NCBI GenBank assembly: GCA_902627245.1
Contig: CACOIH010000004.1
Location: 8,041-72,040, forward strand
DNA from: an uncultured Alphaproteobacteria bacterium
GTDB taxonomy: Bacteria; Pseudomonadota; Alphaproteobacteria; HIMB59; GCA-002718135
Length of the DNA: 64,000 nucleotides
Direction: 5' to 3'
Below the pieces are notes generated by a model. That model ran no database searches. It was not told where the DNA came from and worked only from the letters and a program-made list of their open reading frames with translations. Below are positions 1 through 64,000 of the stretch, in pieces. The position numbers and the translations under genes were made by a program. The number at the start of each line of letters is the position of its first letter. The stretch's first letter is position 1.

Positions 1-1
1 G

Positions 2-565
2 GGTTATGGTGAAGGTGGATGGACAAATATATATGGATCTCCAGCTACTTTATCTTCATTTGTTTATAACACTTTAATGGGACTTGCCGGTGGTATGATA
101 GGTGCTTTCTGGTGGAGCAAAGGTAATCCATTCTGGATGATGTCAGGAGGTCTTGCAGGTATATTTATTTGTGCAAGTGGACTTGATATCTGGTATCCAG
201 GTTTTGCTTTCATCTTAGGTGTTTTTGCTGGTTGTGTAATTATTCCAGTAAATAATTGGCTACATAATACATTTAAAATTGATGATTGTGTTGGAGCAGT
301 TACGATCCACGGAGTCTGTGGAGTCTTAGGTGTTCTTGTTGTAGGTATTTTTGCTTCAGGTTATCCTGCAGCTGGAGATATCCCGCCAACTTCTTTTGTA
401 GGGCAATTAGTTGGTTGCATAGTTATGGTCTTAACAGGTTTCTTGCCTGGATATATTATATCTTATGTAATGAATGCAATGGGTTGGCTAAGAGTTCCTG
501 ATTCAGTTCAAGCTGCAGGAATTGATAGTGCTGATTTAAATCTACGTGCTTACGCAGACAAATAA
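2..565 (+). CDS. amt: Ammonium transporter (Amt family), 5'-truncated by the window edge
   Basis: Frame is open from position 2 (GYGEGGWTNIYGSPATLSSF...). Amt C-terminal motifs GGLAG and KIDDCVGAVTIHGVCG, with multiple TM segments. Confidence 0.88.
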   Translation, partial: GYGEGGWTNIYGSPATLSSFVYNTLMGLAGGMIGAFWWSKGNPFWMMSGGLAGIFICASGLDIWYPGFAFILGVFAGCVIIPVNNWLHNTFKIDDCVGAVTIHGVCGVLGVLVVGIFASGYPAAGDIPPTSFVGQLVGCIVMVLTGFLPGYIISYVMNAMGWLRVPDSVQAAGIDSADLNLRAYADK

Positions 566-580
566 AGAAAGGAGTTAACT

Positions 581-754
581 ATGAATTCATGGCCAGGACC
601 AGAAAATAGTTGGGAAGGTGTTGATGCTTATTTTACATGGGCTAATAATGCCGGACTCCTAACTACATTTGTTATTATAGTTGCAGCAATTTGCATTGGT
701 GTAATTTACGCTGCTGCAAGACACGAAAGTGAAATTGCAGATAAGCATAAATAA
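581..754 (+). CDS. Small single-TM hypothetical protein (57 aa), not in ORF track
   Basis: AAGGAG SD at 569-574, ATG 581, TAA 752-754. MNSWPGPENSWEGVDAYFTWANNAGLLTTFVIIVAAICIGVIYAAARHESEIADKHK. Followed by a hairpin. Confidence 0.8.
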   Translation: MNSWPGPENSWEGVDAYFTWANNAGLLTTFVIIVAAICIGVIYAAARHESEIADKHK

Positions 755-764
755 AAATAAATTA

Positions 765-790
765 TTAAGGGCAGATAACTCTGCCCTTAA
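765..790. terminator. Hairpin, probable intrinsic terminator after the amt operon (possibly bidirectional)
   Basis: Perfect 11-bp inverted repeat TTAAGGGCAGA-taac-TCTGCCCTTAA. A-rich on both flanks, so the U-tract is on the minus strand. Confidence 0.6.
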
Positions 791-796
791 AAAATC

Positions 797-964
797 ATGA
801 ACTATTTAATTCTTGAGTCATTTTTCGATAAATTAATATTTTTTTTTATGGAGTATAAAATTATATTTGCCATATTTTGGCTCATAATTCTTGGACTTGT
901 TTTAAAAAGATTATCAAAAAAGGATAATGAATTATTTTTAAAAGATTTTTTTAAAAAAAAATAA
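797..964 (+). CDS. Small hydrophobic hypothetical protein (55 aa), not in ORF track
   Basis: MNYLILESFFDKLIFFFMEYKIIFAIFWLIILGLVLKRLSKKDNELFLKDFFKKK. Fills the gap exactly, with its stop 1 bp from the convergent gene's stop. Confidence 0.45.
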   Translation: MNYLILESFFDKLIFFFMEYKIIFAIFWLIILGLVLKRLSKKDNELFLKDFFKKK

Positions 965-965
965 A

Positions 966-1214
966 TTATTTTTTACTTATTAAAGAAATTAATATTAAAT
1001 AAATAATACTTAACAGACCTCCTGCAATTGAATAAAAAAAAATTACGGTTGCAGAAATAAAAAACATGAAAAAACTATCAATTTTGGAGAAAAAGAAAAA
1101 TGGCTCATTTTGAGTTTGATCAAAAATACAGAGTAAAGAAACAATAAATAAAGATATCAAAAAGGTTCTTTTGTAATATTTGATCCAGTTATCTTCAAAA
1201 ATTCTAAAATTCAT
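966..1214 (-). CDS. Hypothetical membrane protein (2 TM)
   Basis: 82 aa ORF with two hydrophobic stretches; fills the intergenic space. Confidence 0.55.
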   Translation of the reverse strand: MNFRIFEDNWIKYYKRTFLISLFIVSLLCIFDQTQNEPFFFFSKIDSFFMFFISATVIFFYSIAGGLLSIIYLILISLISKK

Positions 1215-1265
1215 AGTTTTTTTATTTTACATGAAATTTAAATTTAATTAATAATTAATTAATAA

Positions 1266-2336
1266 ATGAGTTCACAATTTATTACAATTGAAGAAGGAAA
1301 ATTAAAAGGAACTAAGCTCAATAGTTTATGGCTCCGTGAACGTTTGTCTGGAGAAATCTATGTTGATCAAAATAATATGCAAAGATTATATGAGCCATCT
1401 TTACTAGATGAAGATCTATGTATTAAAGAATTCAGAATAGGTGATAATTTTATATCTATAATTTTTAGTGACGGTGCTGAGGGTAAAATAAGTATTGATG
1501 AAATATATAATGAGATAAACTTTATAGATTGTATCCCACAAAAAAAAATATGGAACAAAAGTGATAAATTACAAGTATTTAACAACAACAAAATACATCA
1601 AGATAAAAATAGCTTAATTGAGATGCTTCGTTCTTTCTATGAATACGGATATGTAATTATTGAAAATACTAAGGCAGAAGAAAATGAAGTCATAAATTTT
1701 GCTGAAAAAATAGGACCAGTTCGCACAACAAATTGGGGTAAATTATTTAATGTGGTATCAAAACCTAATCCAAATGATTTAGCTTATACTGCTCTTGAAT
1801 TAAAATCACATTCTGATAATCCATATAGAAAGCCAGTTCCAGGTATTCAACTTCTGCATTGTATTGCAAATGAATCGACTGGAGGAGACTCTAGTTTGGT
1901 AGACGGGTTTAGTGTTTCTGAATATTTAAAAGAATATTATCATGATTTTTATGAAATTTTAACCCAAACGAATGTTAATTTTAAATTTACTGACGTAGAT
2001 GTAATTTTAGAAAATAAATCTAAACTTATAGAACTTGATAGTGATGGAAATTTCAAACAAATTAGTTTTAGTGGAAGACTTGATTATGTCCCTCTTTTAA
2101 AAGAGGAGAATTTAAAGATGTTCTATAAAGCCAGAAAATGTATGTATGAACTTTGTAATTCTGATCAATTTAAAATTAAATTTAGATTATCTAAAGGAAT
2201 GATTGCTATGTTTGACAATCTTCGCACTTTGCACGGAAGGACAAAATTTGATCCTAATACAGGGTTTCGACATTTACAAGGATGTTATATTGATCATGAT
2301 GCCACTGAAGGTAAATTAAGAAGGTTATTAAAATAA
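1266..2336 (+). CDS. TauD/TfdA family 2-oxoglutarate/Fe(II) dioxygenase, gamma-butyrobetaine hydroxylase-like
   Basis: LAYT...HSDNPY (HxD), QLLHC, GGDSSLVDGF, FDNLRTLHGR and RHLQGCY motifs; N-terminal WLR domain typical of GBBH. Confidence 0.88.
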   Translation: MSSQFITIEEGKLKGTKLNSLWLRERLSGEIYVDQNNMQRLYEPSLLDEDLCIKEFRIGDNFISIIFSDGAEGKISIDEIYNEINFIDCIPQKKIWNKSDKLQVFNNNKIHQDKNSLIEMLRSFYEYGYVIIENTKAEENEVINFAEKIGPVRTTNWGKLFNVVSKPNPNDLAYTALELKSHSDNPYRKPVPGIQLLHCIANESTGGDSSLVDGFSVSEYLKEYYHDFYEILTQTNVNFKFTDVDVILENKSKLIELDSDGNFKQISFSGRLDYVPLLKEENLKMFYKARKCMYELCNSDQFKIKFRLSKGMIAMFDNLRTLHGRTKFDPNTGFRHLQGCYIDHDATEGKLRRLLK

Positions 2337-2337
2337 T

Positions 2338-3405
2338 TTATACCTCAAATATTTTCTCTGCAGGATAATATTGATTAATTTTTTTATACCAATTTGAAAA
2401 TTTATTTTTTTCTATTAGAGAAACAGTAAAGCCCCCAAATCCGCCACCTGTTAATCTTGCCCCTAAAGCTCCACATTGTATAGATCTTTCTACTATTTCA
2501 TCAACATCATTTGTAGATGCTTCAAAATCTTTTGAGTATGAATTATGACTCTCAATCATTAATTTACCAAATTGTTTGATATCATCTTGTAATAAACATT
2601 CTTTGGCTTTCAAAACTCTGTTGTTTTCAGTCACAACATGTCTTGCTCTTTTAATAACTGTCGGACTTGATATTTTATCTGAGTCAAATTTATTTAACTC
2701 AACTCCACCTAAATATTCAACATCAAGTTCTTTTTCAGCTATCTTTAACTCATTAAAACGATCATTGTATGAACTACTTCGTAAATTTCTTTGCACTTCA
2801 GAGTCAATAAGGCAAAATTTCCAATTCGATGGAAAATTTACAAGTTCATATTTTAGATTTAGGCAATCTAAAAAAAATGCTTTTCCATGAATTCCAATAG
2901 AAGATACCATTTGATCCATTATTCCACCTGATACTCCTATATAATCATGTTCAACTTTTTTAGCTAATATTGCAATGTGTTTCTCATCAATTTGAGTATG
3001 AAAATAGGAATTTAGAGCTTTAAGAGTAGAAACACACAATGCAGATGATGATGATATCCCTCTCTCTAGAGGTATTGAAGATGATATGTATACATTTAAG
3101 TGTTCTAATTTTATTTTTTTGTATTCATCAAAATATACAAATAAACAACCTTTTATATAATCAGACCAATCATTGCTCTGAGACTTAATAAAATCATTAA
3201 ATATTTTTTTTTCATTAAAATGCTCAGAAAATACTTCAAATTTACTCTCTTTATTCCTTGATAACTCAATAGTATTTTTAAAACCAAGTAGAGTTGGCAT
3301 TACATAACCCCCAGTGTAATCCGTGTGTTCTCCAATTAAATTTACACGAGCATTAGCACTTTCTTTTACAGCAGCTTTATGATTATATACATTTTCAAAT
3401 CCCAT
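2338..3405 (-). CDS. galK: Galactokinase (GHMP kinase)
   Basis: RVNLIGEHTDY signature, P-x-x-x-GISSSSA ATP motif, GIMDQ, GARLTGGGFGG. Confidence 0.88.
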   Translation of the reverse strand: MGFENVYNHKAAVKESANARVNLIGEHTDYTGGYVMPTLLGFKNTIELSRNKESKFEVFSEHFNEKKIFNDFIKSQSNDWSDYIKGCLFVYFDEYKKIKLEHLNVYISSSIPLERGISSSSALCVSTLKALNSYFHTQIDEKHIAILAKKVEHDYIGVSGGIMDQMVSSIGIHGKAFFLDCLNLKYELVNFPSNWKFCLIDSEVQRNLRSSSYNDRFNELKIAEKELDVEYLGGVELNKFDSDKISSPTVIKRARHVVTENNRVLKAKECLLQDDIKQFGKLMIESHNSYSKDFEASTNDVDEIVERSIQCGALGARLTGGGFGGFTVSLIEKNKFSNWYKKINQYYPAEKIFEV

Positions 3406-3416
3406 AAATTATAAAT

Positions 3417-5273
3417 ATGTTATTTCAGATAAATCCTTCATTTACAAAAAAAAATCAACTTAAATTAAATTTAAGTAAAAATTTAGTTAATCAAAATTTT
3501 AAATTATGTTTTTCTTTGGTTTATTCTATTCAATCTATAGACGGTGCTGAAATTGTAAATCAAACTGGACGCTATTATGAACTTACTATCCAAAAAAATA
3601 CAGTGTTGATTGATTTGCAAATACCTAGAATTGGTTCATATAACATGTCATGTGGTCCAGAGGGTACTTTCATTATAGATGATAAAAATAATTATATTAA
3701 GGTTGAGGTAAGTGATTTAAAATTTGAGAATAAAATTGCAGAAGTTAAGTATGATCAATCTATTGTAGATGATTATATCCCGATTGTTCCTGAACCATCA
3801 AAATGTATATTCAAGAAAGATTTTGTAGAAATAAATGATAAAACTTTCAAGCTAGTAAATGATAATACAATTATTAAAAATATAATTAATTATACTGAAA
3901 TACTAGAATTAACTTTTTCTAACGATAAAGGCTTCCCAATTCATTTTATCGAAAATAATTATATAGAAGATGAGTACTCTCTTAAAATATCAAAAGACAA
4001 AATAGAAATATTTCATAAAAATTATGGTGGCAAGCTATATGGAATTATTTCATTAATTCAATTGATAGATTTTTATAAAAATAAGCTTCCAATTGGCACA
4101 ATACACGATAATCCAAAATATCAATGGAGAGGTATGCATCTCGATTGTGCAAGACAATTCTATACTATTGATGAAATCAAACGTTTGTTTGATTACATGG
4201 CATTATTTAAGCTTAATAGATTTCACTGGCATTTAACAGATAATGAAGCTTGGAGAATTGAAATTAAAAAATATCCAGATCTAGCATTAAATGGAGGATA
4301 CAGAGGATATAATTTTAAAATACCACCATTGTATGGAAGTGGTTATGATAAATATGGAGGATATTACTCTCAGGAAGATATCAAAGATTTAATTATATAT
4401 GCAAAAAAATTAAATATTGAGATTATGCCTGAAATTGATTTACCAGCACATTCTTGGGCATTACTAGAAATTATGCCAGAGCTTAGAGAACAGTCTTCAA
4501 ATATAGTTAGTGAAGATGTTGGTTCATACAAGAATAATACAATTAATCCATCCTTAGAAAAAACTATAACTTTTTTAAAAGATATGTTGACCGAAGTAAG
4601 TTCTATATTCTCATACAGTATAATTCATGTAGGCGTGGATGAAAGACCAAGTAATGCGTGGGAAGGCTCTACAGCAATTATCGAGTTTATGAAAAAAAAC
4701 AATATTAAGACACAAGAAGAATATCAAGATTACTATTTGAATTTTTTAATAGATTTTTTAAAATCAAAAAATAAAAGAACTGCTGCATGGAATGAGGCTG
4801 CAGTGTCACCTCATATTAATCATGGCGTAGGCGGAAGTGCTGGAAAAGTTGATAAAACATGTTTAATCTTTTCATGGGAACATTCAGATGTTGCTAAAGA
4901 AACAACAGACAAAGGATTTGAAACAATACTTTGTCCTGGTCAAAAAACATATTTTGATATGGCTTATAATAATTCAACTGAAGAAAGAGGTATTTGTTGG
5001 GCTGCTACCATAGAAGTAAAAGATATTTATGAATGGAATCCAATTAAAGACATAAAAAAGACAGAGTTCATAAAAGGTTTGCAAGGTCAACTGTGGTCGG
5101 AGACAATTACAGATAAAAAATTTTTTGATCAAATGATTAACCCAAGATTAGCAACTTTATCAGAAGTTGCATGGAAAGGAAAAATTTCTAGAAAATGGAT
5201 AGTATTTCGTTCAGCTCTTTTAAATTCTATGCATTTATTAAAAAAATTAGGCTGGCGATATCACAATTTTTAA
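3417..5273 (+). CDS. Beta-N-acetylhexosaminidase (GH20)
   Basis: WRGMHLDCAR, NRFHWHLTD, PEIDLPAH, catalytic HVGVDE, QGQLWSE, PRLATLSEVAW. Confidence 0.93.
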   Translation: MLFQINPSFTKKNQLKLNLSKNLVNQNFKLCFSLVYSIQSIDGAEIVNQTGRYYELTIQKNTVLIDLQIPRIGSYNMSCGPEGTFIIDDKNNYIKVEVSDLKFENKIAEVKYDQSIVDDYIPIVPEPSKCIFKKDFVEINDKTFKLVNDNTIIKNIINYTEILELTFSNDKGFPIHFIENNYIEDEYSLKISKDKIEIFHKNYGGKLYGIISLIQLIDFYKNKLPIGTIHDNPKYQWRGMHLDCARQFYTIDEIKRLFDYMALFKLNRFHWHLTDNEAWRIEIKKYPDLALNGGYRGYNFKIPPLYGSGYDKYGGYYSQEDIKDLIIYAKKLNIEIMPEIDLPAHSWALLEIMPELREQSSNIVSEDVGSYKNNTINPSLEKTITFLKDMLTEVSSIFSYSIIHVGVDERPSNAWEGSTAIIEFMKKNNIKTQEEYQDYYLNFLIDFLKSKNKRTAAWNEAAVSPHINHGVGGSAGKVDKTCLIFSWEHSDVAKETTDKGFETILCPGQKTYFDMAYNNSTEERGICWAATIEVKDIYEWNPIKDIKKTEFIKGLQGQLWSETITDKKFFDQMINPRLATLSEVAWKGKISRKWIVFRSALLNSMHLLKKLGWRYHNF

Positions 5274-5291
5274 TGTTAAAGTAAGATAAAT

Positions 5292-6437
5292 ATGAAAATA
5301 GGTGCAGTAGGTTTTGGGAGTAGAATAGCAGGTGTTTACAATGAATTTTCTAAAATTAATCCAAATTTTGAAATGGTTGCTTATGTAGATCCTCAGCCAA
5401 TAGGTAAAGAATTTGCTGTGAAAAATAATTTTTTTCCAAATAAATCATATGAAAGTTTAAACGAAATGTTAGATCAAGAAAAACTAGATATGTTAATGAT
5501 TGGGTCTCCTAATCATTTACATTTAGATCACATTAAGCTTGGATTAAGAGCTGGATTACAAATATTTGCTGAAAAACCCATAGTAATAAGTGAACAAGAA
5601 ACTTTTGAGTTAGCAAAACTAATTAAAGAATATGGCAAAGAAAAAATTATCGTTGGTTTAGTGCTAAGATATTCGCAACAAGCAAGATCTGTAAGAAAGT
5701 TGTTAAATCAAAACGCTATAGGTAATATAATATCGATTGAAGCTTCAGAACACATAGTGCCATCCCATGGTGCTTTCTTTATGAGAAATTGGAGAAGAAA
5801 GCAAAAATATTCAGGAGGTTTTATGCTTGAAAAATGTTGCCATGATATTGATTTTTATTCAATGATTACAGCAAGCAGGCCTATTAAAGTTGCTAGTTTT
5901 GGCTCAAGAAGATCTTTTATACCAGATAATCTACCGACAGGTTCTCACGAACAATATACAAAAGACAGACTGAAAGGTTGGGAGTCAAAATCAAATGTTT
6001 TTGATAGCGATGCTGATATTGTCGATCATCAAGTAGCAATAATAGAATACGAAAATAAAGCAGTATTATCTTTTCATACCAATATGAAAGTTCCAGATGA
6101 ATTTAGAAGATTTGCAGTAATAGGGTCTTCAGGAATGATTGAGGGAGATTTTGTCAGAGGATTTATGAAAGCTCATGATGAAAATAATAATGTACTTATT
6201 GACGAAGATTATGGAGCGGCTTTTGGAAAAGAAATAAAAGGTCACTATGGCGCAGATAGCATGATGGCTAAAGATATTAATAATTATTTATTAAAAAATA
6301 ACAAAGAATTACCAGTTGGTGTAATAGAGTGTATGGAGGCAGGAATTGTTGCTATGAAAATAGACGAAGCTAGAAATACTGGTAAAGTAATTGACTTAAC
6401 AAGCACTTGGGATAAATTTGATTCCTTATTAAGTTAG
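5292..6437 (+). CDS. Gfo/Idh/MocA family NAD(P)-dependent oxidoreductase
   Basis: N-terminal VGFG Rossmann motif, SPNHLH, EKP, GGFMLEKCCHDID. Confidence 0.9.
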   Translation: MKIGAVGFGSRIAGVYNEFSKINPNFEMVAYVDPQPIGKEFAVKNNFFPNKSYESLNEMLDQEKLDMLMIGSPNHLHLDHIKLGLRAGLQIFAEKPIVISEQETFELAKLIKEYGKEKIIVGLVLRYSQQARSVRKLLNQNAIGNIISIEASEHIVPSHGAFFMRNWRRKQKYSGGFMLEKCCHDIDFYSMITASRPIKVASFGSRRSFIPDNLPTGSHEQYTKDRLKGWESKSNVFDSDADIVDHQVAIIEYENKAVLSFHTNMKVPDEFRRFAVIGSSGMIEGDFVRGFMKAHDENNNVLIDEDYGAAFGKEIKGHYGADSMMAKDINNYLLKNNKELPVGVIECMEAGIVAMKIDEARNTGKVIDLTSTWDKFDSLLS

Positions 6438-6442
6438 TAATT

Positions 6443-7342
6443 ATGAAACAAAAATTAAAATCATATAATGCCCAAACATATATCGCATATGCACTAATTG
6501 CGCCTGCTGCCATTTATATAATTCTTATTGTTGCTTGGCCATTATTAGAAACAATTAGATTATCTTTCACAAATTCTAGCTTAGCAGGTGAAGATTATGT
6601 TGGTTTAGAAAATTATCAAAAAATGTTTTCTAGTAAAAAATTTAATGGAATAGTTACCAGAACATTTGTTTGGATGTTTTTTTCAGTCTCTTTAAAACTT
6701 ATTATTGGTTTAATTGGAGCTGTTTTACTTAATGCTAATTTAAAAGGAAGATCAATTTTCAGGGTACTTGTAATGCCTCCTTGGGTAGTTCCGATTGCAA
6801 TTGGGATGCTTGGCTGGTTATGGTTATATAACGGTTATTTTGGAATTATTGCAGGTGTAGGTATGCGAACTGGTATATTGGATGGTCCTTTTGGATTTCT
6901 TGCTTACAAACAAAGTGCCTTTATTTCTACAATAATTGCAGATGTATGGGTTGGAACACCAATGGTAACAGTTTTCTTTTTAGCTGCAATGCAGGGCGTT
7001 CCAAGAGATTTATATGAAGCTGCTTATTGTGATGGTGCTTCGAGATGGGATAGATTTTTTAAAATTACATTACCTCAAATCACCCCTGTAATTATTACAA
7101 TGTCATTGTTATCTGCTATTTGGACATTCAACTCATTTGAAATAATCTGGATACTAACTGAAGGTGGACCAAGAGGGGCTACAACTACATTAATTATCGA
7201 TACCTATAAACAAGCATTAGGAAATTATAAATTTGGAAGAGGGGCTGCTAGAGCCGTTGTTGTAATGATTTTATTAATGTTATTTGCAGGTTTTTATCTA
7301 GCTTTACTTGCTAGAATTAATAAGAAAATTTCTCATGAATAA
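6443..7342 (+). CDS. Carbohydrate ABC transporter permease (MalF-like, CUT1)
   Basis: VGLENY motif, EAA loop DLYEAAYCDGASRW, 6 TM. Confidence 0.92.
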   Translation: MKQKLKSYNAQTYIAYALIAPAAIYIILIVAWPLLETIRLSFTNSSLAGEDYVGLENYQKMFSSKKFNGIVTRTFVWMFFSVSLKLIIGLIGAVLLNANLKGRSIFRVLVMPPWVVPIAIGMLGWLWLYNGYFGIIAGVGMRTGILDGPFGFLAYKQSAFISTIIADVWVGTPMVTVFFLAAMQGVPRDLYEAAYCDGASRWDRFFKITLPQITPVIITMSLLSAIWTFNSFEIIWILTEGGPRGATTTLIIDTYKQALGNYKFGRGAARAVVVMILLMLFAGFYLALLARINKKISHE

Positions 7343-8174
7343 ATATAATCCTTTTGAAAAAATATTAATCTATTCAGGCATATTGGTCTTTATGACTTTT
7401 ATTCTTTTACCTTTTATCGAAATGTTTTATGCATCGCTTCGACCTTTAAATCATTTATTTAGATCTCCTTATCAATTTTATTCTGATGATTTATCTTTTT
7501 GGGCTTATCGAGAAATGTGGAATACTGTGCCAATGCTTGGAAGATATATCTTTAATAGTTTTTTTCTGGCTTCTTGCGTTGCAATACTAACTCTTCTCTT
7601 TGTTATTCCTGCAGCTTACGCTTACGCACGTTTTAAATTTCCAGCTAAGAATACTAGCTTATACTTACTTCTGGCAATTAATATGTTTTCTGGTGCAGTA
7701 ATTTTAATACCACTATACAAACTCTTAAGGACTTTAGGTTTATTAAATAGTTATCAATCTATGATTATTCCGGGAGTGGCTTTTCTAATTCCAACATCAA
7801 TATGGTTACTTAAGTCTTACTTTGAAAAAATACCAATAGATCTAGAGGAGGCTGCTTTCGTTGATGGTGCATCAAGAGTACAAATACTTAGGCATATCAT
7901 AGCTCCTTTAAGTACACCTGGATTAGTTGTAGTTGGTATCTATGCTTTCATCGGTGCGTATGCTCAACAGTTTTTATTTGCGATAACTTTCAATCAGAAG
8001 AAAGAATATATGCCAATTCCAACAGGGTTATATGAATTTATAGGATATCAAAGTGTTAAATGGAATGAAATGATGGCAGCTGCATTAGTAGGAATGTTAC
8101 CTGTGTTATTATTATTTATTTTTTTACAAAAATATATTGTAGAGGGACTCACTGCGGGTGCAGTAAAAAACTAA
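7335..8174 (+). CDS. Carbohydrate ABC transporter permease (MalG-like), copy 1
   Basis: EAA loop LEEAAFVDGAS and C-terminal GLTAGAVK. Start moved to ATG 7335, which gives 279 aa, the same length as the adjacent paralog. Confidence 0.92.
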   Translation: MNKYNPFEKILIYSGILVFMTFILLPFIEMFYASLRPLNHLFRSPYQFYSDDLSFWAYREMWNTVPMLGRYIFNSFFLASCVAILTLLFVIPAAYAYARFKFPAKNTSLYLLLAINMFSGAVILIPLYKLLRTLGLLNSYQSMIIPGVAFLIPTSIWLLKSYFEKIPIDLEEAAFVDGASRVQILRHIIAPLSTPGLVVVGIYAFIGAYAQQFLFAITFNQKKEYMPIPTGLYEFIGYQSVKWNEMMAAALVGMLPVLLLFIFLQKYIVEGLTAGAVKN

Positions 8175-8175
8175 A

Positions 8176-9015
8176 TTGGATAAATATAATATATACGAAA
8201 AGATATTATTATATTCAGGAATATTAGTCTTTATGATTTTTATTCTTTTGCCTTTTGTCGAAATGTTTTATGCATCGCTTCGACCTTTAGATCATTTATT
8301 TCGTTCACCATATCAATTTTACTCAGATGATTTATCTTTTTGGGCTTATCGAGAAATGTGGAATACTGTACCTATGCTTCCACGATATATTTTTAACAGT
8401 TTTTTTCTTGCCTCAGTAACTTCAATAATTACTTTGCTTTTTGTAATTCCTGCAGCTTACTCTTACGCGCGTTTTAAATTTCCTTTTAAAAATTCTTCAC
8501 TCTATATTTTATTAGCAATAAATATGTTTTCAGGTGCGGTTTTATTAATTCCTCTTTACAAAGTTTTAAGAACATTTGGTTTGCTAAATACATATCAAGC
8601 CATGATAGTTCCAGGAGTTGCTTTTTTGATCCCAACATCAATATGGTTACTGAAATCTTATTTTGCTAAAATACCAATTGATTTGGAGGAGGCTGCCTTC
8701 GTTGATGGAGCTTCAAGAATTCAAATTTTAAGACATATAATTGCGCCTCTTAGTGCTCCTGGTCTTGTAGTTGTTGGGATATATGCTTTTATAGGATCTT
8801 ATGCTCAGCAGTTTTTATTTGCAATAACTTTTAATCAAAAAAAAGAATACATGCCTATTCCCTCAGGTCTTTATGAATTTATTGGTTACACAACAGTTAA
8901 ATGGAATGAAATGATGGCAGCTTCTCTCGTTGGTATAGCGCCTGTCTTAATTATTTTTCTTTTCCTGCAGAAGTATATTGTTGCTGGATTGACTTCTGGA
9001 GCTGTAAAAAACTAG
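8176..9015 (+). CDS. Carbohydrate ABC transporter permease (MalG-like), copy 2
   Basis: TTG start, 279 aa, colinear with copy 1 (about 37 substitutions by manual count). Confidence 0.92.
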   Translation: MDKYNIYEKILLYSGILVFMIFILLPFVEMFYASLRPLDHLFRSPYQFYSDDLSFWAYREMWNTVPMLPRYIFNSFFLASVTSIITLLFVIPAAYSYARFKFPFKNSSLYILLAINMFSGAVLLIPLYKVLRTFGLLNTYQAMIVPGVAFLIPTSIWLLKSYFAKIPIDLEEAAFVDGASRIQILRHIIAPLSAPGLVVVGIYAFIGSYAQQFLFAITFNQKKEYMPIPSGLYEFIGYTTVKWNEMMAASLVGIAPVLIIFLFLQKYIVAGLTSGAVKN

Positions 9016-9035
9016 AGAAATACTTAAAATCTAAC

Positions 9036-9065
9036 TTGCTTCATAGAGCTAGTTAATGTTACTCT
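9036..9065 (+). promoter_or_regulatory. Possible internal sigma70 promoter for the binding-protein gene
   Basis: TTGCTT-N18-TACTCT with an extended -10 TG, in the largest gap among the transporter genes. Confidence 0.3.
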
Positions 9066-9090
9066 TTCTTATAATTTAAATGGAGGAAAT

Positions 9091-10302
9091 ATGACTTTTA
9101 AAAAACTATCTTCATTTCTTACGATTGCTATACTTTCACTAGTTGGTTTTAAAGCATATGCTGCCGATGTTCACGGTGTATTCTGTGGTGGTGAACTTCG
9201 ACCTAATTATGTTGAAATAGCAGATGAGTACATGAAAAATAATCCTGGTGTAAATGTTACTCTCGAGGCTGTTCCTTGGGGTACTTGTCAGGACAAAGTA
9301 ATAAATCTTGCAATAGCTGGTGATCCAGTTGCATTTTCATATGTTGGATCAAGAACCCTAAAAGGTCTTGCAGAAAATGGACATATTTTAGAAACAAATA
9401 TTCCAGCTGATCAAAAGGCGATGTATCAACCTGGTATATTAAACACAGTTACACATATGGGTAAGACATGGGGTTTCCCTCATGCGTTTTCAACTAAAGC
9501 ACTCTTTATGAATTGTGGTCTTTTAGAAAAAGCAGGTGTTGCTTGTGAAGGTCCACAAACTTGGGATGAATTATATTCAATGGCTGAAGCTGTAACAAAA
9601 AATGTTGATGGTGCGTCAGGAATGGGATTAGCTGGCAAAGATTTTGATAATACTATGCATCAATTCTTAAACTACCTATACAGTAACGGAGGACAAGTTA
9701 TTGATCCAATGACAAATGAAATAACTTTGAATTCATCTAACACTGTTGAGACATTAGAATTTTATGGGAAGTTAGCAAATGTTTCTCAAGAAGGTCCTTT
9801 AGCTTGGGAGAGATCTCAATTAACAGAACTATTTAATGATGAAAAAATTGCTATGTATATCAATGGACCTTGGGGAAGAGGTCAGCATAAGGAAGGTCTA
9901 GATGTTAAAACAGTTAGAATTCCTGCTGGACCACAAGGTAGCCAAGGTACACTTCTAATCACTGATAGTATTGCGGTTTTCAATAATACAGGTGTTGAAG
10001 AGCATGCAATGGCATTGGCTAGTATTATTTCATCTGGTGACTCTCAGTACAGTCTAGATACTGATTGGGGTTTAACTCCAATCATGCAATATCCTCAGAT
10101 TGGAAAAGTAGCACCTTACAATGAAGATTACTGGATGATGTTTATTGATGCAATCGGTGATGGTGGACCTGAGCCATTATTTGTTGATTACAAAGCATTC
10201 CAAACTGTAATGAACTCTATGATTCAAGGATCAATCCTTGGAGAAGGAGATGCAGCTGATTTAGTTGCAGAAGCAGCTGAAGAATTGGAAGAATATAAAT
10301 AA
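9091..10302 (+). CDS. Sugar ABC transporter substrate-binding protein (CUT1), probably amino-sugar/N-acetylhexosamine oligosaccharide
   Basis: Signal peptide (AYA-A), PQTWDEL, IAMYINGPW, strong SD GGAGG; nag cluster context. Confidence 0.9.
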   Translation: MTFKKLSSFLTIAILSLVGFKAYAADVHGVFCGGELRPNYVEIADEYMKNNPGVNVTLEAVPWGTCQDKVINLAIAGDPVAFSYVGSRTLKGLAENGHILETNIPADQKAMYQPGILNTVTHMGKTWGFPHAFSTKALFMNCGLLEKAGVACEGPQTWDELYSMAEAVTKNVDGASGMGLAGKDFDNTMHQFLNYLYSNGGQVIDPMTNEITLNSSNTVETLEFYGKLANVSQEGPLAWERSQLTELFNDEKIAMYINGPWGRGQHKEGLDVKTVRIPAGPQGSQGTLLITDSIAVFNNTGVEEHAMALASIISSGDSQYSLDTDWGLTPIMQYPQIGKVAPYNEDYWMMFIDAIGDGGPEPLFVDYKAFQTVMNSMIQGSILGEGDAADLVAEAAEELEEYK

Positions 10303-10316
10303 TATAAATTTTATAT

Positions 10317-10346
10317 CTGGGGCATTATTGCCCCAGTTTATTTATT
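10317..10346 (+). terminator. Intrinsic terminator/stabilising hairpin after SBP
   Basis: CTGGGGCA-ttat-TGCCCCAG followed by TTTATTTATT. Confidence 0.75.
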
Positions 10347-11078
10347 ATGAAAAAAGCACCTAACAAAGATTACTCATCAAAAATTAACTTAATATTAAAA
10401 AAAATATCTAAAGAAGAAAGTAAAAAATTTATTAAATGTGCGAAGTTAATAAAAAATTCATATAAAAAAGGTGGTCAACTATTTATTTTTGGCACAGGTC
10501 ATTCAAAGTTACTTGCTGAAGAATCTTTTCATAGAGCTGGTGGCTATGCTGCTGCATGTCCAATAAGAAGCGATGAAATAAATTTTTCTAAAGGTACAGA
10601 CAAAGCCACGGCTTTAGAAAGAACTGCTAATGTTGCCAAAAGAGCTCTTGAAAAATATAAATTAACATCAAAAGATATCTTGATGATAGTATCAAATTCA
10701 GGAGTAAATCATGCTCCAGTTGAAGCAGCATTAATTGCTAAGAAAAAGAAAATAAAAACTATTGCTCTTACTTCTTATAAGTTTTCAAAACAGGCACCAC
10801 TTTCTAAGTTAAAGAAAAGATTATATGAAATTTGTGACGTTTATATTGATAATAAAATTCCCCCAGGAGATGCTGTTGTTGGTGTAAACAAAATGATGGT
10901 GGGACCTGCTTCAACAATTACTGGATCATTTATATTAAATTCTATTCTTGTAGAGGTGGCAAATTTGTTGAAAAACGAAAAAATATTTCCATTTTACATA
11001 AGTGTAAATATGCCTGGGGCTAAAGAAAATAATGATAAGCTGGTAAAAAAGTATAAAAAAATTAATCCTCATTTATAA
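10347..11078 (+). CDS. SIS-domain sugar isomerase family protein
   Basis: FGTGHS...EESFHRAGG, SNSGVN, DNKIPPGDA, GPASTI, S-x-N-x-PG. Confidence 0.85.
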   Translation: MKKAPNKDYSSKINLILKKISKEESKKFIKCAKLIKNSYKKGGQLFIFGTGHSKLLAEESFHRAGGYAAACPIRSDEINFSKGTDKATALERTANVAKRALEKYKLTSKDILMIVSNSGVNHAPVEAALIAKKKKIKTIALTSYKFSKQAPLSKLKKRLYEICDVYIDNKIPPGDAVVGVNKMMVGPASTITGSFILNSILVEVANLLKNEKIFPFYISVNMPGAKENNDKLVKKYKKINPHL

Positions 11079-11132
11079 TTAGTTGTCTTATCTCAAAATA
11101 TTAAATATTTATATTATTTCTTATAAAAATTT

Positions 11133-12224
11133 ATGTCTAATATAAAAAAAATAACAGGAAAAATAGTTAATCATGACTCTTCATTCATTGGTAATTTAAC
11201 TTTTGATAATAAAATTAAAGATATTGAAAAAATTTCAAGTGATCATTTTGATCAAATTATAATACCTGGTTTCGTAGATTTACATTGTCATGGTGGAAAT
11301 GGTTTTGATGTCATGGAAGGTGGTAAGTCAATTGAAAATATGGCTAATTATCATCTGAGCCATGGAACTACCTCTATTATGCCAACTACTTGGACTAATA
11401 CATTTGAAGAAACAAATAAAGCATTAGAAGGATTTGATGATATTTTAAAATTTAATTCTAATATTTTAGGTGTACATTTAGAAGGACCATTCATTAATCC
11501 AAACAAACTAGGAGCTCAACCAAATCTAACACAAAAACCTTCTGAAGAATTTATAAAAAAGGTATCTGAAAATAATTCTATAAAAATTATAACTATTGCT
11601 CCAGAAATGGAAGGTATGGAGGACTTTATTAATTTTCTATCGAAATCAAATATTAAAATACAATTTGGCCATTCTCTTGCAGATTATGAGTGTTGTGAAA
11701 AGTATATGAATCAATATCAAATTGGCTTTACTCATTTATATAATGCAATGTCAGGTAATAATCATCGCAAACCTGGAGTTTTGTCTGCTGCTTTAGAAAA
11801 AGGAAAATTTGCTGAAATAATATGTGATAATATTCATGTTAGTGAACAGTCAATAAAAATAGCCAAAAAATGTATACCAGGACTGTATGCTATAACAGAT
11901 GCAATTAATGCTAGCGGTCTTAAAGATGGAGAATATATTTTTGCAAAAAATAAAATAGTTAAACAATATAATTCAGTAAAAATAAAAAAAGACAATACTT
12001 TGGCAGGGAGTATAATCACAATGAATCAAACTTTTATTAATTTAATTAAAATGAATTTCTCCATTGAAGAAGCAGTTGAATTAACAAGTTATAATGCTTC
12101 TAGATATTTAAATTTATCAAATATTGGTGTGATTGAAAATGAATACAAGAGTAATTTTTTAGTTCTTGATAAAGATTATAATCTTAAAGATATTTATTTA
12201 GATGGAAATAAGATAAATGAATAA
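11133..12224 (+). CDS. nagA: N-acetylglucosamine-6-phosphate deacetylase
   Basis: PGFVDLHCHG, GVHLEGPF, GHS, THLYNAM, ITDA, LAGS. Confidence 0.93.
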   Translation: MSNIKKITGKIVNHDSSFIGNLTFDNKIKDIEKISSDHFDQIIIPGFVDLHCHGGNGFDVMEGGKSIENMANYHLSHGTTSIMPTTWTNTFEETNKALEGFDDILKFNSNILGVHLEGPFINPNKLGAQPNLTQKPSEEFIKKVSENNSIKIITIAPEMEGMEDFINFLSKSNIKIQFGHSLADYECCEKYMNQYQIGFTHLYNAMSGNNHRKPGVLSAALEKGKFAEIICDNIHVSEQSIKIAKKCIPGLYAITDAINASGLKDGEYIFAKNKIVKQYNSVKIKKDNTLAGSIITMNQTFINLIKMNFSIEEAVELTSYNASRYLNLSNIGVIENEYKSNFLVLDKDYNLKDIYLDGNKINE

Positions 12225-13236
12225 ATCTATTGTATTAAATGAAGCATTATCAATTCCTGAAAGGATCAATAATTTTGCATTAAATGATAAAAATAAATAT
12301 GGAGAAATTTCTAGATTAATTTCAGATAAAAAAATTCAATATATTGTAACTGTTGGCAGAGGTACATCTGATTGTGTCGCACTATATGCCTCCTATATGT
12401 TTGCAAAATATTTGGGCTTACCCTCTTATAGTATGCCTCCTTCTATCATAACACTAGAAAAATCAAAGTTTGATTTTTCGAAAGCACTTGTAATTATTAT
12501 TTCTCAATCCGGAATGAGTGAAGATTTAATAGAATGTGAGAATATGAGTAAGAAAATGGGAGCTACAACTATTCTAATCTCTAATAATGAAAAAAGTCCA
12601 ATATTAAATTCTTGTGATTTTTTTTATAACATTAATGCTGGAAAAGAAAAAAGTGTTGCAGCAACAAAAACATTTGTATTATCATTATTAATAATATTAA
12701 AATTAATTTTTAAAACAAAAGAAGAAAATATTGATCATCATATAGAATTAGTTGGAAATTTTTTAATTGATGATATCAATAATCAGTGGGATCCAAAAAT
12801 TTTAGATAAATCCACTAATGTTGGATTTATTATTAGTAGGGGAGTGGGTTATGCAATTTCTAATGAAATTTCATTAAAATTCAAAGAATTATGTCAAGAA
12901 ATGATTGAGCCATTTAGTAGTGCAGAGGTAATGCATGGACCTAAAAGTTTAATACAAAATTCGTTTAAGTTATTCACAATGTCATTAAGAGATAACAGTG
13001 GAAATGTTGTTAAAAAAGACTCTTCGGAAATTACTAAATTAACAGATTTACATTATGAAATTTCATACAACAAAGAAAATAAAAAAACTTTATTTTATAA
13101 ACCTTATGAATTTAAAGAATTAGATCCTATTATTATTTTATCAAAATTTTATCCATGGATTATAAATTATTCAATTGAAAAAGATTTAGACCCTGATAAT
13201 CCAAGATATTTAACCAAAGTAACAAGAACTTTTTAA
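12217..13236 (+). CDS. SIS-domain glucosamine-6-phosphate deaminase (NagB-II/GlmS-isomerase-like)
   Basis: GRGTSD, SQSG, AGKEKSVAATK, LKFKE, SAEVMHGP, DPDNPRYLTKVTRT; overlaps nagA. Confidence 0.85.
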   Translation: MNKSIVLNEALSIPERINNFALNDKNKYGEISRLISDKKIQYIVTVGRGTSDCVALYASYMFAKYLGLPSYSMPPSIITLEKSKFDFSKALVIIISQSGMSEDLIECENMSKKMGATTILISNNEKSPILNSCDFFYNINAGKEKSVAATKTFVLSLLIILKLIFKTKEENIDHHIELVGNFLIDDINNQWDPKILDKSTNVGFIISRGVGYAISNEISLKFKELCQEMIEPFSSAEVMHGPKSLIQNSFKLFTMSLRDNSGNVVKKDSSEITKLTDLHYEISYNKENKKTLFYKPYEFKELDPIIILSKFYPWIINYSIEKDLDPDNPRYLTKVTRTF

Positions 13237-13238
13237 AA

Positions 13239-14852
13239 TTGAATAATATTGACTTAGTAATTGTTGGTGCAGGTTCGGCAGGTTGTATTCTAGCTAATAA
13301 ATTTATTAATAATACAAATTATAATATCTTGCTAATTGAAGCAGGACCAAAGGATAATAATTTAATTATAGATGTTCCTCTTGGTTATGGAATGACTTTT
13401 TATAATAAAAAAATAAATTGGAATTTTTATTCAGAGAAACAAAATTATCTTAATGATAGGGAAATATATTATCCAAGAGGAAAAGTGCTAGGCGGTTCAA
13501 GCTCAATTAATGGGATGGTTTATGCAAGAGGTTTAGATACAGATTATTACGAATGGAACGACAATGATGATTGGAGACTTACTAATATTAAAAATAGCTT
13601 TGAAGAAATAGAACAAAAAATTGATCAAAATATTAATATTCTCAAGAAAAATAAAATACCTGTAAATGATGTTAGTCATTTACATCATCCAATTTTGAAA
13701 TATTTTTTTGATGGTTGTAATGAATTAGGTATTCAATTTAACAGAAATCTTAATACTCATATTTTTAATCAAGTAGGACATTATAATATAAACACCTTCA
13801 AAGGCATAAGACACTCATCTTCAAAAGTATTTTTAAAACCAATTATTAACAATAATCGAATTAAATTAATGACAAATACTCAAGTAAAAAAACTAATAAT
13901 CAAAGATAAAAAAATTACTTCTTTAGAACTAATATCTAATGGTAAAAATTTAACTATTAAACCAAATATTGGCACAATTTTATCTGCAGGCTCAATTATG
14001 TCACCATACATTCTTATGCATTCTGGTGTTGGTGATCCAAGAAAGATCAAATCAATTGATAAAGAGGTTGTTATTGAGAATTCAAACGTTGGAAAAAATT
14101 TACAAGATCACTTAGGTTTAGATTATTTATTTAAAACATTTCACCCCACATTAAATACTTCTCTCGGAACATGGCCGAGAAGAATAACGGAAATATTAAA
14201 ATATTTATATAATAGGAAAGGGGCTTTTGCACTTAGTCTAAATCAAGCAGGAGGATATCTAAATTGGAATTCAAAACATAAGTATCCCAATTTGCAAATT
14301 TACTTTAATCCAATAACTTATTCCATTAGTCATAAAAACAAACGACCATTATTAAAAACAGATAAATTTGATGGTTTTATTATAGGTTATAACTCATGCC
14401 GACCAAAAAGCTTAGGTGAAATATCCCTCAAAAGTCCTGACAATAATGATAGCCCACTTATAAATCCAAACTTTTTAAGTCATGAAGAAGATATACATGA
14501 TGTCTTATGCGCAGTTGATTTTGCAAAAACATTATCGAATACCAAATCAATAACACATATTAGAAAATCAACAGTAAATAATGATTTATTAAACGCTAAA
14601 GATCAGGAAATGCTTGATCATTTTAAAGATAATGCAGTTTCTGTATATCATCCATGTGGAACATGTAGAATGTCAAAAAATATTAATGATGGAGTTGTAT
14701 CTAAAAGATTAAAAGTTCATGGTGTTGAAAATTTATGGGTAGTTGATGCATCAATTTTCCCAAATATTACTTCTGGAAACATAAATGCTACTGTTATGAT
14801 GTTAGCAAATTTAGGTAGTAAGTTAATAATTGAAGATATAAAGAATATTTAA
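13239..14852 (+). CDS. GMC family FAD oxidoreductase (choline-dehydrogenase-like)
   Basis: GAGSAG, PRGKVLGGSSSINGMVY, GKNLQDH, YHPCGTCRM, VVDASIFP..SGNINA; TTG start. Confidence 0.9.
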   Translation: MNNIDLVIVGAGSAGCILANKFINNTNYNILLIEAGPKDNNLIIDVPLGYGMTFYNKKINWNFYSEKQNYLNDREIYYPRGKVLGGSSSINGMVYARGLDTDYYEWNDNDDWRLTNIKNSFEEIEQKIDQNINILKKNKIPVNDVSHLHHPILKYFFDGCNELGIQFNRNLNTHIFNQVGHYNINTFKGIRHSSSKVFLKPIINNNRIKLMTNTQVKKLIIKDKKITSLELISNGKNLTIKPNIGTILSAGSIMSPYILMHSGVGDPRKIKSIDKEVVIENSNVGKNLQDHLGLDYLFKTFHPTLNTSLGTWPRRITEILKYLYNRKGAFALSLNQAGGYLNWNSKHKYPNLQIYFNPITYSISHKNKRPLLKTDKFDGFIIGYNSCRPKSLGEISLKSPDNNDSPLINPNFLSHEEDIHDVLCAVDFAKTLSNTKSITHIRKSTVNNDLLNAKDQEMLDHFKDNAVSVYHPCGTCRMSKNINDGVVSKRLKVHGVENLWVVDASIFPNITSGNINATVMMLANLGSKLIIEDIKNI

Positions 14853-15955
14853 TGAATATTGTTAAACTTGAAACTTTTACAAAACCTTATGTTAGTTTTG
14901 TTAAAATTACACTTGATGATGGATCAACAGGTTTTGGCCAGATGTCTACATATCATGCCGATATCACTGCTCAGATTTTTCATAAACAAGTTGCACCGTG
15001 GGTTTTAGGAAAAGCATATTCTGATTTCGATGATTTAGAAGATTTTATTTTTGAAAGAGAACACAAATTTCCTGGATCATATCTTTTAAGAGCTATTGCT
15101 GGCTTAGATACCGCGCTATGGGATCTAAAAGGAAAAATAGAAAGGAAACCTGTTGTATCTTTAATTGGAGGTAAACCAGGCAAACTTAGAATATATGGAT
15201 CTTCAATGAAAAGAGATATAAAGCCACTTGATGAAGCTGATAGATTTAAAAAACTCTTTAATGAAAAAGGAGTTAATGCCTTTAAGTTTCGAGTTGGTTC
15301 TGAGTGTGGAAGGGGAAAAGATGAATGGGAAGGAAGAACAGAAGACATAGTTAAAACAATAAATAAATCTTTAGATAAAGATATTATTAAAATGGTTGAT
15401 GCAAATAGTTGTTATTCACCAGCTCAAGCAATTGAAATTGGAAAATTATTAGAAGACAATAATGTTACACATTTTGAAGAACCATGTCCATATTGGAAAC
15501 CCGATCAAACAAAGTTAGTAACTGATGCTCTAAAAATTGATGTTACTGGTGGTGAACAAGATTGTGATTTGAGAATTTGGAAAGATATGGTCAAAAGAAA
15601 AATTGTAAATATTTTTCAACCTGATGTAATGTATATGGGAGGATTGACAAAAGCTCTAAAAGTGGCAAAAATAATTGAGAAGGGGGGATTTATTTGTACA
15701 CCACACACAGCAAATTTATCATTAGTTACTGTTTGCACTATGCATTTTTTAAAATCTATAAATAATGCCGGACCTTACCTAGAATTTTCAATTGAAGGAG
15801 AAGATTATTATCCATGGCAACAAAATTTATTTGTGAATAATCCTTTTAGTATAAATGAAGGAAAAGTTGAAATTCATGATATTCCCGGCTGGGGCGTTGA
15901 AATCAATCCAGACTGGTTAGAAAATTCTGAATATAATGTATCCACAATAGATTAA
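14852..15955 (+). CDS. Mandelate racemase/muconate lactonizing enzyme family (enolase superfamily)
   Basis: DTALWDLKGK, KxR, DAN, EEP, GEQ, QPD, PGWGVEI. Confidence 0.9.
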   Translation: MNIVKLETFTKPYVSFVKITLDDGSTGFGQMSTYHADITAQIFHKQVAPWVLGKAYSDFDDLEDFIFEREHKFPGSYLLRAIAGLDTALWDLKGKIERKPVVSLIGGKPGKLRIYGSSMKRDIKPLDEADRFKKLFNEKGVNAFKFRVGSECGRGKDEWEGRTEDIVKTINKSLDKDIIKMVDANSCYSPAQAIEIGKLLEDNNVTHFEEPCPYWKPDQTKLVTDALKIDVTGGEQDCDLRIWKDMVKRKIVNIFQPDVMYMGGLTKALKVAKIIEKGGFICTPHTANLSLVTVCTMHFLKSINNAGPYLEFSIEGEDYYPWQQNLFVNNPFSINEGKVEIHDIPGWGVEINPDWLENSEYNVSTID

Positions 15956-16007
15956 TATTACTTTTAATAAAATGAAACTAATACTATTAACTAATTTCCT
16001 TATATAA

Positions 16008-16667
16008 ATGATTAAAAATATAATATTTGATTTTGATGGAGTTATAGTTGATAGTGAAATTCTAGCATCTAGAGCTTTTTCTAATTATTTTAATAATAAA
16101 GGTTATAATTTGAAAGAGGAAGACTTTTATAGTTATTCTGGTATGAAAACAGTTCAGGTTATTGATATGTTGTCAATTAAATACAATATTGATGATAAGA
16201 AAAAATTTACTCATGATATTTTTGAATTAGTTTCTCAAGTTTACAGCAATGACTTAATGGCTGTAGAAGGTTTTGAAAATTTTATTTCAAATTCTAATAA
16301 AGATCATTTTATAGGATCAAACTCTAATAAAGATAGAATTATTGCAGGTTTAAAAAAGGTTGGATTATCAAAATATTTTACAAATGAAAAAATTTATTCA
16401 TTTGATATGGTTAAAAGGGCAAAACCTGACCCAGATATATATTTAAAAGTAATTGAAGAAAATAATTTAAGATTAGAAGAAACTATTATTATCGAAGATA
16501 GCGGAATTGGCGCAAAGGCAGGCTACATGGCTGGACCAAAAGTTTATGGTTTAACTGCAGGGAAACATTGGTATTTAAATAGAGATAAAAAAGAACTATA
16601 TAGCAATGGAGCAATAAATGTGTTTGATAGTTACCTTAACTTAAGTAAAGCAATTGAGGAAAAATAA
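16008..16667 (+). CDS. HAD family phosphatase (beta-PGM/CbbY-like)
   Basis: FDFDGVIVDSE, KPDPDIY, IEDS. Confidence 0.88.
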   Translation: MIKNIIFDFDGVIVDSEILASRAFSNYFNNKGYNLKEEDFYSYSGMKTVQVIDMLSIKYNIDDKKKFTHDIFELVSQVYSNDLMAVEGFENFISNSNKDHFIGSNSNKDRIIAGLKKVGLSKYFTNEKIYSFDMVKRAKPDPDIYLKVIEENNLRLEETIIIEDSGIGAKAGYMAGPKVYGLTAGKHWYLNRDKKELYSNGAINVFDSYLNLSKAIEEK

Positions 16668-17126
16668 ATGGGCCCAAATGTAAAAGGAAATCCACTTTAT
16701 ATATCTGTATATTTACTAATCATTTCATATATTTTCGGTGAATTCATTTTACCTAAATATCCTATAATTTATATTTTTAATCTTCTTGGTATATTTTTCA
16801 TTATAATTTCTACAATTATTTTTTTTTCTTCAAGGAATGCATTTTATGCGCACGATGAAAATCCATTACCACCTTCTGATACAGATAAAATAATTAAAAC
16901 TGGTATTTATGCTTACTCTAGAAATCCAATTTATTTATCTTTTGTTTTATTTCATTTAGGTATGTTTCTAGCTTTTGAAAATATAATGTATTTTTTATGT
17001 TCTATAAGCTTATTTTTTTGGTTAAATAATTTTGTTATAGAAGAAGAAGAAAAATACTTAAAAAATAAATTTAAAGATGAATATATCAGATATTGTAACT
17101 CTGTTAAAAAATGGATTTTCTTTTAA
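16668..17126 (+). CDS. Isoprenylcysteine carboxyl methyltransferase/PEMT family membrane protein
   Basis: TGIYAYSRNPIY and EEKYL...F..EY..Y...V..W motifs. Confidence 0.85.
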   Translation: MGPNVKGNPLYISVYLLIISYIFGEFILPKYPIIYIFNLLGIFFIIISTIIFFSSRNAFYAHDENPLPPSDTDKIIKTGIYAYSRNPIYLSFVLFHLGMFLAFENIMYFLCSISLFFWLNNFVIEEEEKYLKNKFKDEYIRYCNSVKKWIFF

Positions 17127-17982
17127 AATTTTTTATTGAAACAATTCTCTGATTTTTATCTATATTGACAATTAAGTCAGCAGTATTTATATATTCTTTT
17201 AACATCCATCTTGTAATTTTTTCATAATATTGAATGAAAGTTTTTATTTCATTAAGATTCATTTTATTTGAATTTTTAGATCTTGAAAAATTATTTAATT
17301 CTTGTTTATATCTCCACTCTAAAACATAATTAAATGATGGTGCTTTTAAAAATATTTTATTTTCAAATAAATTAAATAGATCATTATATTCATTTTTAAG
17401 CATTGTATTAAAATAATTTCTCCATTTAAAATTCTTGTCAAATTTTCTTTCTAATGAATTTATATTTTTATGAAGATAATTATTATTTATTGGGTTGCAT
17501 CCACAACACCAACCTTCTAGAAATAAAATATCTGATTTGTCTCTTATTATTTTTTTCTTTTTTAAAGTGTCGTCAGCCAACTTATCAAATAATGGAGTTT
17601 CTATTGGAAAAGTAGAACTATTATATTTTTTTATATCGCTTATTAATTTTTTTATCCTGTGTGTTCCAGGCACTCCTCGGGTAGCTAACAACTCATGTTC
17701 TTTTTTAGCTAATCTTATTCTGCTATTTTTTGATAAATAATAATCATCTAGACTAATTACCAATATTTTTTTTTTATAAATTGTATTTAGTGTTCTTGAA
17801 ATTATTTTTATCAAACTGGTTTTACCAACACCTTGTGATCCACTTATTAAAAAACTATTTTTTTTTGATGAAAGTATAAAATCTATGATAGGCAATATAT
17901 TAGTTTTGATATAAATTTTTGAATACTTTTTTTTATATGTATTCAAAGTTTCATTCTGGATAAAATCGATTGTTTTTTTCAT
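17104..17982 (-). CDS. P-loop kinase, GLYK-type D-glycerate 3-kinase family
   Basis: GSQGVGKT, SLDDYY, TRGVPGTH, FDKLADD, EGWC, WRYKQE. Confidence 0.72.
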   Translation of the reverse strand: MKKTIDFIQNETLNTYKKKYSKIYIKTNILPIIDFILSSKKNSFLISGSQGVGKTSLIKIISRTLNTIYKKKILVISLDDYYLSKNSRIRLAKKEHELLATRGVPGTHRIKKLISDIKKYNSSTFPIETPLFDKLADDTLKKKKIIRDKSDILFLEGWCCGCNPINNNYLHKNINSLERKFDKNFKWRNYFNTMLKNEYNDLFNLFENKIFLKAPSFNYVLEWRYKQELNNFSRSKNSNKMNLNEIKTFIQYYEKITRWMLKEYINTADLIVNIDKNQRIVSIKNFKRKSIF

Positions 17983-18029
17983 ATATTAAATGTAATTATA
18001 GATGTTTTTAAAAAAATTATTATACAAAC

Positions 18030-18623
18030 ATGAAATTTCTTTTTGATTTGGGAGGTGTATTTTTTGACTGGGATCCAAATTATTTCTTTAAAAATATTTT
18101 TAATACAGATGAAGAACGAAATTATTTTTTAGATGAAGTTTGTAATGATGAATGGAATATAAAACAAGATTGTGGAAGAAGTATTGAAGATGCTGAGTTG
18201 GAACTTATTTCCAAATTCCCTATTTATGAAAATCAGATAAAAATGTATTACAAAAATCATAGAAAGATGATTCGTAAAACATTTGATACATCTATAGATG
18301 CTCTAAAAAATTTAAAATCACTTAAAATAAATTGTTATGTTTTATCAAATTGGTCTGCTGAAACTTTTGAGGGTATGATAGATGATTATCCATTTTTAAA
18401 ATTATTTAATGGTCTAATAATATCTGGTGAACATAAGCTAATTAAGCCAGATAAAGCTATATATGAATTAGCAATAAGTCATTTTAATTTAATTCCAGAA
18501 AAAACAGTTTTTATAGATGATAAAATTGAAAACATCATAGCCGCAGAAAAATTAAATTTTAATACTATTCATCTTGTTGATCCACAAAAAATTCAAATAG
18601 AGATAAGAAAATTTTTAGTTTAA
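18030..18623 (+). CDS. HAD family phosphatase
   Basis: FDLGGV, LSNW, KPDKAIY, FIDD. Confidence 0.88.
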   Translation: MKFLFDLGGVFFDWDPNYFFKNIFNTDEERNYFLDEVCNDEWNIKQDCGRSIEDAELELISKFPIYENQIKMYYKNHRKMIRKTFDTSIDALKNLKSLKINCYVLSNWSAETFEGMIDDYPFLKLFNGLIISGEHKLIKPDKAIYELAISHFNLIPEKTVFIDDKIENIIAAEKLNFNTIHLVDPQKIQIEIRKFLV

Positions 18624-18698
18624 TAATTTTTTAATTACTTTATGATCTGAATATTCTATTTATTAATAAATTTTTTTAATAGGGATTATTTTTCAAAA

Positions 18699-19850
18699 AT
18701 GACTAAGCTTTATGATTTATTTATTATAGGAGGTGGGATTAATGGAGCTGGAATAGCTAGAGACGCAAGTGGAAGAGGTTTTAGTGTTTATTTAGCTGAT
18801 AAAGGAAAAGTTGGCTCTGCTACATCATCATGGTCCTCTAAATTAATTCATGGTGGTCTTCGCTACCTTGAGAATTATGAATTCAAACTTGTAAGACAGT
18901 CCTTAAAGGAAAGAGAAGTAATTACAAAAATTGCACCAAATATAACAAAACCATTACCATTCGTAATTCCTCATTCGAAACAATCAAGATCTAAATTATT
19001 AATAAAATTGGGACTTTTTTTATACGATAATATTGGAGGTAAAACAAATATACCAAAATCCTCTAAAATAGATTTAAAAAAAAATTACATAAATATTTTA
19101 AAACCGCAATTTTCTTTTGGCTTTAAATACTACGATGTTCAGGTAGATGATAAAAAATTAGTGGAAATGAATATAGAAAATGCAAAAAATTTAGGCGCAG
19201 TTATTGCAGAAAATAAAAAGGTAATAAATGCAAAGATTGATAATGATAGCTGGAAAATTCTTTTTGAAGATAAAGAAACAGTTAGAGCAAAAATTTTAAT
19301 AAATGCTTCAGGTCCATGGATTAATGAAACAATAAATAATGTAATTAATATAAGTATAAATAAATCAATAAGACTTGTGAGAGGGAGCCATATTATAGTA
19401 AAAAAATTATATGATGAAGAGGTTGCTTTCACTTTACAGAATTATGATAATAGAATTGTTTTTGTTATTCCTCATAAAAAGGACTATACTTTAATTGGCA
19501 CTACAGAGGTAGATGTGGATAATCCAGAAAATCCAACTATTTCAGATAGTGAAAAAAAATATTTAATAAATTCAGTTAATAATCATTTCATTAAAAATAT
19601 AACAAACGAAGATATTGTTAAAACATATTCAGGAATTAGGCCTTTAATAGAAGATTTTAAAGAGGCTTCTAAAGTAACTAGAGATTATATATTTGATCTA
19701 AATCTACAAAATAAACAAGCGCCACTATTAAATATTTATGGTGGTAAACTTACTACATATAGAAAATTATCTGAAAAAGTAATTGAGCAACTTGAGCCCT
19801 TTTTACCAATTAAAAACACAAGGAATTGGACTCATTTAAAAAAACTATAA
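18699..19850 (+). CDS. glpD: FAD-dependent glycerol-3-phosphate dehydrogenase, short form lacking the usual C-terminal domain
   Basis: IGGGING.GIARDASGRG, ATSS.SSKLIHGGLRYLE, GSHI, SGIRPL, GGKLTTYR. Only 383 aa. Confidence 0.82.
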   Translation: MTKLYDLFIIGGGINGAGIARDASGRGFSVYLADKGKVGSATSSWSSKLIHGGLRYLENYEFKLVRQSLKEREVITKIAPNITKPLPFVIPHSKQSRSKLLIKLGLFLYDNIGGKTNIPKSSKIDLKKNYINILKPQFSFGFKYYDVQVDDKKLVEMNIENAKNLGAVIAENKKVINAKIDNDSWKILFEDKETVRAKILINASGPWINETINNVINISINKSIRLVRGSHIIVKKLYDEEVAFTLQNYDNRIVFVIPHKKDYTLIGTTEVDVDNPENPTISDSEKKYLINSVNNHFIKNITNEDIVKTYSGIRPLIEDFKEASKVTRDYIFDLNLQNKQAPLLNIYGGKLTTYRKLSEKVIEQLEPFLPIKNTRNWTHLKKL

Positions 19851-19948
19851 TAAATATTCCTCTTACACAACTTTTCATTATAGGGCAGAAAAGTTTTATA
19901 AGAGGAATACTTCTCATAGGAGGAAATAATATGAAAACCTTCTGCCCA
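19848..19948 (-). ncRNA. Candidate structured small RNA with anti-Shine-Dalgarno loop
   Basis: TATAAT at 19959-19954 (minus), an 8-bp hairpin with a UUAUUUCCUCC loop, and a long 3' hairpin followed by UUUAUUAU. Several positions that are mismatches on + are G-U pairs on the minus strand. See findings. Confidence 0.5.
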
Positions 19949-19990
19949 TTAGTATTATAAATTATTATTTAATATTAACTAATTAAGCTC

Positions 19991-20004
19991 TCAAAACGCT
20001 TTGG
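19991..20004. promoter_or_regulatory. Putative LacI-family operator (site 3)
   Basis: TCAAAACGCTTTGG, 12/14 identical to the palindrome CCAAAACGTTTTGG at 31734-31747. Confidence 0.5.
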
Positions 20005-20006
20005 AA

Positions 20007-20027
20007 ATGCCCCATTTTATGGGGCAT
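20007..20027 (-). terminator. Hairpin after MalK-type ATPase gene
   Basis: ATGCCCCAT-ttt-ATGGGGCAT, 17 bp beyond the stop; short U-tract. Confidence 0.6.
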
Positions 20028-20044
20028 ATTAATTAACGATTCTA

Positions 20045-21124
20045 CTATTTAAAAGCCTGTTGTGAACTATCAAATAGATGGCATCTATTAGATGGAAATC
20101 CAACTTTGACAGTATCACCGACTTTGATATTTGAATGTCCTTCAGTTTCAACAACTAAAGGTTCTCCTTCTTTTTCTAGATATAAGAAAGTTCCAGAACC
20201 TAATTTTTCAACAACGAACACTTTACTTTCCCATGTTCCATCGGAATCCTGATTCACTAATAGATGCTCTGGCCTAATACCCAGCGTTACAGAGTCACCA
20301 TCTGAAGAGGAAGCTGACATTTTTGGAACTGCAATTTTTGACGCACCCATTATATCGACTTCAGTTTTGTCACCACTTTTTGAAGTTATTTTAGATGAAA
20401 TAAAATTCATTTTTGGTGAACCAATAAACCCTCCCACAAACATATTATTTGGTTTGTCGTAAAGTTCTAGAGGCGAACCTTTTTGTGATACGATACCTGT
20501 GTCTAATACTACAATATCATCTGCAAGTGTCATAGCTTCAGTTTGATCATGAGTAACGTAAATCATTGTTGCCTCAAGTTCATTATGAAGTTTTGCTAAC
20601 TCAACCCTCATTTGAACTCTTAATGCAGCATCTAAATTTGATAGTGGTTCATCAAATAGAAAAACTTTAGGTTTTCTTGTAATGGCCCTTCCAATAGCAA
20701 CTCTTTGTCTTTGACCACCTGACAATTGTTTTGGTTTTCTTTTTAAATAGTCTTCAATTTGTAATATTCTTGCGGCTTCATTTACTCTTTCATTAATTTC
20801 ATCCTTTGACCTTTTTTCTAACTTTAAACCAAATGCCATATTATCAAAAACTGTCATATGTGGGTAAAGAGCATAAGATTGGAATACCATCGCTATGTTT
20901 CTTTGTTTAGGGGGCAAGTCGTTAACTACCTTACCATCTATTGAAATAGTCCCTGAGTTTATATCTTCTAATCCCGCAATCATTCTAAGCATAGTTGATT
21001 TACCACAACCACTTGGTCCAACTAAAACTGTAAATGATTGACTTTTAATGTCTAGAGATACGTCCTTAATAACGTGGACATCTCCAAAGTATTTATTAAC
21101 AGTATTTATATTTATATCTGCCAC
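20045..21124 (-). CDS. MalK/UgpC/AglK-type sugar ABC ATP-binding protein
   Basis: GPSGCGKS, VFQSYALYPH, LSGGQRQR, DEPLSNLD, C-terminal TOBE region. Start moved to GTG 21124, which follows AAGGAGG. Confidence 0.93.
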   Translation of the reverse strand: MADININTVNKYFGDVHVIKDVSLDIKSQSFTVLVGPSGCGKSTMLRMIAGLEDINSGTISIDGKVVNDLPPKQRNIAMVFQSYALYPHMTVFDNMAFGLKLEKRSKDEINERVNEAARILQIEDYLKRKPKQLSGGQRQRVAIGRAITRKPKVFLFDEPLSNLDAALRVQMRVELAKLHNELEATMIYVTHDQTEAMTLADDIVVLDTGIVSQKGSPLELYDKPNNMFVGGFIGSPKMNFISSKITSKSGDKTEVDIMGASKIAVPKMSASSSDGDSVTLGIRPEHLLVNQDSDGTWESKVFVVEKLGSGTFLYLEKEGEPLVVETEGHSNIKVGDTVKVGFPSNRCHLFDSSQQAFK

Positions 21125-21195
21125 TTCATCCTCCTTTGAGCGATCTTTCAAGTGTTAAAATTCAATATTATATAATTAAAATTTTAGAGCAAGAA

Positions 21196-22515
21196 TTAAT
21201 TTAAATAACTAAGATAATCTTTTTGAAACTCAATCATTGTGTCCACAAGTTTCTCAGCAGAATTGGTATTATCTACTATTGGATCAGCAAGAAGTGCTAA
21301 ATAAACACTGTGTTTTGATTTATTAAGAATTGCCTCAGTTGTTAATTGTATTGTGCTAGCTTGATTATTTAATAATGATCCAAAATTGGAGGGATAATTT
21401 TCAAGTCTTTGACCGTGAACCCCCTCTTTATTAATCACTGCAGGAACTTCTACAACAATATCTGTAGGTAAACTATCAATGAAATTATCATTAGGTATAT
21501 TAACTGCATCCTCAACCATATTTTTATCTTGAATTATGGATTCAATAATTGGAACAATTCTCTCACGATTAGTATTATCCGATGGATCAAAAAAGTGTTC
21601 TTTTGATACTTTATCACTATGAAAAGATAAGCAATGATCTTTGTATCTATTATAAAAATGTGAAATAGCATCGTGATCGGCTACACTATAACCCCATTGT
21701 AAATATTCGCCTAGATGGCTGTCTGTTGTTATTGGTAAATAACCATATGTTTTATATAATTCAAAAAAAACTCCTCTTTCTCCACCAGGTTTTGAACGGT
21801 GATAATCATCATGTTGATTAACAAGAGTTGAATAGTAATTATCAAAATTGTCTCTAATTTTTGGATAACCATCTTCATTTGTATCTTTGTACTTAGCTTC
21901 AAGTAAAATACTAAAATGATTTAGGCCTCCAGCTTTAATTTCAATATTTTCAAATTCTGTTTCCATTAAACTTGGAAGTTGTCTTTCCATAGAAGCAATC
22001 TCATGACAAAGTCCAATGAATTTCATTTTTGGAAATTTTGTTGTTACTGCATGGCAAATTCTTTGCATTGGGTTTGAGTAATTAAATATAAAAGCATCTG
22101 GACAAATCTCATTTATATCATCACATATATCAATTATTGCTGGAGTAATCCTTAAAGAATGAAATAACCCTCCAGGACCACCATTTTCACCATATATTTG
22201 TTTAAAACCATATTGTAATGGAATTTTCCAATCTTGATCCCAAAGTTCAAACCTATTACCTACTTCAATTGAAATTAAACAGTAGTCAGCATTTTTTAAA
22301 GCCTCTTTTCTATTCGTTGTTGCCTCAATTGTACAATTTGCATTAAAATCTTTTTTATATTTTTCTGCGGTGCTTCTAGTTTTTTCTAGAGATTTATGGT
22401 TAATATCATGTAAAGTAATGTTACAATCTTTTAGTACATTTGACTTAAAAATATCGCTTACAGTACCTAAACCAAATTGAGAACTTCCAGCACCAATCAA
22501 TACAATTTTAACCAT
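21196..22515 (-). CDS. Glycoside hydrolase family 4 alpha-galactosidase/alpha-glucosidase
   Basis: IGAGS, ALKNADY, GENGGPGG, NYSNP, GLCHE, GLNH, ALLADP. Confidence 0.9.
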   Translation of the reverse strand: MVKIVLIGAGSSQFGLGTVSDIFKSNVLKDCNITLHDINHKSLEKTRSTAEKYKKDFNANCTIEATTNRKEALKNADYCLISIEVGNRFELWDQDWKIPLQYGFKQIYGENGGPGGLFHSLRITPAIIDICDDINEICPDAFIFNYSNPMQRICHAVTTKFPKMKFIGLCHEIASMERQLPSLMETEFENIEIKAGGLNHFSILLEAKYKDTNEDGYPKIRDNFDNYYSTLVNQHDDYHRSKPGGERGVFFELYKTYGYLPITTDSHLGEYLQWGYSVADHDAISHFYNRYKDHCLSFHSDKVSKEHFFDPSDNTNRERIVPIIESIIQDKNMVEDAVNIPNDNFIDSLPTDIVVEVPAVINKEGVHGQRLENYPSNFGSLLNNQASTIQLTTEAILNKSKHSVYLALLADPIVDNTNSAEKLVDTMIEFQKDYLSYLN

Positions 22516-22517
22516 TT

Positions 22518-23489
22518 TTATCTTACCCTTTCCCCATGCAATCTATGACCCAATAAAGCAAGTAATATTATCAAGCCATTAAAAAACTGTCTCCACTCAC
22601 CACTCCAACCAATAGCAATGATACCAACTTCCATATAAGCAATTACACCTACACCAAAAACAGCACCAACTATTGTTCCTAGGCCTCCCCAATAAGGTGT
22701 GCCACCTACAAAAACTGCGGCTAAAGCAAGTAATAAATATCCAAAGCCTTGCGTAGGAAAAAAGGTGTAAGTTATAAGAGTTGTAAATATTCCTCCAAGT
22801 GCGGCACCAATCCCAACAAACATAAATGCTTTAATCTTAACAGCATTAACATTTATACCCATTTGTTCGGCGCTTACTGAGTTATCTCCAACATGCTGTA
22901 TATGAATACCAAAAACATGTTTGTTAAAAAAATAGTAACAAAAAATAATAAATATTGCCGCCCAAAAAATTTGCATTGGAAATCCATAAAATTTGCCAAC
23001 AAGTAGTGGATAAATCCAATGATTTTCTACTTCCATAATAGTGATTGATCTACTTTTTGTTAAAAGTAAAATTACACCTCTTAATAAAAATAATACACCG
23101 AGAGAAGCAACTAATGATGACAGTCGAAAGACTACAATTAATGTTCCAACAAGCGCTCCTATAGCTGCACCAGTCAAAACACCCGCAACAAAACAAATTG
23201 CAGGATCTACACCATTTTTAACTAACAAAGCAAATACGTATGCTGCAACAGCATATGTTGATGCAAATGATAAATCAATTTCTCCCGATGCTACTAAAAA
23301 AACAAGTGGAATAGTTAAAAAAATTAATGTTGGCATCATTACAAATACAGATTGATGTAAATTTGGTCTTATCCAAGCTTCTGGCGCACCTATAAAAAAT
23401 ATTGCCATTAGTAAAATAAAATAACCAATACTACCAAGTGCTCTTCCATTTTTGTGAAACATATTATTTATGAATGATTTGATACTCAT
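22518..23489 (-). CDS. Monosaccharide-type (CUT2) ABC transporter permease
   Basis: GEIDLS, GDN..SA..GI, AAVFVGGT..GG.G. Confidence 0.9.
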   Translation of the reverse strand: MSIKSFINNMFHKNGRALGSIGYFILLMAIFFIGAPEAWIRPNLHQSVFVMMPTLIFLTIPLVFLVASGEIDLSFASTYAVAAYVFALLVKNGVDPAICFVAGVLTGAAIGALVGTLIVVFRLSSLVASLGVLFLLRGVILLLTKSRSITIMEVENHWIYPLLVGKFYGFPMQIFWAAIFIIFCYYFFNKHVFGIHIQHVGDNSVSAEQMGINVNAVKIKAFMFVGIGAALGGIFTTLITYTFFPTQGFGYLLLALAAVFVGGTPYWGGLGTIVGAVFGVGVIAYMEVGIIAIGWSGEWRQFFNGLIILLALLGHRLHGERVR

Positions 23490-23490
23490 T

Positions 23491-24237
23491 TTAATGTTTT
23501 ATTATTGTTTCTCTCATTATTTTCATTAACTCCTCTGGCGTAGAAATATCTTCTTTGTTTAGCTCATGTACAACTTCTCCTCTATCCAATATTACAAACC
23601 TGTCTGAAATATCATAAACATGATAAATGTTATGGCCAATAAATAATACAGATCTATTTGACTTCTTAACATTTAATACAAAATCAAAAACTTTTTGAGT
23701 CTCATTTAAAGATAAATTATTTGTTGGTTCATCAAGTACTATTAGTTCTGCATTGTTATATATAGCTCTTGCTATCGCTACACCTTGTCTTTCACCTCCA
23801 GATAAATTTCCAACAGGTGACTCTGCATTTATTAATTTTGATGTAAAACCTATTTCTCTAATCAATCTATTTGCTTCATTAATTTGTTCCTTTTCTTTTA
23901 TAAAGCCAAATGGATATTTTAGTTCTTTTCCCATAAAAATATTTTTAACTATAGATTGTTGAGGGGTTAAAGCCCGGTCCTGAAAGACTGTTTCTATTCC
24001 TGCTTCCCTTGCCTTTAGTGCATTCCAACTATTTATCTTATTACCTCTAATTAGAATTTCACCTTCATCTGGGCTATAAACACCAACTAATGTTTTTATT
24101 AATGTTGATTTACCAGCTCCATTATCTCCAATTAACCCGACAACCTCTCCCTTTTTTACATGAAGAGATGCTTTATTTAATGCTGTAATACCGCCAAATT
24201 TTTTTGTTACTTGATTTAGTTTAATTATATTTTCCAT
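23491..24237 (-). CDS. CUT2 sugar ABC ATP-binding protein (single NBD)
   Basis: GDNGAGKS, GIETVFQD, LSGGERQ, LDEPT; 248 aa. Confidence 0.92.
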   Translation of the reverse strand: MENIIKLNQVTKKFGGITALNKASLHVKKGEVVGLIGDNGAGKSTLIKTLVGVYSPDEGEILIRGNKINSWNALKAREAGIETVFQDRALTPQQSIVKNIFMGKELKYPFGFIKEKEQINEANRLIREIGFTSKLINAESPVGNLSGGERQGVAIARAIYNNAELIVLDEPTNNLSLNETQKVFDFVLNVKKSNRSVLFIGHNIYHVYDISDRFVILDRGEVVHELNKEDISTPEELMKIMRETIIKH

Positions 24238-24244
24238 ATTTATT

Positions 24245-24277
24245 TAAAAAAACTGACTCATATTAAATGAGTCAGTT
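24245..24277 (-). terminator. Intrinsic terminator/attenuating hairpin after SBP
   Basis: AACTGACTCAT-attaa-ATGAGTCAGTT with a long U-tract on the minus strand. Confidence 0.8.
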
Positions 24278-24293
24278 AATATTAATTTTAATA

Positions 24294-25289
24294 TTATCTT
24301 AAACCTGCGTCTGCAAGTGCTTTTACAGCTTGATAATTATTTGTATCTACAAAACCTGCACCAGTGTCTTGATTAATGGCACCAGTTCCAAGTACAGCTG
24401 TTTGACATAAAGACAACACAGGTAAATATCCTTGTAAAAATGGTTGCTGATCAGAGGTTAAGTGAACATAACCTTTCTCAAATGATGACATTATTTGTGG
24501 ACTTGTATCAAAACCAATTTGAAGTAATTCATTTGGTCCATAACCAGCGGCTTTAGCGATACCTTCTGCAACATTCATAATATCACTTCCAGAATGAACA
24601 ATTACTTTAGTCTCAGGATTAGCATTTAATGCTGCTGAAAAAATTGGAATGGTCATATTAGGATCTGAAGCATATTTTGGGTCTCCATCTAATACGGTTA
24701 CTGTCATACCATGTTCTTCAAAGATAATTCTTGCGCCATCTTCTCTCTGTGCTCTTGCGTAGTCACCTATTGGCACCATAACTATTGCATGATCTCCAGC
24801 TTGAAAACCAAATTGTCTAATTGCTTCTCTAGCTAATGCTTTACCTTGAGTAGCTAGATTAGCACCAACGTAACCACCACCATACTTAGCTCTAACACCC
24901 GATGGATCAACATTTTGATAAGTCATTAAAATTCCATTTTCTGCAGCTTGTCTTGCCAAGGGCATTAAAGCTTCATCGCCTGGATGTCCCATCATTGCGA
25001 TAGCATCAACTCCTAGTCCTACAGACTCTCTTAATTGACGAACCATTTTTTCAAAATCCCATTCTGAATAAATAATTTCTGCATCCGCACCAGTATCTCT
25101 AATTGCATTCATTGCTCCAGCCGCAACAATTCCTGCAAATCCCCCGGCTTCAGGTCCCCCAGCATAAAAATGCATTTTTACATCTGAACACCATTTTTCA
25201 CCTAAATCTTGCCCAGTAGGAGCTGCTATTGATTGATACGAAATTGGTACAAAAAAAATAGAAGCCAAAATAATTTTTAAAATTTTCAT
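24294..25289 (-). CDS. Sugar ABC substrate-binding protein (type I periplasmic binding fold)
   Basis: Signal peptide, YVG, GFD, DQQPFLQGY, TGAGFVD; SD GGAGG. Confidence 0.88.
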   Translation of the reverse strand: MKILKIILASIFFVPISYQSIAAPTGQDLGEKWCSDVKMHFYAGGPEAGGFAGIVAAGAMNAIRDTGADAEIIYSEWDFEKMVRQLRESVGLGVDAIAMMGHPGDEALMPLARQAAENGILMTYQNVDPSGVRAKYGGGYVGANLATQGKALAREAIRQFGFQAGDHAIVMVPIGDYARAQREDGARIIFEEHGMTVTVLDGDPKYASDPNMTIPIFSAALNANPETKVIVHSGSDIMNVAEGIAKAAGYGPNELLQIGFDTSPQIMSSFEKGYVHLTSDQQPFLQGYLPVLSLCQTAVLGTGAINQDTGAGFVDTNNYQAVKALADAGLR

Positions 25290-25332
25290 TTTTCCTCCCA
25301 GAATTTAATAATTTTAATAATAATAAATTAAA

Positions 25333-25354
25333 TCCGAAACGTTTTGGAAGTCAA
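25333..25354 (-). promoter_or_regulatory. LacI-family operator (site 2) abutting a -35 box
   Basis: TCCGAAACGTTTTGGA (25333-25348), near-palindrome with central CG. TTGACT is immediately 5' on the minus strand, and TAATTT follows 18 nt later. Confidence 0.72.
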
Positions 25355-25399
25355 GTAAAAGAATATTTAAAATTCAATAAATTCTAGATTTATTAAATA

Positions 25400-26188
25400 C
25401 TAGCTCTTATTATTGTTAGCAAATATGCTAAATTCTGAATCAGATATTTTAATATCGTGCTCATTGGATGGATATTTCTTTTTATCTACATCTTTTTTAA
25501 AATCTTTAAATGCCTCAATAGACTTTGCTTTTATTCTTCTATAATCTTCACCAACATCAGAGTAAACTTTAGCATGTCTCGGAATGTGACCCTTATTGTA
25601 ACCTAAGATATCTTCAGCAAACAAATATTGAGCATCACAACCTAAGCCACTTCCCATACCTATCATAAAAACATCTATCTTGTTTGAAATAAATTCTGCA
25701 ACTTTATGTGGAACTATTTCTATTTCTATTGCAAACACTCCTGCTTCTTGTAATTTTAAACATTGATCGTAAATTTTCTGTGCTTCAAAAGATGTTTTTC
25801 CATAGGCTTTAAAACCACCATACAAGGTTGATTTATAAGGTATAAAACCAGAATGACCTACAACAGGAATTCCTTCGTCAGTTATAGATTTAATAAGATT
25901 TAAACTTTGTGGACAATAAATTGCATCAGCACCAAGCTTAAGAAGTTCAAATGATCTTTTTAAAATATCGTCTTTATTAATATATTTTCCATATGGAAGT
26001 CCTACTGTTAAAAAAGTATTTTGAGCTGCGTTTCTTATGCCTTCTATATTATTTAACTCTGACGAAACAATCATGTCTATTCCTGCAAGCTCACAAGACT
26101 CCGCTTCTAAGGGATTATGAGTGTAAACTTCAGTAAGTTTTTTAACTCCTTTACATTCAATTATTTCTTTAATTGTTAATTTTTTCAC
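25400..26188 (-). CDS. Divergent PanB-like (ketopantoate hydroxymethyltransferase family) protein
   Basis: GIPVVGH.G..P, GGFKAYGK, AGVFAIEIE, GMGSG..CDAQ.L..EDILG, PRHAKVY. Lacks the TAYD and GDS motifs. GTG start. Confidence 0.75.
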   Translation of the reverse strand: MKKLTIKEIIECKGVKKLTEVYTHNPLEAESCELAGIDMIVSSELNNIEGIRNAAQNTFLTVGLPYGKYINKDDILKRSFELLKLGADAIYCPQSLNLIKSITDEGIPVVGHSGFIPYKSTLYGGFKAYGKTSFEAQKIYDQCLKLQEAGVFAIEIEIVPHKVAEFISNKIDVFMIGMGSGLGCDAQYLFAEDILGYNKGHIPRHAKVYSDVGEDYRRIKAKSIEAFKDFKKDVDKKKYPSNEHDIKISDSEFSIFANNNKS

Positions 26189-26195
26189 AATTCAA

Positions 26196-27632
26196 TCAGT
26201 ACAGTCTTTTACTTACTCTTTTTGTTTGACCATGGCTATATATTCCATCCATTCCACCGTCTCTACCATACCCAGATTTTTTATAACCTCCACCTGGTAA
26301 GTTTGTACCGTCTACAAACCAGTCATTGTGCCAAATTACACCAGCTTGAATTCTTTCCGCAGTCCATTTTGCTTTTTGATCATCAGAAGTGAATACACCT
26401 GAGGCCAGGCCATAATTTGTTGAGTTTGCAATATCAATTGCCTCTTCTTCATCTTTGAAATCAAATATTGACGTGACTGGCCCAAATATTTCTTCTTGAG
26501 CTATTGTAGAATCAGTTTTTACATTATTAAAAATTGTAGGTTGGTAAAAATTACCTTCCTTGTTTTCACTTTCCTTACCTCCAATAGTTAATTCTGCTCC
26601 AGATTGAATCCCAGATTTGACGTAATTAGATACTCTTTGCATTTGATCCTTCGATATTAGAGGAGTAACATCAGTATTATCATCTGCACCTGATCCAACC
26701 TTAAGTTTTTTTGTTTTAGATATCAATTTTGACATGTATTCGTCTTTAACTTTAGGATGAATAATTACTCTCGACATAGCAACACATATTTGACCAGCAT
26801 TAGGCTTAAAGATTCCTTTTACAGTACTATCAACTGCTTTATCAATATCAGCATCAGAGTAAATTATGGCAGCAGACTTTCCACCTAATTCAAAATGACA
26901 AGGTATAATTCTATCTGCAGTCTCTTTGAGTATCTCAGAAGCTACCTCTGGTGAACCTGTAAAAACAATATAGTTTATATCATTATGTTTTACTAATTTT
27001 CTTCCAGTAACTTCTCCACGACCATGAACAATATTTATTATTCCTTCAGGAACACCAACTTCCTTAAAGATACTTCCATAAAAATTTGAAGAAAGAGGAC
27101 ACAATTCTGGTGGCTTGATAACTATTGTATTCCCCACAATTAAATTTTGAGCAACCATTCCAGAAAATATAGATACAGGATAATTCCATGGAACAATTTG
27201 CAAACTAACGCCAAATGGCTCTAAAACTACGTAGTTAAAAGTATCTGTGCCAGAAGGTATAAGTTTGTTTTCAATTTTATCAGTCATACCTGCATAAAAA
27301 TCAAAAGTATTAGCAGCACCTTTAAATTCTCCTATACATTGACTTATTGTTTTTCCATTTTCTTGACTTAAAAGTTTTCCTCCAATTTCACTATACTCTC
27401 TAAGTTTACTTGCAATAGATCGCATCATATCTGATTTTACTTTTGCGTCCATGTCCTGAAGAATTCTTTTTTCAAATGCTCTTTTTGCTGCATCTACGGC
27501 TAAGCCAATCTCTTCGTCCATTGCCTCATTGATACTACCAACCAAAGTTTGATTTGCAGGATTTATTACATCAACATACTTATTTGATATTGAGTCAACA
27601 AAGCTACCATTAATAAAGTTTCTATTTTCCAT
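26196..27632 (-). CDS. NAD-dependent aldehyde dehydrogenase
   Basis: PWNYP, FTGS, ELGGKS, NAGQIC, EEIFGPV, GGYKKSGYGR. Confidence 0.93.
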   Translation of the reverse strand: MENRNFINGSFVDSISNKYVDVINPANQTLVGSINEAMDEEIGLAVDAAKRAFEKRILQDMDAKVKSDMMRSIASKLREYSEIGGKLLSQENGKTISQCIGEFKGAANTFDFYAGMTDKIENKLIPSGTDTFNYVVLEPFGVSLQIVPWNYPVSIFSGMVAQNLIVGNTIVIKPPELCPLSSNFYGSIFKEVGVPEGIINIVHGRGEVTGRKLVKHNDINYIVFTGSPEVASEILKETADRIIPCHFELGGKSAAIIYSDADIDKAVDSTVKGIFKPNAGQICVAMSRVIIHPKVKDEYMSKLISKTKKLKVGSGADDNTDVTPLISKDQMQRVSNYVKSGIQSGAELTIGGKESENKEGNFYQPTIFNNVKTDSTIAQEEIFGPVTSIFDFKDEEEAIDIANSTNYGLASGVFTSDDQKAKWTAERIQAGVIWHNDWFVDGTNLPGGGYKKSGYGRDGGMDGIYSHGQTKRVSKRLY

Positions 27633-27761
27633 TTATATTAAAAATAGGTAATGTTTTAATGAATTTTAATCAATAAAATCTTGATTATTATTGTAAATTT
27701 ATTGAAAGACTAGTGCCAACATACTACTTGAAATATTAAAATTACTATTATTTATTAAAAT

Positions 27762-28199
27762 ATGTCTAATATTTTGCACATTGCATATGGAACCCAAACA
27801 GGTACTGCTGAAGAATTAGCCTTTGATATAGAAAAACAATCTAAAGAAAAAGGTGTTGATTGCCAAGTATTTGAACTTGATGACATTACGATGGATAAGC
27901 TTCAAAATATTAATAAATTAATGATTGTAACATCAACCACTGGCGATGGAGAAGTTCCAGATAATGGAATATCATTTTGGGAAAATTTATCAGCATCTAC
28001 TGAACTGAGTATCTCTAACTTAAATTATGGTGTTCTAGCACTTGGTGATTCGTCCCATTATGACTTTTGTAATGCTGGAAAAATAATTGATGAAAAATTA
28101 AAAGATCTTGGAGCAAATAGAATCATAGATAGACAGGAATGTGATTTTGATACTGAAGGATCAATGGAATGGTCTGAAAAATTTTTAACTTTAATATAA
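27762..28199 (+). CDS. Short-chain flavodoxin
   Basis: YGTQTGTAE, TSTTGDGEVPDN, LGDSSHYDFCNAG. Confidence 0.88.
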   Translation: MSNILHIAYGTQTGTAEELAFDIEKQSKEKGVDCQVFELDDITMDKLQNINKLMIVTSTTGDGEVPDNGISFWENLSASTELSISNLNYGVLALGDSSHYDFCNAGKIIDEKLKDLGANRIIDRQECDFDTEGSMEWSEKFLTLI

Positions 28200-28200
28200 T

Positions 28201-29340
28201 TTAACCTTTTACAGAACCTGCTACTAAACCTCTTATAAAATACCTTTGTAAAGCAAAGAATATAAATAGGGGCACTGTCATTGAAACAAATGCACCAGTA
28301 GTTAAAATTTCCCAATTTTCTCCTCTTGAACCAAGCAATTCTTTTAATTTTGCTGTAAGGATTATTTCACTAGGAACCTGATCTAAAAAAACCAAACCAA
28401 CCAATAAGTCATTCCAACACCATAAAAATTGCAAAATAAAAATAGAAGCAAATGCGGGTATGGATAGAGGAATTATTATTCTAATAAAAATATCATAGTG
28501 TGAAGCCCCATCGACTTTTGCTGCTTCCATCATCTCGTTAGGAAGTGACTTTATAAAATTTCTCAACAAAAAAGTTGTAGAAGCAAGTCCAAATCCTGTA
28601 TGAGCCATCCAAACTCCAGGATAAGATTTTGATGCTACACCAAATAAGGCCCCAAAATCATTGTAGATAGTTAATATCGGTATTAAAGACATTTGCAATG
28701 GAACTACAAGAGAAGCAATTATAATAGCCAAAAGAGTATCTCTTCCAAAAAATTTCATCCAGGTAAGTGCATATGCAAAAAATGAACATATTATTAGTGG
28801 AATAAGTGTTGAAGGTAATGCTACAGCAGTTGTATTCAAAAAGGCTTGGCCTATTCCTTCTTTAAATAAAACTTCTTTATAGTTATCAAGTGTAAATGAA
28901 GGAGGGCTAAGAGAAGTTATAAAAAGCCTTTTCCCCTTTTTCTTTGTAAACTCATTATTTGATTTCCATATATACTCCCCACTTTCATTTACTGTTACTT
29001 GAGTATCATCTTTAAAAGTTGCAATTTCGCCTACTATAAATTCATTTATTTTTTTTGAAGTAATTCCGAATGATTCTATTTTTTTTCCTGAGTTATGATC
29101 AAATAATTTTCCTTTAATAACAAAATAGTCGTTTTCTTTAATTTGTGACTCCATTCCAGACATTCTATAGATTTCATTTACCTTAGTAGTTGTTAAAGAC
29201 GTCCACCACCCACTAATAGCTAGGAGATCTTTATCTCTTAATGAGCTAATAAAAAGACCAAATGTAGGCATGATCCAAACAATTACAAAGAGTAATAATA
29301 AAAACTGAGATAAAATTGATGTTATAGAAAACTTTTTCAT
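28201..29340 (-). CDS. aglG: Alpha-glucoside ABC transporter permease
   Basis: SSLRDKD...SGWW with a large periplasmic insert, EAAKVDGAS, WNDLLV, GLVAGSVKG. Confidence 0.85.
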   Translation of the reverse strand: MKKFSITSILSQFLLLLFVIVWIMPTFGLFISSLRDKDLLAISGWWTSLTTTKVNEIYRMSGMESQIKENDYFVIKGKLFDHNSGKKIESFGITSKKINEFIVGEIATFKDDTQVTVNESGEYIWKSNNEFTKKKGKRLFITSLSPPSFTLDNYKEVLFKEGIGQAFLNTTAVALPSTLIPLIICSFFAYALTWMKFFGRDTLLAIIIASLVVPLQMSLIPILTIYNDFGALFGVASKSYPGVWMAHTGFGLASTTFLLRNFIKSLPNEMMEAAKVDGASHYDIFIRIIIPLSIPAFASIFILQFLWCWNDLLVGLVFLDQVPSEIILTAKLKELLGSRGENWEILTTGAFVSMTVPLFIFFALQRYFIRGLVAGSVKG

Positions 29341-30323
29341 TAAATTTTTTGCTCTTGCTTATGTTTATATAAATTCCAGGCTAAAATAGGAATTACGCCA
29401 ATCATAATGACAAATGCTAACACACTTCCCCTTCCTGAGTCACCGCCACCTCTAAACATCCAGTCATACATTAAATTTGCTAATACACCTGTTTGCCATT
29501 CCCCATTAGTCATAGCAAAAATAATATCAAAGATCTTTAGAACAAGTATTGTGATTATGGTCCAAATGACTAAGATTGTTTGTTCTAGATATGGTATTAT
29601 TATTGAAAAAAAAATTCTAACTTCACTGGCACCATCAATTCTTGCTGCCTCTAACATTTCCTTTGGTATACCTCGAAGAGCAGCACTAAATATTACAAGT
29701 GCTAATCCAGTTTGAATCCAAATCATTATAGCCATTAAGAATATATTATTCCAAACTGGTATTGTTAACCACGCTTGAGGTTCATATCCTAAATATACAA
29801 TTACAGCATTTAATAATCCAATTTGTGTATCCCCTGGCCCTCTATACTCGTAAATAAATTTCCAAATCACACCAGCTCCAACAAAAGAAATTGCCATCGG
29901 CATAAATATTATTGATTTTGCAATAGATCCCCACCAAATTCTGTCAGCTAGATTAGCAATTACTAATCCAAAAAAGGTACTGAATGTTGGAACAATCAAC
30001 AGCCAACCAATATTATTTAAAATACTTCTTCTAAATTCAGGATCATTTACAGCCCATTTATAATTGTAAAATCCAACAAATTCTCTTCCAAACTTATCGT
30101 AAAAACTTAGTCTTATTGTTTCAAAGACTGGATATAAAATAAAAATAAATAAGATTATAAATGCAGGAGCAATAAATATTATAACTCTTACTGAATTTTC
30201 AAAACCATATTGTTTATTTGTTTTTTTTCCATAGTAATCTAAAAAAGAATTTGAAATGTGAAAGTATAAAATAAAAACTATAATTCCCAAAAAAACAATA
30301 AAGAATAAATTAATTAAACTCAT
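29340..30323 (-). CDS. aglF: Alpha-glucoside ABC transporter permease
   Basis: AKSIIFMPMAISFVGA, QIGLLNA, WIQTG, EAARIDGA. Confidence 0.85.
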   Translation of the reverse strand: MSLINLFFIVFLGIIVFILYFHISNSFLDYYGKKTNKQYGFENSVRVIIFIAPAFIILFIFILYPVFETIRLSFYDKFGREFVGFYNYKWAVNDPEFRRSILNNIGWLLIVPTFSTFFGLVIANLADRIWWGSIAKSIIFMPMAISFVGAGVIWKFIYEYRGPGDTQIGLLNAVIVYLGYEPQAWLTIPVWNNIFLMAIMIWIQTGLALVIFSAALRGIPKEMLEAARIDGASEVRIFFSIIIPYLEQTILVIWTIITILVLKIFDIIFAMTNGEWQTGVLANLMYDWMFRGGGDSGRGSVLAFVIMIGVIPILAWNLYKHKQEQKI

Positions 30324-30339
30324 CCTATGGTAAATATAT

Positions 30340-30377
30340 AAAAAAAACAGGCGAACAAGTTAATTGTCCGCCTGTTT
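30340..30377 (-). terminator. Intrinsic terminator/attenuating hairpin after aglE
   Basis: AAACAGGCG(A)ACAA...TTGT(C)CGCCTGTTT; the mismatch is a G-U pair on the minus strand, followed by a U-tract. Confidence 0.78.
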
Positions 30378-30388
30378 ATAGAGGAATA

Positions 30389-31696
30389 TTATTTAATTGC
30401 GTCCCAACTATCTTGGATCGCATCAGCTACATCTTGAGCAGACTTTCCATTAGTATAGTCAACCATACCTGTCCAGAAAGTGCCAGCTCCAATTGCACCT
30501 GGCATTAAATCTGAAGCATCAAATCTAAAAGTTGTTGCTCCAGTTAAGATTTCTCCTAATTTTCTAAAAGTATCACTAGCATATTTGCTTCCATCGACAC
30601 CTTTATGAGGAGTTAAGAAGCCACCTTTAGCCATCCAATACTCATGAGCTTCAGGATGCATTAAGAACTTAATAAACTCAATAGTTGCAGCATTATCGTT
30701 TGTTGCAGCTACTAAAGTTCCAGCACCAAGTACCGGAGTACCAAGATCTTTTGTTGCATATGCAGGGAAGTAGAAGAAATCATAATCTACACCAGCTTCA
30801 ACACCTTCAGGAAAGAAAGCTGGTATAAAACTTGCTTGTCTGTGCATCATGCATTCAGCAGGGGATGTAAATAAACCATTTGGTGCATCTCTAAAATCAG
30901 TAGTTGCAACAGCTTTAGATCCACCATTTACAAATTTGTCATTCAATGCGAACGTTCCAAAGAAATTCATAGCTTCAATAACTCTAGGATCATTAAATGG
31001 CATTTCGTTAGATACCCACATGTCATAAACATCAGGAGTATGTGTTCTTAACATAATATCTTCCATCCAGTCAGTTGCAGGCCAACCAGTTGCGGCACCT
31101 GAACCTAGGCCAATACACCACGGTGTATTTCCATCTGAAGCCATTTTTCTTGTTAAAGCAATTAATTCTTCCATTGTTTCAGGAACTTCATAGCCATTAT
31201 CTTCAAAGTTATCTGGTGAATACCAAACTAAACTTTTTACATTTGTTCTAAAGAAAATAGCATTAAATTGATCATTTCCATTTTCATCTGCATATGTAGA
31301 AAGATCAATCCAAGATTGACCTGCAGCATAGTTATCTAATACCATCTGTCTAATATCATCTCCAAGTGGCACAAGACCACCCATAGCAGCAGCATTCGCA
31401 GCTAAACCAGGTTGTGGAAATACAACTAAATCAGCAGCACTACCTGCTTTTAGATCGATCATTACTTGTTGTTCAAAACTATCTGAACCCCCATATTCAA
31501 ATGTAGCTCCAGTAGCTTTTTCAAAAATAGCTCCAACTTCTCTCATAATTTCTTGCTCAGGTGATAACCAAGGGCCAAACATTACAACTTTTTGACCGCT
31601 TAGATCTGGGCCCGTATAATGTCCTCCTGCAAAAGCAGAAAAGCTAATAAAAAATGATGAGAAAGCAGCTAATATTAATTTAAATAAATTTTTCAT
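30389..31696 (-). CDS. aglE: Alpha-glucoside ABC substrate-binding protein
   Basis: FPQPG, KSLVWY, PWCIGLGSGAATGWPATDW.ED, HRQASF, FRFDASDLMP. Confidence 0.88.
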   Translation of the reverse strand: MKNLFKLILAAFSSFFISFSAFAGGHYTGPDLSGQKVVMFGPWLSPEQEIMREVGAIFEKATGATFEYGGSDSFEQQVMIDLKAGSAADLVVFPQPGLAANAAAMGGLVPLGDDIRQMVLDNYAAGQSWIDLSTYADENGNDQFNAIFFRTNVKSLVWYSPDNFEDNGYEVPETMEELIALTRKMASDGNTPWCIGLGSGAATGWPATDWMEDIMLRTHTPDVYDMWVSNEMPFNDPRVIEAMNFFGTFALNDKFVNGGSKAVATTDFRDAPNGLFTSPAECMMHRQASFIPAFFPEGVEAGVDYDFFYFPAYATKDLGTPVLGAGTLVAATNDNAATIEFIKFLMHPEAHEYWMAKGGFLTPHKGVDGSKYASDTFRKLGEILTGATTFRFDASDLMPGAIGAGTFWTGMVDYTNGKSAQDVADAIQDSWDAIK

Positions 31697-31732
31697 TGCT
31701 CCTCCATATTTATAAATATGATTATATATTTT

Positions 31733-31754
31733 ACCAAAACGTTTTGGTTGTCAA
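31733..31754 (-). promoter_or_regulatory. LacI-family operator (site 1) abutting a consensus -35 box
   Basis: Perfect 16-bp palindrome ACCAAAACGTTTTGGT (31733-31748) between divergent aglE and lacI. TTGACA on the minus strand at 31754-31749. Confidence 0.85.
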
Positions 31755-31797
31755 TTTTTCTTTATAATCAATGGTTAATAAGTTATGCATAAAATTC

Positions 31798-32817
31798 ATG
31801 AATATAAAGCAATTGGCTAAAAAACTAGATTTATCAATAACCACTGTTTCAAGGGCTTTAGGTGGTTATTCAGATGTTAGCGAAAAAACTAGAAAAAGAG
31901 TAAAAAAATTTGCATTAAAATACAGTTATAGTCCCAATCCTTATGCAAGTGTTCTAGCTTCTGGGAAAACAAAGACTGTAGGGTATGTCCTTCCGATATA
32001 CGGACTAAATACTAGCACATTGAACCAAGCTAACTTTTTCCAATTTATTTCAGGTATGTCTGATGCGCTATTATCCGAAAGTATTCAATTACAGATTTTA
32101 TTTGCAAAAAGTGAAAATGAGGAAATTGAGTCTTATAAAAAATTAATTTTAGAACAAAAAATCGAAAATATTGTCCTACAAAATATTAAAACTAAAGATA
32201 GACGTATTAATTTACTTAATAAATATAAAGTTAATTATGTGGCTTGGGGAAAAACTAAATCTAATAACAATTTTTCATGGGTAGATTTAGATAATGCAGG
32301 TGCTATTGAAACTATAGTAAATTATTTAATTAAAAAAAAACACAAACATATTTCTTATATTAACATTTCTGAAAAATATAACTTTGCCAGTGAACGAAAA
32401 AATTCTTTTTTAGAAGTATTAAAAAAAAATCATATAATCTTTAATAAAAATTATTATGCTTCTGTAAGATTAGAGGAACCTGAGAAAAGTTTTGAGGTAA
32501 TTAAAGAAATGTTGTTAAAAAATAAAAAAATATCAGCAATAATATGTTCTACTGAGTTTTCAGCACTAAGCGCGATTAAGGCGTGTAATTCTTTAAATTT
32601 AAAAATAGGACATGATATTTCAATAATAACATTCGATGGTCCCTTGGTTAGAGATTTAAGTACACCACCATTGACCGCTGTATCATTTCCGGTCAAAGAG
32701 CTTGGTAAAAAAGCAATTAATATACTTTTAAATAGGGATAAAAATCAAAATAAAATGGAAAATTTTCTCGCTAATGTTGAAATTATAGAAAGAGGATCAG
32801 TACATACATGCAAATAA
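31798..32817 (+). CDS. LacI family transcriptional regulator (AglR-like)
   Basis: IKQLAKKLDLSITTVSRAL HTH, YSPN, DISIITFD, PPLTAV, ERGS. Start moved to ATG 31798. Confidence 0.92.
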   Translation: MNIKQLAKKLDLSITTVSRALGGYSDVSEKTRKRVKKFALKYSYSPNPYASVLASGKTKTVGYVLPIYGLNTSTLNQANFFQFISGMSDALLSESIQLQILFAKSENEEIESYKKLILEQKIENIVLQNIKTKDRRINLLNKYKVNYVAWGKTKSNNNFSWVDLDNAGAIETIVNYLIKKKHKHISYINISEKYNFASERKNSFLEVLKKNHIIFNKNYYASVRLEEPEKSFEVIKEMLLKNKKISAIICSTEFSALSAIKACNSLNLKIGHDISIITFDGPLVRDLSTPPLTAVSFPVKELGKKAINILLNRDKNQNKMENFLANVEIIERGSVHTCK

Positions 32818-32883
32818 TTAAATATTTAATTTTTATTGATAATTCCCATTTAATACTGCAGTAATCAGGTTTATAGGATCACA

Positions 32884-34179
32884 ATGAAATTAGCTATTGT
32901 TGGTACAGGTTATGTAGGATTAGTCTCCGGTGCATGCTTTGCTGAGTTTGGGTATCAAACTGTTTGTATAGATAAAGATAAATCCAGAATAGAAAGTCTA
33001 AAATCAGGTAAATGCCCCTTTTATGAACCAGGTATGGATAATTTGTTATCAAAACATCTAAATATTACAAAACGGCTATCTTTTTCTACGTCCTTAAGTA
33101 ATACTCTTAAAGATGCGGACTTAGTTTTTATTACTGTGGGAACACCAAGTAAAAGAATAGACGATGATGCAGATCTAAGCTACGTATGGTCAGTCGCAAA
33201 CGATATTGGTAAAAATATAAAAAAATATTCTGTAATAGTTACAAAGTCAACAGTACCTGTTGGAACATCAAAAGAAATAAAAAAAATTATTAGCAATTAT
33301 GTATCAGAAGAACTTTTTGATGTTGTATCAAATCCTGAATTTTTAAGAGAAGGTTCGGCTATTGATGATTTCATGAGACCCGATAGGGTTGTTGTGGGTA
33401 CTGAAAATAAAATATCAGAAAAGATTATGAAAGAACTTTACAGACCTTTATTTCTTAAGGAAACACCTGTATTTTCTACATCAATTGAAACTGCTGAGAT
33501 TATAAAATATGCATCAAATAGTTTTTTAGCTACAAAAATTGGTTTTATAAATGAAGTTGCAGATTTATGTGAAGCTGTCGGAGCAAATGTTCAAGACGTA
33601 TCAAAGGCTATGGGAATTGATCAAAGAATTGGTTCTAAATTTCTAAATGCTGGCCCTGGATACGGAGGCTCTTGTTTTCCAAAAGATGTAAAGGCTTTTT
33701 CATCTACTGCTAAAAAATTTAAAGTGAATTTATCTATTATAAATGCCGTTCATGAATCTAATGAGAATAGAATAAAAAACATTGTTGAGAAAATAATAAT
33801 TAATGTTGATAATAAATGTACAATATCTTTTTTGGGTTTAAGCTTTAAACCTAATACTGATGATATTAGAGAATCATCATCTTTAAAGCTAGCTAATAAA
33901 TTATCAGAAAAAGGTTATACAATAAATTGCTTTGATCCAGTTGCTATGGATAATGCAAAAAAGGAGTTTTATAATTTAAATTATTTTAATTCAGCATATG
34001 AAGCTTGTGCTAATGTTGACGCTATAGTCATTGGAACAGAATGGAATGAGTTTAGAGCACTTAATTTCTCTAAAATTAGCAAAATAGTAAAAACAAAAAA
34101 AATTTTTGACCTACGAAATATCTACGATGGATCAGAATTAGAAAGAATTGGTTTTGAGTATTATGGTACAGGAAAATAA
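32884..34179 (+). CDS. ugd: UDP-glucose 6-dehydrogenase
   Basis: GTGYVGL, KSTVPVGT, SNPEFLREG, GYGGSCFPKD, FKPNTDD.RES. Confidence 0.95.
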   Translation: MKLAIVGTGYVGLVSGACFAEFGYQTVCIDKDKSRIESLKSGKCPFYEPGMDNLLSKHLNITKRLSFSTSLSNTLKDADLVFITVGTPSKRIDDDADLSYVWSVANDIGKNIKKYSVIVTKSTVPVGTSKEIKKIISNYVSEELFDVVSNPEFLREGSAIDDFMRPDRVVVGTENKISEKIMKELYRPLFLKETPVFSTSIETAEIIKYASNSFLATKIGFINEVADLCEAVGANVQDVSKAMGIDQRIGSKFLNAGPGYGGSCFPKDVKAFSSTAKKFKVNLSIINAVHESNENRIKNIVEKIIINVDNKCTISFLGLSFKPNTDDIRESSSLKLANKLSEKGYTINCFDPVAMDNAKKEFYNLNYFNSAYEACANVDAIVIGTEWNEFRALNFSKISKIVKTKKIFDLRNIYDGSELERIGFEYYGTGK

Positions 34180-35569
34180 ATATCAAATTGAAGAGTTTGA
34201 TCCTGAAGTTTTAAGAGAATATGATATCAGAGGCATTGTAGGTAAAAATATTACAGAAAATACTGCATACACTATAGGTAGAATTTTTGGAAATGTTGTT
34301 TATGAAGAGCTTCAGTCTAATAAAATATCTCTTGGTTATGATGGTCGCTTAACATCTCCTAAATTATATAAAGCTTTAAGTACTGGATTAATTGACTCTG
34401 GTGCTAGTGTAATGAGCATAGGTATTTGTCCTACACCAATGTTGTATTTTGCCGACTATCATCTGGATACAGATGCAGCATTAATGATAACTGGATCTCA
34501 TAATCCGTCTGAATACAATGGCTTTAAAATGGTATTAAACAAACATAGTTTTTTTAGTGAAAATATTCAAAAATTTAAATACTTAGTTAAAAGTATAAAC
34601 CCCAAAAAGAAAAAAGGCACAATTAAAAAAGTTAATGTTAAAGATGCTTACATTGAAAGAATTCTCAAAAATATATCTATAAAAGAAAATTTAAAAATAA
34701 GTTGGGATATTGGTAATGGCGCAATGGGTGTAATCATCAATAAACTAATTAAAAATCTTAAAAATACAGAAAATATATTATTAAATGAAGAAGTAGATGG
34801 TAATTTCCCTAATCATCATCCCGATCCTACTGTACCAAAAAATATGGCACAACTGATTGATTCAGTTAAAAGAAATAAATGTGATATCGGTTTAGCTTTT
34901 GATGGTGATGGTGACAGACTTGGTGTTGTAGATAATATTGGAAATATTGTATGGGCAGATCAATATATGTTAGTTTTGTGCTCAGAAATATCTAAATTAT
35001 ATGAGAAACCTAAAGTTATAATGGATGTTAAATGTAGCAAAGTATTTTTTGATGAAGCAAAAAAAATAGGTTGTGAGCCATTAATGGAAAGAACAGGGCA
35101 TTCACCTATAAAAGAAAAAATGAGGGAAATCAAATCACCCTTATCTGGGGAAATGAGTGGTCATGTTTGTTATGGTGATGATTTTTACGGATATGACGAT
35201 GCAATGTACGTTGGATTGAGATTGTTAAGAATTTTGAGTAAAGATAATCTAAATTTAAACCAAATAATAAGTAAATATCCCAAAACCTTTTCTACACCAG
35301 AAACCCGCTTTGATGTCGATGAAACAAGAAAATTTAAAATAATTGAAGATATAAAAGAAAGACTTCTAAATTTTAAAGGTAACATAATAGATATAGACGG
35401 TATTAGAGTTGAAACAGAAGAGGGATGGTTCTTAATGCGTGCGAGTAATACTCAAAATCAACTAACATGTAGAGTTGAGTCAATTTCTATGGAAGGATTA
35501 AAAAAGCTAATTAATGTTGTAGAGAGTCAACTTGCTTTAAGTAATGTAGATTTTAAATTTACAATCTAA
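34163..35569 (+). CDS. Phosphomannomutase/phosphoglucomutase (AlgC/ExoC-like)
   Basis: REYDIRG, TGSHNP, FDGDGDR, GEMSGH, RASNTQ. ATG 34163 preferred over the upstream TTG. Confidence 0.93.
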   Translation: MVQENKYQIEEFDPEVLREYDIRGIVGKNITENTAYTIGRIFGNVVYEELQSNKISLGYDGRLTSPKLYKALSTGLIDSGASVMSIGICPTPMLYFADYHLDTDAALMITGSHNPSEYNGFKMVLNKHSFFSENIQKFKYLVKSINPKKKKGTIKKVNVKDAYIERILKNISIKENLKISWDIGNGAMGVIINKLIKNLKNTENILLNEEVDGNFPNHHPDPTVPKNMAQLIDSVKRNKCDIGLAFDGDGDRLGVVDNIGNIVWADQYMLVLCSEISKLYEKPKVIMDVKCSKVFFDEAKKIGCEPLMERTGHSPIKEKMREIKSPLSGEMSGHVCYGDDFYGYDDAMYVGLRLLRILSKDNLNLNQIISKYPKTFSTPETRFDVDETRKFKIIEDIKERLLNFKGNIIDIDGIRVETEEGWFLMRASNTQNQLTCRVESISMEGLKKLINVVESQLALSNVDFKFTI

Positions 35570-36677
35570 CAAAACAATCCCTACCATATTTAGCCAATCT
35601 TCTACAAGCTTGATAAGCATCTTTTTTATTAAAATCAGTGAACCTTGACTCATAAAGTTTTTTTCCCGATACCTCTATAAACACTACCTTTGCTTCTTTA
35701 CCATTGGTACTAACTGGGTATTTTTTTTGAATTAATTTGATTTGTTTTTCAGCATTTTTTCTATATTTAAATGTGCCTACTACAATTGAATATTTATTTT
35801 GATTTACTAGTTTTTGTTTTTTTGTATCGTTTGTATTTTTGACTCTTTTTATTGTTGAATTTTCAATATTTAATTTTTTAAACGCACTATTCATATAAAA
35901 TTCAAGACGATCATTTCGCTGTTTACCTGTATCGCCACCAAAATACACTCCTATTACTCTTTTATTATTTCTTACTGCTGAAAAAGCTAATTGAAACCCA
36001 GATGCTTTTATGTATCCAGTTTTTATTCCATCAGCACCAACATATTTTAACATTAATTTATTATGAGTTTTATAAACCTTGCCTTTCCATTTAAATGAAG
36101 TTTGACTGAATAATTCATACTCCTCAGGAAAGTTAGTTATTAGAGCATTTGATAATTTATAAATATCTCTTGCTGTAGTCAATTGCGCTCTATTCGGAAG
36201 TCCTGAAGCATTTTTAAATGTCGTATTATTCATGCCAATATTTCTTGCATACTTAGTCATTAACTTTGCAAATTCTCTTTCTGTGCCACTAATCTTTTCA
36301 GACACAACTGTGGCAACATCATTTGCAGATTTAATAATAAGAGCATTGATGGCATCTTTAACTTTAATGGTACTGCCTTGTTCTAAATATAACTTACTTG
36401 GTGATCTTGAAGCAGCAGTTGATGAAACTATCATTTCATCTTCATAATTTAATTTACCTTTTTTAATATAATCAAATACAATGTATAACGTCATTATTTT
36501 TGTAAGTGACGCAGGGTAATTTTTCGTATCTGCATTTTTTTCAAATAAAACTTCACTTGTCTCAAAATCAACCACTATAGCAGCTTTTTTAGCAAGTAAA
36601 TCAATTGAAAAAGTTGTTAAAATAATAATAATTAAAAATATCTTATTTATGAGAAGTTTTTTCACTGTTATTTCCAT
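35559..36677 (-). CDS. D-alanyl-D-alanine carboxypeptidase (peptidase S11) with C-terminal SPOR-like domain
   Basis: PASLTK (SxxK), SAND, KTGY. The true start may be slightly downstream. Confidence 0.9.
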
Positions 36678-36749
36678 AACATATCCATTTCGCTCCTTAC
36701 AAACATAAAAAATGCTTTAAAATATAAAAAAAGATATTATTTAATTACT

Positions 36750-37082
36750 ATGAATTCGGACCAAAATAATAACGATAATCAAGATAAAATTCAAAGAGGG
36801 CTTTTATTAGAAACTAAGCCTAAAACAAAAAAGCCATCCATGTATAATGTATTGCTTATGAATGATGATTATACCCCTATGGAGTTTGTAGTTATGGTCT
36901 TAGAAAAAATATTTAATAAAAAATCTGAAGAAGCAACTCAAATAATGTTACATGTTCATAAGAATGGGTTAGGTGTATGTGGTACATTTACTTATGAAGT
37001 TGCTGAATCTAAATGTAAAGCTGTGATGGATCTAGCAAAAAAAAATGAGCATCCATTACAATGCACTATGGAGAAATCATAA
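36750..37082 (+). CDS. clpS: ATP-dependent Clp protease adaptor
   Basis: [26 protein letters not shown]. Confidence 0.96.
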
Positions 37083-39355
37083 TGCTCTCTCCAAATTTAG
37101 AAAAAACTTTAAGAGACGCTTACCAGTTAGCAACTAATAATAAACATGAATATGTCACACTAGAACACTTACTCTTATCTCTGTTAGAGGATCAAGATGC
37201 ATTAAGCGTACTTAAAGCATGTGCTGTAGATACTAACTCACTAAAAGTAAATATTGAAAATTTTATTTCAAAAGATTTAGAAAATCTTAAAGAAAATTTT
37301 ACAGGTGAGCCTAAACTCACTAATGGCTTTCAGAGAGTTCTTCAACGTGCAGCAATTCATGTTCAATCTAGTGGTCGTGAAAATGTTACAGGTGCAAATA
37401 TGATCGTAGCTTTATTTTCTGAAAAAGAAAGTCATGCTGTATACTTCTTACATCAACAAAATATGACCAGACTTGATGCAGTACAATATATCTCTCATGG
37501 AATATCTAAAGCAAATGAAAACCTTGAAACTGAGGATATTTTGGATAACGGTTTAAATGAAAATGGCCAGTCTAAGAATTCTAAAAGAGCTCTTGATCAA
37601 TTTTGTATCAATTTGAATGAAAAATCAAAAAGTGGTAAAATTGATAAGTTAATTGGTAGATCTTTAGAGCTTGATAGAACTATTCAAATTTTATGCAGAA
37701 GACAAAAAAATAACCCCCTTTTTGTTGGAGATCCTGGTGTTGGCAAGACAGCTATTGCCGAGGGCTTAGCTAAAAGAATAGTAGAAAAAATGGTTCCTGA
37801 AATAATGGAAGATGCAAAAATTTACTCTCTTGATATGGGAGCTTTGCTTGCCGGAACCCGTTATCGAGGAGATTTTGAAGAAAGATTAAAAGCTGTGCTT
37901 AAAGATCTTCAAAAAGAAGATAAAGCTATATTATTTATTGATGAGATTCACACAGTAATTGGTGCGGGTGCAACAAGTGGTGGATCAATGGATGCAAGTA
38001 ATTTATTAAAACCATCTTTAGGAAATGGTAGTTTAAGATGTATTGGCAGTACTACTTACAAAGAATTTAAAAACTACTTTGAGAAAGACAGGGCTTTAGT
38101 AAGAAGGTTCCAAAAAATTGATATAAAAGAACCTTCTAAAGATGAAACTATTAAAATTTTAGATGGATTGAAGACGTATTATGAAGATCATCATAAAATA
38201 AAATATTCTCCTGAAGCAATTATAAGTGCAGTAGAATTATCAAATAAATATATAGGGGATAGAAAGTTGCCTGATAAAGCAATAGATGTAATTGACGAAG
38301 CTGGAGCTTCACAATATTTACTACCTGAAAATAAGAGAAAAAAAATTATACTTTCAAAAGATATAGAAGCTGTTGTTGCTCTTATGGCTAGAATACCTAC
38401 AAAATCAGTTAATCAAAGTGACAAAAATAATCTTAAAAATTTAGATAGAGATCTTAAAAATTTTGTTTTTGGACAGGACAAAGCAATTCAAGAATTATCA
38501 TCATCAATTAAGCTAGCAAGAGCAGGATTAAGAGAAGATGGTAAGCCAATTGGTTCATATTTATTTTCTGGACCAACTGGTGTTGGAAAGACTGAAGTAG
38601 CGAGACAACTAAGTAAAACTTTAGGAATTAAATTATTAAGATTTGATATGTCTGAATATATGGAGCGTCATACAGTAAGCAGATTAATTGGAGCACCTCC
38701 TGGATATGTTGGTTTTGATCAAGGGGGCCTATTAACAGACGGCGTAGATCAAAATCCGCATTGCGTACTTCTATTAGATGAAATTGAAAAAGCTCACTTT
38801 GATCTTTTTAATATACTTTTACAAGTAATGGATTATGGTAAACTAACAGATCATAACGGTAAATCAGTAGATTTTAGAAATGTTATTCTAATAATGACAA
38901 CAAATGCCGGAGCAATTGATGTATCAAAAAAAAGGATTGGATTTAATTCAGTTAGATCTAGTGATGATAGTAGTGATGCAATAAATAGACTATTTTCTCC
39001 AGAGTTTAGAAATAGAATTGACTCAATAATTCACTTTAATCATTTATCTAAAAAAATTGTTTTATCTATTGTAGATAAATTTATAATTGAGATCGAAGCT
39101 CAATTAGAAGATAAAGGAGTATCTCTTTCAATTGATAAGGAAGCTAGAGAATATTTAGCAGATGAGGGATATGACGAAGTATATGGCGCAAGAGAATTAG
39201 GAAGAGTAATTCAAGATAAAGTAAAAAAACCTATGGCTGAGGAATTAATCTTTGGTAAATTAGCCAAAGGTGGTCATGTTGAGATATCCCTTAAAGATAA
39301 AGAAATTTTATTTAATTTTACTAATAAACAGGAAGAAAAAAAAGAATTAGCTTAA
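37082..39355 (+). CDS. clpA: ATP-dependent Clp protease ATP-binding subunit
   Basis: Two AAA modules ([16 protein letters not shown]) and [11 protein letters not shown] 37082 overlaps the clpS stop. Confidence 0.96.
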
Positions 39356-40485
39356 TTTTTATAGGGGGATAACGTATCAAGTTTTTCTTTTTCATTATTA
39401 ATTAGCTGAACTTCTTTATTTAAAAAATTTTCAATCGCAGTACTAAATTCTTTATCTTTAATCCAATGCGCACTCCACGTTTTTGTCGGTATGTATCCTC
39501 TTTGTAATTTATGCTCTCCTTGAGCACCAGCTTCTACAATTTTTATATTATTTTTAATTGCATAATCGATTGCCTGATAATAGCATAACTCGAAATGTAA
39601 AAATGGAATTTCATATTTTGCTCCCCATAACCGTCCATATAAATGTGTTTTACTTAAAAAATTAATCGCTGAGGCTATTTTTTGATTCTCATGAAAGGCC
39701 ATAATTAACAAGATTTTATCTTTGAAATTTATTAGCAAATCAAAAAAGAAATCTTTAGACAAATAAGTAGATCCCCATTTTCTTCCTGTGGTATCTAGAT
39801 AACAATCATAGAAAAATTGTATGTGCTCCTCTTTAATTAAGTCACCATTTAACAATTCTACCCTTAAATCATTATTTTTTATACATTGACGTTCTCTTTT
39901 AATTATCTTTCTTTTTCTTGAAGATAAACTTTCAAGAAATTTATCAAAATTTTTATAATCATTATTTTTCCAGTGATATTGGATACCAGATCTAAGCATT
40001 ATTTCTTTATTATTTTTCCCAAAGGATTTATTTTTTATGAAATTAAAATGTAATGAAGAAACATTTATTCTTTCAGCTTCATTAATAATATTTTTAATTA
40101 TTTCAGTTTCTTTTTCTTTAATATTCTTAATCTTTTTACTTATAATAATTCTTTCTCCAGTTACAGGAGTAAACGGAATTGCAGATTGTAATTTTGGATA
40201 ATAATTTAACCCATATCTATGATATGCATCTGCCCAAGAGTGATCAAAAATATATTCTCCAAAAGAATGACTTTTAATATAAAGGGGACACATAGCAATT
40301 ATCTCTTCATTATCTTTTTCAATATAGTGATAGGGTTGCCAACCAGTTTTAATTGTTGCGCTTCCACTTTTTTCTAATGCACTTAAAAATTCATATTGAA
40401 GGAATGGATGATCATTGCCAATACAATTATTCCAGCTATTTTTATTAATTAAATCTAAAGAAGAGCAAAAAAAAAATTCACTCAT
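39352..40485 (-). CDS. DUF482 / FemAB-like GNAT family protein
   Basis: HSFGEYIFDHSWA, PFTPVTG, LYGRLWG, LHFELCYYQ, GAQGEHK. Confidence 0.88.
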   Translation of the reverse strand: MSEFFFCSSLDLINKNSWNNCIGNDHPFLQYEFLSALEKSGSATIKTGWQPYHYIEKDNEEIIAMCPLYIKSHSFGEYIFDHSWADAYHRYGLNYYPKLQSAIPFTPVTGERIIISKKIKNIKEKETEIIKNIINEAERINVSSLHFNFIKNKSFGKNNKEIMLRSGIQYHWKNNDYKNFDKFLESLSSRKRKIIKRERQCIKNNDLRVELLNGDLIKEEHIQFFYDCYLDTTGRKWGSTYLSKDFFFDLLINFKDKILLIMAFHENQKIASAINFLSKTHLYGRLWGAKYEIPFLHFELCYYQAIDYAIKNNIKIVEAGAQGEHKLQRGYIPTKTWSAHWIKDKEFSTAIENFLNKEVQLINNEKEKLDTLSPYKN

Positions 40486-40492
40486 AAATTAT

Positions 40493-40957
40493 TTATTTTA
40501 TTTTAATTATTGCATCAATTTCAACAGATATGTTCATCGGTAAAGAGTTTGATCCTACAGCAAATCTAGCGTGTTTTCCTTGATCACCAAATATTTTTAC
40601 TAACAAGTCGGATGCACCATTGATAATTCTTGGTTGATCGTAAAAATTATTATTACAATTCACAAATCCTCCAAGTTTTAAAAAACTGTCCAATCTGTTC
40701 CAATCTCCATTAATACTTTTTTTTAGAGCAGATATTATATTAACACAGCACAATTCAGCAGCTTTTATCCCGTCATCTACTGTTACATCTTCGCCAACTT
40801 TACCTTTGTAGATTAGCTCTCCATTCTTTACTGGAGCTTGACCTGATACATAAACAATACTATCTGATACTTTAAACGGTACATAGTTTGCTAAAGCAGC
40901 TGGCATGTCAGGTATCTCTATACCTAATTGCTTGATATTTTCCTCAAACATGTGCAT
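40493..40957 (-). CDS. RidA/YjgF family protein
   Basis: ANYVP, SGQ, NGASDL, HARFAVG.SLP...VE. The start may be ATG 40951. Confidence 0.9.
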   Translation of the reverse strand: MHMFEENIKQLGIEIPDMPAALANYVPFKVSDSIVYVSGQAPVKNGELIYKGKVGEDVTVDDGIKAAELCCVNIISALKKSINGDWNRLDSFLKLGGFVNCNNNFYDQPRIINGASDLLVKIFGDQGKHARFAVGSNSLPMNISVEIDAIIKIK

Positions 40958-41002
40958 TAGTATATATATAAAACAAATTAAGCTAAGGTAAAGAAAACAA
41001 AT

Positions 41003-41569
41003 ATGATTAAACTAAATAAAATTATTATTTTGAGCCTATTTGTATCAACATTATTTTTAGGGGGAAAATCCATGGCAGATGATAAAAAAGATAAAATTCA
41101 AATGACACTCAAAGATGGTGTTGTTGTAATAGAAACAAGACCAGATGTAGCGCCAAAACATGTTGATCAAATAAAAACATTAATAAAAGAAGGTCAATAC
41201 GATGGCGTTGTTTTTCATAGGGTCATTGATGGTTTCATGGCACAGACTGGTGATGTAGAATTTGGCAACTCTACAAATGATAAGTTTAATTTGTCTAGAG
41301 CTGGCACAGGTGGATCTACTTTATCAAACATAGAAGCTGAATTTTCAGATGTTAATCATGGTCGCGGTGCTGTATCAATGGCAAGGGCCCAAGATCCAAA
41401 CAGTGCAAATAGTCAATTTTTCATCTGTTTTAACGACTGTTCTTTTTTAGATGGACAATACAGTGTCTGGGGACAAGTTATAGAAGGAATGGAGTTTGTT
41501 GACAACATTACTAGAGGAGAGCCACCTGCTGATCCTGATAAGATTATCAAAATGGAAATTATTGATTAA
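41003..41569 (+). CDS. Cyclophilin-type peptidyl-prolyl isomerase
   Basis: APKHV, FHRVIDGFMAQTGD, SMAR..PNSANSQFFI, LDGQY. Confidence 0.93.
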   Translation: MIKLNKIIILSLFVSTLFLGGKSMADDKKDKIQMTLKDGVVVIETRPDVAPKHVDQIKTLIKEGQYDGVVFHRVIDGFMAQTGDVEFGNSTNDKFNLSRAGTGGSTLSNIEAEFSDVNHGRGAVSMARAQDPNSANSQFFICFNDCSFLDGQYSVWGQVIEGMEFVDNITRGEPPADPDKIIKMEIID

Positions 41570-41573
41570 TTAA

Positions 41574-42656
41574 ATGTTTGTCGCAGATTTGCACAATGAT
41601 CTTGTGCAAAGAATAATTGAAGGTGAAGATGTTACAAAAGAAACACCTCACGGACACACTGATATACCTAGGCTAAGAGAGTCTTGCATCAATCTTCAGA
41701 TATTAATAATTTGGGTATCAAGTAAATCAGCAGAACCAAATTTCTTTAATAAAGCAAATAGGATGTTCGATGATATTGAAAAATTATTACAAGAAGAGGA
41801 TGTTGTAATTCCTAAAAATCTTCAAGATATATTAGAAGGCATCAATAGTAATAAACTTCTTCTACCTTTATCAATGGAAGGTGGTGAAGCTATAGAAAAT
41901 AACATAGAAAACTTGTACCATTTTATTAATAGAGGTCTAATTTACTTAGGGCCAACATGGAACCATTCACTTGATTGGGTCTCATCGAATTATGACGAAA
42001 AATATAATAAGGATAAAATTAAAACTATTGGACTAAATGATTTTGGAAAAGAAGTTATTAATATTTGTCAAGAAAACAAAGTATTAATAGATGTTTCTCA
42101 TATTGGAGAAAAAAGTTTCTGGGATATAGAAAATATTTCCCAAAAACCATTTATTGCATCTCATTCGAGTGTTCATAAGCTTTGTCCGCATTTTAGAAAT
42201 TTACATGATGATCAAATAATAGCAATTAAAAATAAAAATGGACTCATTGGTATTAACCCTTATCCTTTTTTTATTGATCCAACTTTCAAAGAAAGAGAGT
42301 CAAAAGTAAGAAATCAGCATAAAGAAAAGATCAAATCAATTGAAATAGAACATTCTACAAAATCATCTCAATGGTTAGCTAAGCAACATTTTTTTCAAAA
42401 AGAATTGTCCAACGTATGTCCTGATATAGATGTATTTCTTGATCATATCGAATATATAATCAAGCTTGCTGGTATTGATTACGTTGGAGTTGGAAGTGAT
42501 TATGACGGACTTGATTGTTTACCTAAAGGTTGGAATGATTGCAGAGATCATATTAAAATAGCTCAAAGATTAGAAAGTAGAGGATATAATCACAAAGAAA
42601 TTGAAAAAGTAATGGGTAAAAATATTTTAAGAGTATTAGAAGATATTAATTATTAG
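41574..42656 (+). CDS. Membrane dipeptidase (peptidase M19)
   Basis: DLHND, EGG, TWN, DVSH, SHS, GSDYDG. Confidence 0.88.
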   Translation: MFVADLHNDLVQRIIEGEDVTKETPHGHTDIPRLRESCINLQILIIWVSSKSAEPNFFNKANRMFDDIEKLLQEEDVVIPKNLQDILEGINSNKLLLPLSMEGGEAIENNIENLYHFINRGLIYLGPTWNHSLDWVSSNYDEKYNKDKIKTIGLNDFGKEVINICQENKVLIDVSHIGEKSFWDIENISQKPFIASHSSVHKLCPHFRNLHDDQIIAIKNKNGLIGINPYPFFIDPTFKERESKVRNQHKEKIKSIEIEHSTKSSQWLAKQHFFQKELSNVCPDIDVFLDHIEYIIKLAGIDYVGVGSDYDGLDCLPKGWNDCRDHIKIAQRLESRGYNHKEIEKVMGKNILRVLEDINY

Positions 42657-43244
42657 TAAAATCGAAATTATAACAAGAACTGTTCCCGATATTTTTTGAA
42701 TTGCATTTATTCTTTTTTGAAAAAAATCTTTTAAGCCATAGCTAGTTACTATTAATGCTACTAAAATATACCAAATACAATCAATTGCAGAAGCAGTTAC
42801 AACTAGAATTGAATTGGTTAAAAGCGTAGAATCAGTTTTAACAAATTGAGAAAAAACTGCAGAAAACCAAATTAAAATCTTAGGATTAAGTATAGATATT
42901 GAGAAACCTTGTAAAAAAGAATTCAGCTTATTTTGAGAGTTATCAATATCAATTTTTTCATTTTTTTGAAAAATAAATAAAATACCAAATACAAATAGAA
43001 AAACTATACCAACTATTTGAATTGACTTGAAAACATAAATATTAGTCAAAATAATAATGCTTAAACCAGTAACAGCAAAAATTGCATACACACCCATGCC
43101 TAATCCATGGCCTACAGCACTCATAATTCCCCCAAGCCTATTATATTTAGTACTATTTCTAATAATTAATGCTAAACTAGGACCAGGCGACATAGCCCCA
43201 GCAATACATACAGCAGCAAATTGAAACCAAAAAATTAAAGTCAT
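42636..43244 (-). CDS. LysE family translocator
   Basis: SPGP, F.QGF...LNPK, multiple TM. Confidence 0.9.
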   Translation of the reverse strand: MTLIFWFQFAAVCIAGAMSPGPSLALIIRNSTKYNRLGGIMSAVGHGLGMGVYAIFAVTGLSIIILTNIYVFKSIQIVGIVFLFVFGILFIFQKNEKIDIDNSQNKLNSFLQGFSISILNPKILIWFSAVFSQFVKTDSTLLTNSILVVTASAIDCIWYILVALIVTSYGLKDFFQKRINAIQKISGTVLVIISILLIINIF

Positions 43245-43978
43245 TACTTAGATGTTATTTCTAAATATTTTTTTATTGTTTTTTCTAGTCCAAATTCAAA
43301 AGTATCACAAATTAATGCATGTCCAATTGATACTTCTTTAATATTTGTGATTGATTCTAAAAAAAAGTTCAAATTCTCTAAGTTTAGGTCATGTCCAGCG
43401 TTAAATTCTATTTCTGGAAACTCACTTTGTATAAATTGAGACACTTCAACATAAGATTTAATTGCTTCAGATTTATTTTTTAAAAAATTATGAGCGTAGT
43501 CGTACGTGTAAAGCTCTACTCTATCTGTTTCAATAATATCTAGATTCTCTAATGTCTCTTTAGATGGGTTTACAAATAATGAAACTCTTATTTTATTATT
43601 ATGAAATTCTTTAACAACATCAGTCAAAAAAATTTTATTCTTTTGACAATCCCATCCAAAAGATGATGTTAATGCACCTGGAGGATCAGGAACAAGTGTA
43701 ACTTGGTGAGGTTTTACACTTATTACTTTTTCAATAAAATTTTCAGAAGGGTATCCTTCAATATTGAATTCTTTATTTTCATATTCTGAAACTAGCTTTT
43801 TCAAAGGTAACAAATCAGAGAATTTAGCATGTCTTTCATCAGGTCTTGGATGTACAGTTATTCCATCTGCCCCATATCGAAGGCACTTCTTACTAATATT
43901 AATTATATCAGGCACATTAGCGCCTCTAGCATTTCGTACTAAAGCAAATTTATTAATATTTACACTTAATGCTGTCAT
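43244..43978 (-). CDS. pdxJ: Pyridoxine 5'-phosphate synthase
   Basis: LSVNIN..RNARG, GITVHPRPDERH, TLVPD, NAGHDL, EVSIGHA. Start moved to ATG 43978. Confidence 0.93.
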   Translation of the reverse strand: MTALSVNINKFALVRNARGANVPDIINISKKCLRYGADGITVHPRPDERHAKFSDLLPLKKLVSEYENKEFNIEGYPSENFIEKVISVKPHQVTLVPDPPGALTSSFGWDCQKNKIFLTDVVKEFHNNKIRVSLFVNPSKETLENLDIIETDRVELYTYDYAHNFLKNKSEAIKSYVEVSQFIQSEFPEIEFNAGHDLNLENLNFFLESITNIKEVSIGHALICDTFEFGLEKTIKKYLEITSK

Positions 43979-43982
43979 GTTG

Positions 43983-44639
43983 TTAAATAGTTTTGCCGTA
44001 TACCTCATCCATCCATTTTATAACTTTTGGATTTTTATAAATTTCTTGTCTCAATTTATTAAGATGATCGTATTCATCTAATATGTTTGTAGGAACTCCA
44101 TCTAGCATTCCTGATTTAAGCCAACCAAGCAATCTCCATATAGCTAAGTCAGCTATAGTTAAATCACTATCTACAAAATATATTGATTTAGTATTTTGCT
44201 TTAAGAGATTTTCCAAAAATTGGAACCATTTAGGAAGATGTCTCATTGCAAGTATATTTCTAGCAATTTTTTTTCTCTCAGTATCTTTATCTCTACCAGA
44301 TAGGGTTACAAGATAATTTATATCTTGAGCTCCTTCAATAATTTGATCAATCAAAGCAGCTTTATAGTCATCATTTTTAGGATATAATCCTGATAGTTTA
44401 CCACAAAATCTTGCAATAGCTCCAGTTTGTGCAAAAATTTTGCCATCAACATCTAAAACTGGCAATTGTTTAAAAGGAGCGATTTTTTTATTTGGTAATT
44501 CACCTGTTTGCTTAAATTTATCGTAATCGTCACCTTCAATTCTAAAATCTTCAAAAGGAATATTACCGATATATAAAGATAGTCGGGTAACTTCTGCTCT
44601 CCAAAATGGTATTTTAAAATAATATAGAGTTATTTTCAT
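43983..44639 (-). CDS. Glutathione S-transferase (sigma-like)
   Basis: LYYF....RAE..R, PFKQLPVL, QTGAIARF, LTIADL. Confidence 0.88.
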   Translation of the reverse strand: MKITLYYFKIPFWRAEVTRLSLYIGNIPFEDFRIEGDDYDKFKQTGELPNKKIAPFKQLPVLDVDGKIFAQTGAIARFCGKLSGLYPKNDDYKAALIDQIIEGAQDINYLVTLSGRDKDTERKKIARNILAMRHLPKWFQFLENLLKQNTKSIYFVDSDLTIADLAIWRLLGWLKSGMLDGVPTNILDEYDHLNKLRQEIYKNPKVIKWMDEVYGKTI

Positions 44640-44657
44640 GTTACGAATGATTAATAA

Positions 44658-45074
44658 ATGTTACCATATATAAAAATGACTAAAAAAATAGACATATTAA
44701 TTATCATTATGAATATATTTTTTTTTAGTTATTATTCAATTCAACTTCTAGTTTTTACAGATGAATTTGCACTTGCAAATCTTGGTTTTTTTAATCATGC
44801 TATAGCAGGTTTATCTGAAATATTAGGAATAATATTTTTAACTTTTGTTATTGGATTAATAATAATTTTAGTTAGAAACATTGAAAAACAATTACCAATT
44901 TTTCTATCAATTTTTGTTTTTCAAATAGCTTGTGCTATCAATTTTTGGAGGTATGTTATTACAGATAGTCCAGGGGAAACAAATATTGAAATTATTTCAA
45001 CGAACGCATATTTTTTTACCATCATTGCATTTTTTACGAGTATATTAATTTTTAAGAGTTATAATAAATTGTAA
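44658..45074 (+). CDS. Hypothetical membrane protein (about 4 TM)
   Basis: Hydrophobic ORF abutting the next gene; the start may be ATG 44676. Confidence 0.65.
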   Translation: MLPYIKMTKKIDILIIIMNIFFFSYYSIQLLVFTDEFALANLGFFNHAIAGLSEILGIIFLTFVIGLIIILVRNIEKQLPIFLSIFVFQIACAINFWRYVITDSPGETNIEIISTNAYFFTIIAFFTSILIFKSYNKL

Positions 45075-45075
45075 T

Positions 45076-45474
45076 ATGAGAAAGAAATCTTCCTCTAAAA
45101 TTGCCAAATGTCTTTGTGGAGGAATCAAAATTAAAATTATTGGTAAACTTCGACACGTAATTAATTGTCATTGTTCCCAATGTATGAAAACACATGGTAA
45201 TTTTGCTGCTTATACTAACAGCTTAGAAGATAATATTACATACATAAGTAAAAGTACTTTAAAGTGGTATAATTCTTCAAACTTTGCAAAGAGAGGTTTT
45301 TGCTCTAAATGTGGTGCTAGTATATTTTATAAGATCAAAAAAAGTGATACTATAAGTATTTCAGCAGGCATGTTTAGTAATCCAACTAAACTGAAAACAC
45401 ATTCAAATATTTTTACTAAAAATAAATTAGATTACTATAAGCTAGATCCAAAATTACCTAAGTTTAGTAAATAA
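45076..45474 (+). CDS. GFA (glutathione-dependent formaldehyde-activating)/CENP-V family protein
   Basis: CLCG, CHCSQC, RGFCSKCG. Confidence 0.9.
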   Translation: MRKKSSSKIAKCLCGGIKIKIIGKLRHVINCHCSQCMKTHGNFAAYTNSLEDNITYISKSTLKWYNSSNFAKRGFCSKCGASIFYKIKKSDTISISAGMFSNPTKLKTHSNIFTKNKLDYYKLDPKLPKFSK

Positions 45475-45510
45475 TTAGTTATAAAAAAAAATAATAATTT
45501 AAATAGTTTG

Positions 45511-45585
45511 TGGTGCTGATACCGAGAATCGAACTTGGATCTGACCGTTACCAACGGCCTGTAATAACCATTATACTATATCAGC
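45511..45585 (-). tRNA. tRNA-Thr (GGT)
   Basis: Minus strand GCTGATA...GGCCG-TTGGTAA-CGGTC...GTTCGATT...TATCAGC-ACCA: 7-bp acceptor stem and encoded CCA. Confidence 0.88.
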
Positions 45586-45591
45586 TAATAT

Positions 45592-47019
45592 TTATTCAAT
45601 ATTAACCATTACATGTCTGATATTGGTGTAATCTTCTAAAGCATATGAAGATAAATCTTTTCCGTATCCTGAAGCTTTAACACCACCATGTGGCATTTCA
45701 GATGCTAACATAAAATGTGTATTTACCCATGTGCATCCATATTGAAGTCTTGATGCTGTATTCATTCCTTTCTTTATATCCTTTGTCCAAACAGATGAAG
45801 CTAATCCATATTTTGTATCATTTGCCCAATTTACTGCATCATCAACTTCACTAAAGGGAGTAACAGAAACTACAGGACCAAATACTTCATTTTTTGCAAT
45901 TTCATCATCATGATTAGCTCCAGCAATGACAGTTGGTTTATAAAAGTTACCTTTATCACCAACTGAGCTTCCTCCAGTTGTGATTTCAACATGTTTTAAA
46001 GATTTAGCAGTTTCAACAAATGATGAAACTCTATTTAAATGCTCAGCTGTGATTAATGGAGGAATTTCATTTTTATCATCTTCATCATTTGCAAATTCAA
46101 TTGTTGAGACGGCTGAGGTTAAATCAGCTACTACATTGTCATAAACTTTTTTGTCTGCAAATATTCTGCAAGCTGCTGTGCAATCTTGGCCTGCATTGTA
46201 ATAACCAAAGGCTCTTATGCCTTCTATTAGTTGATTTATATCAGCATCATCGTAAACAATTACGGGAGCTTTCCCGCCAAGTTCAAGATGAGTTTTTTTA
46301 ATACTTTTACTTGCTGCTTCTAAAACCTTTGATCCAGTTGCAATATCTCCAGTTAATGAAATCATATTCACATTCGAGTGATTAATTAATGTAGAACCTA
46401 CTGTCTCACCAATTCCAAAAACAATGTTTACTACGCCTTTAGGAAATACTTCAGCTAGAAGATCACAAATAAACATCGTAGTTAGTGGAGTTTGTTCAGA
46501 AGGCTTTAAAACTATCGTATTGCCTGCTGCAAGTGCAGGTGCAAGTTTCCAAGCAGCCATCATTAAAGGATAGTTCCAAGGAGCAATTGATGCTACTACT
46601 CCAACTGGATCTCTTCGAATCATACTTGTAAACCCTTGCATATATTCTCCCGCTAAGGCACCAGTCATATTTCTGCATGCGCCAGCATAAAATCTAAAAA
46701 CATCAGATATTGCAGGAAGCTCATCATTCAATGCTAAATGATAAGGCTTACCTGTATTCATTGATTCAATTTTAGCTATTTCTTCTGCATTCTTATCTAT
46801 TAAATCAGCAAATTTTAAAAGCATACCAGATCTATCTGCTGGGGTTGATCTAGACCATTCAACAAATGCTTTTTGAGCCGATTCAACAGCTTTATTAACT
46901 TGTTCATTACTAGATTGAGGGATTTCAACAATAACTTCAGAATTGACCGGATTAATTATTTTTTCAATCTCAGAATCTCCTTTTACCAACTCATTATTTA
47001 TTAAAATATTAGTTTTCAC
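45592..47019 (-). CDS. patD: Gamma-aminobutyraldehyde dehydrogenase
   Basis: [52 protein letters not shown]; GTG start with GGAGG; ydcSTUV context. Confidence 0.88.
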
Positions 47020-47030
47020 TTAATCCTCCC

Positions 47031-47852
47031 TTATTTTGATGAACCTTCAGTATCAGTTGTATTCCTGGTAATATAACTTGCATATAAAATTGGGATGAAG
47101 GTAATACAAATTATAAAAACTGCAACAACATTCGTAATTGGCCTTTGTCTAGGTCTAATAAGTTCAGATAACATCCAGATAGGCAAAGTGGTTTGTTGAC
47201 CAGCTGTAAATGTTGTTACAATTACTTCGTCAAATGATAAAGCAAATGCAAGCATTCCACCTGCTAATATTGCAGTACCTAAATTTGGTAAAATAACATA
47301 AAAAAAAGTTTGAAAGTTATTTGCTCCTAAATCCATTGAAGCCTGAATTAAATTTGGTGAACTTCTTCTTAATCTTGCAACTACATTGTTGTAAACAACA
47401 ACCATACAAAAAGTAGCATGGCCAATTATAATTGTCCATGTACTAAATGGTATTCCAACAACACCAAATGCACTACGCAATGAAATACCAGTAATAATAC
47501 CTGGAAGCGCTATTGGTAATATTATTAAAAGTGTTATTGAGTCTCTTCCAAAGAAACTTGCTTTATAAAGTGCAGCTGCAGCTAGAGTGCCTAAAACTAT
47601 AGCTGCCATTGTTGAAATAATTGCAACTTGTAAGGATAACGAGACCGCATTCCAAATATCTTGTCTTGATAAAACTATTGAAAACCACTTCAAGGTGTAT
47701 CCTGGTGGAGGAAATTGATATGATTTATCTTCTGTGGTAAAAGCATATAGAATTATTAAAAATAATGGAACATGTAGAAATAAAATTCCTAAAATTGCAC
47801 CAAGTTTCAAACCAAAAGAAGCTTTATTTAAATTATTTTTTTTAAAGAGCAT
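47031..47852 (-). CDS. ydcV: Polyamine ABC transporter permease (YdcV/PotC-like)
   Basis: ASMDLGA, FALSFDE, LPIALPGI. Start moved to ATG 47852. Confidence 0.85.
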   Translation of the reverse strand: MLFKKNNLNKASFGLKLGAILGILFLHVPLFLIILYAFTTEDKSYQFPPPGYTLKWFSIVLSRQDIWNAVSLSLQVAIISTMAAIVLGTLAAAALYKASFFGRDSITLLIILPIALPGIITGISLRSAFGVVGIPFSTWTIIIGHATFCMVVVYNNVVARLRRSSPNLIQASMDLGANNFQTFFYVILPNLGTAILAGGMLAFALSFDEVIVTTFTAGQQTTLPIWMLSELIRPRQRPITNVVAVFIICITFIPILYASYITRNTTDTEGSSK

Positions 47853-48759
47853 TGAAAGCCCCAAGTTTTTTTGCAAAATAAATATATATTGCCATCACTC
47901 CTATTGGCACCAAAGAAAAAGCAGCGGCAAGTGGAATATTTCCTGCAGTTCCCTGGTGAGTATAGACAGCTTGTCCAATAAAAAATTTTGATGTCCCAAT
48001 TATATAAGGAATTATATAATCTCCCAAAGTAAGAGAAAATGTAAATATTGAACCAGCTGCAATACCAGGTAAAGCTAGTGGTAAAACAACCTTATAGAAT
48101 GTTTGTCTTCTTGTAGCACCTAGATCATAACTAGCATTTAAAAGAGAATTTGGAACTCTTTCTAAGGATGCTTGAATTGGTAATATCATAAAAGGTAGCC
48201 AAATATAGGTAAAAACTAAAAACATACCTAAGTAAGAAATTGATAGTGAAGGCCCTCCTACAACTGGTAATGATAGAATAGCATCTAGTAACCACGTAAG
48301 ATGTAATTTAGCCAGAACCCAATTTATAATACCCTCTTTAGCAAGTATTAACTTCCAAGAATATACTCTTACTAAGTAACTGGACCATAAAGGAAGCATA
48401 ATTGCTAAATAAAAAAAAATTTTTATTTTTGGGCTTGTAAATTTTGCCATATAAAAAGCTATTGGAAAGCCAATAACTGCAGCACCAATAGAAACAGCTA
48501 AAGCCAAGACGACAGTTCTAATTAATATATCTATATTTGCCGGCGAACTAAATAATTCAGCAATTGTACTAAATGAAATTTGGTAAACAACTTTTCCAGT
48601 AAAACCATCTAAATAAAAAAGAGAATGAAATAAGAAAACAACTAAAGATCCTAAATAAATAATACCTAACCATAGCAAAGGAGGTAATAAGAAGATTAAA
48701 AGTAATATATGTTTATTTTTATATAAATAGTTAGAAAAGTTATCTAAGGAACTAATCAT
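47842..48759 (-). CDS. ydcU: Polyamine ABC transporter permease (YdcU/PotB-like)
   Basis: PLWSSYLVR, ASYDLGA, FSLTLGDYI. Confidence 0.85.
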   Translation of the reverse strand: MISSLDNFSNYLYKNKHILLLIFLLPPLLWLGIIYLGSLVVFLFHSLFYLDGFTGKVVYQISFSTIAELFSSPANIDILIRTVVLALAVSIGAAVIGFPIAFYMAKFTSPKIKIFFYLAIMLPLWSSYLVRVYSWKLILAKEGIINWVLAKLHLTWLLDAILSLPVVGGPSLSISYLGMFLVFTYIWLPFMILPIQASLERVPNSLLNASYDLGATRRQTFYKVVLPLALPGIAAGSIFTFSLTLGDYIIPYIIGTSKFFIGQAVYTHQGTAGNIPLAAAFSLVPIGVMAIYIYFAKKLGAFNAL

Positions 48760-49759
48760 CTAAATTTGTAATATCCATTTTGTTCCATGAAAGTTGAATA
48801 TTATCTCCAATTTTAATATTTAGAGGATTTTTCATATCTAAATAATGTAAAGCTGTTAAATTTATATTCTCTGTTTGGCATAAAATTTTATAATAGGAGC
48901 CTTGAAATTGGATATCATTAATAGAAGCATTAATTGAAAAGTCATATTCAGCTATATTAGAATTAATATTTATATTTTCAGGCCTAATTGAAAATCCATA
49001 ATTATATTTTAGTGACTTTTTGGCAAAATCTTTTGGAATGATTGAAGTTGTTCCTATAAAATCTGCAACGAATGCTGTTTTAGGTTTAAGATAAATATTA
49101 TTTGGAGTATCTATTTGTTCGATCTTACCTTCATTGAAAATTGCAATTCTATCGCTCATACTTAGTGCTTCTTGCTGGTCATGTGTTACATAAATAAAGG
49201 TTATTTGAAATTGACGTTGTAAATTTTTAAGTTCAAATTGCATTTGTTCCCTAAGTTTTAAATCTAAGGCACCAAGTGGCTCATCCAAAAGTAATATTTT
49301 TGGTCTATTAATCAAAGATCTTGCAAGAGCTACTCTTTGCCTTTGACCTCCTGAAAGTTCACTTGGCTTTCTTTTTTCATAACCATTTAATTTTACAATT
49401 GATAATATTTCATCAACTTTACTTTTTTGTTCATTTTTTGGTATTTTTTTTATTTTAAGACTATAACTTACATTTTCTTCAACATTCATATGTGGGAAAA
49501 GTGCATAATCTTGAAAAACGGTATTTACATTTCTTTTAAAAGGAGGAGTGTAAGTTACATCTTCATTAAATAGTGTCACATCTCCAGTATCAGGCTCTTC
49601 AAAACCTCCAATTACTTTTAAACATGTTGTTTTTCCTGAACCAGATGGACCAAGTAAAGAAAAAAATTCTCCATCTTCAATATCTAAATTGATATCACTT
49701 AATGCAACTGTTTCATTATATCTTTTATTAATATTTCTTAAGTTTAAAGCTTTTATCAT
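48752..49759 (-). CDS. ydcT: Polyamine ABC transporter ATP-binding protein (YdcT/PotA-like)
   Basis: GPSGSGKT, VNTVFQDYALFPH, LSGGQRQR, DEPLGALD. Confidence 0.88.
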   Translation of the reverse strand: MIKALNLRNINKRYNETVALSDINLDIEDGEFFSLLGPSGSGKTTCLKVIGGFEEPDTGDVTLFNEDVTYTPPFKRNVNTVFQDYALFPHMNVEENVSYSLKIKKIPKNEQKSKVDEILSIVKLNGYEKRKPSELSGGQRQRVALARSLINRPKILLLDEPLGALDLKLREQMQFELKNLQRQFQITFIYVTHDQQEALSMSDRIAIFNEGKIEQIDTPNNIYLKPKTAFVADFIGTTSIIPKDFAKKSLKYNYGFSIRPENININSNIAEYDFSINASINDIQFQGSYYKILCQTENINLTALHYLDMKNPLNIKIGDNIQLSWNKMDITNLDD

Positions 49760-49768
49760 AAAATAAGA

Positions 49769-49795
49769 TTGGGGGGATAATTATTATCCCCCCAA
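49769..49795. terminator. Strong hairpin between SBP and ATPase genes
   Basis: Perfect 12-bp inverted repeat TTGGGGGGATAA-tta-TTATCCCCCCAA. Confidence 0.7.
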
Positions 49796-49811
49796 AAGTA
49801 AAATTATATTT

Positions 49812-50981
49812 TTATCTGCCACCTAATACAGCAATATAATCTGTAACCCATTTGTAGTAAGGTACACAACTTTCTTGTGTTTCGCACTTAGATACAGGAG
49901 TTTTCCAAAAATAAATTTTATCAAAATTATCAATACCATTTATTTGGCATGCATTTTGACCTTCTTGATAAATACCTGCAGCAGGATCCATTAAACCAGT
50001 TCCACATTTTGATGGTACTGAAGGTACTGCTCCAAACCATACGCCCAAATCACTTTGTAAGTTTGAGCTTAGTTGGTGTTCCATCCACATATATGCACAA
50101 TTTATATTTTCTGAATCAGAATGTACCATGGTAGTATCAGCCCATCCAGTTGCTCCTTCTTGTGGAATAGTACTCGCAATAGGTTGCTCAGCGCCAACTA
50201 GAAGATTAACTTGGAATGGCCAAGAAGCAGATAAAACAAATCCTTCATTTGTAAAATCATCAATTTGCATAAATGCATCATGCCAATATCTACCTACTAA
50301 TTCTCTTTGCTGTCTTAGTAAGTCAAGAGATGCTTGGTATTGATCATTAGTCAATTCATATGGATCTTTAATTCCTAGTTCAGGTTGATGATACATAAGA
50401 TACATAGCTGCATCAGCAATATGAATTGGTCCGTCAAATGCTTGAACTCTGCCTTTGTTTGATTTTCCATCAGACAAAGTTTTTTCTTCAAATACCACAT
50501 CCCAACTTGTAGGAGCTTCACTTACAGCATTTGTATTATACATTAATACGTTTGATCCCCACATGTATGGTGTTCCATAATGTTTTCCATCAACCGTATG
50601 CCATTCAGCATTTTGTAATCTTGGGTCAATTGTATCCCAACTAGGTATTAGATCGATATTGATTTCTTGAACAGTTCCACCTGCAATTAGTCTTAGACTA
50701 GCATCACCGGATGCAGTTACAATATCAAAACCACCTTCATTCATAAGTGCCACCATTTCATCTGATGTGCCAGCAGTTTTAATATTAACTTTACAACCAG
50801 TGTTATCTTCATATCCAGTAACCCAGTCGAAGGCCTCAACTGTTTCTCCTCTTTCTAAATATCCAGCCCAGGCAACTACATTTAATTCACCCTCACCACT
50901 TCCTAAAGATTGGAGTGGCGCTGCAAATAATGGCAATGATACAAAAGAAAAAAGGATTGCTATTATACTTACTTTTTTCAT
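49812..50981 (-). CDS. ydcS: Polyamine ABC substrate-binding protein (YdcS-like)
   Basis: Signal peptide, GEGELN..AWAGY.ERG, TSDEMV, SGDASLRL, EGATGWAD, FWKTP. Confidence 0.85.
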   Translation of the reverse strand: MKKVSIIAILFSFVSLPLFAAPLQSLGSGEGELNVVAWAGYLERGETVEAFDWVTGYEDNTGCKVNIKTAGTSDEMVALMNEGGFDIVTASGDASLRLIAGGTVQEINIDLIPSWDTIDPRLQNAEWHTVDGKHYGTPYMWGSNVLMYNTNAVSEAPTSWDVVFEEKTLSDGKSNKGRVQAFDGPIHIADAAMYLMYHQPELGIKDPYELTNDQYQASLDLLRQQRELVGRYWHDAFMQIDDFTNEGFVLSASWPFQVNLLVGAEQPIASTIPQEGATGWADTTMVHSDSENINCAYMWMEHQLSSNLQSDLGVWFGAVPSVPSKCGTGLMDPAAGIYQEGQNACQINGIDNFDKIYFWKTPVSKCETQESCVPYYKWVTDYIAVLGGR

Positions 50982-51081
50982 ATTTTCTCCCTATTGATTT
51001 ATGATGATATTTTAATAATATTTTAAGATAAATTACCAGATAATAATATTATATTAAGATAAATTTTATTAATTTTTAATA

Positions 51082-52245
51082 TTAATTTGAGAGTTTGCCT
51101 TTGTCGGTGTTGGTTCTCATTAAATATAATAATAGAATACCATTAATTGCCCAAATTATTGAAAGAATATACATATTAAAAGTTAAACCAAAATATTCCG
51201 CCATATATCCAACAATCACAGGTCCAAAAATAAAACCAGCAAAACCAAGTGTGGCTAAATTTGATACAGTAAGATTTATTGGCTCATTAGAACTTTTAAT
51301 AGCTTGTCTATATACAACTGCAACAAAGTTAGCAGTACCAAAACCAAATAAAATCATCCCAGGAATAATGAAATTAAGGTCCATCGTAAGAATTGACAGT
51401 CCTAAAACTATACAAGATAATAAACTAAAATATCCTCCAACTATTTCTTCATTAAATAAATGTATTAATTTACTAGCCAATAATCTTGCAAATATTTCTC
51501 CAAAATTAAAAAATAAAATAATCATCCCTCCTAAAAATAAAGGTGCCCCAAGATCTTTAGTAAGCCAGACAGGTGACCAATCTATAATAATTCCTAAAGT
51601 TGCAAAATTCATCATTAATAAGAAACCATAAATAAAAATATTTCCAGAAGGTAATTTAAATTTTGTATTATTTTGAATATGTTCCATTTCATTTCTCATT
51701 CCAAATACTAATATTACTGAAACATAAAGTAAAAAAATTGTTCCAATTAAAAAAAAAGTAATTCGTGGATCAGGAAAATTTTTAATAAAAAAAGCTGCAC
51801 ATAAAGCACCAAATAGTGATCCAGCACTAAAACATGCTTGAAATAAAGGAGTAACAATTTTTGATGTTTTTTCTTCAATTATTGAGATTTGTGTTTGCAT
51901 TGTTGGGAATAATAAACCAATCGCAATACCAAATGGTATCCAAGAAATTAAAAATGAACTGTAATTTGGAACACTTATTAGTAGAAGTGGACAAAATGCA
52001 AATATTATTATTCCTAAAATAATTGTATTTGTTGTTCCAATTTTAGGTACTATTAATCTACCGGAAATTTGATTAGAAAAGAAATTAAAAATACCAAAAA
52101 TAAATATTCCAAATCCTAGTTGAGATTCAGATATATTTAGTCTGTCCATGTTCCATGGAATATGTACAAAATATGTTCCAATTATAAACATCAATAAAAA
52201 TGCTACACCGAAACATGCATTTTTTTCTTTATTAAAACTTATCAT
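51082..52245 (-). CDS. MFS transporter
   Basis: About 12 TM, FSAGSL.G, DWS..WL, G...GP..VG. Confidence 0.85.
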   Translation of the reverse strand: MISFNKEKNACFGVAFLLMFIIGTYFVHIPWNMDRLNISESQLGFGIFIFGIFNFFSNQISGRLIVPKIGTTNTIILGIIIFAFCPLLLISVPNYSSFLISWIPFGIAIGLLFPTMQTQISIIEEKTSKIVTPLFQACFSAGSLFGALCAAFFIKNFPDPRITFFLIGTIFLLYVSVILVFGMRNEMEHIQNNTKFKLPSGNIFIYGFLLMMNFATLGIIIDWSPVWLTKDLGAPLFLGGMIILFFNFGEIFARLLASKLIHLFNEEIVGGYFSLLSCIVLGLSILTMDLNFIIPGMILFGFGTANFVAVVYRQAIKSSNEPINLTVSNLATLGFAGFIFGPVIVGYMAEYFGLTFNMYILSIIWAINGILLLYLMRTNTDKGKLSN

Positions 52246-52328
52246 TTTAGAATTTTTAAATTTAAAAATTTTTAGATTTTATAAATAAAATTCTATAGTA
52301 TATTGTGAAAAATTATAAAGTTTAAATT

Positions 52329-52925
52329 ATGAGTGAAATAGATTTTTGGTTTTCAATAGGCAGTACATATACATATCTTTCTGTAAATAGGATTGCTGAA
52401 GTAGCAAAAAAAGAAAATTTATCAATTAATTGGAAACCATTTAGTGTAAGAAAAATAATGATGGATATGGATAATATACCTTTTACACCTCCATCAAAAA
52501 AAGTTAAATCTGATTACATGTGGAGAGACATTGAAAGAAGGGCAAAGTTTTATGGTTTTGAAGCTAAAGTACCTGCGCCTTATCCTCTAAAGGAATTTGA
52601 TCTAGCTAATCAAATTGCGATTTTAGGTATTAACGAAGGTTGGGGAGTGGACTACGTTACCACTACCTATAAAAGATGGTTTCAGGAAGGTAAGGAACCT
52701 GCAACTGAACCAAATCTCTCTGAAATATTGACTAATCTTAATTTAAATAAAGATGAAATTTTAAAAAATGCAAATTCAGAAGAAATTAAAAGTCAATATT
52801 TGCAAAATACAGATAATGCATACAAACTAGGCGTTTTTGGAAGTCCTACTTTTATTTATAAAGGCGAGGTCTTTTGGGGTGATGATAGACTTGAAGATTG
52901 TATTAAATGGATTAATTTTCAATAG
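52329..52925 (+). CDS. DsbA-like 2-hydroxychromene-2-carboxylate isomerase / kappa-GST family
   Basis: IDFWFSIGSTYTYL, GVFGSPTF, FWGDDRL. Confidence 0.88.
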   Translation: MSEIDFWFSIGSTYTYLSVNRIAEVAKKENLSINWKPFSVRKIMMDMDNIPFTPPSKKVKSDYMWRDIERRAKFYGFEAKVPAPYPLKEFDLANQIAILGINEGWGVDYVTTTYKRWFQEGKEPATEPNLSEILTNLNLNKDEILKNANSEEIKSQYLQNTDNAYKLGVFGSPTFIYKGEVFWGDDRLEDCIKWINFQ

Positions 52926-52991
52926 TTATTGTTTCAATAAGTCTTTTGTTAGAATCTAAATAATTAAATAAATAGTATTTAGGAGAAATAT

Positions 52992-53354
52992 ATGAATCTT
53001 AGAACAATTTTTAAAGCACAAGCAATAATTCTTTTAATAAATGGATTAGGAAGCTTGTTCTTAACTTCAGTTTTTATTCAACAAGCTGGTTGGACACCAA
53101 CCGCTGATTTAATTACCATTGGTCAATTTCTTGGAGTGGTTTTCATAGTTAATGGTATTTGGAGTTGGAGATTTCCAGACATTGCCGCAGAAAATCTAAA
53201 GTCAATAGGGATGCTGTTCGCTCTTGGTGGTTTACTATTTACAATAATAATTTTATTTCACATTGTAACTGGTGCTGTGGCTGGTGCCACTGCTTATGTA
53301 AATATTATTTTAACCGCATTATTTGCAATAGGATTTTATATTTATAGTAAGTAA
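52992..53354 (+). CDS. Hypothetical membrane protein (4 TM)
   Basis: SD AGGAG, hydrophobic ORF, downstream hairpin. Confidence 0.8.
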   Translation: MNLRTIFKAQAIILLINGLGSLFLTSVFIQQAGWTPTADLITIGQFLGVVFIVNGIWSWRFPDIAAENLKSIGMLFALGGLLFTIIILFHIVTGAVAGATAYVNIILTALFAIGFYIYSK

Positions 53355-53360
53355 TTTATT

Positions 53361-53383
53361 TAGCGGGTTCAAATGGCCCGCTA
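53361..53383 (+). terminator. Probable terminator hairpin
   Basis: TAGCGGGTT-caaat-GGCCCGCTA (U-G pairs on +), followed by TTAT. Confidence 0.6.
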
Positions 53384-53429
53384 TTATAAAATGTATTGAA
53401 ACTCACATTTTTAATATTATTTATAAATT

Positions 53430-53549
53430 ATGAAATATTTTAATTTAATTTTCCCTAAAGGTCAGTGGTCAATAACAAGAATTGTAATCATCTTAATTTT
53501 GTTTGCTATTCTTGATTTGATTGTTATTTATTATAAGTATTACAACTAG
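53430..53549 (+). CDS. Small single-TM protein (39 aa), not in ORF track
   Basis: MKYFNLIFPKGQWSITRIVIILILFAILDLIVIYYKYYN. Its TAG overlaps the GTG start of the next gene (TAGTG). Confidence 0.5.
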   Translation: MKYFNLIFPKGQWSITRIVIILILFAILDLIVIYYKYYN

Positions 53550-55357
53550 TGCCCAGCGACCTTATTTTTTCTCTAAGAGAAGTAGAGATAAAATTCGGTA
53601 AAAAAGTCATTTTTCAAAACTTAGATCTAAATCTTCACAAAAAAGATATGATTGCCTTAGTTGGCAAAAACGGAGTAGGCAAAAGTACTCTAATGAAAAC
53701 TATCTGTGGTGAACAAGATGTAGATAATGGAATAATTTGGAATTTTCCCAACTTAAAAGTCAGTTATTTTAATCAAAAATTTGAAAATATTAATGACACC
53801 ACAATATTAGAAAGTCTCAAAGATTTATTAAATGAAAAAAATAAGCATTATGTTGATATTTTTTGTGAAAGATTAAATTTAAATAAACATTCAGATATTA
53901 ATAGTTTATCTGGTGGTCAGATAAGAAAAGTATACTTAATCAGATCTTTATTAAAGGAGTCTGATGTTCTTCTTCTAGACGAGCCAACAAATCACTTAGA
54001 TTTAGAATGTATCCAGTGGTTAGAAAATTATCTTAGAGATTTAAATAAAACAATCTTATGTGTGAGTCATGATAGAGCCTTTTTAAGTAATTTTACGAAT
54101 AAAGTATTTTGGTTAGATAGAGGAAGGTTGAGAGTAAGCCCAAATGGTTTCAAAAAATTTGATAAATGGTCTGAGGAGCTTTTAGATCAGGAATATCGAG
54201 AATTAAGAAACAGAAAACAATTTGTCAATATTGAACTAGAATGGGCAAACAAAGGAGTTAAAGCTAGAGTAAAGAGAAATGAAAAAAGATTAAGAAGGGC
54301 AAAAGAGTTAAAAACGCAATTAGAAAAAGATGAGGCATCATATAGAAGTGCAATCAAATCTTTAAAACCTCAAATTGCAAAAAAATCAGTCGATCAATCA
54401 AAATTTATTGCAGAATATATGAATGTTGATGTTAAATACCCAAATCAAAAATTTAAAGTATTTGAAAAACTTTCTATTAAAATAGCAAAAAATGATCGAA
54501 TAGGGTTACTTGGGAAAAATGGAACAGGAAAATCTACATTTCTAAAGACTCTATTAAACGAAGTTAAAATTACAGGGGGAAAATTAAAATTAAAAAAGAA
54601 TCTAGAATTTTCATATTTTGACCAAATGAGAAATGATTTAAATGGAAGAAAGTCAGTAAAAGATATTTTGGTTCCATCTGGTGGTGATTATTTAAAAGTT
54701 CAAGGTAGAGACAGGCATGTTTGCAGTTATGTGAAAGATTTTCAGTTTGACCCTAAAAATGTTAATCATACAATTCAAACACTATCAGGTGGTGAACAAA
54801 ATAGACTCCTTCTTGCTAAAGTATTAGCAAACCCTAAAACAGGTTTAATCTTAGATGAACCAACTAATGATCTTGATTTAGAAACATTAGATTTACTAAC
54901 AGAAATGCTATCAAATTATAAGGGTACATTATTAATAGTATCTCATGATAGAGATTTTTTAGATCAAACAGTTAATAAGATTCTTTATTTTGATACTGAT
55001 GGTAAAGTTTCATTGTTTTTAGGTGGATATAGTGATTTTTTAAAATCACAGACTAAAAAAAATATTAATAAAAATACAAAAAAAAATAAAAACTTGAATG
55101 ATAAGACAACTAAATCTTTAAAGTTATCATATAAATATAAATTCGAACTAGAAAATATTCCAAAAGAGATAAATTTAATTCAAGAAGAACTAAATACAAT
55201 GACTAATGAATTAAAAGAAACGAATATATACTTGCAAAACCATAATAGATATTTAGAAATAACAAAAAAAATGGAATTCCTTAATAAAGAACTAAAAATA
55301 AAAGAAGATAGATGGCTAGAGATTCTAGAAATTGAGGAAAAATTAAAAAATGAATGA
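53549..55357 (+). CDS. uup: ABC-F family ATPase (Uup-like)
   Basis: Two NBDs (GKNGVGKS, GKNGTGKS), DEPTN twice, G.KAR..RN linker, KLSYK C-terminal coiled-coil; no TM. Confidence 0.85.
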   Translation: MPSDLIFSLREVEIKFGKKVIFQNLDLNLHKKDMIALVGKNGVGKSTLMKTICGEQDVDNGIIWNFPNLKVSYFNQKFENINDTTILESLKDLLNEKNKHYVDIFCERLNLNKHSDINSLSGGQIRKVYLIRSLLKESDVLLLDEPTNHLDLECIQWLENYLRDLNKTILCVSHDRAFLSNFTNKVFWLDRGRLRVSPNGFKKFDKWSEELLDQEYRELRNRKQFVNIELEWANKGVKARVKRNEKRLRRAKELKTQLEKDEASYRSAIKSLKPQIAKKSVDQSKFIAEYMNVDVKYPNQKFKVFEKLSIKIAKNDRIGLLGKNGTGKSTFLKTLLNEVKITGGKLKLKKNLEFSYFDQMRNDLNGRKSVKDILVPSGGDYLKVQGRDRHVCSYVKDFQFDPKNVNHTIQTLSGGEQNRLLLAKVLANPKTGLILDEPTNDLDLETLDLLTEMLSNYKGTLLIVSHDRDFLDQTVNKILYFDTDGKVSLFLGGYSDFLKSQTKKNINKNTKKNKNLNDKTTKSLKLSYKYKFELENIPKEINLIQEELNTMTNELKETNIYLQNHNRYLEITKKMEFLNKELKIKEDRWLEILEIEEKLKNE

Positions 55358-55514
55358 TAAATTATTAAATTTTGTTGGTTGGATACTTTTTGTAATATCC
55401 TCACTCTGTTTTATTGTATCAAGTATTGGAGACTTCTGGGCTATGTGTGGGAGTATATTTTTTTTCTTAGCTTGTATTATATTTCTAATACCATATTTTA
55501 AAAAAAGAAATTAA
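55350..55514 (+). CDS. Small 2-TM membrane protein (54 aa), not in ORF track
   Basis: MNDKLLNFVGWILFVISSLCFIVSSIGDFWAMCGSIFFFLACIIFLIPYFKKRN. Overlaps both the uup stop and the convergent gene's stop. Confidence 0.65.
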   Translation: MNDKLLNFVGWILFVISSLCFIVSSIGDFWAMCGSIFFFLACIIFLIPYFKKRN

Positions 55515-56296
55515 TAAGAGCTTGAAGAAGATTTATCAGAGCTTTGACTTTTCATTTCATCAACTATTTTTTGAGAATTTGAGCTCATAACTCTAAAGTC
55601 TGATAAGATAGTTACAAATTTATATCCTAACCCAATCATTTCTTTCGCATAACTAGTAGTTCCATTATGAATTCCTGCTATTTTACCATACTCTTTTGCT
55701 TTTTGAGCGATAAGCTTAATATTAGAAAATACTGGATCTTCTCTTACGTCAAATTTTGGAGGTAAACCATATGAAGAGCTCATATCTGCTGGGCCGATAT
55801 AAACACCTGTTAAATTAGGCACTGACATAATTTCATCTAAATTTTCAACTGCTTGTTTTGTTTCAATCATCGCAAAACTCATTATATTTTCATTTGCTTT
55901 ATTGAAGTAATCTTGGCCATAAATTAATTGAGCTCTCATTGGGCCAAAACTTCTTTGACCAATTGGAGGGTAATAACAGTAAGATACAAACCTCTCACAG
56001 TCTTCTTTTGTATTAATCATTGGAGCAATGATGCCTATTACACCTAAATCAAGCATTTTCATTATGATGCCAGGCTCACTCCATGGAACTCTTACCATAG
56101 TTACTGAGTTGCTATTTGAAAGAGCTTGAAGCATTGAAATACTTGACTGATAATCATTTTGACCATGTTGCATATCTATAGTAACTGAGTCCCAGCCCAT
56201 TTTACCGAATGCTTCAGCAGTAAATGAATTTGGAATTGATAACCATGCATTTATAGCCGGCTTGTTCGACTTCCAAATTTCAAATAAATTATTCAT
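55511..56296 (-). CDS. HpcH/HpaI class II aldolase family
   Basis: IDMQHG, VRVPW, YPPIGQRSFGP, MIET, IGPADM. Confidence 0.9.
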   Translation of the reverse strand: MNNLFEIWKSNKPAINAWLSIPNSFTAEAFGKMGWDSVTIDMQHGQNDYQSSISMLQALSNSNSVTMVRVPWSEPGIIMKMLDLGVIGIIAPMINTKEDCERFVSYCYYPPIGQRSFGPMRAQLIYGQDYFNKANENIMSFAMIETKQAVENLDEIMSVPNLTGVYIGPADMSSSYGLPPKFDVREDPVFSNIKLIAQKAKEYGKIAGIHNGTTSYAKEMIGLGYKFVTILSDFRVMSSNSQKIVDEMKSQSSDKSSSSSY

Positions 56297-56395
56297 TATT
56301 TGATCTTTATACTTATGTTTAAAAATAATATACTAAAATTTAATAAATTTTTTTAATATATATAAGTGTTCAAAATCTATAATAAAATTTAACTA

Positions 56396-57202
56396 ATGAA
56401 TAATTTAAAAATTTCACAAATACAATTTGAGGCTAAACCTACACCTCAAGAAAATTGTAATCAATTGGAAAAATTATATAAAAAATCTTTAAAATTTAAA
56501 CCAGATCTAATCTGTACACCAGAATGTTCTAATATTATTACAAATGATAAACAGCATCTTTTAAAGTTTGCTAATTATCCGGAAGATTGTCCAGTATTAA
56601 AAATGAGTAAAAAATTTGCAAAAAAAAATAATGTTCATATTAACGTTGGTTCTTTATTATTAAAAATAAAAAAACAAAAGAGATTAGTTAATAGATCTTT
56701 TGTAATTAGTCAAAATGGAAAAGTAAAATCTTATTATGATAAAATACATATGTTTGATGTTGATATTAATAAAAATGAGACTCATAGAGAGTCTGATTCA
56801 TTTAAACCAGGTAACAAAATTAAAATTACTACAATAAAAAAAATAAAAGTTGGTCTCACAATTTGTTATGATCTTCGGTTCCCTCATTTGTACCGTAATT
56901 TAGCTAAGAAAGGAGCTGAAGTTATATTATTACCAGCGGCATTCACCGTACCTACAGGAAAAGATCATTGGGAGATATTAATAAGAGCTAGAGCTATAGA
57001 AAATAATGTATTTTTAATTGCAACAAATATGTGTGGAAATCATCATACTAATAGAAAAACATATGGACACTCAGCATTAGTTAATCCATGGGGAAAATTA
57101 ATTAAAAAAGCTTTTAAAAAACAAGCAATACTAAATTCAAAAATTGAAATTAATGAAGTAAAGAATACTAGAAAAAGAATTCCATCACTTAAATATGGAT
57201 AA
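56396..57202 (+). CDS. Carbon-nitrogen hydrolase (Nit1-like amidase)
   Basis: PE, YDKIHMFDV, ICYDLRFP, PAAFT..TG..HW, RARAIEN. Confidence 0.9.
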   Translation: MNNLKISQIQFEAKPTPQENCNQLEKLYKKSLKFKPDLICTPECSNIITNDKQHLLKFANYPEDCPVLKMSKKFAKKNNVHINVGSLLLKIKKQKRLVNRSFVISQNGKVKSYYDKIHMFDVDINKNETHRESDSFKPGNKIKITTIKKIKVGLTICYDLRFPHLYRNLAKKGAEVILLPAAFTVPTGKDHWEILIRARAIENNVFLIATNMCGNHHTNRKTYGHSALVNPWGKLIKKAFKKQAILNSKIEINEVKNTRKRIPSLKYG

Positions 57203-57821
57203 ATCAATTTCTTTGGTCGGTGGGATAGGTGGTATTAAAACTACTGAGAGGTATTATGACAATTGGTCAAAAAAATATGACTCAACTTTAAACACATGGA
57301 ATTATACAGTTCCAAAAAAAAGCATTAATTTACTCAAAAAAAAATTAATTCGTAAGCCAAATAAAATTCTTGATTTAGCTTGTGGAACTGGCTTATTTGG
57401 AGAACAATTAATAAAAAACTTTAAGAATATTCAAATAACTGGATCAGATATTTCAGAAAAAAGTTTAATAATCGCCAAAGAAAAAAAAATTTATAAGAAA
57501 TTATATAAAATAGATTTTGAAAAGAAGAAAAATTTTACAACAAAATTTGAACTTGTTTCCATGATTGGAGCAATGACATACTGTAAGAATTTTAAAAAAC
57601 TTTTTTCAAATATTGATTATTATCTTTTAAAAAATGGTATTTTTATATTTTCTCACAGAATAGATTTATGGGAAAAACAAAATTTTGATAATGTTTTAAG
57701 AAATATTGAAAAAAAATTTAAGATTTTTTTTATATCTAGGCCTCATAATTACTTGCCACTTAATCAAGACTTTGGAAATAAGATTAAAATCAGAATAGTT
57801 TTATTAAAAAAAATAAAATAA
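57195..57821 (+). CDS. Class I SAM-dependent methyltransferase
   Basis: YDNWSKKYD, ILDLACGTG, GSDIS. Confidence 0.85.
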   Translation: MDKSISLVGGIGGIKTTERYYDNWSKKYDSTLNTWNYTVPKKSINLLKKKLIRKPNKILDLACGTGLFGEQLIKNFKNIQITGSDISEKSLIIAKEKKIYKKLYKIDFEKKKNFTTKFELVSMIGAMTYCKNFKKLFSNIDYYLLKNGIFIFSHRIDLWEKQNFDNVLRNIEKKFKIFFISRPHNYLPLNQDFGNKIKIRIVLLKKIK

Positions 57822-57833
57822 TTTAATAAATGA

Positions 57834-58229
57834 TTAATTTTTTTTTATTGAATTAAATTTTTCCATTTTTTTTAATGTTTTATCACTAACATGATGTTCA
57901 ATACCTTCTGCATCAGCTGAAGCTGTTTTTTTATCAATTCCAAGATTTATTAAAAATTTAAGTACTGTGTTATGTCTCTTTTTTGATATACTTGCAATTT
58001 TTTGCCCTTTAACTGTGAGAAAAATTGATCTGTAAGGTTCCCTTTTGATAAACCCCTGATTTTGTAATCTTTGAATTGTTTTGTTAGCTGTTGCTTGAGC
58101 AATTCCTAGTTGATTTGCTATATCTACAATTCTTGCCTCACCTTTCAAATTTAAGAGCTCTGCTATTAATTCAAGATAATCTTCAGTATTTTCATTTTTA
58201 TGAGCATTTCTGACATTTTTGAAAGACAT
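57834..58229 (-). CDS. mntR: Manganese-dependent DtxR-family regulator
   Basis: EDYLELI, GEAR.VDIA, PYRSIFLT, DAEGIEHHVS. Start moved to ATG 58229. Confidence 0.88.
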   Translation of the reverse strand: MSFKNVRNAHKNENTEDYLELIAELLNLKGEARIVDIANQLGIAQATANKTIQRLQNQGFIKREPYRSIFLTVKGQKIASISKKRHNTVLKFLINLGIDKKTASADAEGIEHHVSDKTLKKMEKFNSIKKN

Positions 58230-58265
58230 GAAACAAAATAACACAAAATGAAAAAAATTGATAGA

Positions 58266-58285
58266 AATATAGCCATAGCTATATT
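58266..58285. promoter_or_regulatory. Putative MntR operator
   Basis: AATATAGC-cata-GCTATATT inverted repeat between mntR and the divergent transporter; same ATAGC-N4-GCTAT core as the enterobacterial MntR box. Confidence 0.72.
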
Positions 58286-58304
58286 ATTTAGCTATATATA
58301 TATT

Positions 58305-59459
58305 ATGAACGCAATTATTAATGCATTTAATGCACAAAAAAAACTAATTTTTGCCAATGAAGGCAGATTGTTAAAGAAAGCTTTTTTTGGACTTTTGATT
58401 TTATCCTTGGCCTTTCAAGGTGGAGAGTTTGGTAATATTATAAGAAATTCTATAATAGATGCTTACATACAGGTTTCAGTTTTCGTTGGTTTTACACTAT
58501 TTGTTTTTATAGGATTAGATAGTTTAACTAAATTTGATGTAAAAATATTCCTCTCAAAAACTCAAAAAATTCATGTTCCAATAGCATCATTGCTTGGTGC
58601 TATCCCAGGATGTGGAGGGGCAATAATAGTTGTTACTCAATATATTCAAGGCCGTATTTCTTTTGGTTCTTTAGTAGCTGTACTTACAGCCACAATGGGA
58701 GATGCAGCTTTTTTAATACTGGCTATTGAACCTTCAACTGGTTTTTTAATATTTCTGCTTGGTATAGTTGCTGGTTCCACTACAGGTTATTTAATAGATA
58801 TGTTCCATGGCACAAATTATATGCTTCCTAATTTAAAAATGAATGTTCAATTTGAAAAAATAAAAAAAACCTTTGTCTCAAATTTTAATATATTTTGGAT
58901 AATATTATTTATCCCAGGATTTTTTCTGGGAATTCTTACAGCATTTCAAATTGAGTTTATCTCTGATATTTATAATACATTGTTTGTACTAGTGGGTTCA
59001 GGAGGTGCAATTCTATCAATCTTTATGTGGTCTTTAAATCCATTAAGTGATTTTCAGTGTTCAACGGATAAAAGTAGAGGGTATCTTTCTAGAGTTGTAG
59101 ATACAACCAATTTTGTAACAACCTGGGTTATTAGTGGCTTCCTAATTTTCGAAATATTTATGTATTTTACAACAATAGATTTAAAAATTTTTTTTGATCT
59201 ATGGATGCCTTTTGTCCCTTTAGTAGCAATCCTTTTTGGCTTTTTACCTGGTTGCGGACCTCAAGTCGTTGTGGCTACATTTTATCTTAACGGATATATC
59301 CCTCTTTCTGCTGAATTAGGTAATGCAATTTCTAATGATGGTGATGCCTTATTTCCAGCAATAGCATTAGCTCCAAAGGCTGCAGTTTTAGCAACGCTTT
59401 ATAGCGCTATTCCCGCTTTAATTGTGGCTTACACATACTTTTATATATTCGAAACATAA
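58305..59459 (+). CDS. Putative manganese transporter (internally repeated PGCG...GDA membrane family)
   Basis: Two repeats: PGCGG...ATMGDAAF and PGCGP...SNDGDALF. Divergent from mntR. ATG 58305 preferred because it lies downstream of the operator. Confidence 0.78.
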
Positions 59460-59460
59460 A

Positions 59461-59586
59461 TTGAAAAAAAATTTACCATCTAAAATTTGTAAAATATGTA
59501 AAAGAACTTTCTTTTGGAGAAAGAAGTGGGAAAGAGATTGGAAAAATGTCTTATATTGCTCTAAAAAGTGTTCGAAAAAAAAGTAA
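59461..59586 (+). CDS. DUF2256-like small Cys protein (41 aa), not in ORF track
   Basis: TTG start; [33 protein letters not shown] matches the CxxC.R.F.WRKKW...W..V.YCS..C pattern. Confidence 0.8.
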
Positions 59587-59619
59587 ATTATAATAACTTA
59601 TCAATAAAATACCTTAATT

Positions 59620-59754
59620 ATGACAGAAAATAAAAATATAAAAAATAAAATAAAAACTAAAGAAAAAATTAGAAATTCAAGAATTAAAAGATTAGAAAGT
59701 CAGCTGAAAGCTAATATTTTAAAAAGGAAAGTAGCAAAAAAGAATAATGGATAA
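59620..59754 (+). CDS. Small basic protein (44 aa) upstream of murA, not in ORF track
   Basis: MTENKNIKNKIKTKEKIRNSRIKRLESQLKANILKRKVAKKNNG; overlaps the murA start. Confidence 0.6.
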   Translation: MTENKNIKNKIKTKEKIRNSRIKRLESQLKANILKRKVAKKNNG

Positions 59755-61003
59755 ACTAATTATATCTGGCAATAGTAAAATTAATGGGTCAATAAATGTT
59801 CACGGTTCTAAAAATGCAGCACTTCCAATTCTTGTTGCATCATTACTAAGTGATCAAAATTTGACTTTAAGTAATATTCCTAAAGTAGATGATATTAATA
59901 ATATGCAAAAATTACTTAAAGGGTTTGGCTCAAAAATAAAAATTAACAAAAATTCAATTACAATTAATAATAGAAATATAAAAAACATATCAGCAGATTA
60001 TGATATTGTTCGAAAAATGAGAGCTTCGGTATTAATCTTAGGCCCTCTTTTAGCACGTTTTGGTTACTCTAAAATATCTCTTCCTGGCGGATGTGCTATA
60101 GGGACTAGACCCATTGATATTCATCTGGAAGGCCTATCTAAATTAGGAGCCACATTTAAAATTGAAAATGGATTTGTAATTGGAAATGTAAACAATAGAT
60201 TAAAAGGCAGTATAATTAAACTTCCCTTTCCTAGTGTTGGGGCAACTGAAAATATTCTCATGGCATCTACTCTAGCAGAAGGTCAAACTATTATTAAACA
60301 AGCTGCTATGGAACCAGAAATAGAAGATCTTGGTAAATGCTTGATATCAATGGGAGCTAAAATTGAAGGCTTAGGTACAAAAAAAATAATTGTTGAAGGA
60401 GTTAAATCCTTAAGAGAAGCAAAACATAATATAATATCTGATAGAATTGTTGCTGGCACATATATAATTTTAGCAATTATGTTAAATTCTAAATTTCATG
60501 TAAAAAATTTTAATACTAATCATTTGCTTTCAGTAATAAATATTTTAAGAAAAATGAACTGTAATTTAAAGGTCAAAAAAAATTCTGTAAGAATATTTCC
60601 TAGTAGTAACTTAAAGTCGGCTAAAGTAACAACTAAGCCATATCCAGGTTTTCCAACTGACTTACAAGCTCAATTGATGGCATTAATGTGTATTGTGGAT
60701 GGAAATTCTCAAATTCAAGAAACCGTTTTTGAAAATCGGTTTATGCATGTTCCTGAATTAAACAGATTGGGAGCTAAAATTAAATTATTAAAAGATATTG
60801 CCTATATTAAAGGAGGGCAGCAATTTAAGGGGGCACAAGTTATGGCAAGTGACTTGAGAGCCAGTGTAAGTTTGGTGCTTGCTGCTCTTTGCGCAGAAGG
60901 ACAAACCGTAATAAATAGAGTATATCATTTAGACAGAGGGTATGAAAAAGTAGAAAAGGGCATCGGAATACTGGGCCCAAAAATAAAGAGAATTAAAATA
61001 TAA
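59747..61003 (+). CDS. murA: UDP-N-acetylglucosamine 1-carboxyvinyltransferase
   Basis: KNAALP, MRAS, LPGGCAIGTRP, PGFPTDLQAQ, DLRAS, HLDRGY. Confidence 0.97.
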   Translation: MDKLIISGNSKINGSINVHGSKNAALPILVASLLSDQNLTLSNIPKVDDINNMQKLLKGFGSKIKINKNSITINNRNIKNISADYDIVRKMRASVLILGPLLARFGYSKISLPGGCAIGTRPIDIHLEGLSKLGATFKIENGFVIGNVNNRLKGSIIKLPFPSVGATENILMASTLAEGQTIIKQAAMEPEIEDLGKCLISMGAKIEGLGTKKIIVEGVKSLREAKHNIISDRIVAGTYIILAIMLNSKFHVKNFNTNHLLSVINILRKMNCNLKVKKNSVRIFPSSNLKSAKVTTKPYPGFPTDLQAQLMALMCIVDGNSQIQETVFENRFMHVPELNRLGAKIKLLKDIAYIKGGQQFKGAQVMASDLRASVSLVLAALCAEGQTVINRVYHLDRGYEKVEKGIGILGPKIKRIKI

Positions 61004-61049
61004 CTTTTTCTAGTTTTTCATTAAATAAGATATATTAAGCTTTTTTTTT

Positions 61050-61697
61050 ATGACTAAAATTATAATTGCTGTTCCTCGAGGAAGAATTACAAAAGAATGT
61101 AGAAACATCTTATCAAAAACATCATTTGCACCTGATCCTATGTTATTTGATAAAAATACAAGAAAATTAAAATTTCAGTCCAGAAATAAAAATATAGAGT
61201 ACATCAAAGTTAGAGCATTCGATGCGTGCACTTTTGTTGCTTTTGGTGCGGCTCACATAGGCATTTCTGGAGAAGATGTTATTAAAGAATTTGATTACTC
61301 GGAAGTTTATGCACCAATAAATTTAAACATTGGTCATTGTAAAATATCAGTAGCAGCTCTAAAAAGTCTTCTAAAAAAAGAAGATCCTGAAACATGGAGT
61401 AATATAAGAGTTGCAACAAAATATCCAAATATAACAAAAAAATTTTTTGCTAGTAAAGGAATTCAAGTTGAAATTATTAAACTAAGTGGCTCTATGGAAT
61501 TAGCGCCGTCACTAAATATGTGTCGAAGAATAGTTGATTTAGTTTCAACTGGTAAAACATTAAAAGTTAATGGTCTTGTTGAAGTAGAAGAAATTATGAA
61601 AATTCAATCTAAGTTAATTGTAAATAGATCAGCATATAAGACTGAAAACTATAAGATTAATAAAATAATTTCAGAGTTTGAAAAAATCGTAAAATGA
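61050..61697 (+). CDS. hisG: ATP phosphoribosyltransferase (short form)
   Basis: P.GRI, RVATKYP, GSMELAP, IVDLVSTGKTL..NGL. Confidence 0.94.
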   Translation: MTKIIIAVPRGRITKECRNILSKTSFAPDPMLFDKNTRKLKFQSRNKNIEYIKVRAFDACTFVAFGAAHIGISGEDVIKEFDYSEVYAPINLNIGHCKISVAALKSLLKKEDPETWSNIRVATKYPNITKKFFASKGIQVEIIKLSGSMELAPSLNMCRRIVDLVSTGKTLKVNGLVEVEEIMKIQSKLIVNRSAYKTENYKINKIISEFEKIVK

Positions 61698-62977
61698 AAT
61701 TTCTGAATTCAAATGATAAAAGCTTCAATAAAAAGCTAAAAATAATTTTAGAAAAAAGAAGTAAAACTAATAATAAAATAATTGAAAATAATGTAAGTAA
61801 AATTATAGATGATGTAAAAATAAATGGTGATAAAGCGATTATAAAATATACAAATAAATTTGATAAAATTGAAATCAATAAGAATCAAATAAAATTAGAC
61901 TATAATAAAATTAGCGAGAACTTGAACTTAGATAAAAATATTCTTAACTGTTTTGATATTGCAATAAAAAATATAACTAAGTTTCATAAGAAGCAGTTAC
62001 CAAAAGATATCTCTCAGAAAGATAATAATATTAATTTAAGATCTAGATGGAAAGCAATTGACTCTGTCGGATTATATGTACCTGGTGGTAGTGCATTTTA
62101 TCCATCATCATTAATTATGAATGTTATTCCTGCAAAAATTGCTGGTGTAAAAAGAATAGTATGTGTGACCCCGCCATCCGTAAATGTTAATCCATATTTC
62201 TTGTCTCTAATAAAAAAACTTAAAATTGATGAAACATATTTTGTTGGAGGAGCTCAAGCAATTTCTGCTCTTGCAAATGGAACTGAAACAATTGATCCTG
62301 TAAATAAGATTTTTGGTCCTGGCAACTCTTATGTTGCAGAAGCTAAAAAACAATTATTTGGAAAAGTGGGTATTGATTTAATAGCTGGACCTTCAGAGAT
62401 AGTTGTTGTTGCTGACAAAAATAATAACTCAAAATGGGTAGCCTCTGATCTAATGGCACAAGCTGAACATGACCCAAATTCCCAATCAATTTTAATAACT
62501 GACAGTCCTGAATTTTCAAAAAAAGTTTTAAAAGATATAAATTCTCTAGTAAAAAAATTATCTAAGAAAAATATAATTAACTCTGCTCTCAAAAATAATG
62601 GCCTAATAATTTTAGTTAAAAAAATTGATGAATGTACAGATATTATTAATAAAATTGCTCCAGAACATTTGCACTTACATTTGAAATCTGGAAAGAAATT
62701 GCTAAATAATATAAATAATGCAGGTGGAATATTTTTAGGAGAATATTCAGCTGAAGCTTTTGGCGATTATATAGTTGGAACTAATCATGTACTTCCTACA
62801 TCGTCTTCTGCCAAATTCTCCTCTGGATTAGGTGTGTTAGATTTTATGAAGAGAAATTCTATAGTTGAAATGAATTACAAATCATTCCATGCTTTAAAAG
62901 ATTATACTAAAAGTTTAGCAGATATTGAGGGTTTAGAAGCTCACAAAATGTCAGTAAAAATTAGACAAAATAAATAA
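61694..62977 (+). CDS. hisD: Histidinol dehydrogenase
   Basis: GLYVPGG, GGAQAI, GPGN.YV, AGPSE, QAEHD, APEHL, NHVLPT. Confidence 0.96.
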
Positions 62978-63011
62978 AAATAATTATATAACTAAAAAAT
63001 ATAGGAGACAT

Positions 63012-63230
63012 ATGCCAAAAGAGGGTTCAATAGAATTTCAAGGAGTAGTGCTAGAACTTTTACCAAATGCAATGTTTAAAGTTAAACTTGAGAACGATCA
63101 TGAAATACTCGCCCATTCCTCAGGCAAAATGAGAAAAAATAGAATTAGAGTACTTGCTGGTGATAAAGTAACTGTAGAAATGACTCCTTACGATTTAACC
63201 AAAGGACGAATAACATTTAGATGGAAATAA
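63012..63230 (+). CDS. infA: Translation initiation factor IF-1
   Basis: [34 protein letters not shown]; SD AGGAG. Confidence 0.97.
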
Positions 63231-63397
63231 AAAAAAATAATAAGAATAAAATTCTATCTCTTGAAAAAAAATATAAATGTCCAAATTGTAAAAAAAAAGC
63301 AATAGAACCTTTTGTGCCATTTTGCTCAAAAAAATGTGCTAGTATTGATCTCATGAAATGGCTAACCGATGAACATCAGGCTTCTATAAAAAATTGA
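63221..63397 (+). CDS. yacG: DNA gyrase inhibitor YacG (58 aa), not in ORF track
   Basis: CPNCKK....[16 protein letters not shown] zinc-finger pattern, located between infA and tRNA-Phe. Confidence 0.85.
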
Positions 63398-63454
63398 TTA
63401 AACATTAATATTTAATTGAATAAATTTCAAAAACACTTTATCAGCTATTATTGT

Positions 63455-63530
<76 letters not shown>

Positions 63531-63636
63531 CTTTTCTAAAATATGTAACATAAGAAGAGCTAAATTCTCTTTTACTTTCTTTAAAGTGAGTGTTTATGAT
63601 ATATATTTTTTACAATCTAATTAAAAAGTTTGTTTT

Positions 63637-64000
63637 ATGAAAAGCGATGCATTACTTCAGCCTTACATATTAAAACATTTAACAATAAAAAATAGGTTAA
63701 TGACAAGTGCGCATGAGCCATCATATGCTGAAGATGGTATGCCAAAAGAAAGGTATATAAACTACCATGCTGAAAGAGCAAAAGGTGGTTTGGGATTAAC
63801 TATGACAGCTGGAAGTGCAATAGTTTCTCCAGATTCTCCATCAACTTTTGGAAATTTACATGCTTATAAGGATGAAATAGTTCCTTGGTTGAAAAAATTA
63901 ACTAGTGAATGCCATGACTATGGTTCAAAAGTAATGATTCAAATTACTCACTTAGGAAGAAGAACTAATTGGAATCATTCTGACTGGCTACCTGTTGTGT
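63637..64000 (+). CDS. NADH:flavin oxidoreductase (old-yellow-enzyme fold; N-methylproline demethylase-like), 3'-truncated by the window edge
   Basis: MKSDALLQPY.LKHLTIKNR...AHEPSYAEDGMPKERY..YH.ERAKGG..LTMTAGS...MIQITHLGRRT; open to the window end. Confidence 0.82.
   Translation, partial: MKSDALLQPYILKHLTIKNRLMTSAHEPSYAEDGMPKERYINYHAERAKGGLGLTMTAGSAIVSPDSPSTFGNLHAYKDEIVPWLKKLTSECHDYGSKVMIQITHLGRRTNWNHSDWLPVV

Follow-up and report, generated by a model that had tools for sequence, protein, structure and literature searches.

GcvB and DapZ of enterobacteria repress the mRNAs of family-5 peptide-binding proteins (Dpp, Opp) at the initiation region; they depend on Hfq and pair G/U-rich seeds with C/A-rich sites, and DapZ sits at the 3' end of another gene. 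AbcR1 and AbcR2 (alpha-r15) of the Rhizobiales need Hfq, occur in tandem and are built of several hairpins. As described in PMC4152367, AbcR1 uses two single-stranded anti-Shine-Dalgarno modules on the mRNAs of ABC-transporter binding proteins. The cuckoo/alpha-r14 family (RSs0680, CcsR, NfeR1) is described as two to four adjacent hairpins with CCUCCUCCC in each loop, and the same source describes Firmicutes small RNAs with C-rich loops, whose unpaired C-rich motifs pair with ribosome-binding sites (PMC4615179).

We describe here a family-specific gene predicted to encode a small non-coding RNA, located in the gap between a glycerol-3-phosphate dehydrogenase gene and an ABC ATPase gene in the window, by which we mean the whole 64,000-nucleotide stretch of DNA that was analysed. 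The RNA resembles AbcR1 and AbcR2 in having two CU-rich anti-Shine-Dalgarno motifs and in its predicted targets, the mRNAs of ABC-transporter binding proteins. In contrast to AbcR, it is present as a single copy, no member of the Hfq family was found in its host genus (0 of 22 genomes, namely G000 and 21 others at least 85% complete), one long-range stem takes the place of several hairpins, and the pairing predicted with the main target is much longer, at 17-19 unbroken nucleotides. With the cuckoo family it shares displayed anti-Shine-Dalgarno motifs and an alphaproteobacterial host; however, it has one stem around a 45-nt loop with the motifs UUUCCUCCU and UUCCUCUU, and CCUCCUCCC is absent. 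Compared with GcvB and DapZ, the seed is C/U-rich and would lie directly on the region from the Shine-Dalgarno sequence to the start codon. The C-rich unpaired signature is the same in RNAIII and RoxS/RsaE, which are unrelated in sequence, host and regulon.

When the whole window was searched against Rfam at gathering scores, only two tRNAs were returned. At E values up to 10, positions 19500-20400 gave 10 chance-level matches, the best of 19.9 bits against a gathering score of 45, and no alphaproteobacterial small RNA family was among them. An earlier, sequence-only reading of this DNA had likened the RNA to the AbcR and cuckoo families; as a statement of membership this does not hold for either, given the lack of an Rfam match and the absent motif. 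To judge from its sequence, we consider it on balance probable that the RNA works like AbcR while standing outside the AbcR family.

Organization of the locus

The FAD glycerol-3-phosphate dehydrogenase gene (18699..19850, plus strand, 383 aa; Pfam DAO and NCBIfam NF008899 at 503.5 bits, cut-off 360) is the convergent neighbour of the element. Its upstream neighbour, on the same strand as the element, is a MalK/UgpC-type ABC ATPase gene (20045..21151, minus strand; Pfam, and NCBIfam UgpC subfamily at 476 bits, cut-off 432), the last gene of a CUT2 transporter and GH4 glycosidase operon. The predicted small RNA of about 110 nt occupies 19838..19947 on the minus strand, its predicted ends being the first G of GGGCAG and the last base of a U run. 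A putative TATAAT -10 box (19954..19959, minus strand) lies 6 nt 5' of GGGCAG, and among 72 distinct copies a TAnnnT box was found 4-8 nt 5' of the stem P1 in 70, at 6-7 nt in 61. The promoter was not called by a consensus scan, and its -35 element is weak.

On the minus strand, P1 is formed by GGGCAGAAGG (19938..19947) and its partner UUUUCUGCCC (19883..19892), the 5' half of which doubles as the inner stem of the putative terminator hairpin. Between the two strands lies a near-invariant 41-nt core, UUCAUAUUAUUUCCUCCUAUgAGAAGUAUUCCUCUUAUAAA (19895..19935, minus strand), which was seen in alignments of 25 and of 64 copies, is kept in other genera, and carries both motifs UUUCCUCCU and UUCCUCUU. 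The anti-Shine-Dalgarno motif 1, CCUCC within AUUAUUUCCUCCU (19919..19923), is unpaired in the predicted P1 fold; the CU-rich motif 2, UUCCUCUU (19900..19907), is predicted to sit in the stem of the terminator hairpin. This long hairpin (19845..19919, minus strand), which comprises helix (b) of the sequence-only reading and a CUAUGA/UUAUAG extension, belongs to the minimum-energy fold, and its base overlaps the stop codon of the dehydrogenase gene. It is followed immediately by a U7 run (19838..19844) that is found on the minus strand only. The scan did not call this terminator, as it stops at loops of 8 and the loop here is longer. The minus-strand sequence and motif positions agree with those given earlier, and all three helices then proposed can form in the window.

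Upstream, a hairpin formed by AUGCCCCAU and AUGGGGCAU (20007..20027, minus strand) stands 3' of the ATPase gene. It has a weak U tail and was not called as a terminator by the consensus scan, and its stem is altered on both sides among relatives. Between this hairpin and the -10 box lies a copy of a LacI-type operator, TCAAAACGCTTTGG (19991..20004), about 44-57 nt 5' of the predicted start. The sequence-only reading had pointed to this copy, and the site is real: the 14-bp palindrome CCAAAACGTTTTGG, with a central CG, has three matches in the window (0-2 mismatches) where 0.31 are expected. The perfect copy is 24 nt upstream of the gene at 31771-32817, whose product has a LacI DNA-binding domain, and another is at the promoter of the CUT2 binding-protein gene. 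Repeated as it is near a LacI-family gene and near operons, the palindrome fits a LacI-family operator by its sequence. Among 72 distinct element copies the operator stands upstream of 21, and none is near 50. Five copies have it at -29, where it overlaps the promoter and separates the hairpin from the -10 box. A response to sugar would therefore not be general.

Conservation and distribution

The element occurs as a single copy in 84 of the 105 genomes of the genus and is present in all six genus genomes that are at least 90% complete. With a covariance model it was recovered from 69/79 genomes of the family, from 0/71 genomes of the sister family, and from 0/150 other alphaproteobacterial families. 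Over the syntenic region, 24 other genomes show about 72-76% identity, with positions 19895-19933 of the core nearly invariant. The CCUCC motif is invariant in 64/64 distinct genus copies and in 8/8 copies from other genera; CCUCUU of motif 2 is invariant within the genus and missing in genera g3 and g9. Because the element is single copy across the family, and because its core is invariant against flanking genes that are about 75% identical, it is gene-like and not just a terminator. Conservation and fold thus support the earlier view that the gap holds more than a terminator and contains a minus-strand non-coding RNA gene.

We then considered the neighbouring genes. The ATPase gene lies upstream of the element in every context inspected except two: G168, with no ORF of at least 110 aa upstream on the element strand, and G165, whose contig ends there. 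In the window, in 24 relatives with the same synteny and in the 7 copies from genera g3, g5, g6, g8 and g9, the gene downstream of the element is convergent with it. It is a dehydrogenase gene in the element's own genus and a HAD hydrolase gene in g5, g6 and g8, which rules out a fixed tie to glycerol-3-phosphate dehydrogenase genes. A downstream gene in the same direction was seen in three genomes only, and in each it is a glycerol-3-phosphate dehydrogenase gene, of the FAD type in G033 and NAD-dependent (gpsA type) in G061 and G082. A riboswitch or leader attenuator, which would be expected in the 5' leader of a same-strand gene, does not suit this arrangement, since the downstream gene is convergent nearly everywhere and runs in the same direction in only these three, where a leader would fit as well.

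Fold and covariation

The minus strand, taken as 121 nt, folds at -34.3 kcal/mol against a shuffle mean of -18.85 (z -4.9; 0/200 shuffles as good), and the plus strand at -26.5 kcal/mol (z -3.7; 1/200 shuffles as good). Helix counts were made on an alignment, A1, of 63 distinct rows with slid-helix controls. P1, which is helix (c) of the sequence-only reading, is paired in 97.9% of cells compared with 50.5-71.5% when slid; one of its pairs is GC in 43 rows and AU in 18, and 0/500 shuffles match the observed pairing or covariation score. Two pairs are altered on both sides, a number equalled by 103/500 shuffles, so this measure is not above chance. Across 58 distinct rows that include other genera, 98.3% of cells are paired and three pairs are altered on both sides. 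Covariation in P1 is thin and arises mostly from a few clade-level events.

Hairpin (b) is paired in 87.5% of cells (39-54% when slid), with one pair AU in 43 rows and GC in 15. It is missing from 5 divergent genus copies and from other genera, and P1 and the core persist there. The case that only hairpin (b) is conserved was tested and the opposite was found, P1 with the CCUCC core being the more widely kept. For helix (a), the central C-G pair was found in 1/63 rows, that of the window itself, and no covariation was seen; this helix had been held to expose the loop, and it is not conserved. The idea of two mutually exclusive folds fared better, as P1 and hairpin (b) can both form and both covary. 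The 3' strand of P1 is common to P1 and to the inner stem of hairpin (b). By predicted energies, P1 folds first (-17 to -19 kcal/mol) and the full transcript prefers the hairpin (-33 to -41 kcal/mol). In genera g3 and g9 the downstream hairpins are of another kind, and the P1 3' strand takes part in them as well.

The consensus fold consists of one long-range stem around the 45-nt loop, in which there is no conserved inner helix, together with a weak inner hairpin, P2 (AUAAGA/UCUUAU). P2 was rejected as a defining feature: other genera do not have it, and almost every change seen in the genus alters just one side of the helix. In the hairpin fold, motif 1 is predicted to be unpaired or weakly paired with a 5' GAGG stretch.

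Strand of the RNA

The strand was assessed from base-pair classes, folding energies and flanking signals. P1 contains 145 G-U cells against 1 A-C cell, an excess that points to a minus-strand RNA. The sequence-only reading had made this argument for all helices; it holds for P1, and the counts for hairpin (b) were left out of the strand call, because A1 misaligns the inner stem of that hairpin by one column in one subgroup, which inflates its A-C (76) and 'other' (89) counts. As a 108-nt RNA, the minus strand is the more stable one in 65/72 copies (mean margin 4.8 kcal/mol). When only the P1 domain is folded, the plus strand has the better energy in 68/72 copies (mean margin 2.5 kcal/mol). It is thus the G-U patterns, the fold of the full-length RNA and the signals on either side of it that favour the minus strand.

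The coding potential of both strands was also examined. The 9-codon plus-strand ORF noted earlier is present, and among relatives it varies in frame and length (MKTFCPLVL, MNPLPIIILV, MKLSAQLLL). A minus-strand ORF of 38 codons in the main group was rejected, since indels of 1-2 nt shift its frame and its start codon is not kept. Four RNA runs were matched, as contigs only, and one of them holds 0.03 of the sampled words. A 155-nt contig of RNA library X3 covers 19883-19935 with one mismatch, carries no information on strand, ends or expression level, and extends towards the dehydrogenase gene with main-group sequence. This contig could be DNA or read-through of the dehydrogenase message.

Predicted targets

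The GGAGG sequence was found 3-11 nt upstream of 78 ORF starts in the genome. Solute-binding proteins account for 15 of the 20 most complementary GGAGG starts scanned and for the window's three as well, in line with the transporter focus of the sequence-only reading. The individual complementarities that it listed, at 9082-9091 before the SBP_bac_1 gene, at 25289 before the CUT2 binding-protein gene, and before aglE, the MalK gene and patD, are present; the first two leaders would be weaker targets than the family-5 one described next. It was noted that any CCUCC-bearing RNA would match such ribosome sites.

The longest exact match outside the locus, 19 nt (GGAGGAAAUAAUAUGAAAA), lies at the start of a family-5 binding-protein gene, where it spans the Shine-Dalgarno sequence to the start codon; this length was reached by 1/300 dinucleotide shuffles. 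The best predicted target is thus a family-5 binding-protein mRNA on another contig, and not those named before. Predicted RNA-target duplexes reach -30 to -35 kcal/mol, and the family-5 pairing extends over about 30 nt with bulges, compared with 8-13 nt for other binding-protein mRNAs. The family-5 site is identical in 23/27 genus genomes and in genus g6. The whole leader of the family-5 gene is conserved, and a conserved complementary site is by itself no proof of pairing.

Other genera were then compared. In g8, the RNA reads AUAAUUUCCUCC and the family-5 gene AGGAGGAAAUUAUG, and beyond the RNA and gene sites that genome has no further copy of the 12-mer GGAGGAAATTAT. The family-5 gene was not found in g3, where the best match outside the locus, 21 nt at 95%, falls where a TRAP DctP binding-protein gene begins. 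The changes in g8 and g3 indicate that seed and site differ together. A conserved, predicted unpaired seed is accordingly complementary to a target mRNA beyond chance, as judged from the 19-nt match and from g8 and g3. When the g8 and g9 elements were compared by BLAST with their own genomes, the best matches were not gene starts, and the g9 match was only 11 nt of low complexity. A genome-wide duplex scan that allowed long interior loops was noisy in this A+T-rich genome and was set aside.

Proposed mechanism and alternative explanations

The account towards which we lean, with somewhat better than even confidence and from sequence comparison, is a family-specific, Hfq-independent, trans-acting small RNA that would block translation of binding-protein mRNAs. 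Minus-strand transcription would begin at its own -10 box, near 19947, and end at the long hairpin and U7 run, near 19838. A LacI-type repressor site would lie at or just 5' of the promoter in some lineages, with the same site at neighbouring sugar-uptake operons. The invariant stretch CAUAUUAUUUCCUCCUA would pair with the translation-initiation regions of solute-binding-protein mRNAs, which appear to be nearly the sole carriers of a strong GGAGG site in the genome, and this pairing would block ribosome binding. The main predicted target would be the mRNA of the family-5 (peptide/opine/nickel-type) binding protein. A more elaborate version, in which the RNA would have originated as antisense sequence copied from the 5' end of its own target gene and the two would have co-evolved ever since, with the P1 and terminator folds acting as a switch, is a tentative idea that we think rather doubtful. 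About 35 nt of the plus strand do resemble the family-5 gene from -14 to +15, and the competing folds would set the 3' end of the RNA or the exposure of its seed. If true, this would make the RNA a sensor-like riboregulator in a lineage with almost no protein regulators and no Hfq.

The competing folds may also be read as a conformational switch acting in cis, in which a factor that stabilises P1 would let transcription read on into the neighbouring gene. In most genomes this would be antisense to a convergent dehydrogenase or hydrolase gene, and in a few it would be in the sense direction of a glycerol-3-phosphate dehydrogenase gene. The shared P1 3' strand, the covariation of both helices, the order in which they are predicted to form and the use of the same strand by the hairpins of g3 and g9 all suit such a switch, as do the sense dehydrogenase genes of G033, G061 and G082 and a U run after P1 in G033 and G082. 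We nevertheless judge it unlikely. Almost every copy faces a convergent gene downstream, and which gene that is varies; no inner helix is conserved in the 45-nt loop, and P2 is missing from other genera; no Rfam match was obtained; and a cis switch would not explain the extended match to the start of a distant gene. It is similarly improbable that the element is a 3'-UTR part of the sugar-uptake operon, that is, the tail of the ATPase message, perhaps released from it by cleavage as a 3'-derived small RNA that lacks a separate promoter. The constant spacing of a -10-like box in 70/72 copies speaks against this, as does the operator placed between hairpin and -10 box in 5 copies, as expected for a regulated promoter. 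The position on the same strand directly after the ATPase gene in nearly every context inspected would fit it, however, as would the weak -35 and the intervening hairpin with a poor U tail that was not called a terminator. Such an origin would alter where the RNA comes from and not its mode of action.

Two further explanations assign the region to other functions. On the plus strand, AGGAGG-N7-ATG, the 35-nt likeness to the family-5 gene start and the slightly better fold of the P1 domain alone would suit a ribosome site with a short leader ORF, or the 5' remnant of a binding-protein gene, in the tail of the dehydrogenase message. This is very improbable, because the ORF varies as described, no plus-strand gene follows the core in the window, a remnant would decay whereas no stretch of the region is better conserved than the core, and the G-U against A-C counts, the -10 box and the U run all favour the minus strand. 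A plain two-way terminator would account for a hairpin (b) that lies between two convergent genes and overlaps a stop codon; we give it hardly any credence, since every other part of the element is kept more widely than hairpin (b), P1 and the core are found without it, and a separate hairpin, at 20007-20027, follows the ATPase gene. The trans-acting small RNA directed at binding-protein mRNAs is the reading carried forward below.

Biological implications

We found no published description of this RNA, or of any small RNA in the HIMB59/AEGEAN-169 group to which its hosts belong, although supplementary motif lists of RNA-discovery papers (e.g. PMC6429828, PMC11109978) may include it. PMC10308909 describes the group as abundant, streamlined ocean bacteria with broad sugar uptake, and in a Red Sea mdRNA-Seq set AEGEAN-169 accounted for 4.55% of the 16S reads (PMC5069720). 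Such cells meet dissolved nutrients chiefly through their binding proteins, and a conserved small RNA directed against the ribosome sites of binding-protein messages would cheaply rank nutrient uptake. It would also represent a rare case of trans-acting RNA control in a minimal genome without Hfq. The locus offers a marker that can be mapped in metatranscriptomes, together with a short RNA-target pair that can be tested.

A predicted minus-strand RNA in a convergent intergenic gap

The FAD glycerol-3-phosphate dehydrogenase gene (18699-19850, plus strand) and the MalK/UgpC-type ABC ATPase gene (20045-21151, minus strand) converge on a gap of 194 bp. Read on the minus strand, the gap first shows a hairpin 3' of the ATPase gene (20027-20007), the palindrome-like TCAAAACGCTTTGG (20004-19991) and a spacer rich in A+T. 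There follow TATAAT (19959-19954), six further bases, GGGCAGAAGG (19947-19938), a stretch containing UUUCCUCCU and UUCCUCUU, UUUUCUGCCC (19892-19883), the distal arm of a long hairpin, and U7 (19844-19838). GGGCAGAAGG and UUUUCUGCCC are the 5' and 3' strands of a helix termed P1 here. On re-reading this strand, the coordinates and sequence given in the sequence-only reading were found to be correct. The minus strand (121 nt) folded at -34.3 kcal/mol (z -4.9), a value equalled by none of 200 shuffles, and the plus strand at -26.5 kcal/mol (z -3.7). Searching Rfam with the element region and the window returned no family for the element. The search of RNA runs listed four runs, all as contigs only; one 155-nt RNA-library contig spans 19883-19935 and runs on into the dehydrogenase gene, which shows no more than that the sequence was present in an RNA library.

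It was noted that the dehydrogenase has just 383 aa and covers profile positions 4-391 of 508, so that its C-terminal part is missing; a 383-aa DAO-family ORF occupies the same place in another genome (G098, locus L091). Within the listed TTG ORF of the ATPase gene, a GTG at nine codons from the start is the probable initiation codon (21100-21151), with GGAGG spaced 5 nt ahead of it.

Distribution and genomic context

A 901-nt query recovered the same gene order, 72-76% identical, from 24 further genus genomes, and within this region the plus-strand stretch 19895-19933 was almost invariant. With a 121-nt query, the element was found in 84 of 105 genus genomes, including all six of those at least 90% complete, at one copy per genome except for one genome with matches on two contigs. 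A covariance model identified it in 69 of 79 genomes of the same family: 61/69 in genus g1, 4/4 in g6, 1/1 each in g3, g5, g8 and g9, and 0/1 each in g4 and g7. The same model did not find it in the sister family (0/71 genomes) or in other families of the class (0/150). The exact core pattern occurred in 83 stretches among 185,579 species genomes, all from uncultured marine Alphaproteobacteria, some labelled Pelagibacteraceae, HIMB59 or MarineAlpha5. The element is judged to be a genuine minus-strand gene for a non-coding RNA, confined to this family and not described before, with predicted transcription and ends.

The ATPase gene lies upstream on the element's strand in nearly all contexts examined, the exceptions being G168 (no ORF of at least 110 aa upstream on that strand) and G165 (contig end). 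In most of the genus the downstream neighbour is an FAD dehydrogenase gene that converges on the element; in G033 (L092, 1-1029) the FAD type is inverted to the same direction, and g5, g6 and g8 have a HAD hydrolase gene in convergent orientation. In G061 (L089, 4156-5181) and G082 (L090, 4109-5134), a same-direction NAD-dependent gpsA-type glycerol-3-phosphate dehydrogenase gene replaces the FAD type, so that the slot beside the RNA gene has exchanged one gene for another serving the same pathway step. Because this neighbour differs in identity and orientation between genomes, the element is unlikely to act as the leader of any one fixed downstream gene.

Strand, coding potential and structure

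The sequence-only reading had favoured a minus-strand RNA from its G-U pattern, and P1 bears this out with 145 G-U cells versus 1 A-C. The minus strand was also the more stable for the full 108-nt RNA in 65 of 72 copies, the U run follows the hairpin on that strand only, and 70 of the 72 have TAnnnT 4-8 nt upstream of P1 (at 6-7 nt in 61). As a counter-signal, however, when only the P1 domain is folded, 68 of 72 copies give a better fold on the plus strand, and the promoter scan of the locus made no call. The short plus-strand ORF varies in frame and length among relatives, and indels disrupt a minus-strand ORF. On the plus strand (19845-19960), no U run follows the long hairpin. A dehydrogenase message read past its stop codon would carry a tail fully complementary to the small RNA, and the two transcripts could affect each other.

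Among 64 distinct copies (out of 75 fetched), P1 cells were paired in 97.9% of cases, versus 50.5-71.5% when slid, and none of 500 shuffles reached its pairing or its covariation score. At one pair, 43 rows had GC and 18 had AU; two pairs changed on both sides, which was not above shuffles (103/500 reach this). When other genera were added in a model-fitted alignment (58 distinct rows), P1 was 98.3% paired and three pairs changed on both sides. P1 is the helix first proposed as an alternative fold. The long hairpin likewise held up (87.5% paired versus 39-54% when slid; one pair AU in 43 and GC in 15), while the proposed loop-exposing stem was unconserved, its central C-G pair occurring in 1 of 63 rows. 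An inner hairpin, P2, was predicted by the consensus fold, yet is absent in other genera.

The long hairpin is extended by CUAUGA/UUAUAG, so that U7 comes directly after it; this is intrinsic-terminator anatomy, although a simple terminator scan makes no call. P1 and the long hairpin have one strand in common. The first 72 nt are predicted to fold into P1 (-17 to -19 kcal/mol), and full RNAs with the long hairpin are predicted to prefer it over P1 (-33 to -41 kcal/mol). Five divergent genus copies and the copies of other genera lack the long hairpin; in some of the copies without it a U run follows P1 (G033, G082, G165), and g3 and g9 have another hairpin that takes up P1's 3' strand. The competition between P1 and the terminator is conserved, and leaves room for a possible switch.

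Predicted targets

The majority of gene starts in the window lack a Shine-Dalgarno sequence, the exceptions being binding-protein genes, with GGAGG sites at 9070-9093, 25289-25310 and 31696-31715. Strong sites are rare across the genome, GGAGG lying 3-11 nt upstream of 78 ORF starts. Pfam was run on 20 of the most complementary GGAGG starts, a set leaving out five further starts with at least eight matching bases; 15 belong to solute-binding proteins and the others to ribosomal protein S2, ATP synthase c, ketol-acid reductoisomerase, a peptidase fragment and a protein without assignment. Outside its own locus, the element has its longest exact match in the genome at the start of a 524-aa family-5 binding-protein gene (contig C16): the 19-nt GGAGGAAAUAAUAUGAAAA, a length reached by only 1 of 300 shuffles. 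This site was identical in 23 of 27 genus genomes, the other four retaining 11-13 nt, and its duplexes with the element, which gain additional pairs to either side, are predicted to reach -25 to -35 kcal/mol. Within the genus, the gene's 60-nt leader (C16:1034-1093, L204; orthologues L205-L226) hardly varies and the protein is 92-97% identical, far exceeding the ~75% DNA identity of genes around the RNA locus.

Across genera, G132 (g6) shares the window's RNA seed and has an identical binding-protein site. G142 (g8) carries AUAAUUUCCUCC in the RNA and AGGAGGAAAUUAUG at the gene start, the 12-mer GGAGGAAATTAT being confined to these two places in that genome. The seed is altered in G168 (g9), with a low-complexity gene-start match of 11 nt, and in G129 (g3), where the family-5 gene was not found and the best match outside the locus (21 nt at 95%) is a TRAP DctP binding-protein gene start. 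In G037 (sister family) and G133 (g7), the RNA was not found and the gene start has a different spacer. These differences are suggestive of co-variation, representing few events among related genomes and not proof.

A search for Hfq in 22 genomes (this one plus 21 that are at least 85% complete) found no such gene. In the most likely mechanism, the invariant CU-rich stretch would pair, independently of Hfq, with ribosome sites of binding-protein mRNAs, the family-5 mRNA being the leading candidate among predicted targets. This way of working would be like that of AbcR, but by the membership tests the RNA belongs neither to AbcR nor to the cuckoo family.

A shared LacI-type operator

Allowing at most two mismatches, CCAAAACGTTTTGG has three copies in the window versus 0.31 expected. 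The LacI-type operator noticed earlier at 19991 is a real copy; another (25334-25347) precedes the CUT2 binding-protein gene, and a perfect one (31734-31747) lies 24 nt before a LacI-family gene (31771-32817), between it and the divergent SBP_bac_1 transporter operon. Operator-like sites lie upstream of the element in 21 of 72 distinct copies, 16 starting 55-58 nt before P1 and five at -29, which falls between -35 and -10; a single copy carries such a site downstream and 50 have none. At L072 (G015), the long hairpin is replaced by sequence with a perfect CCAAAACGTTTTGG ~68 nt downstream of the P1 start, not upstream. In some lineages, transcription of the RNA is probably under a LacI-type repressor common to sugar-uptake operons.
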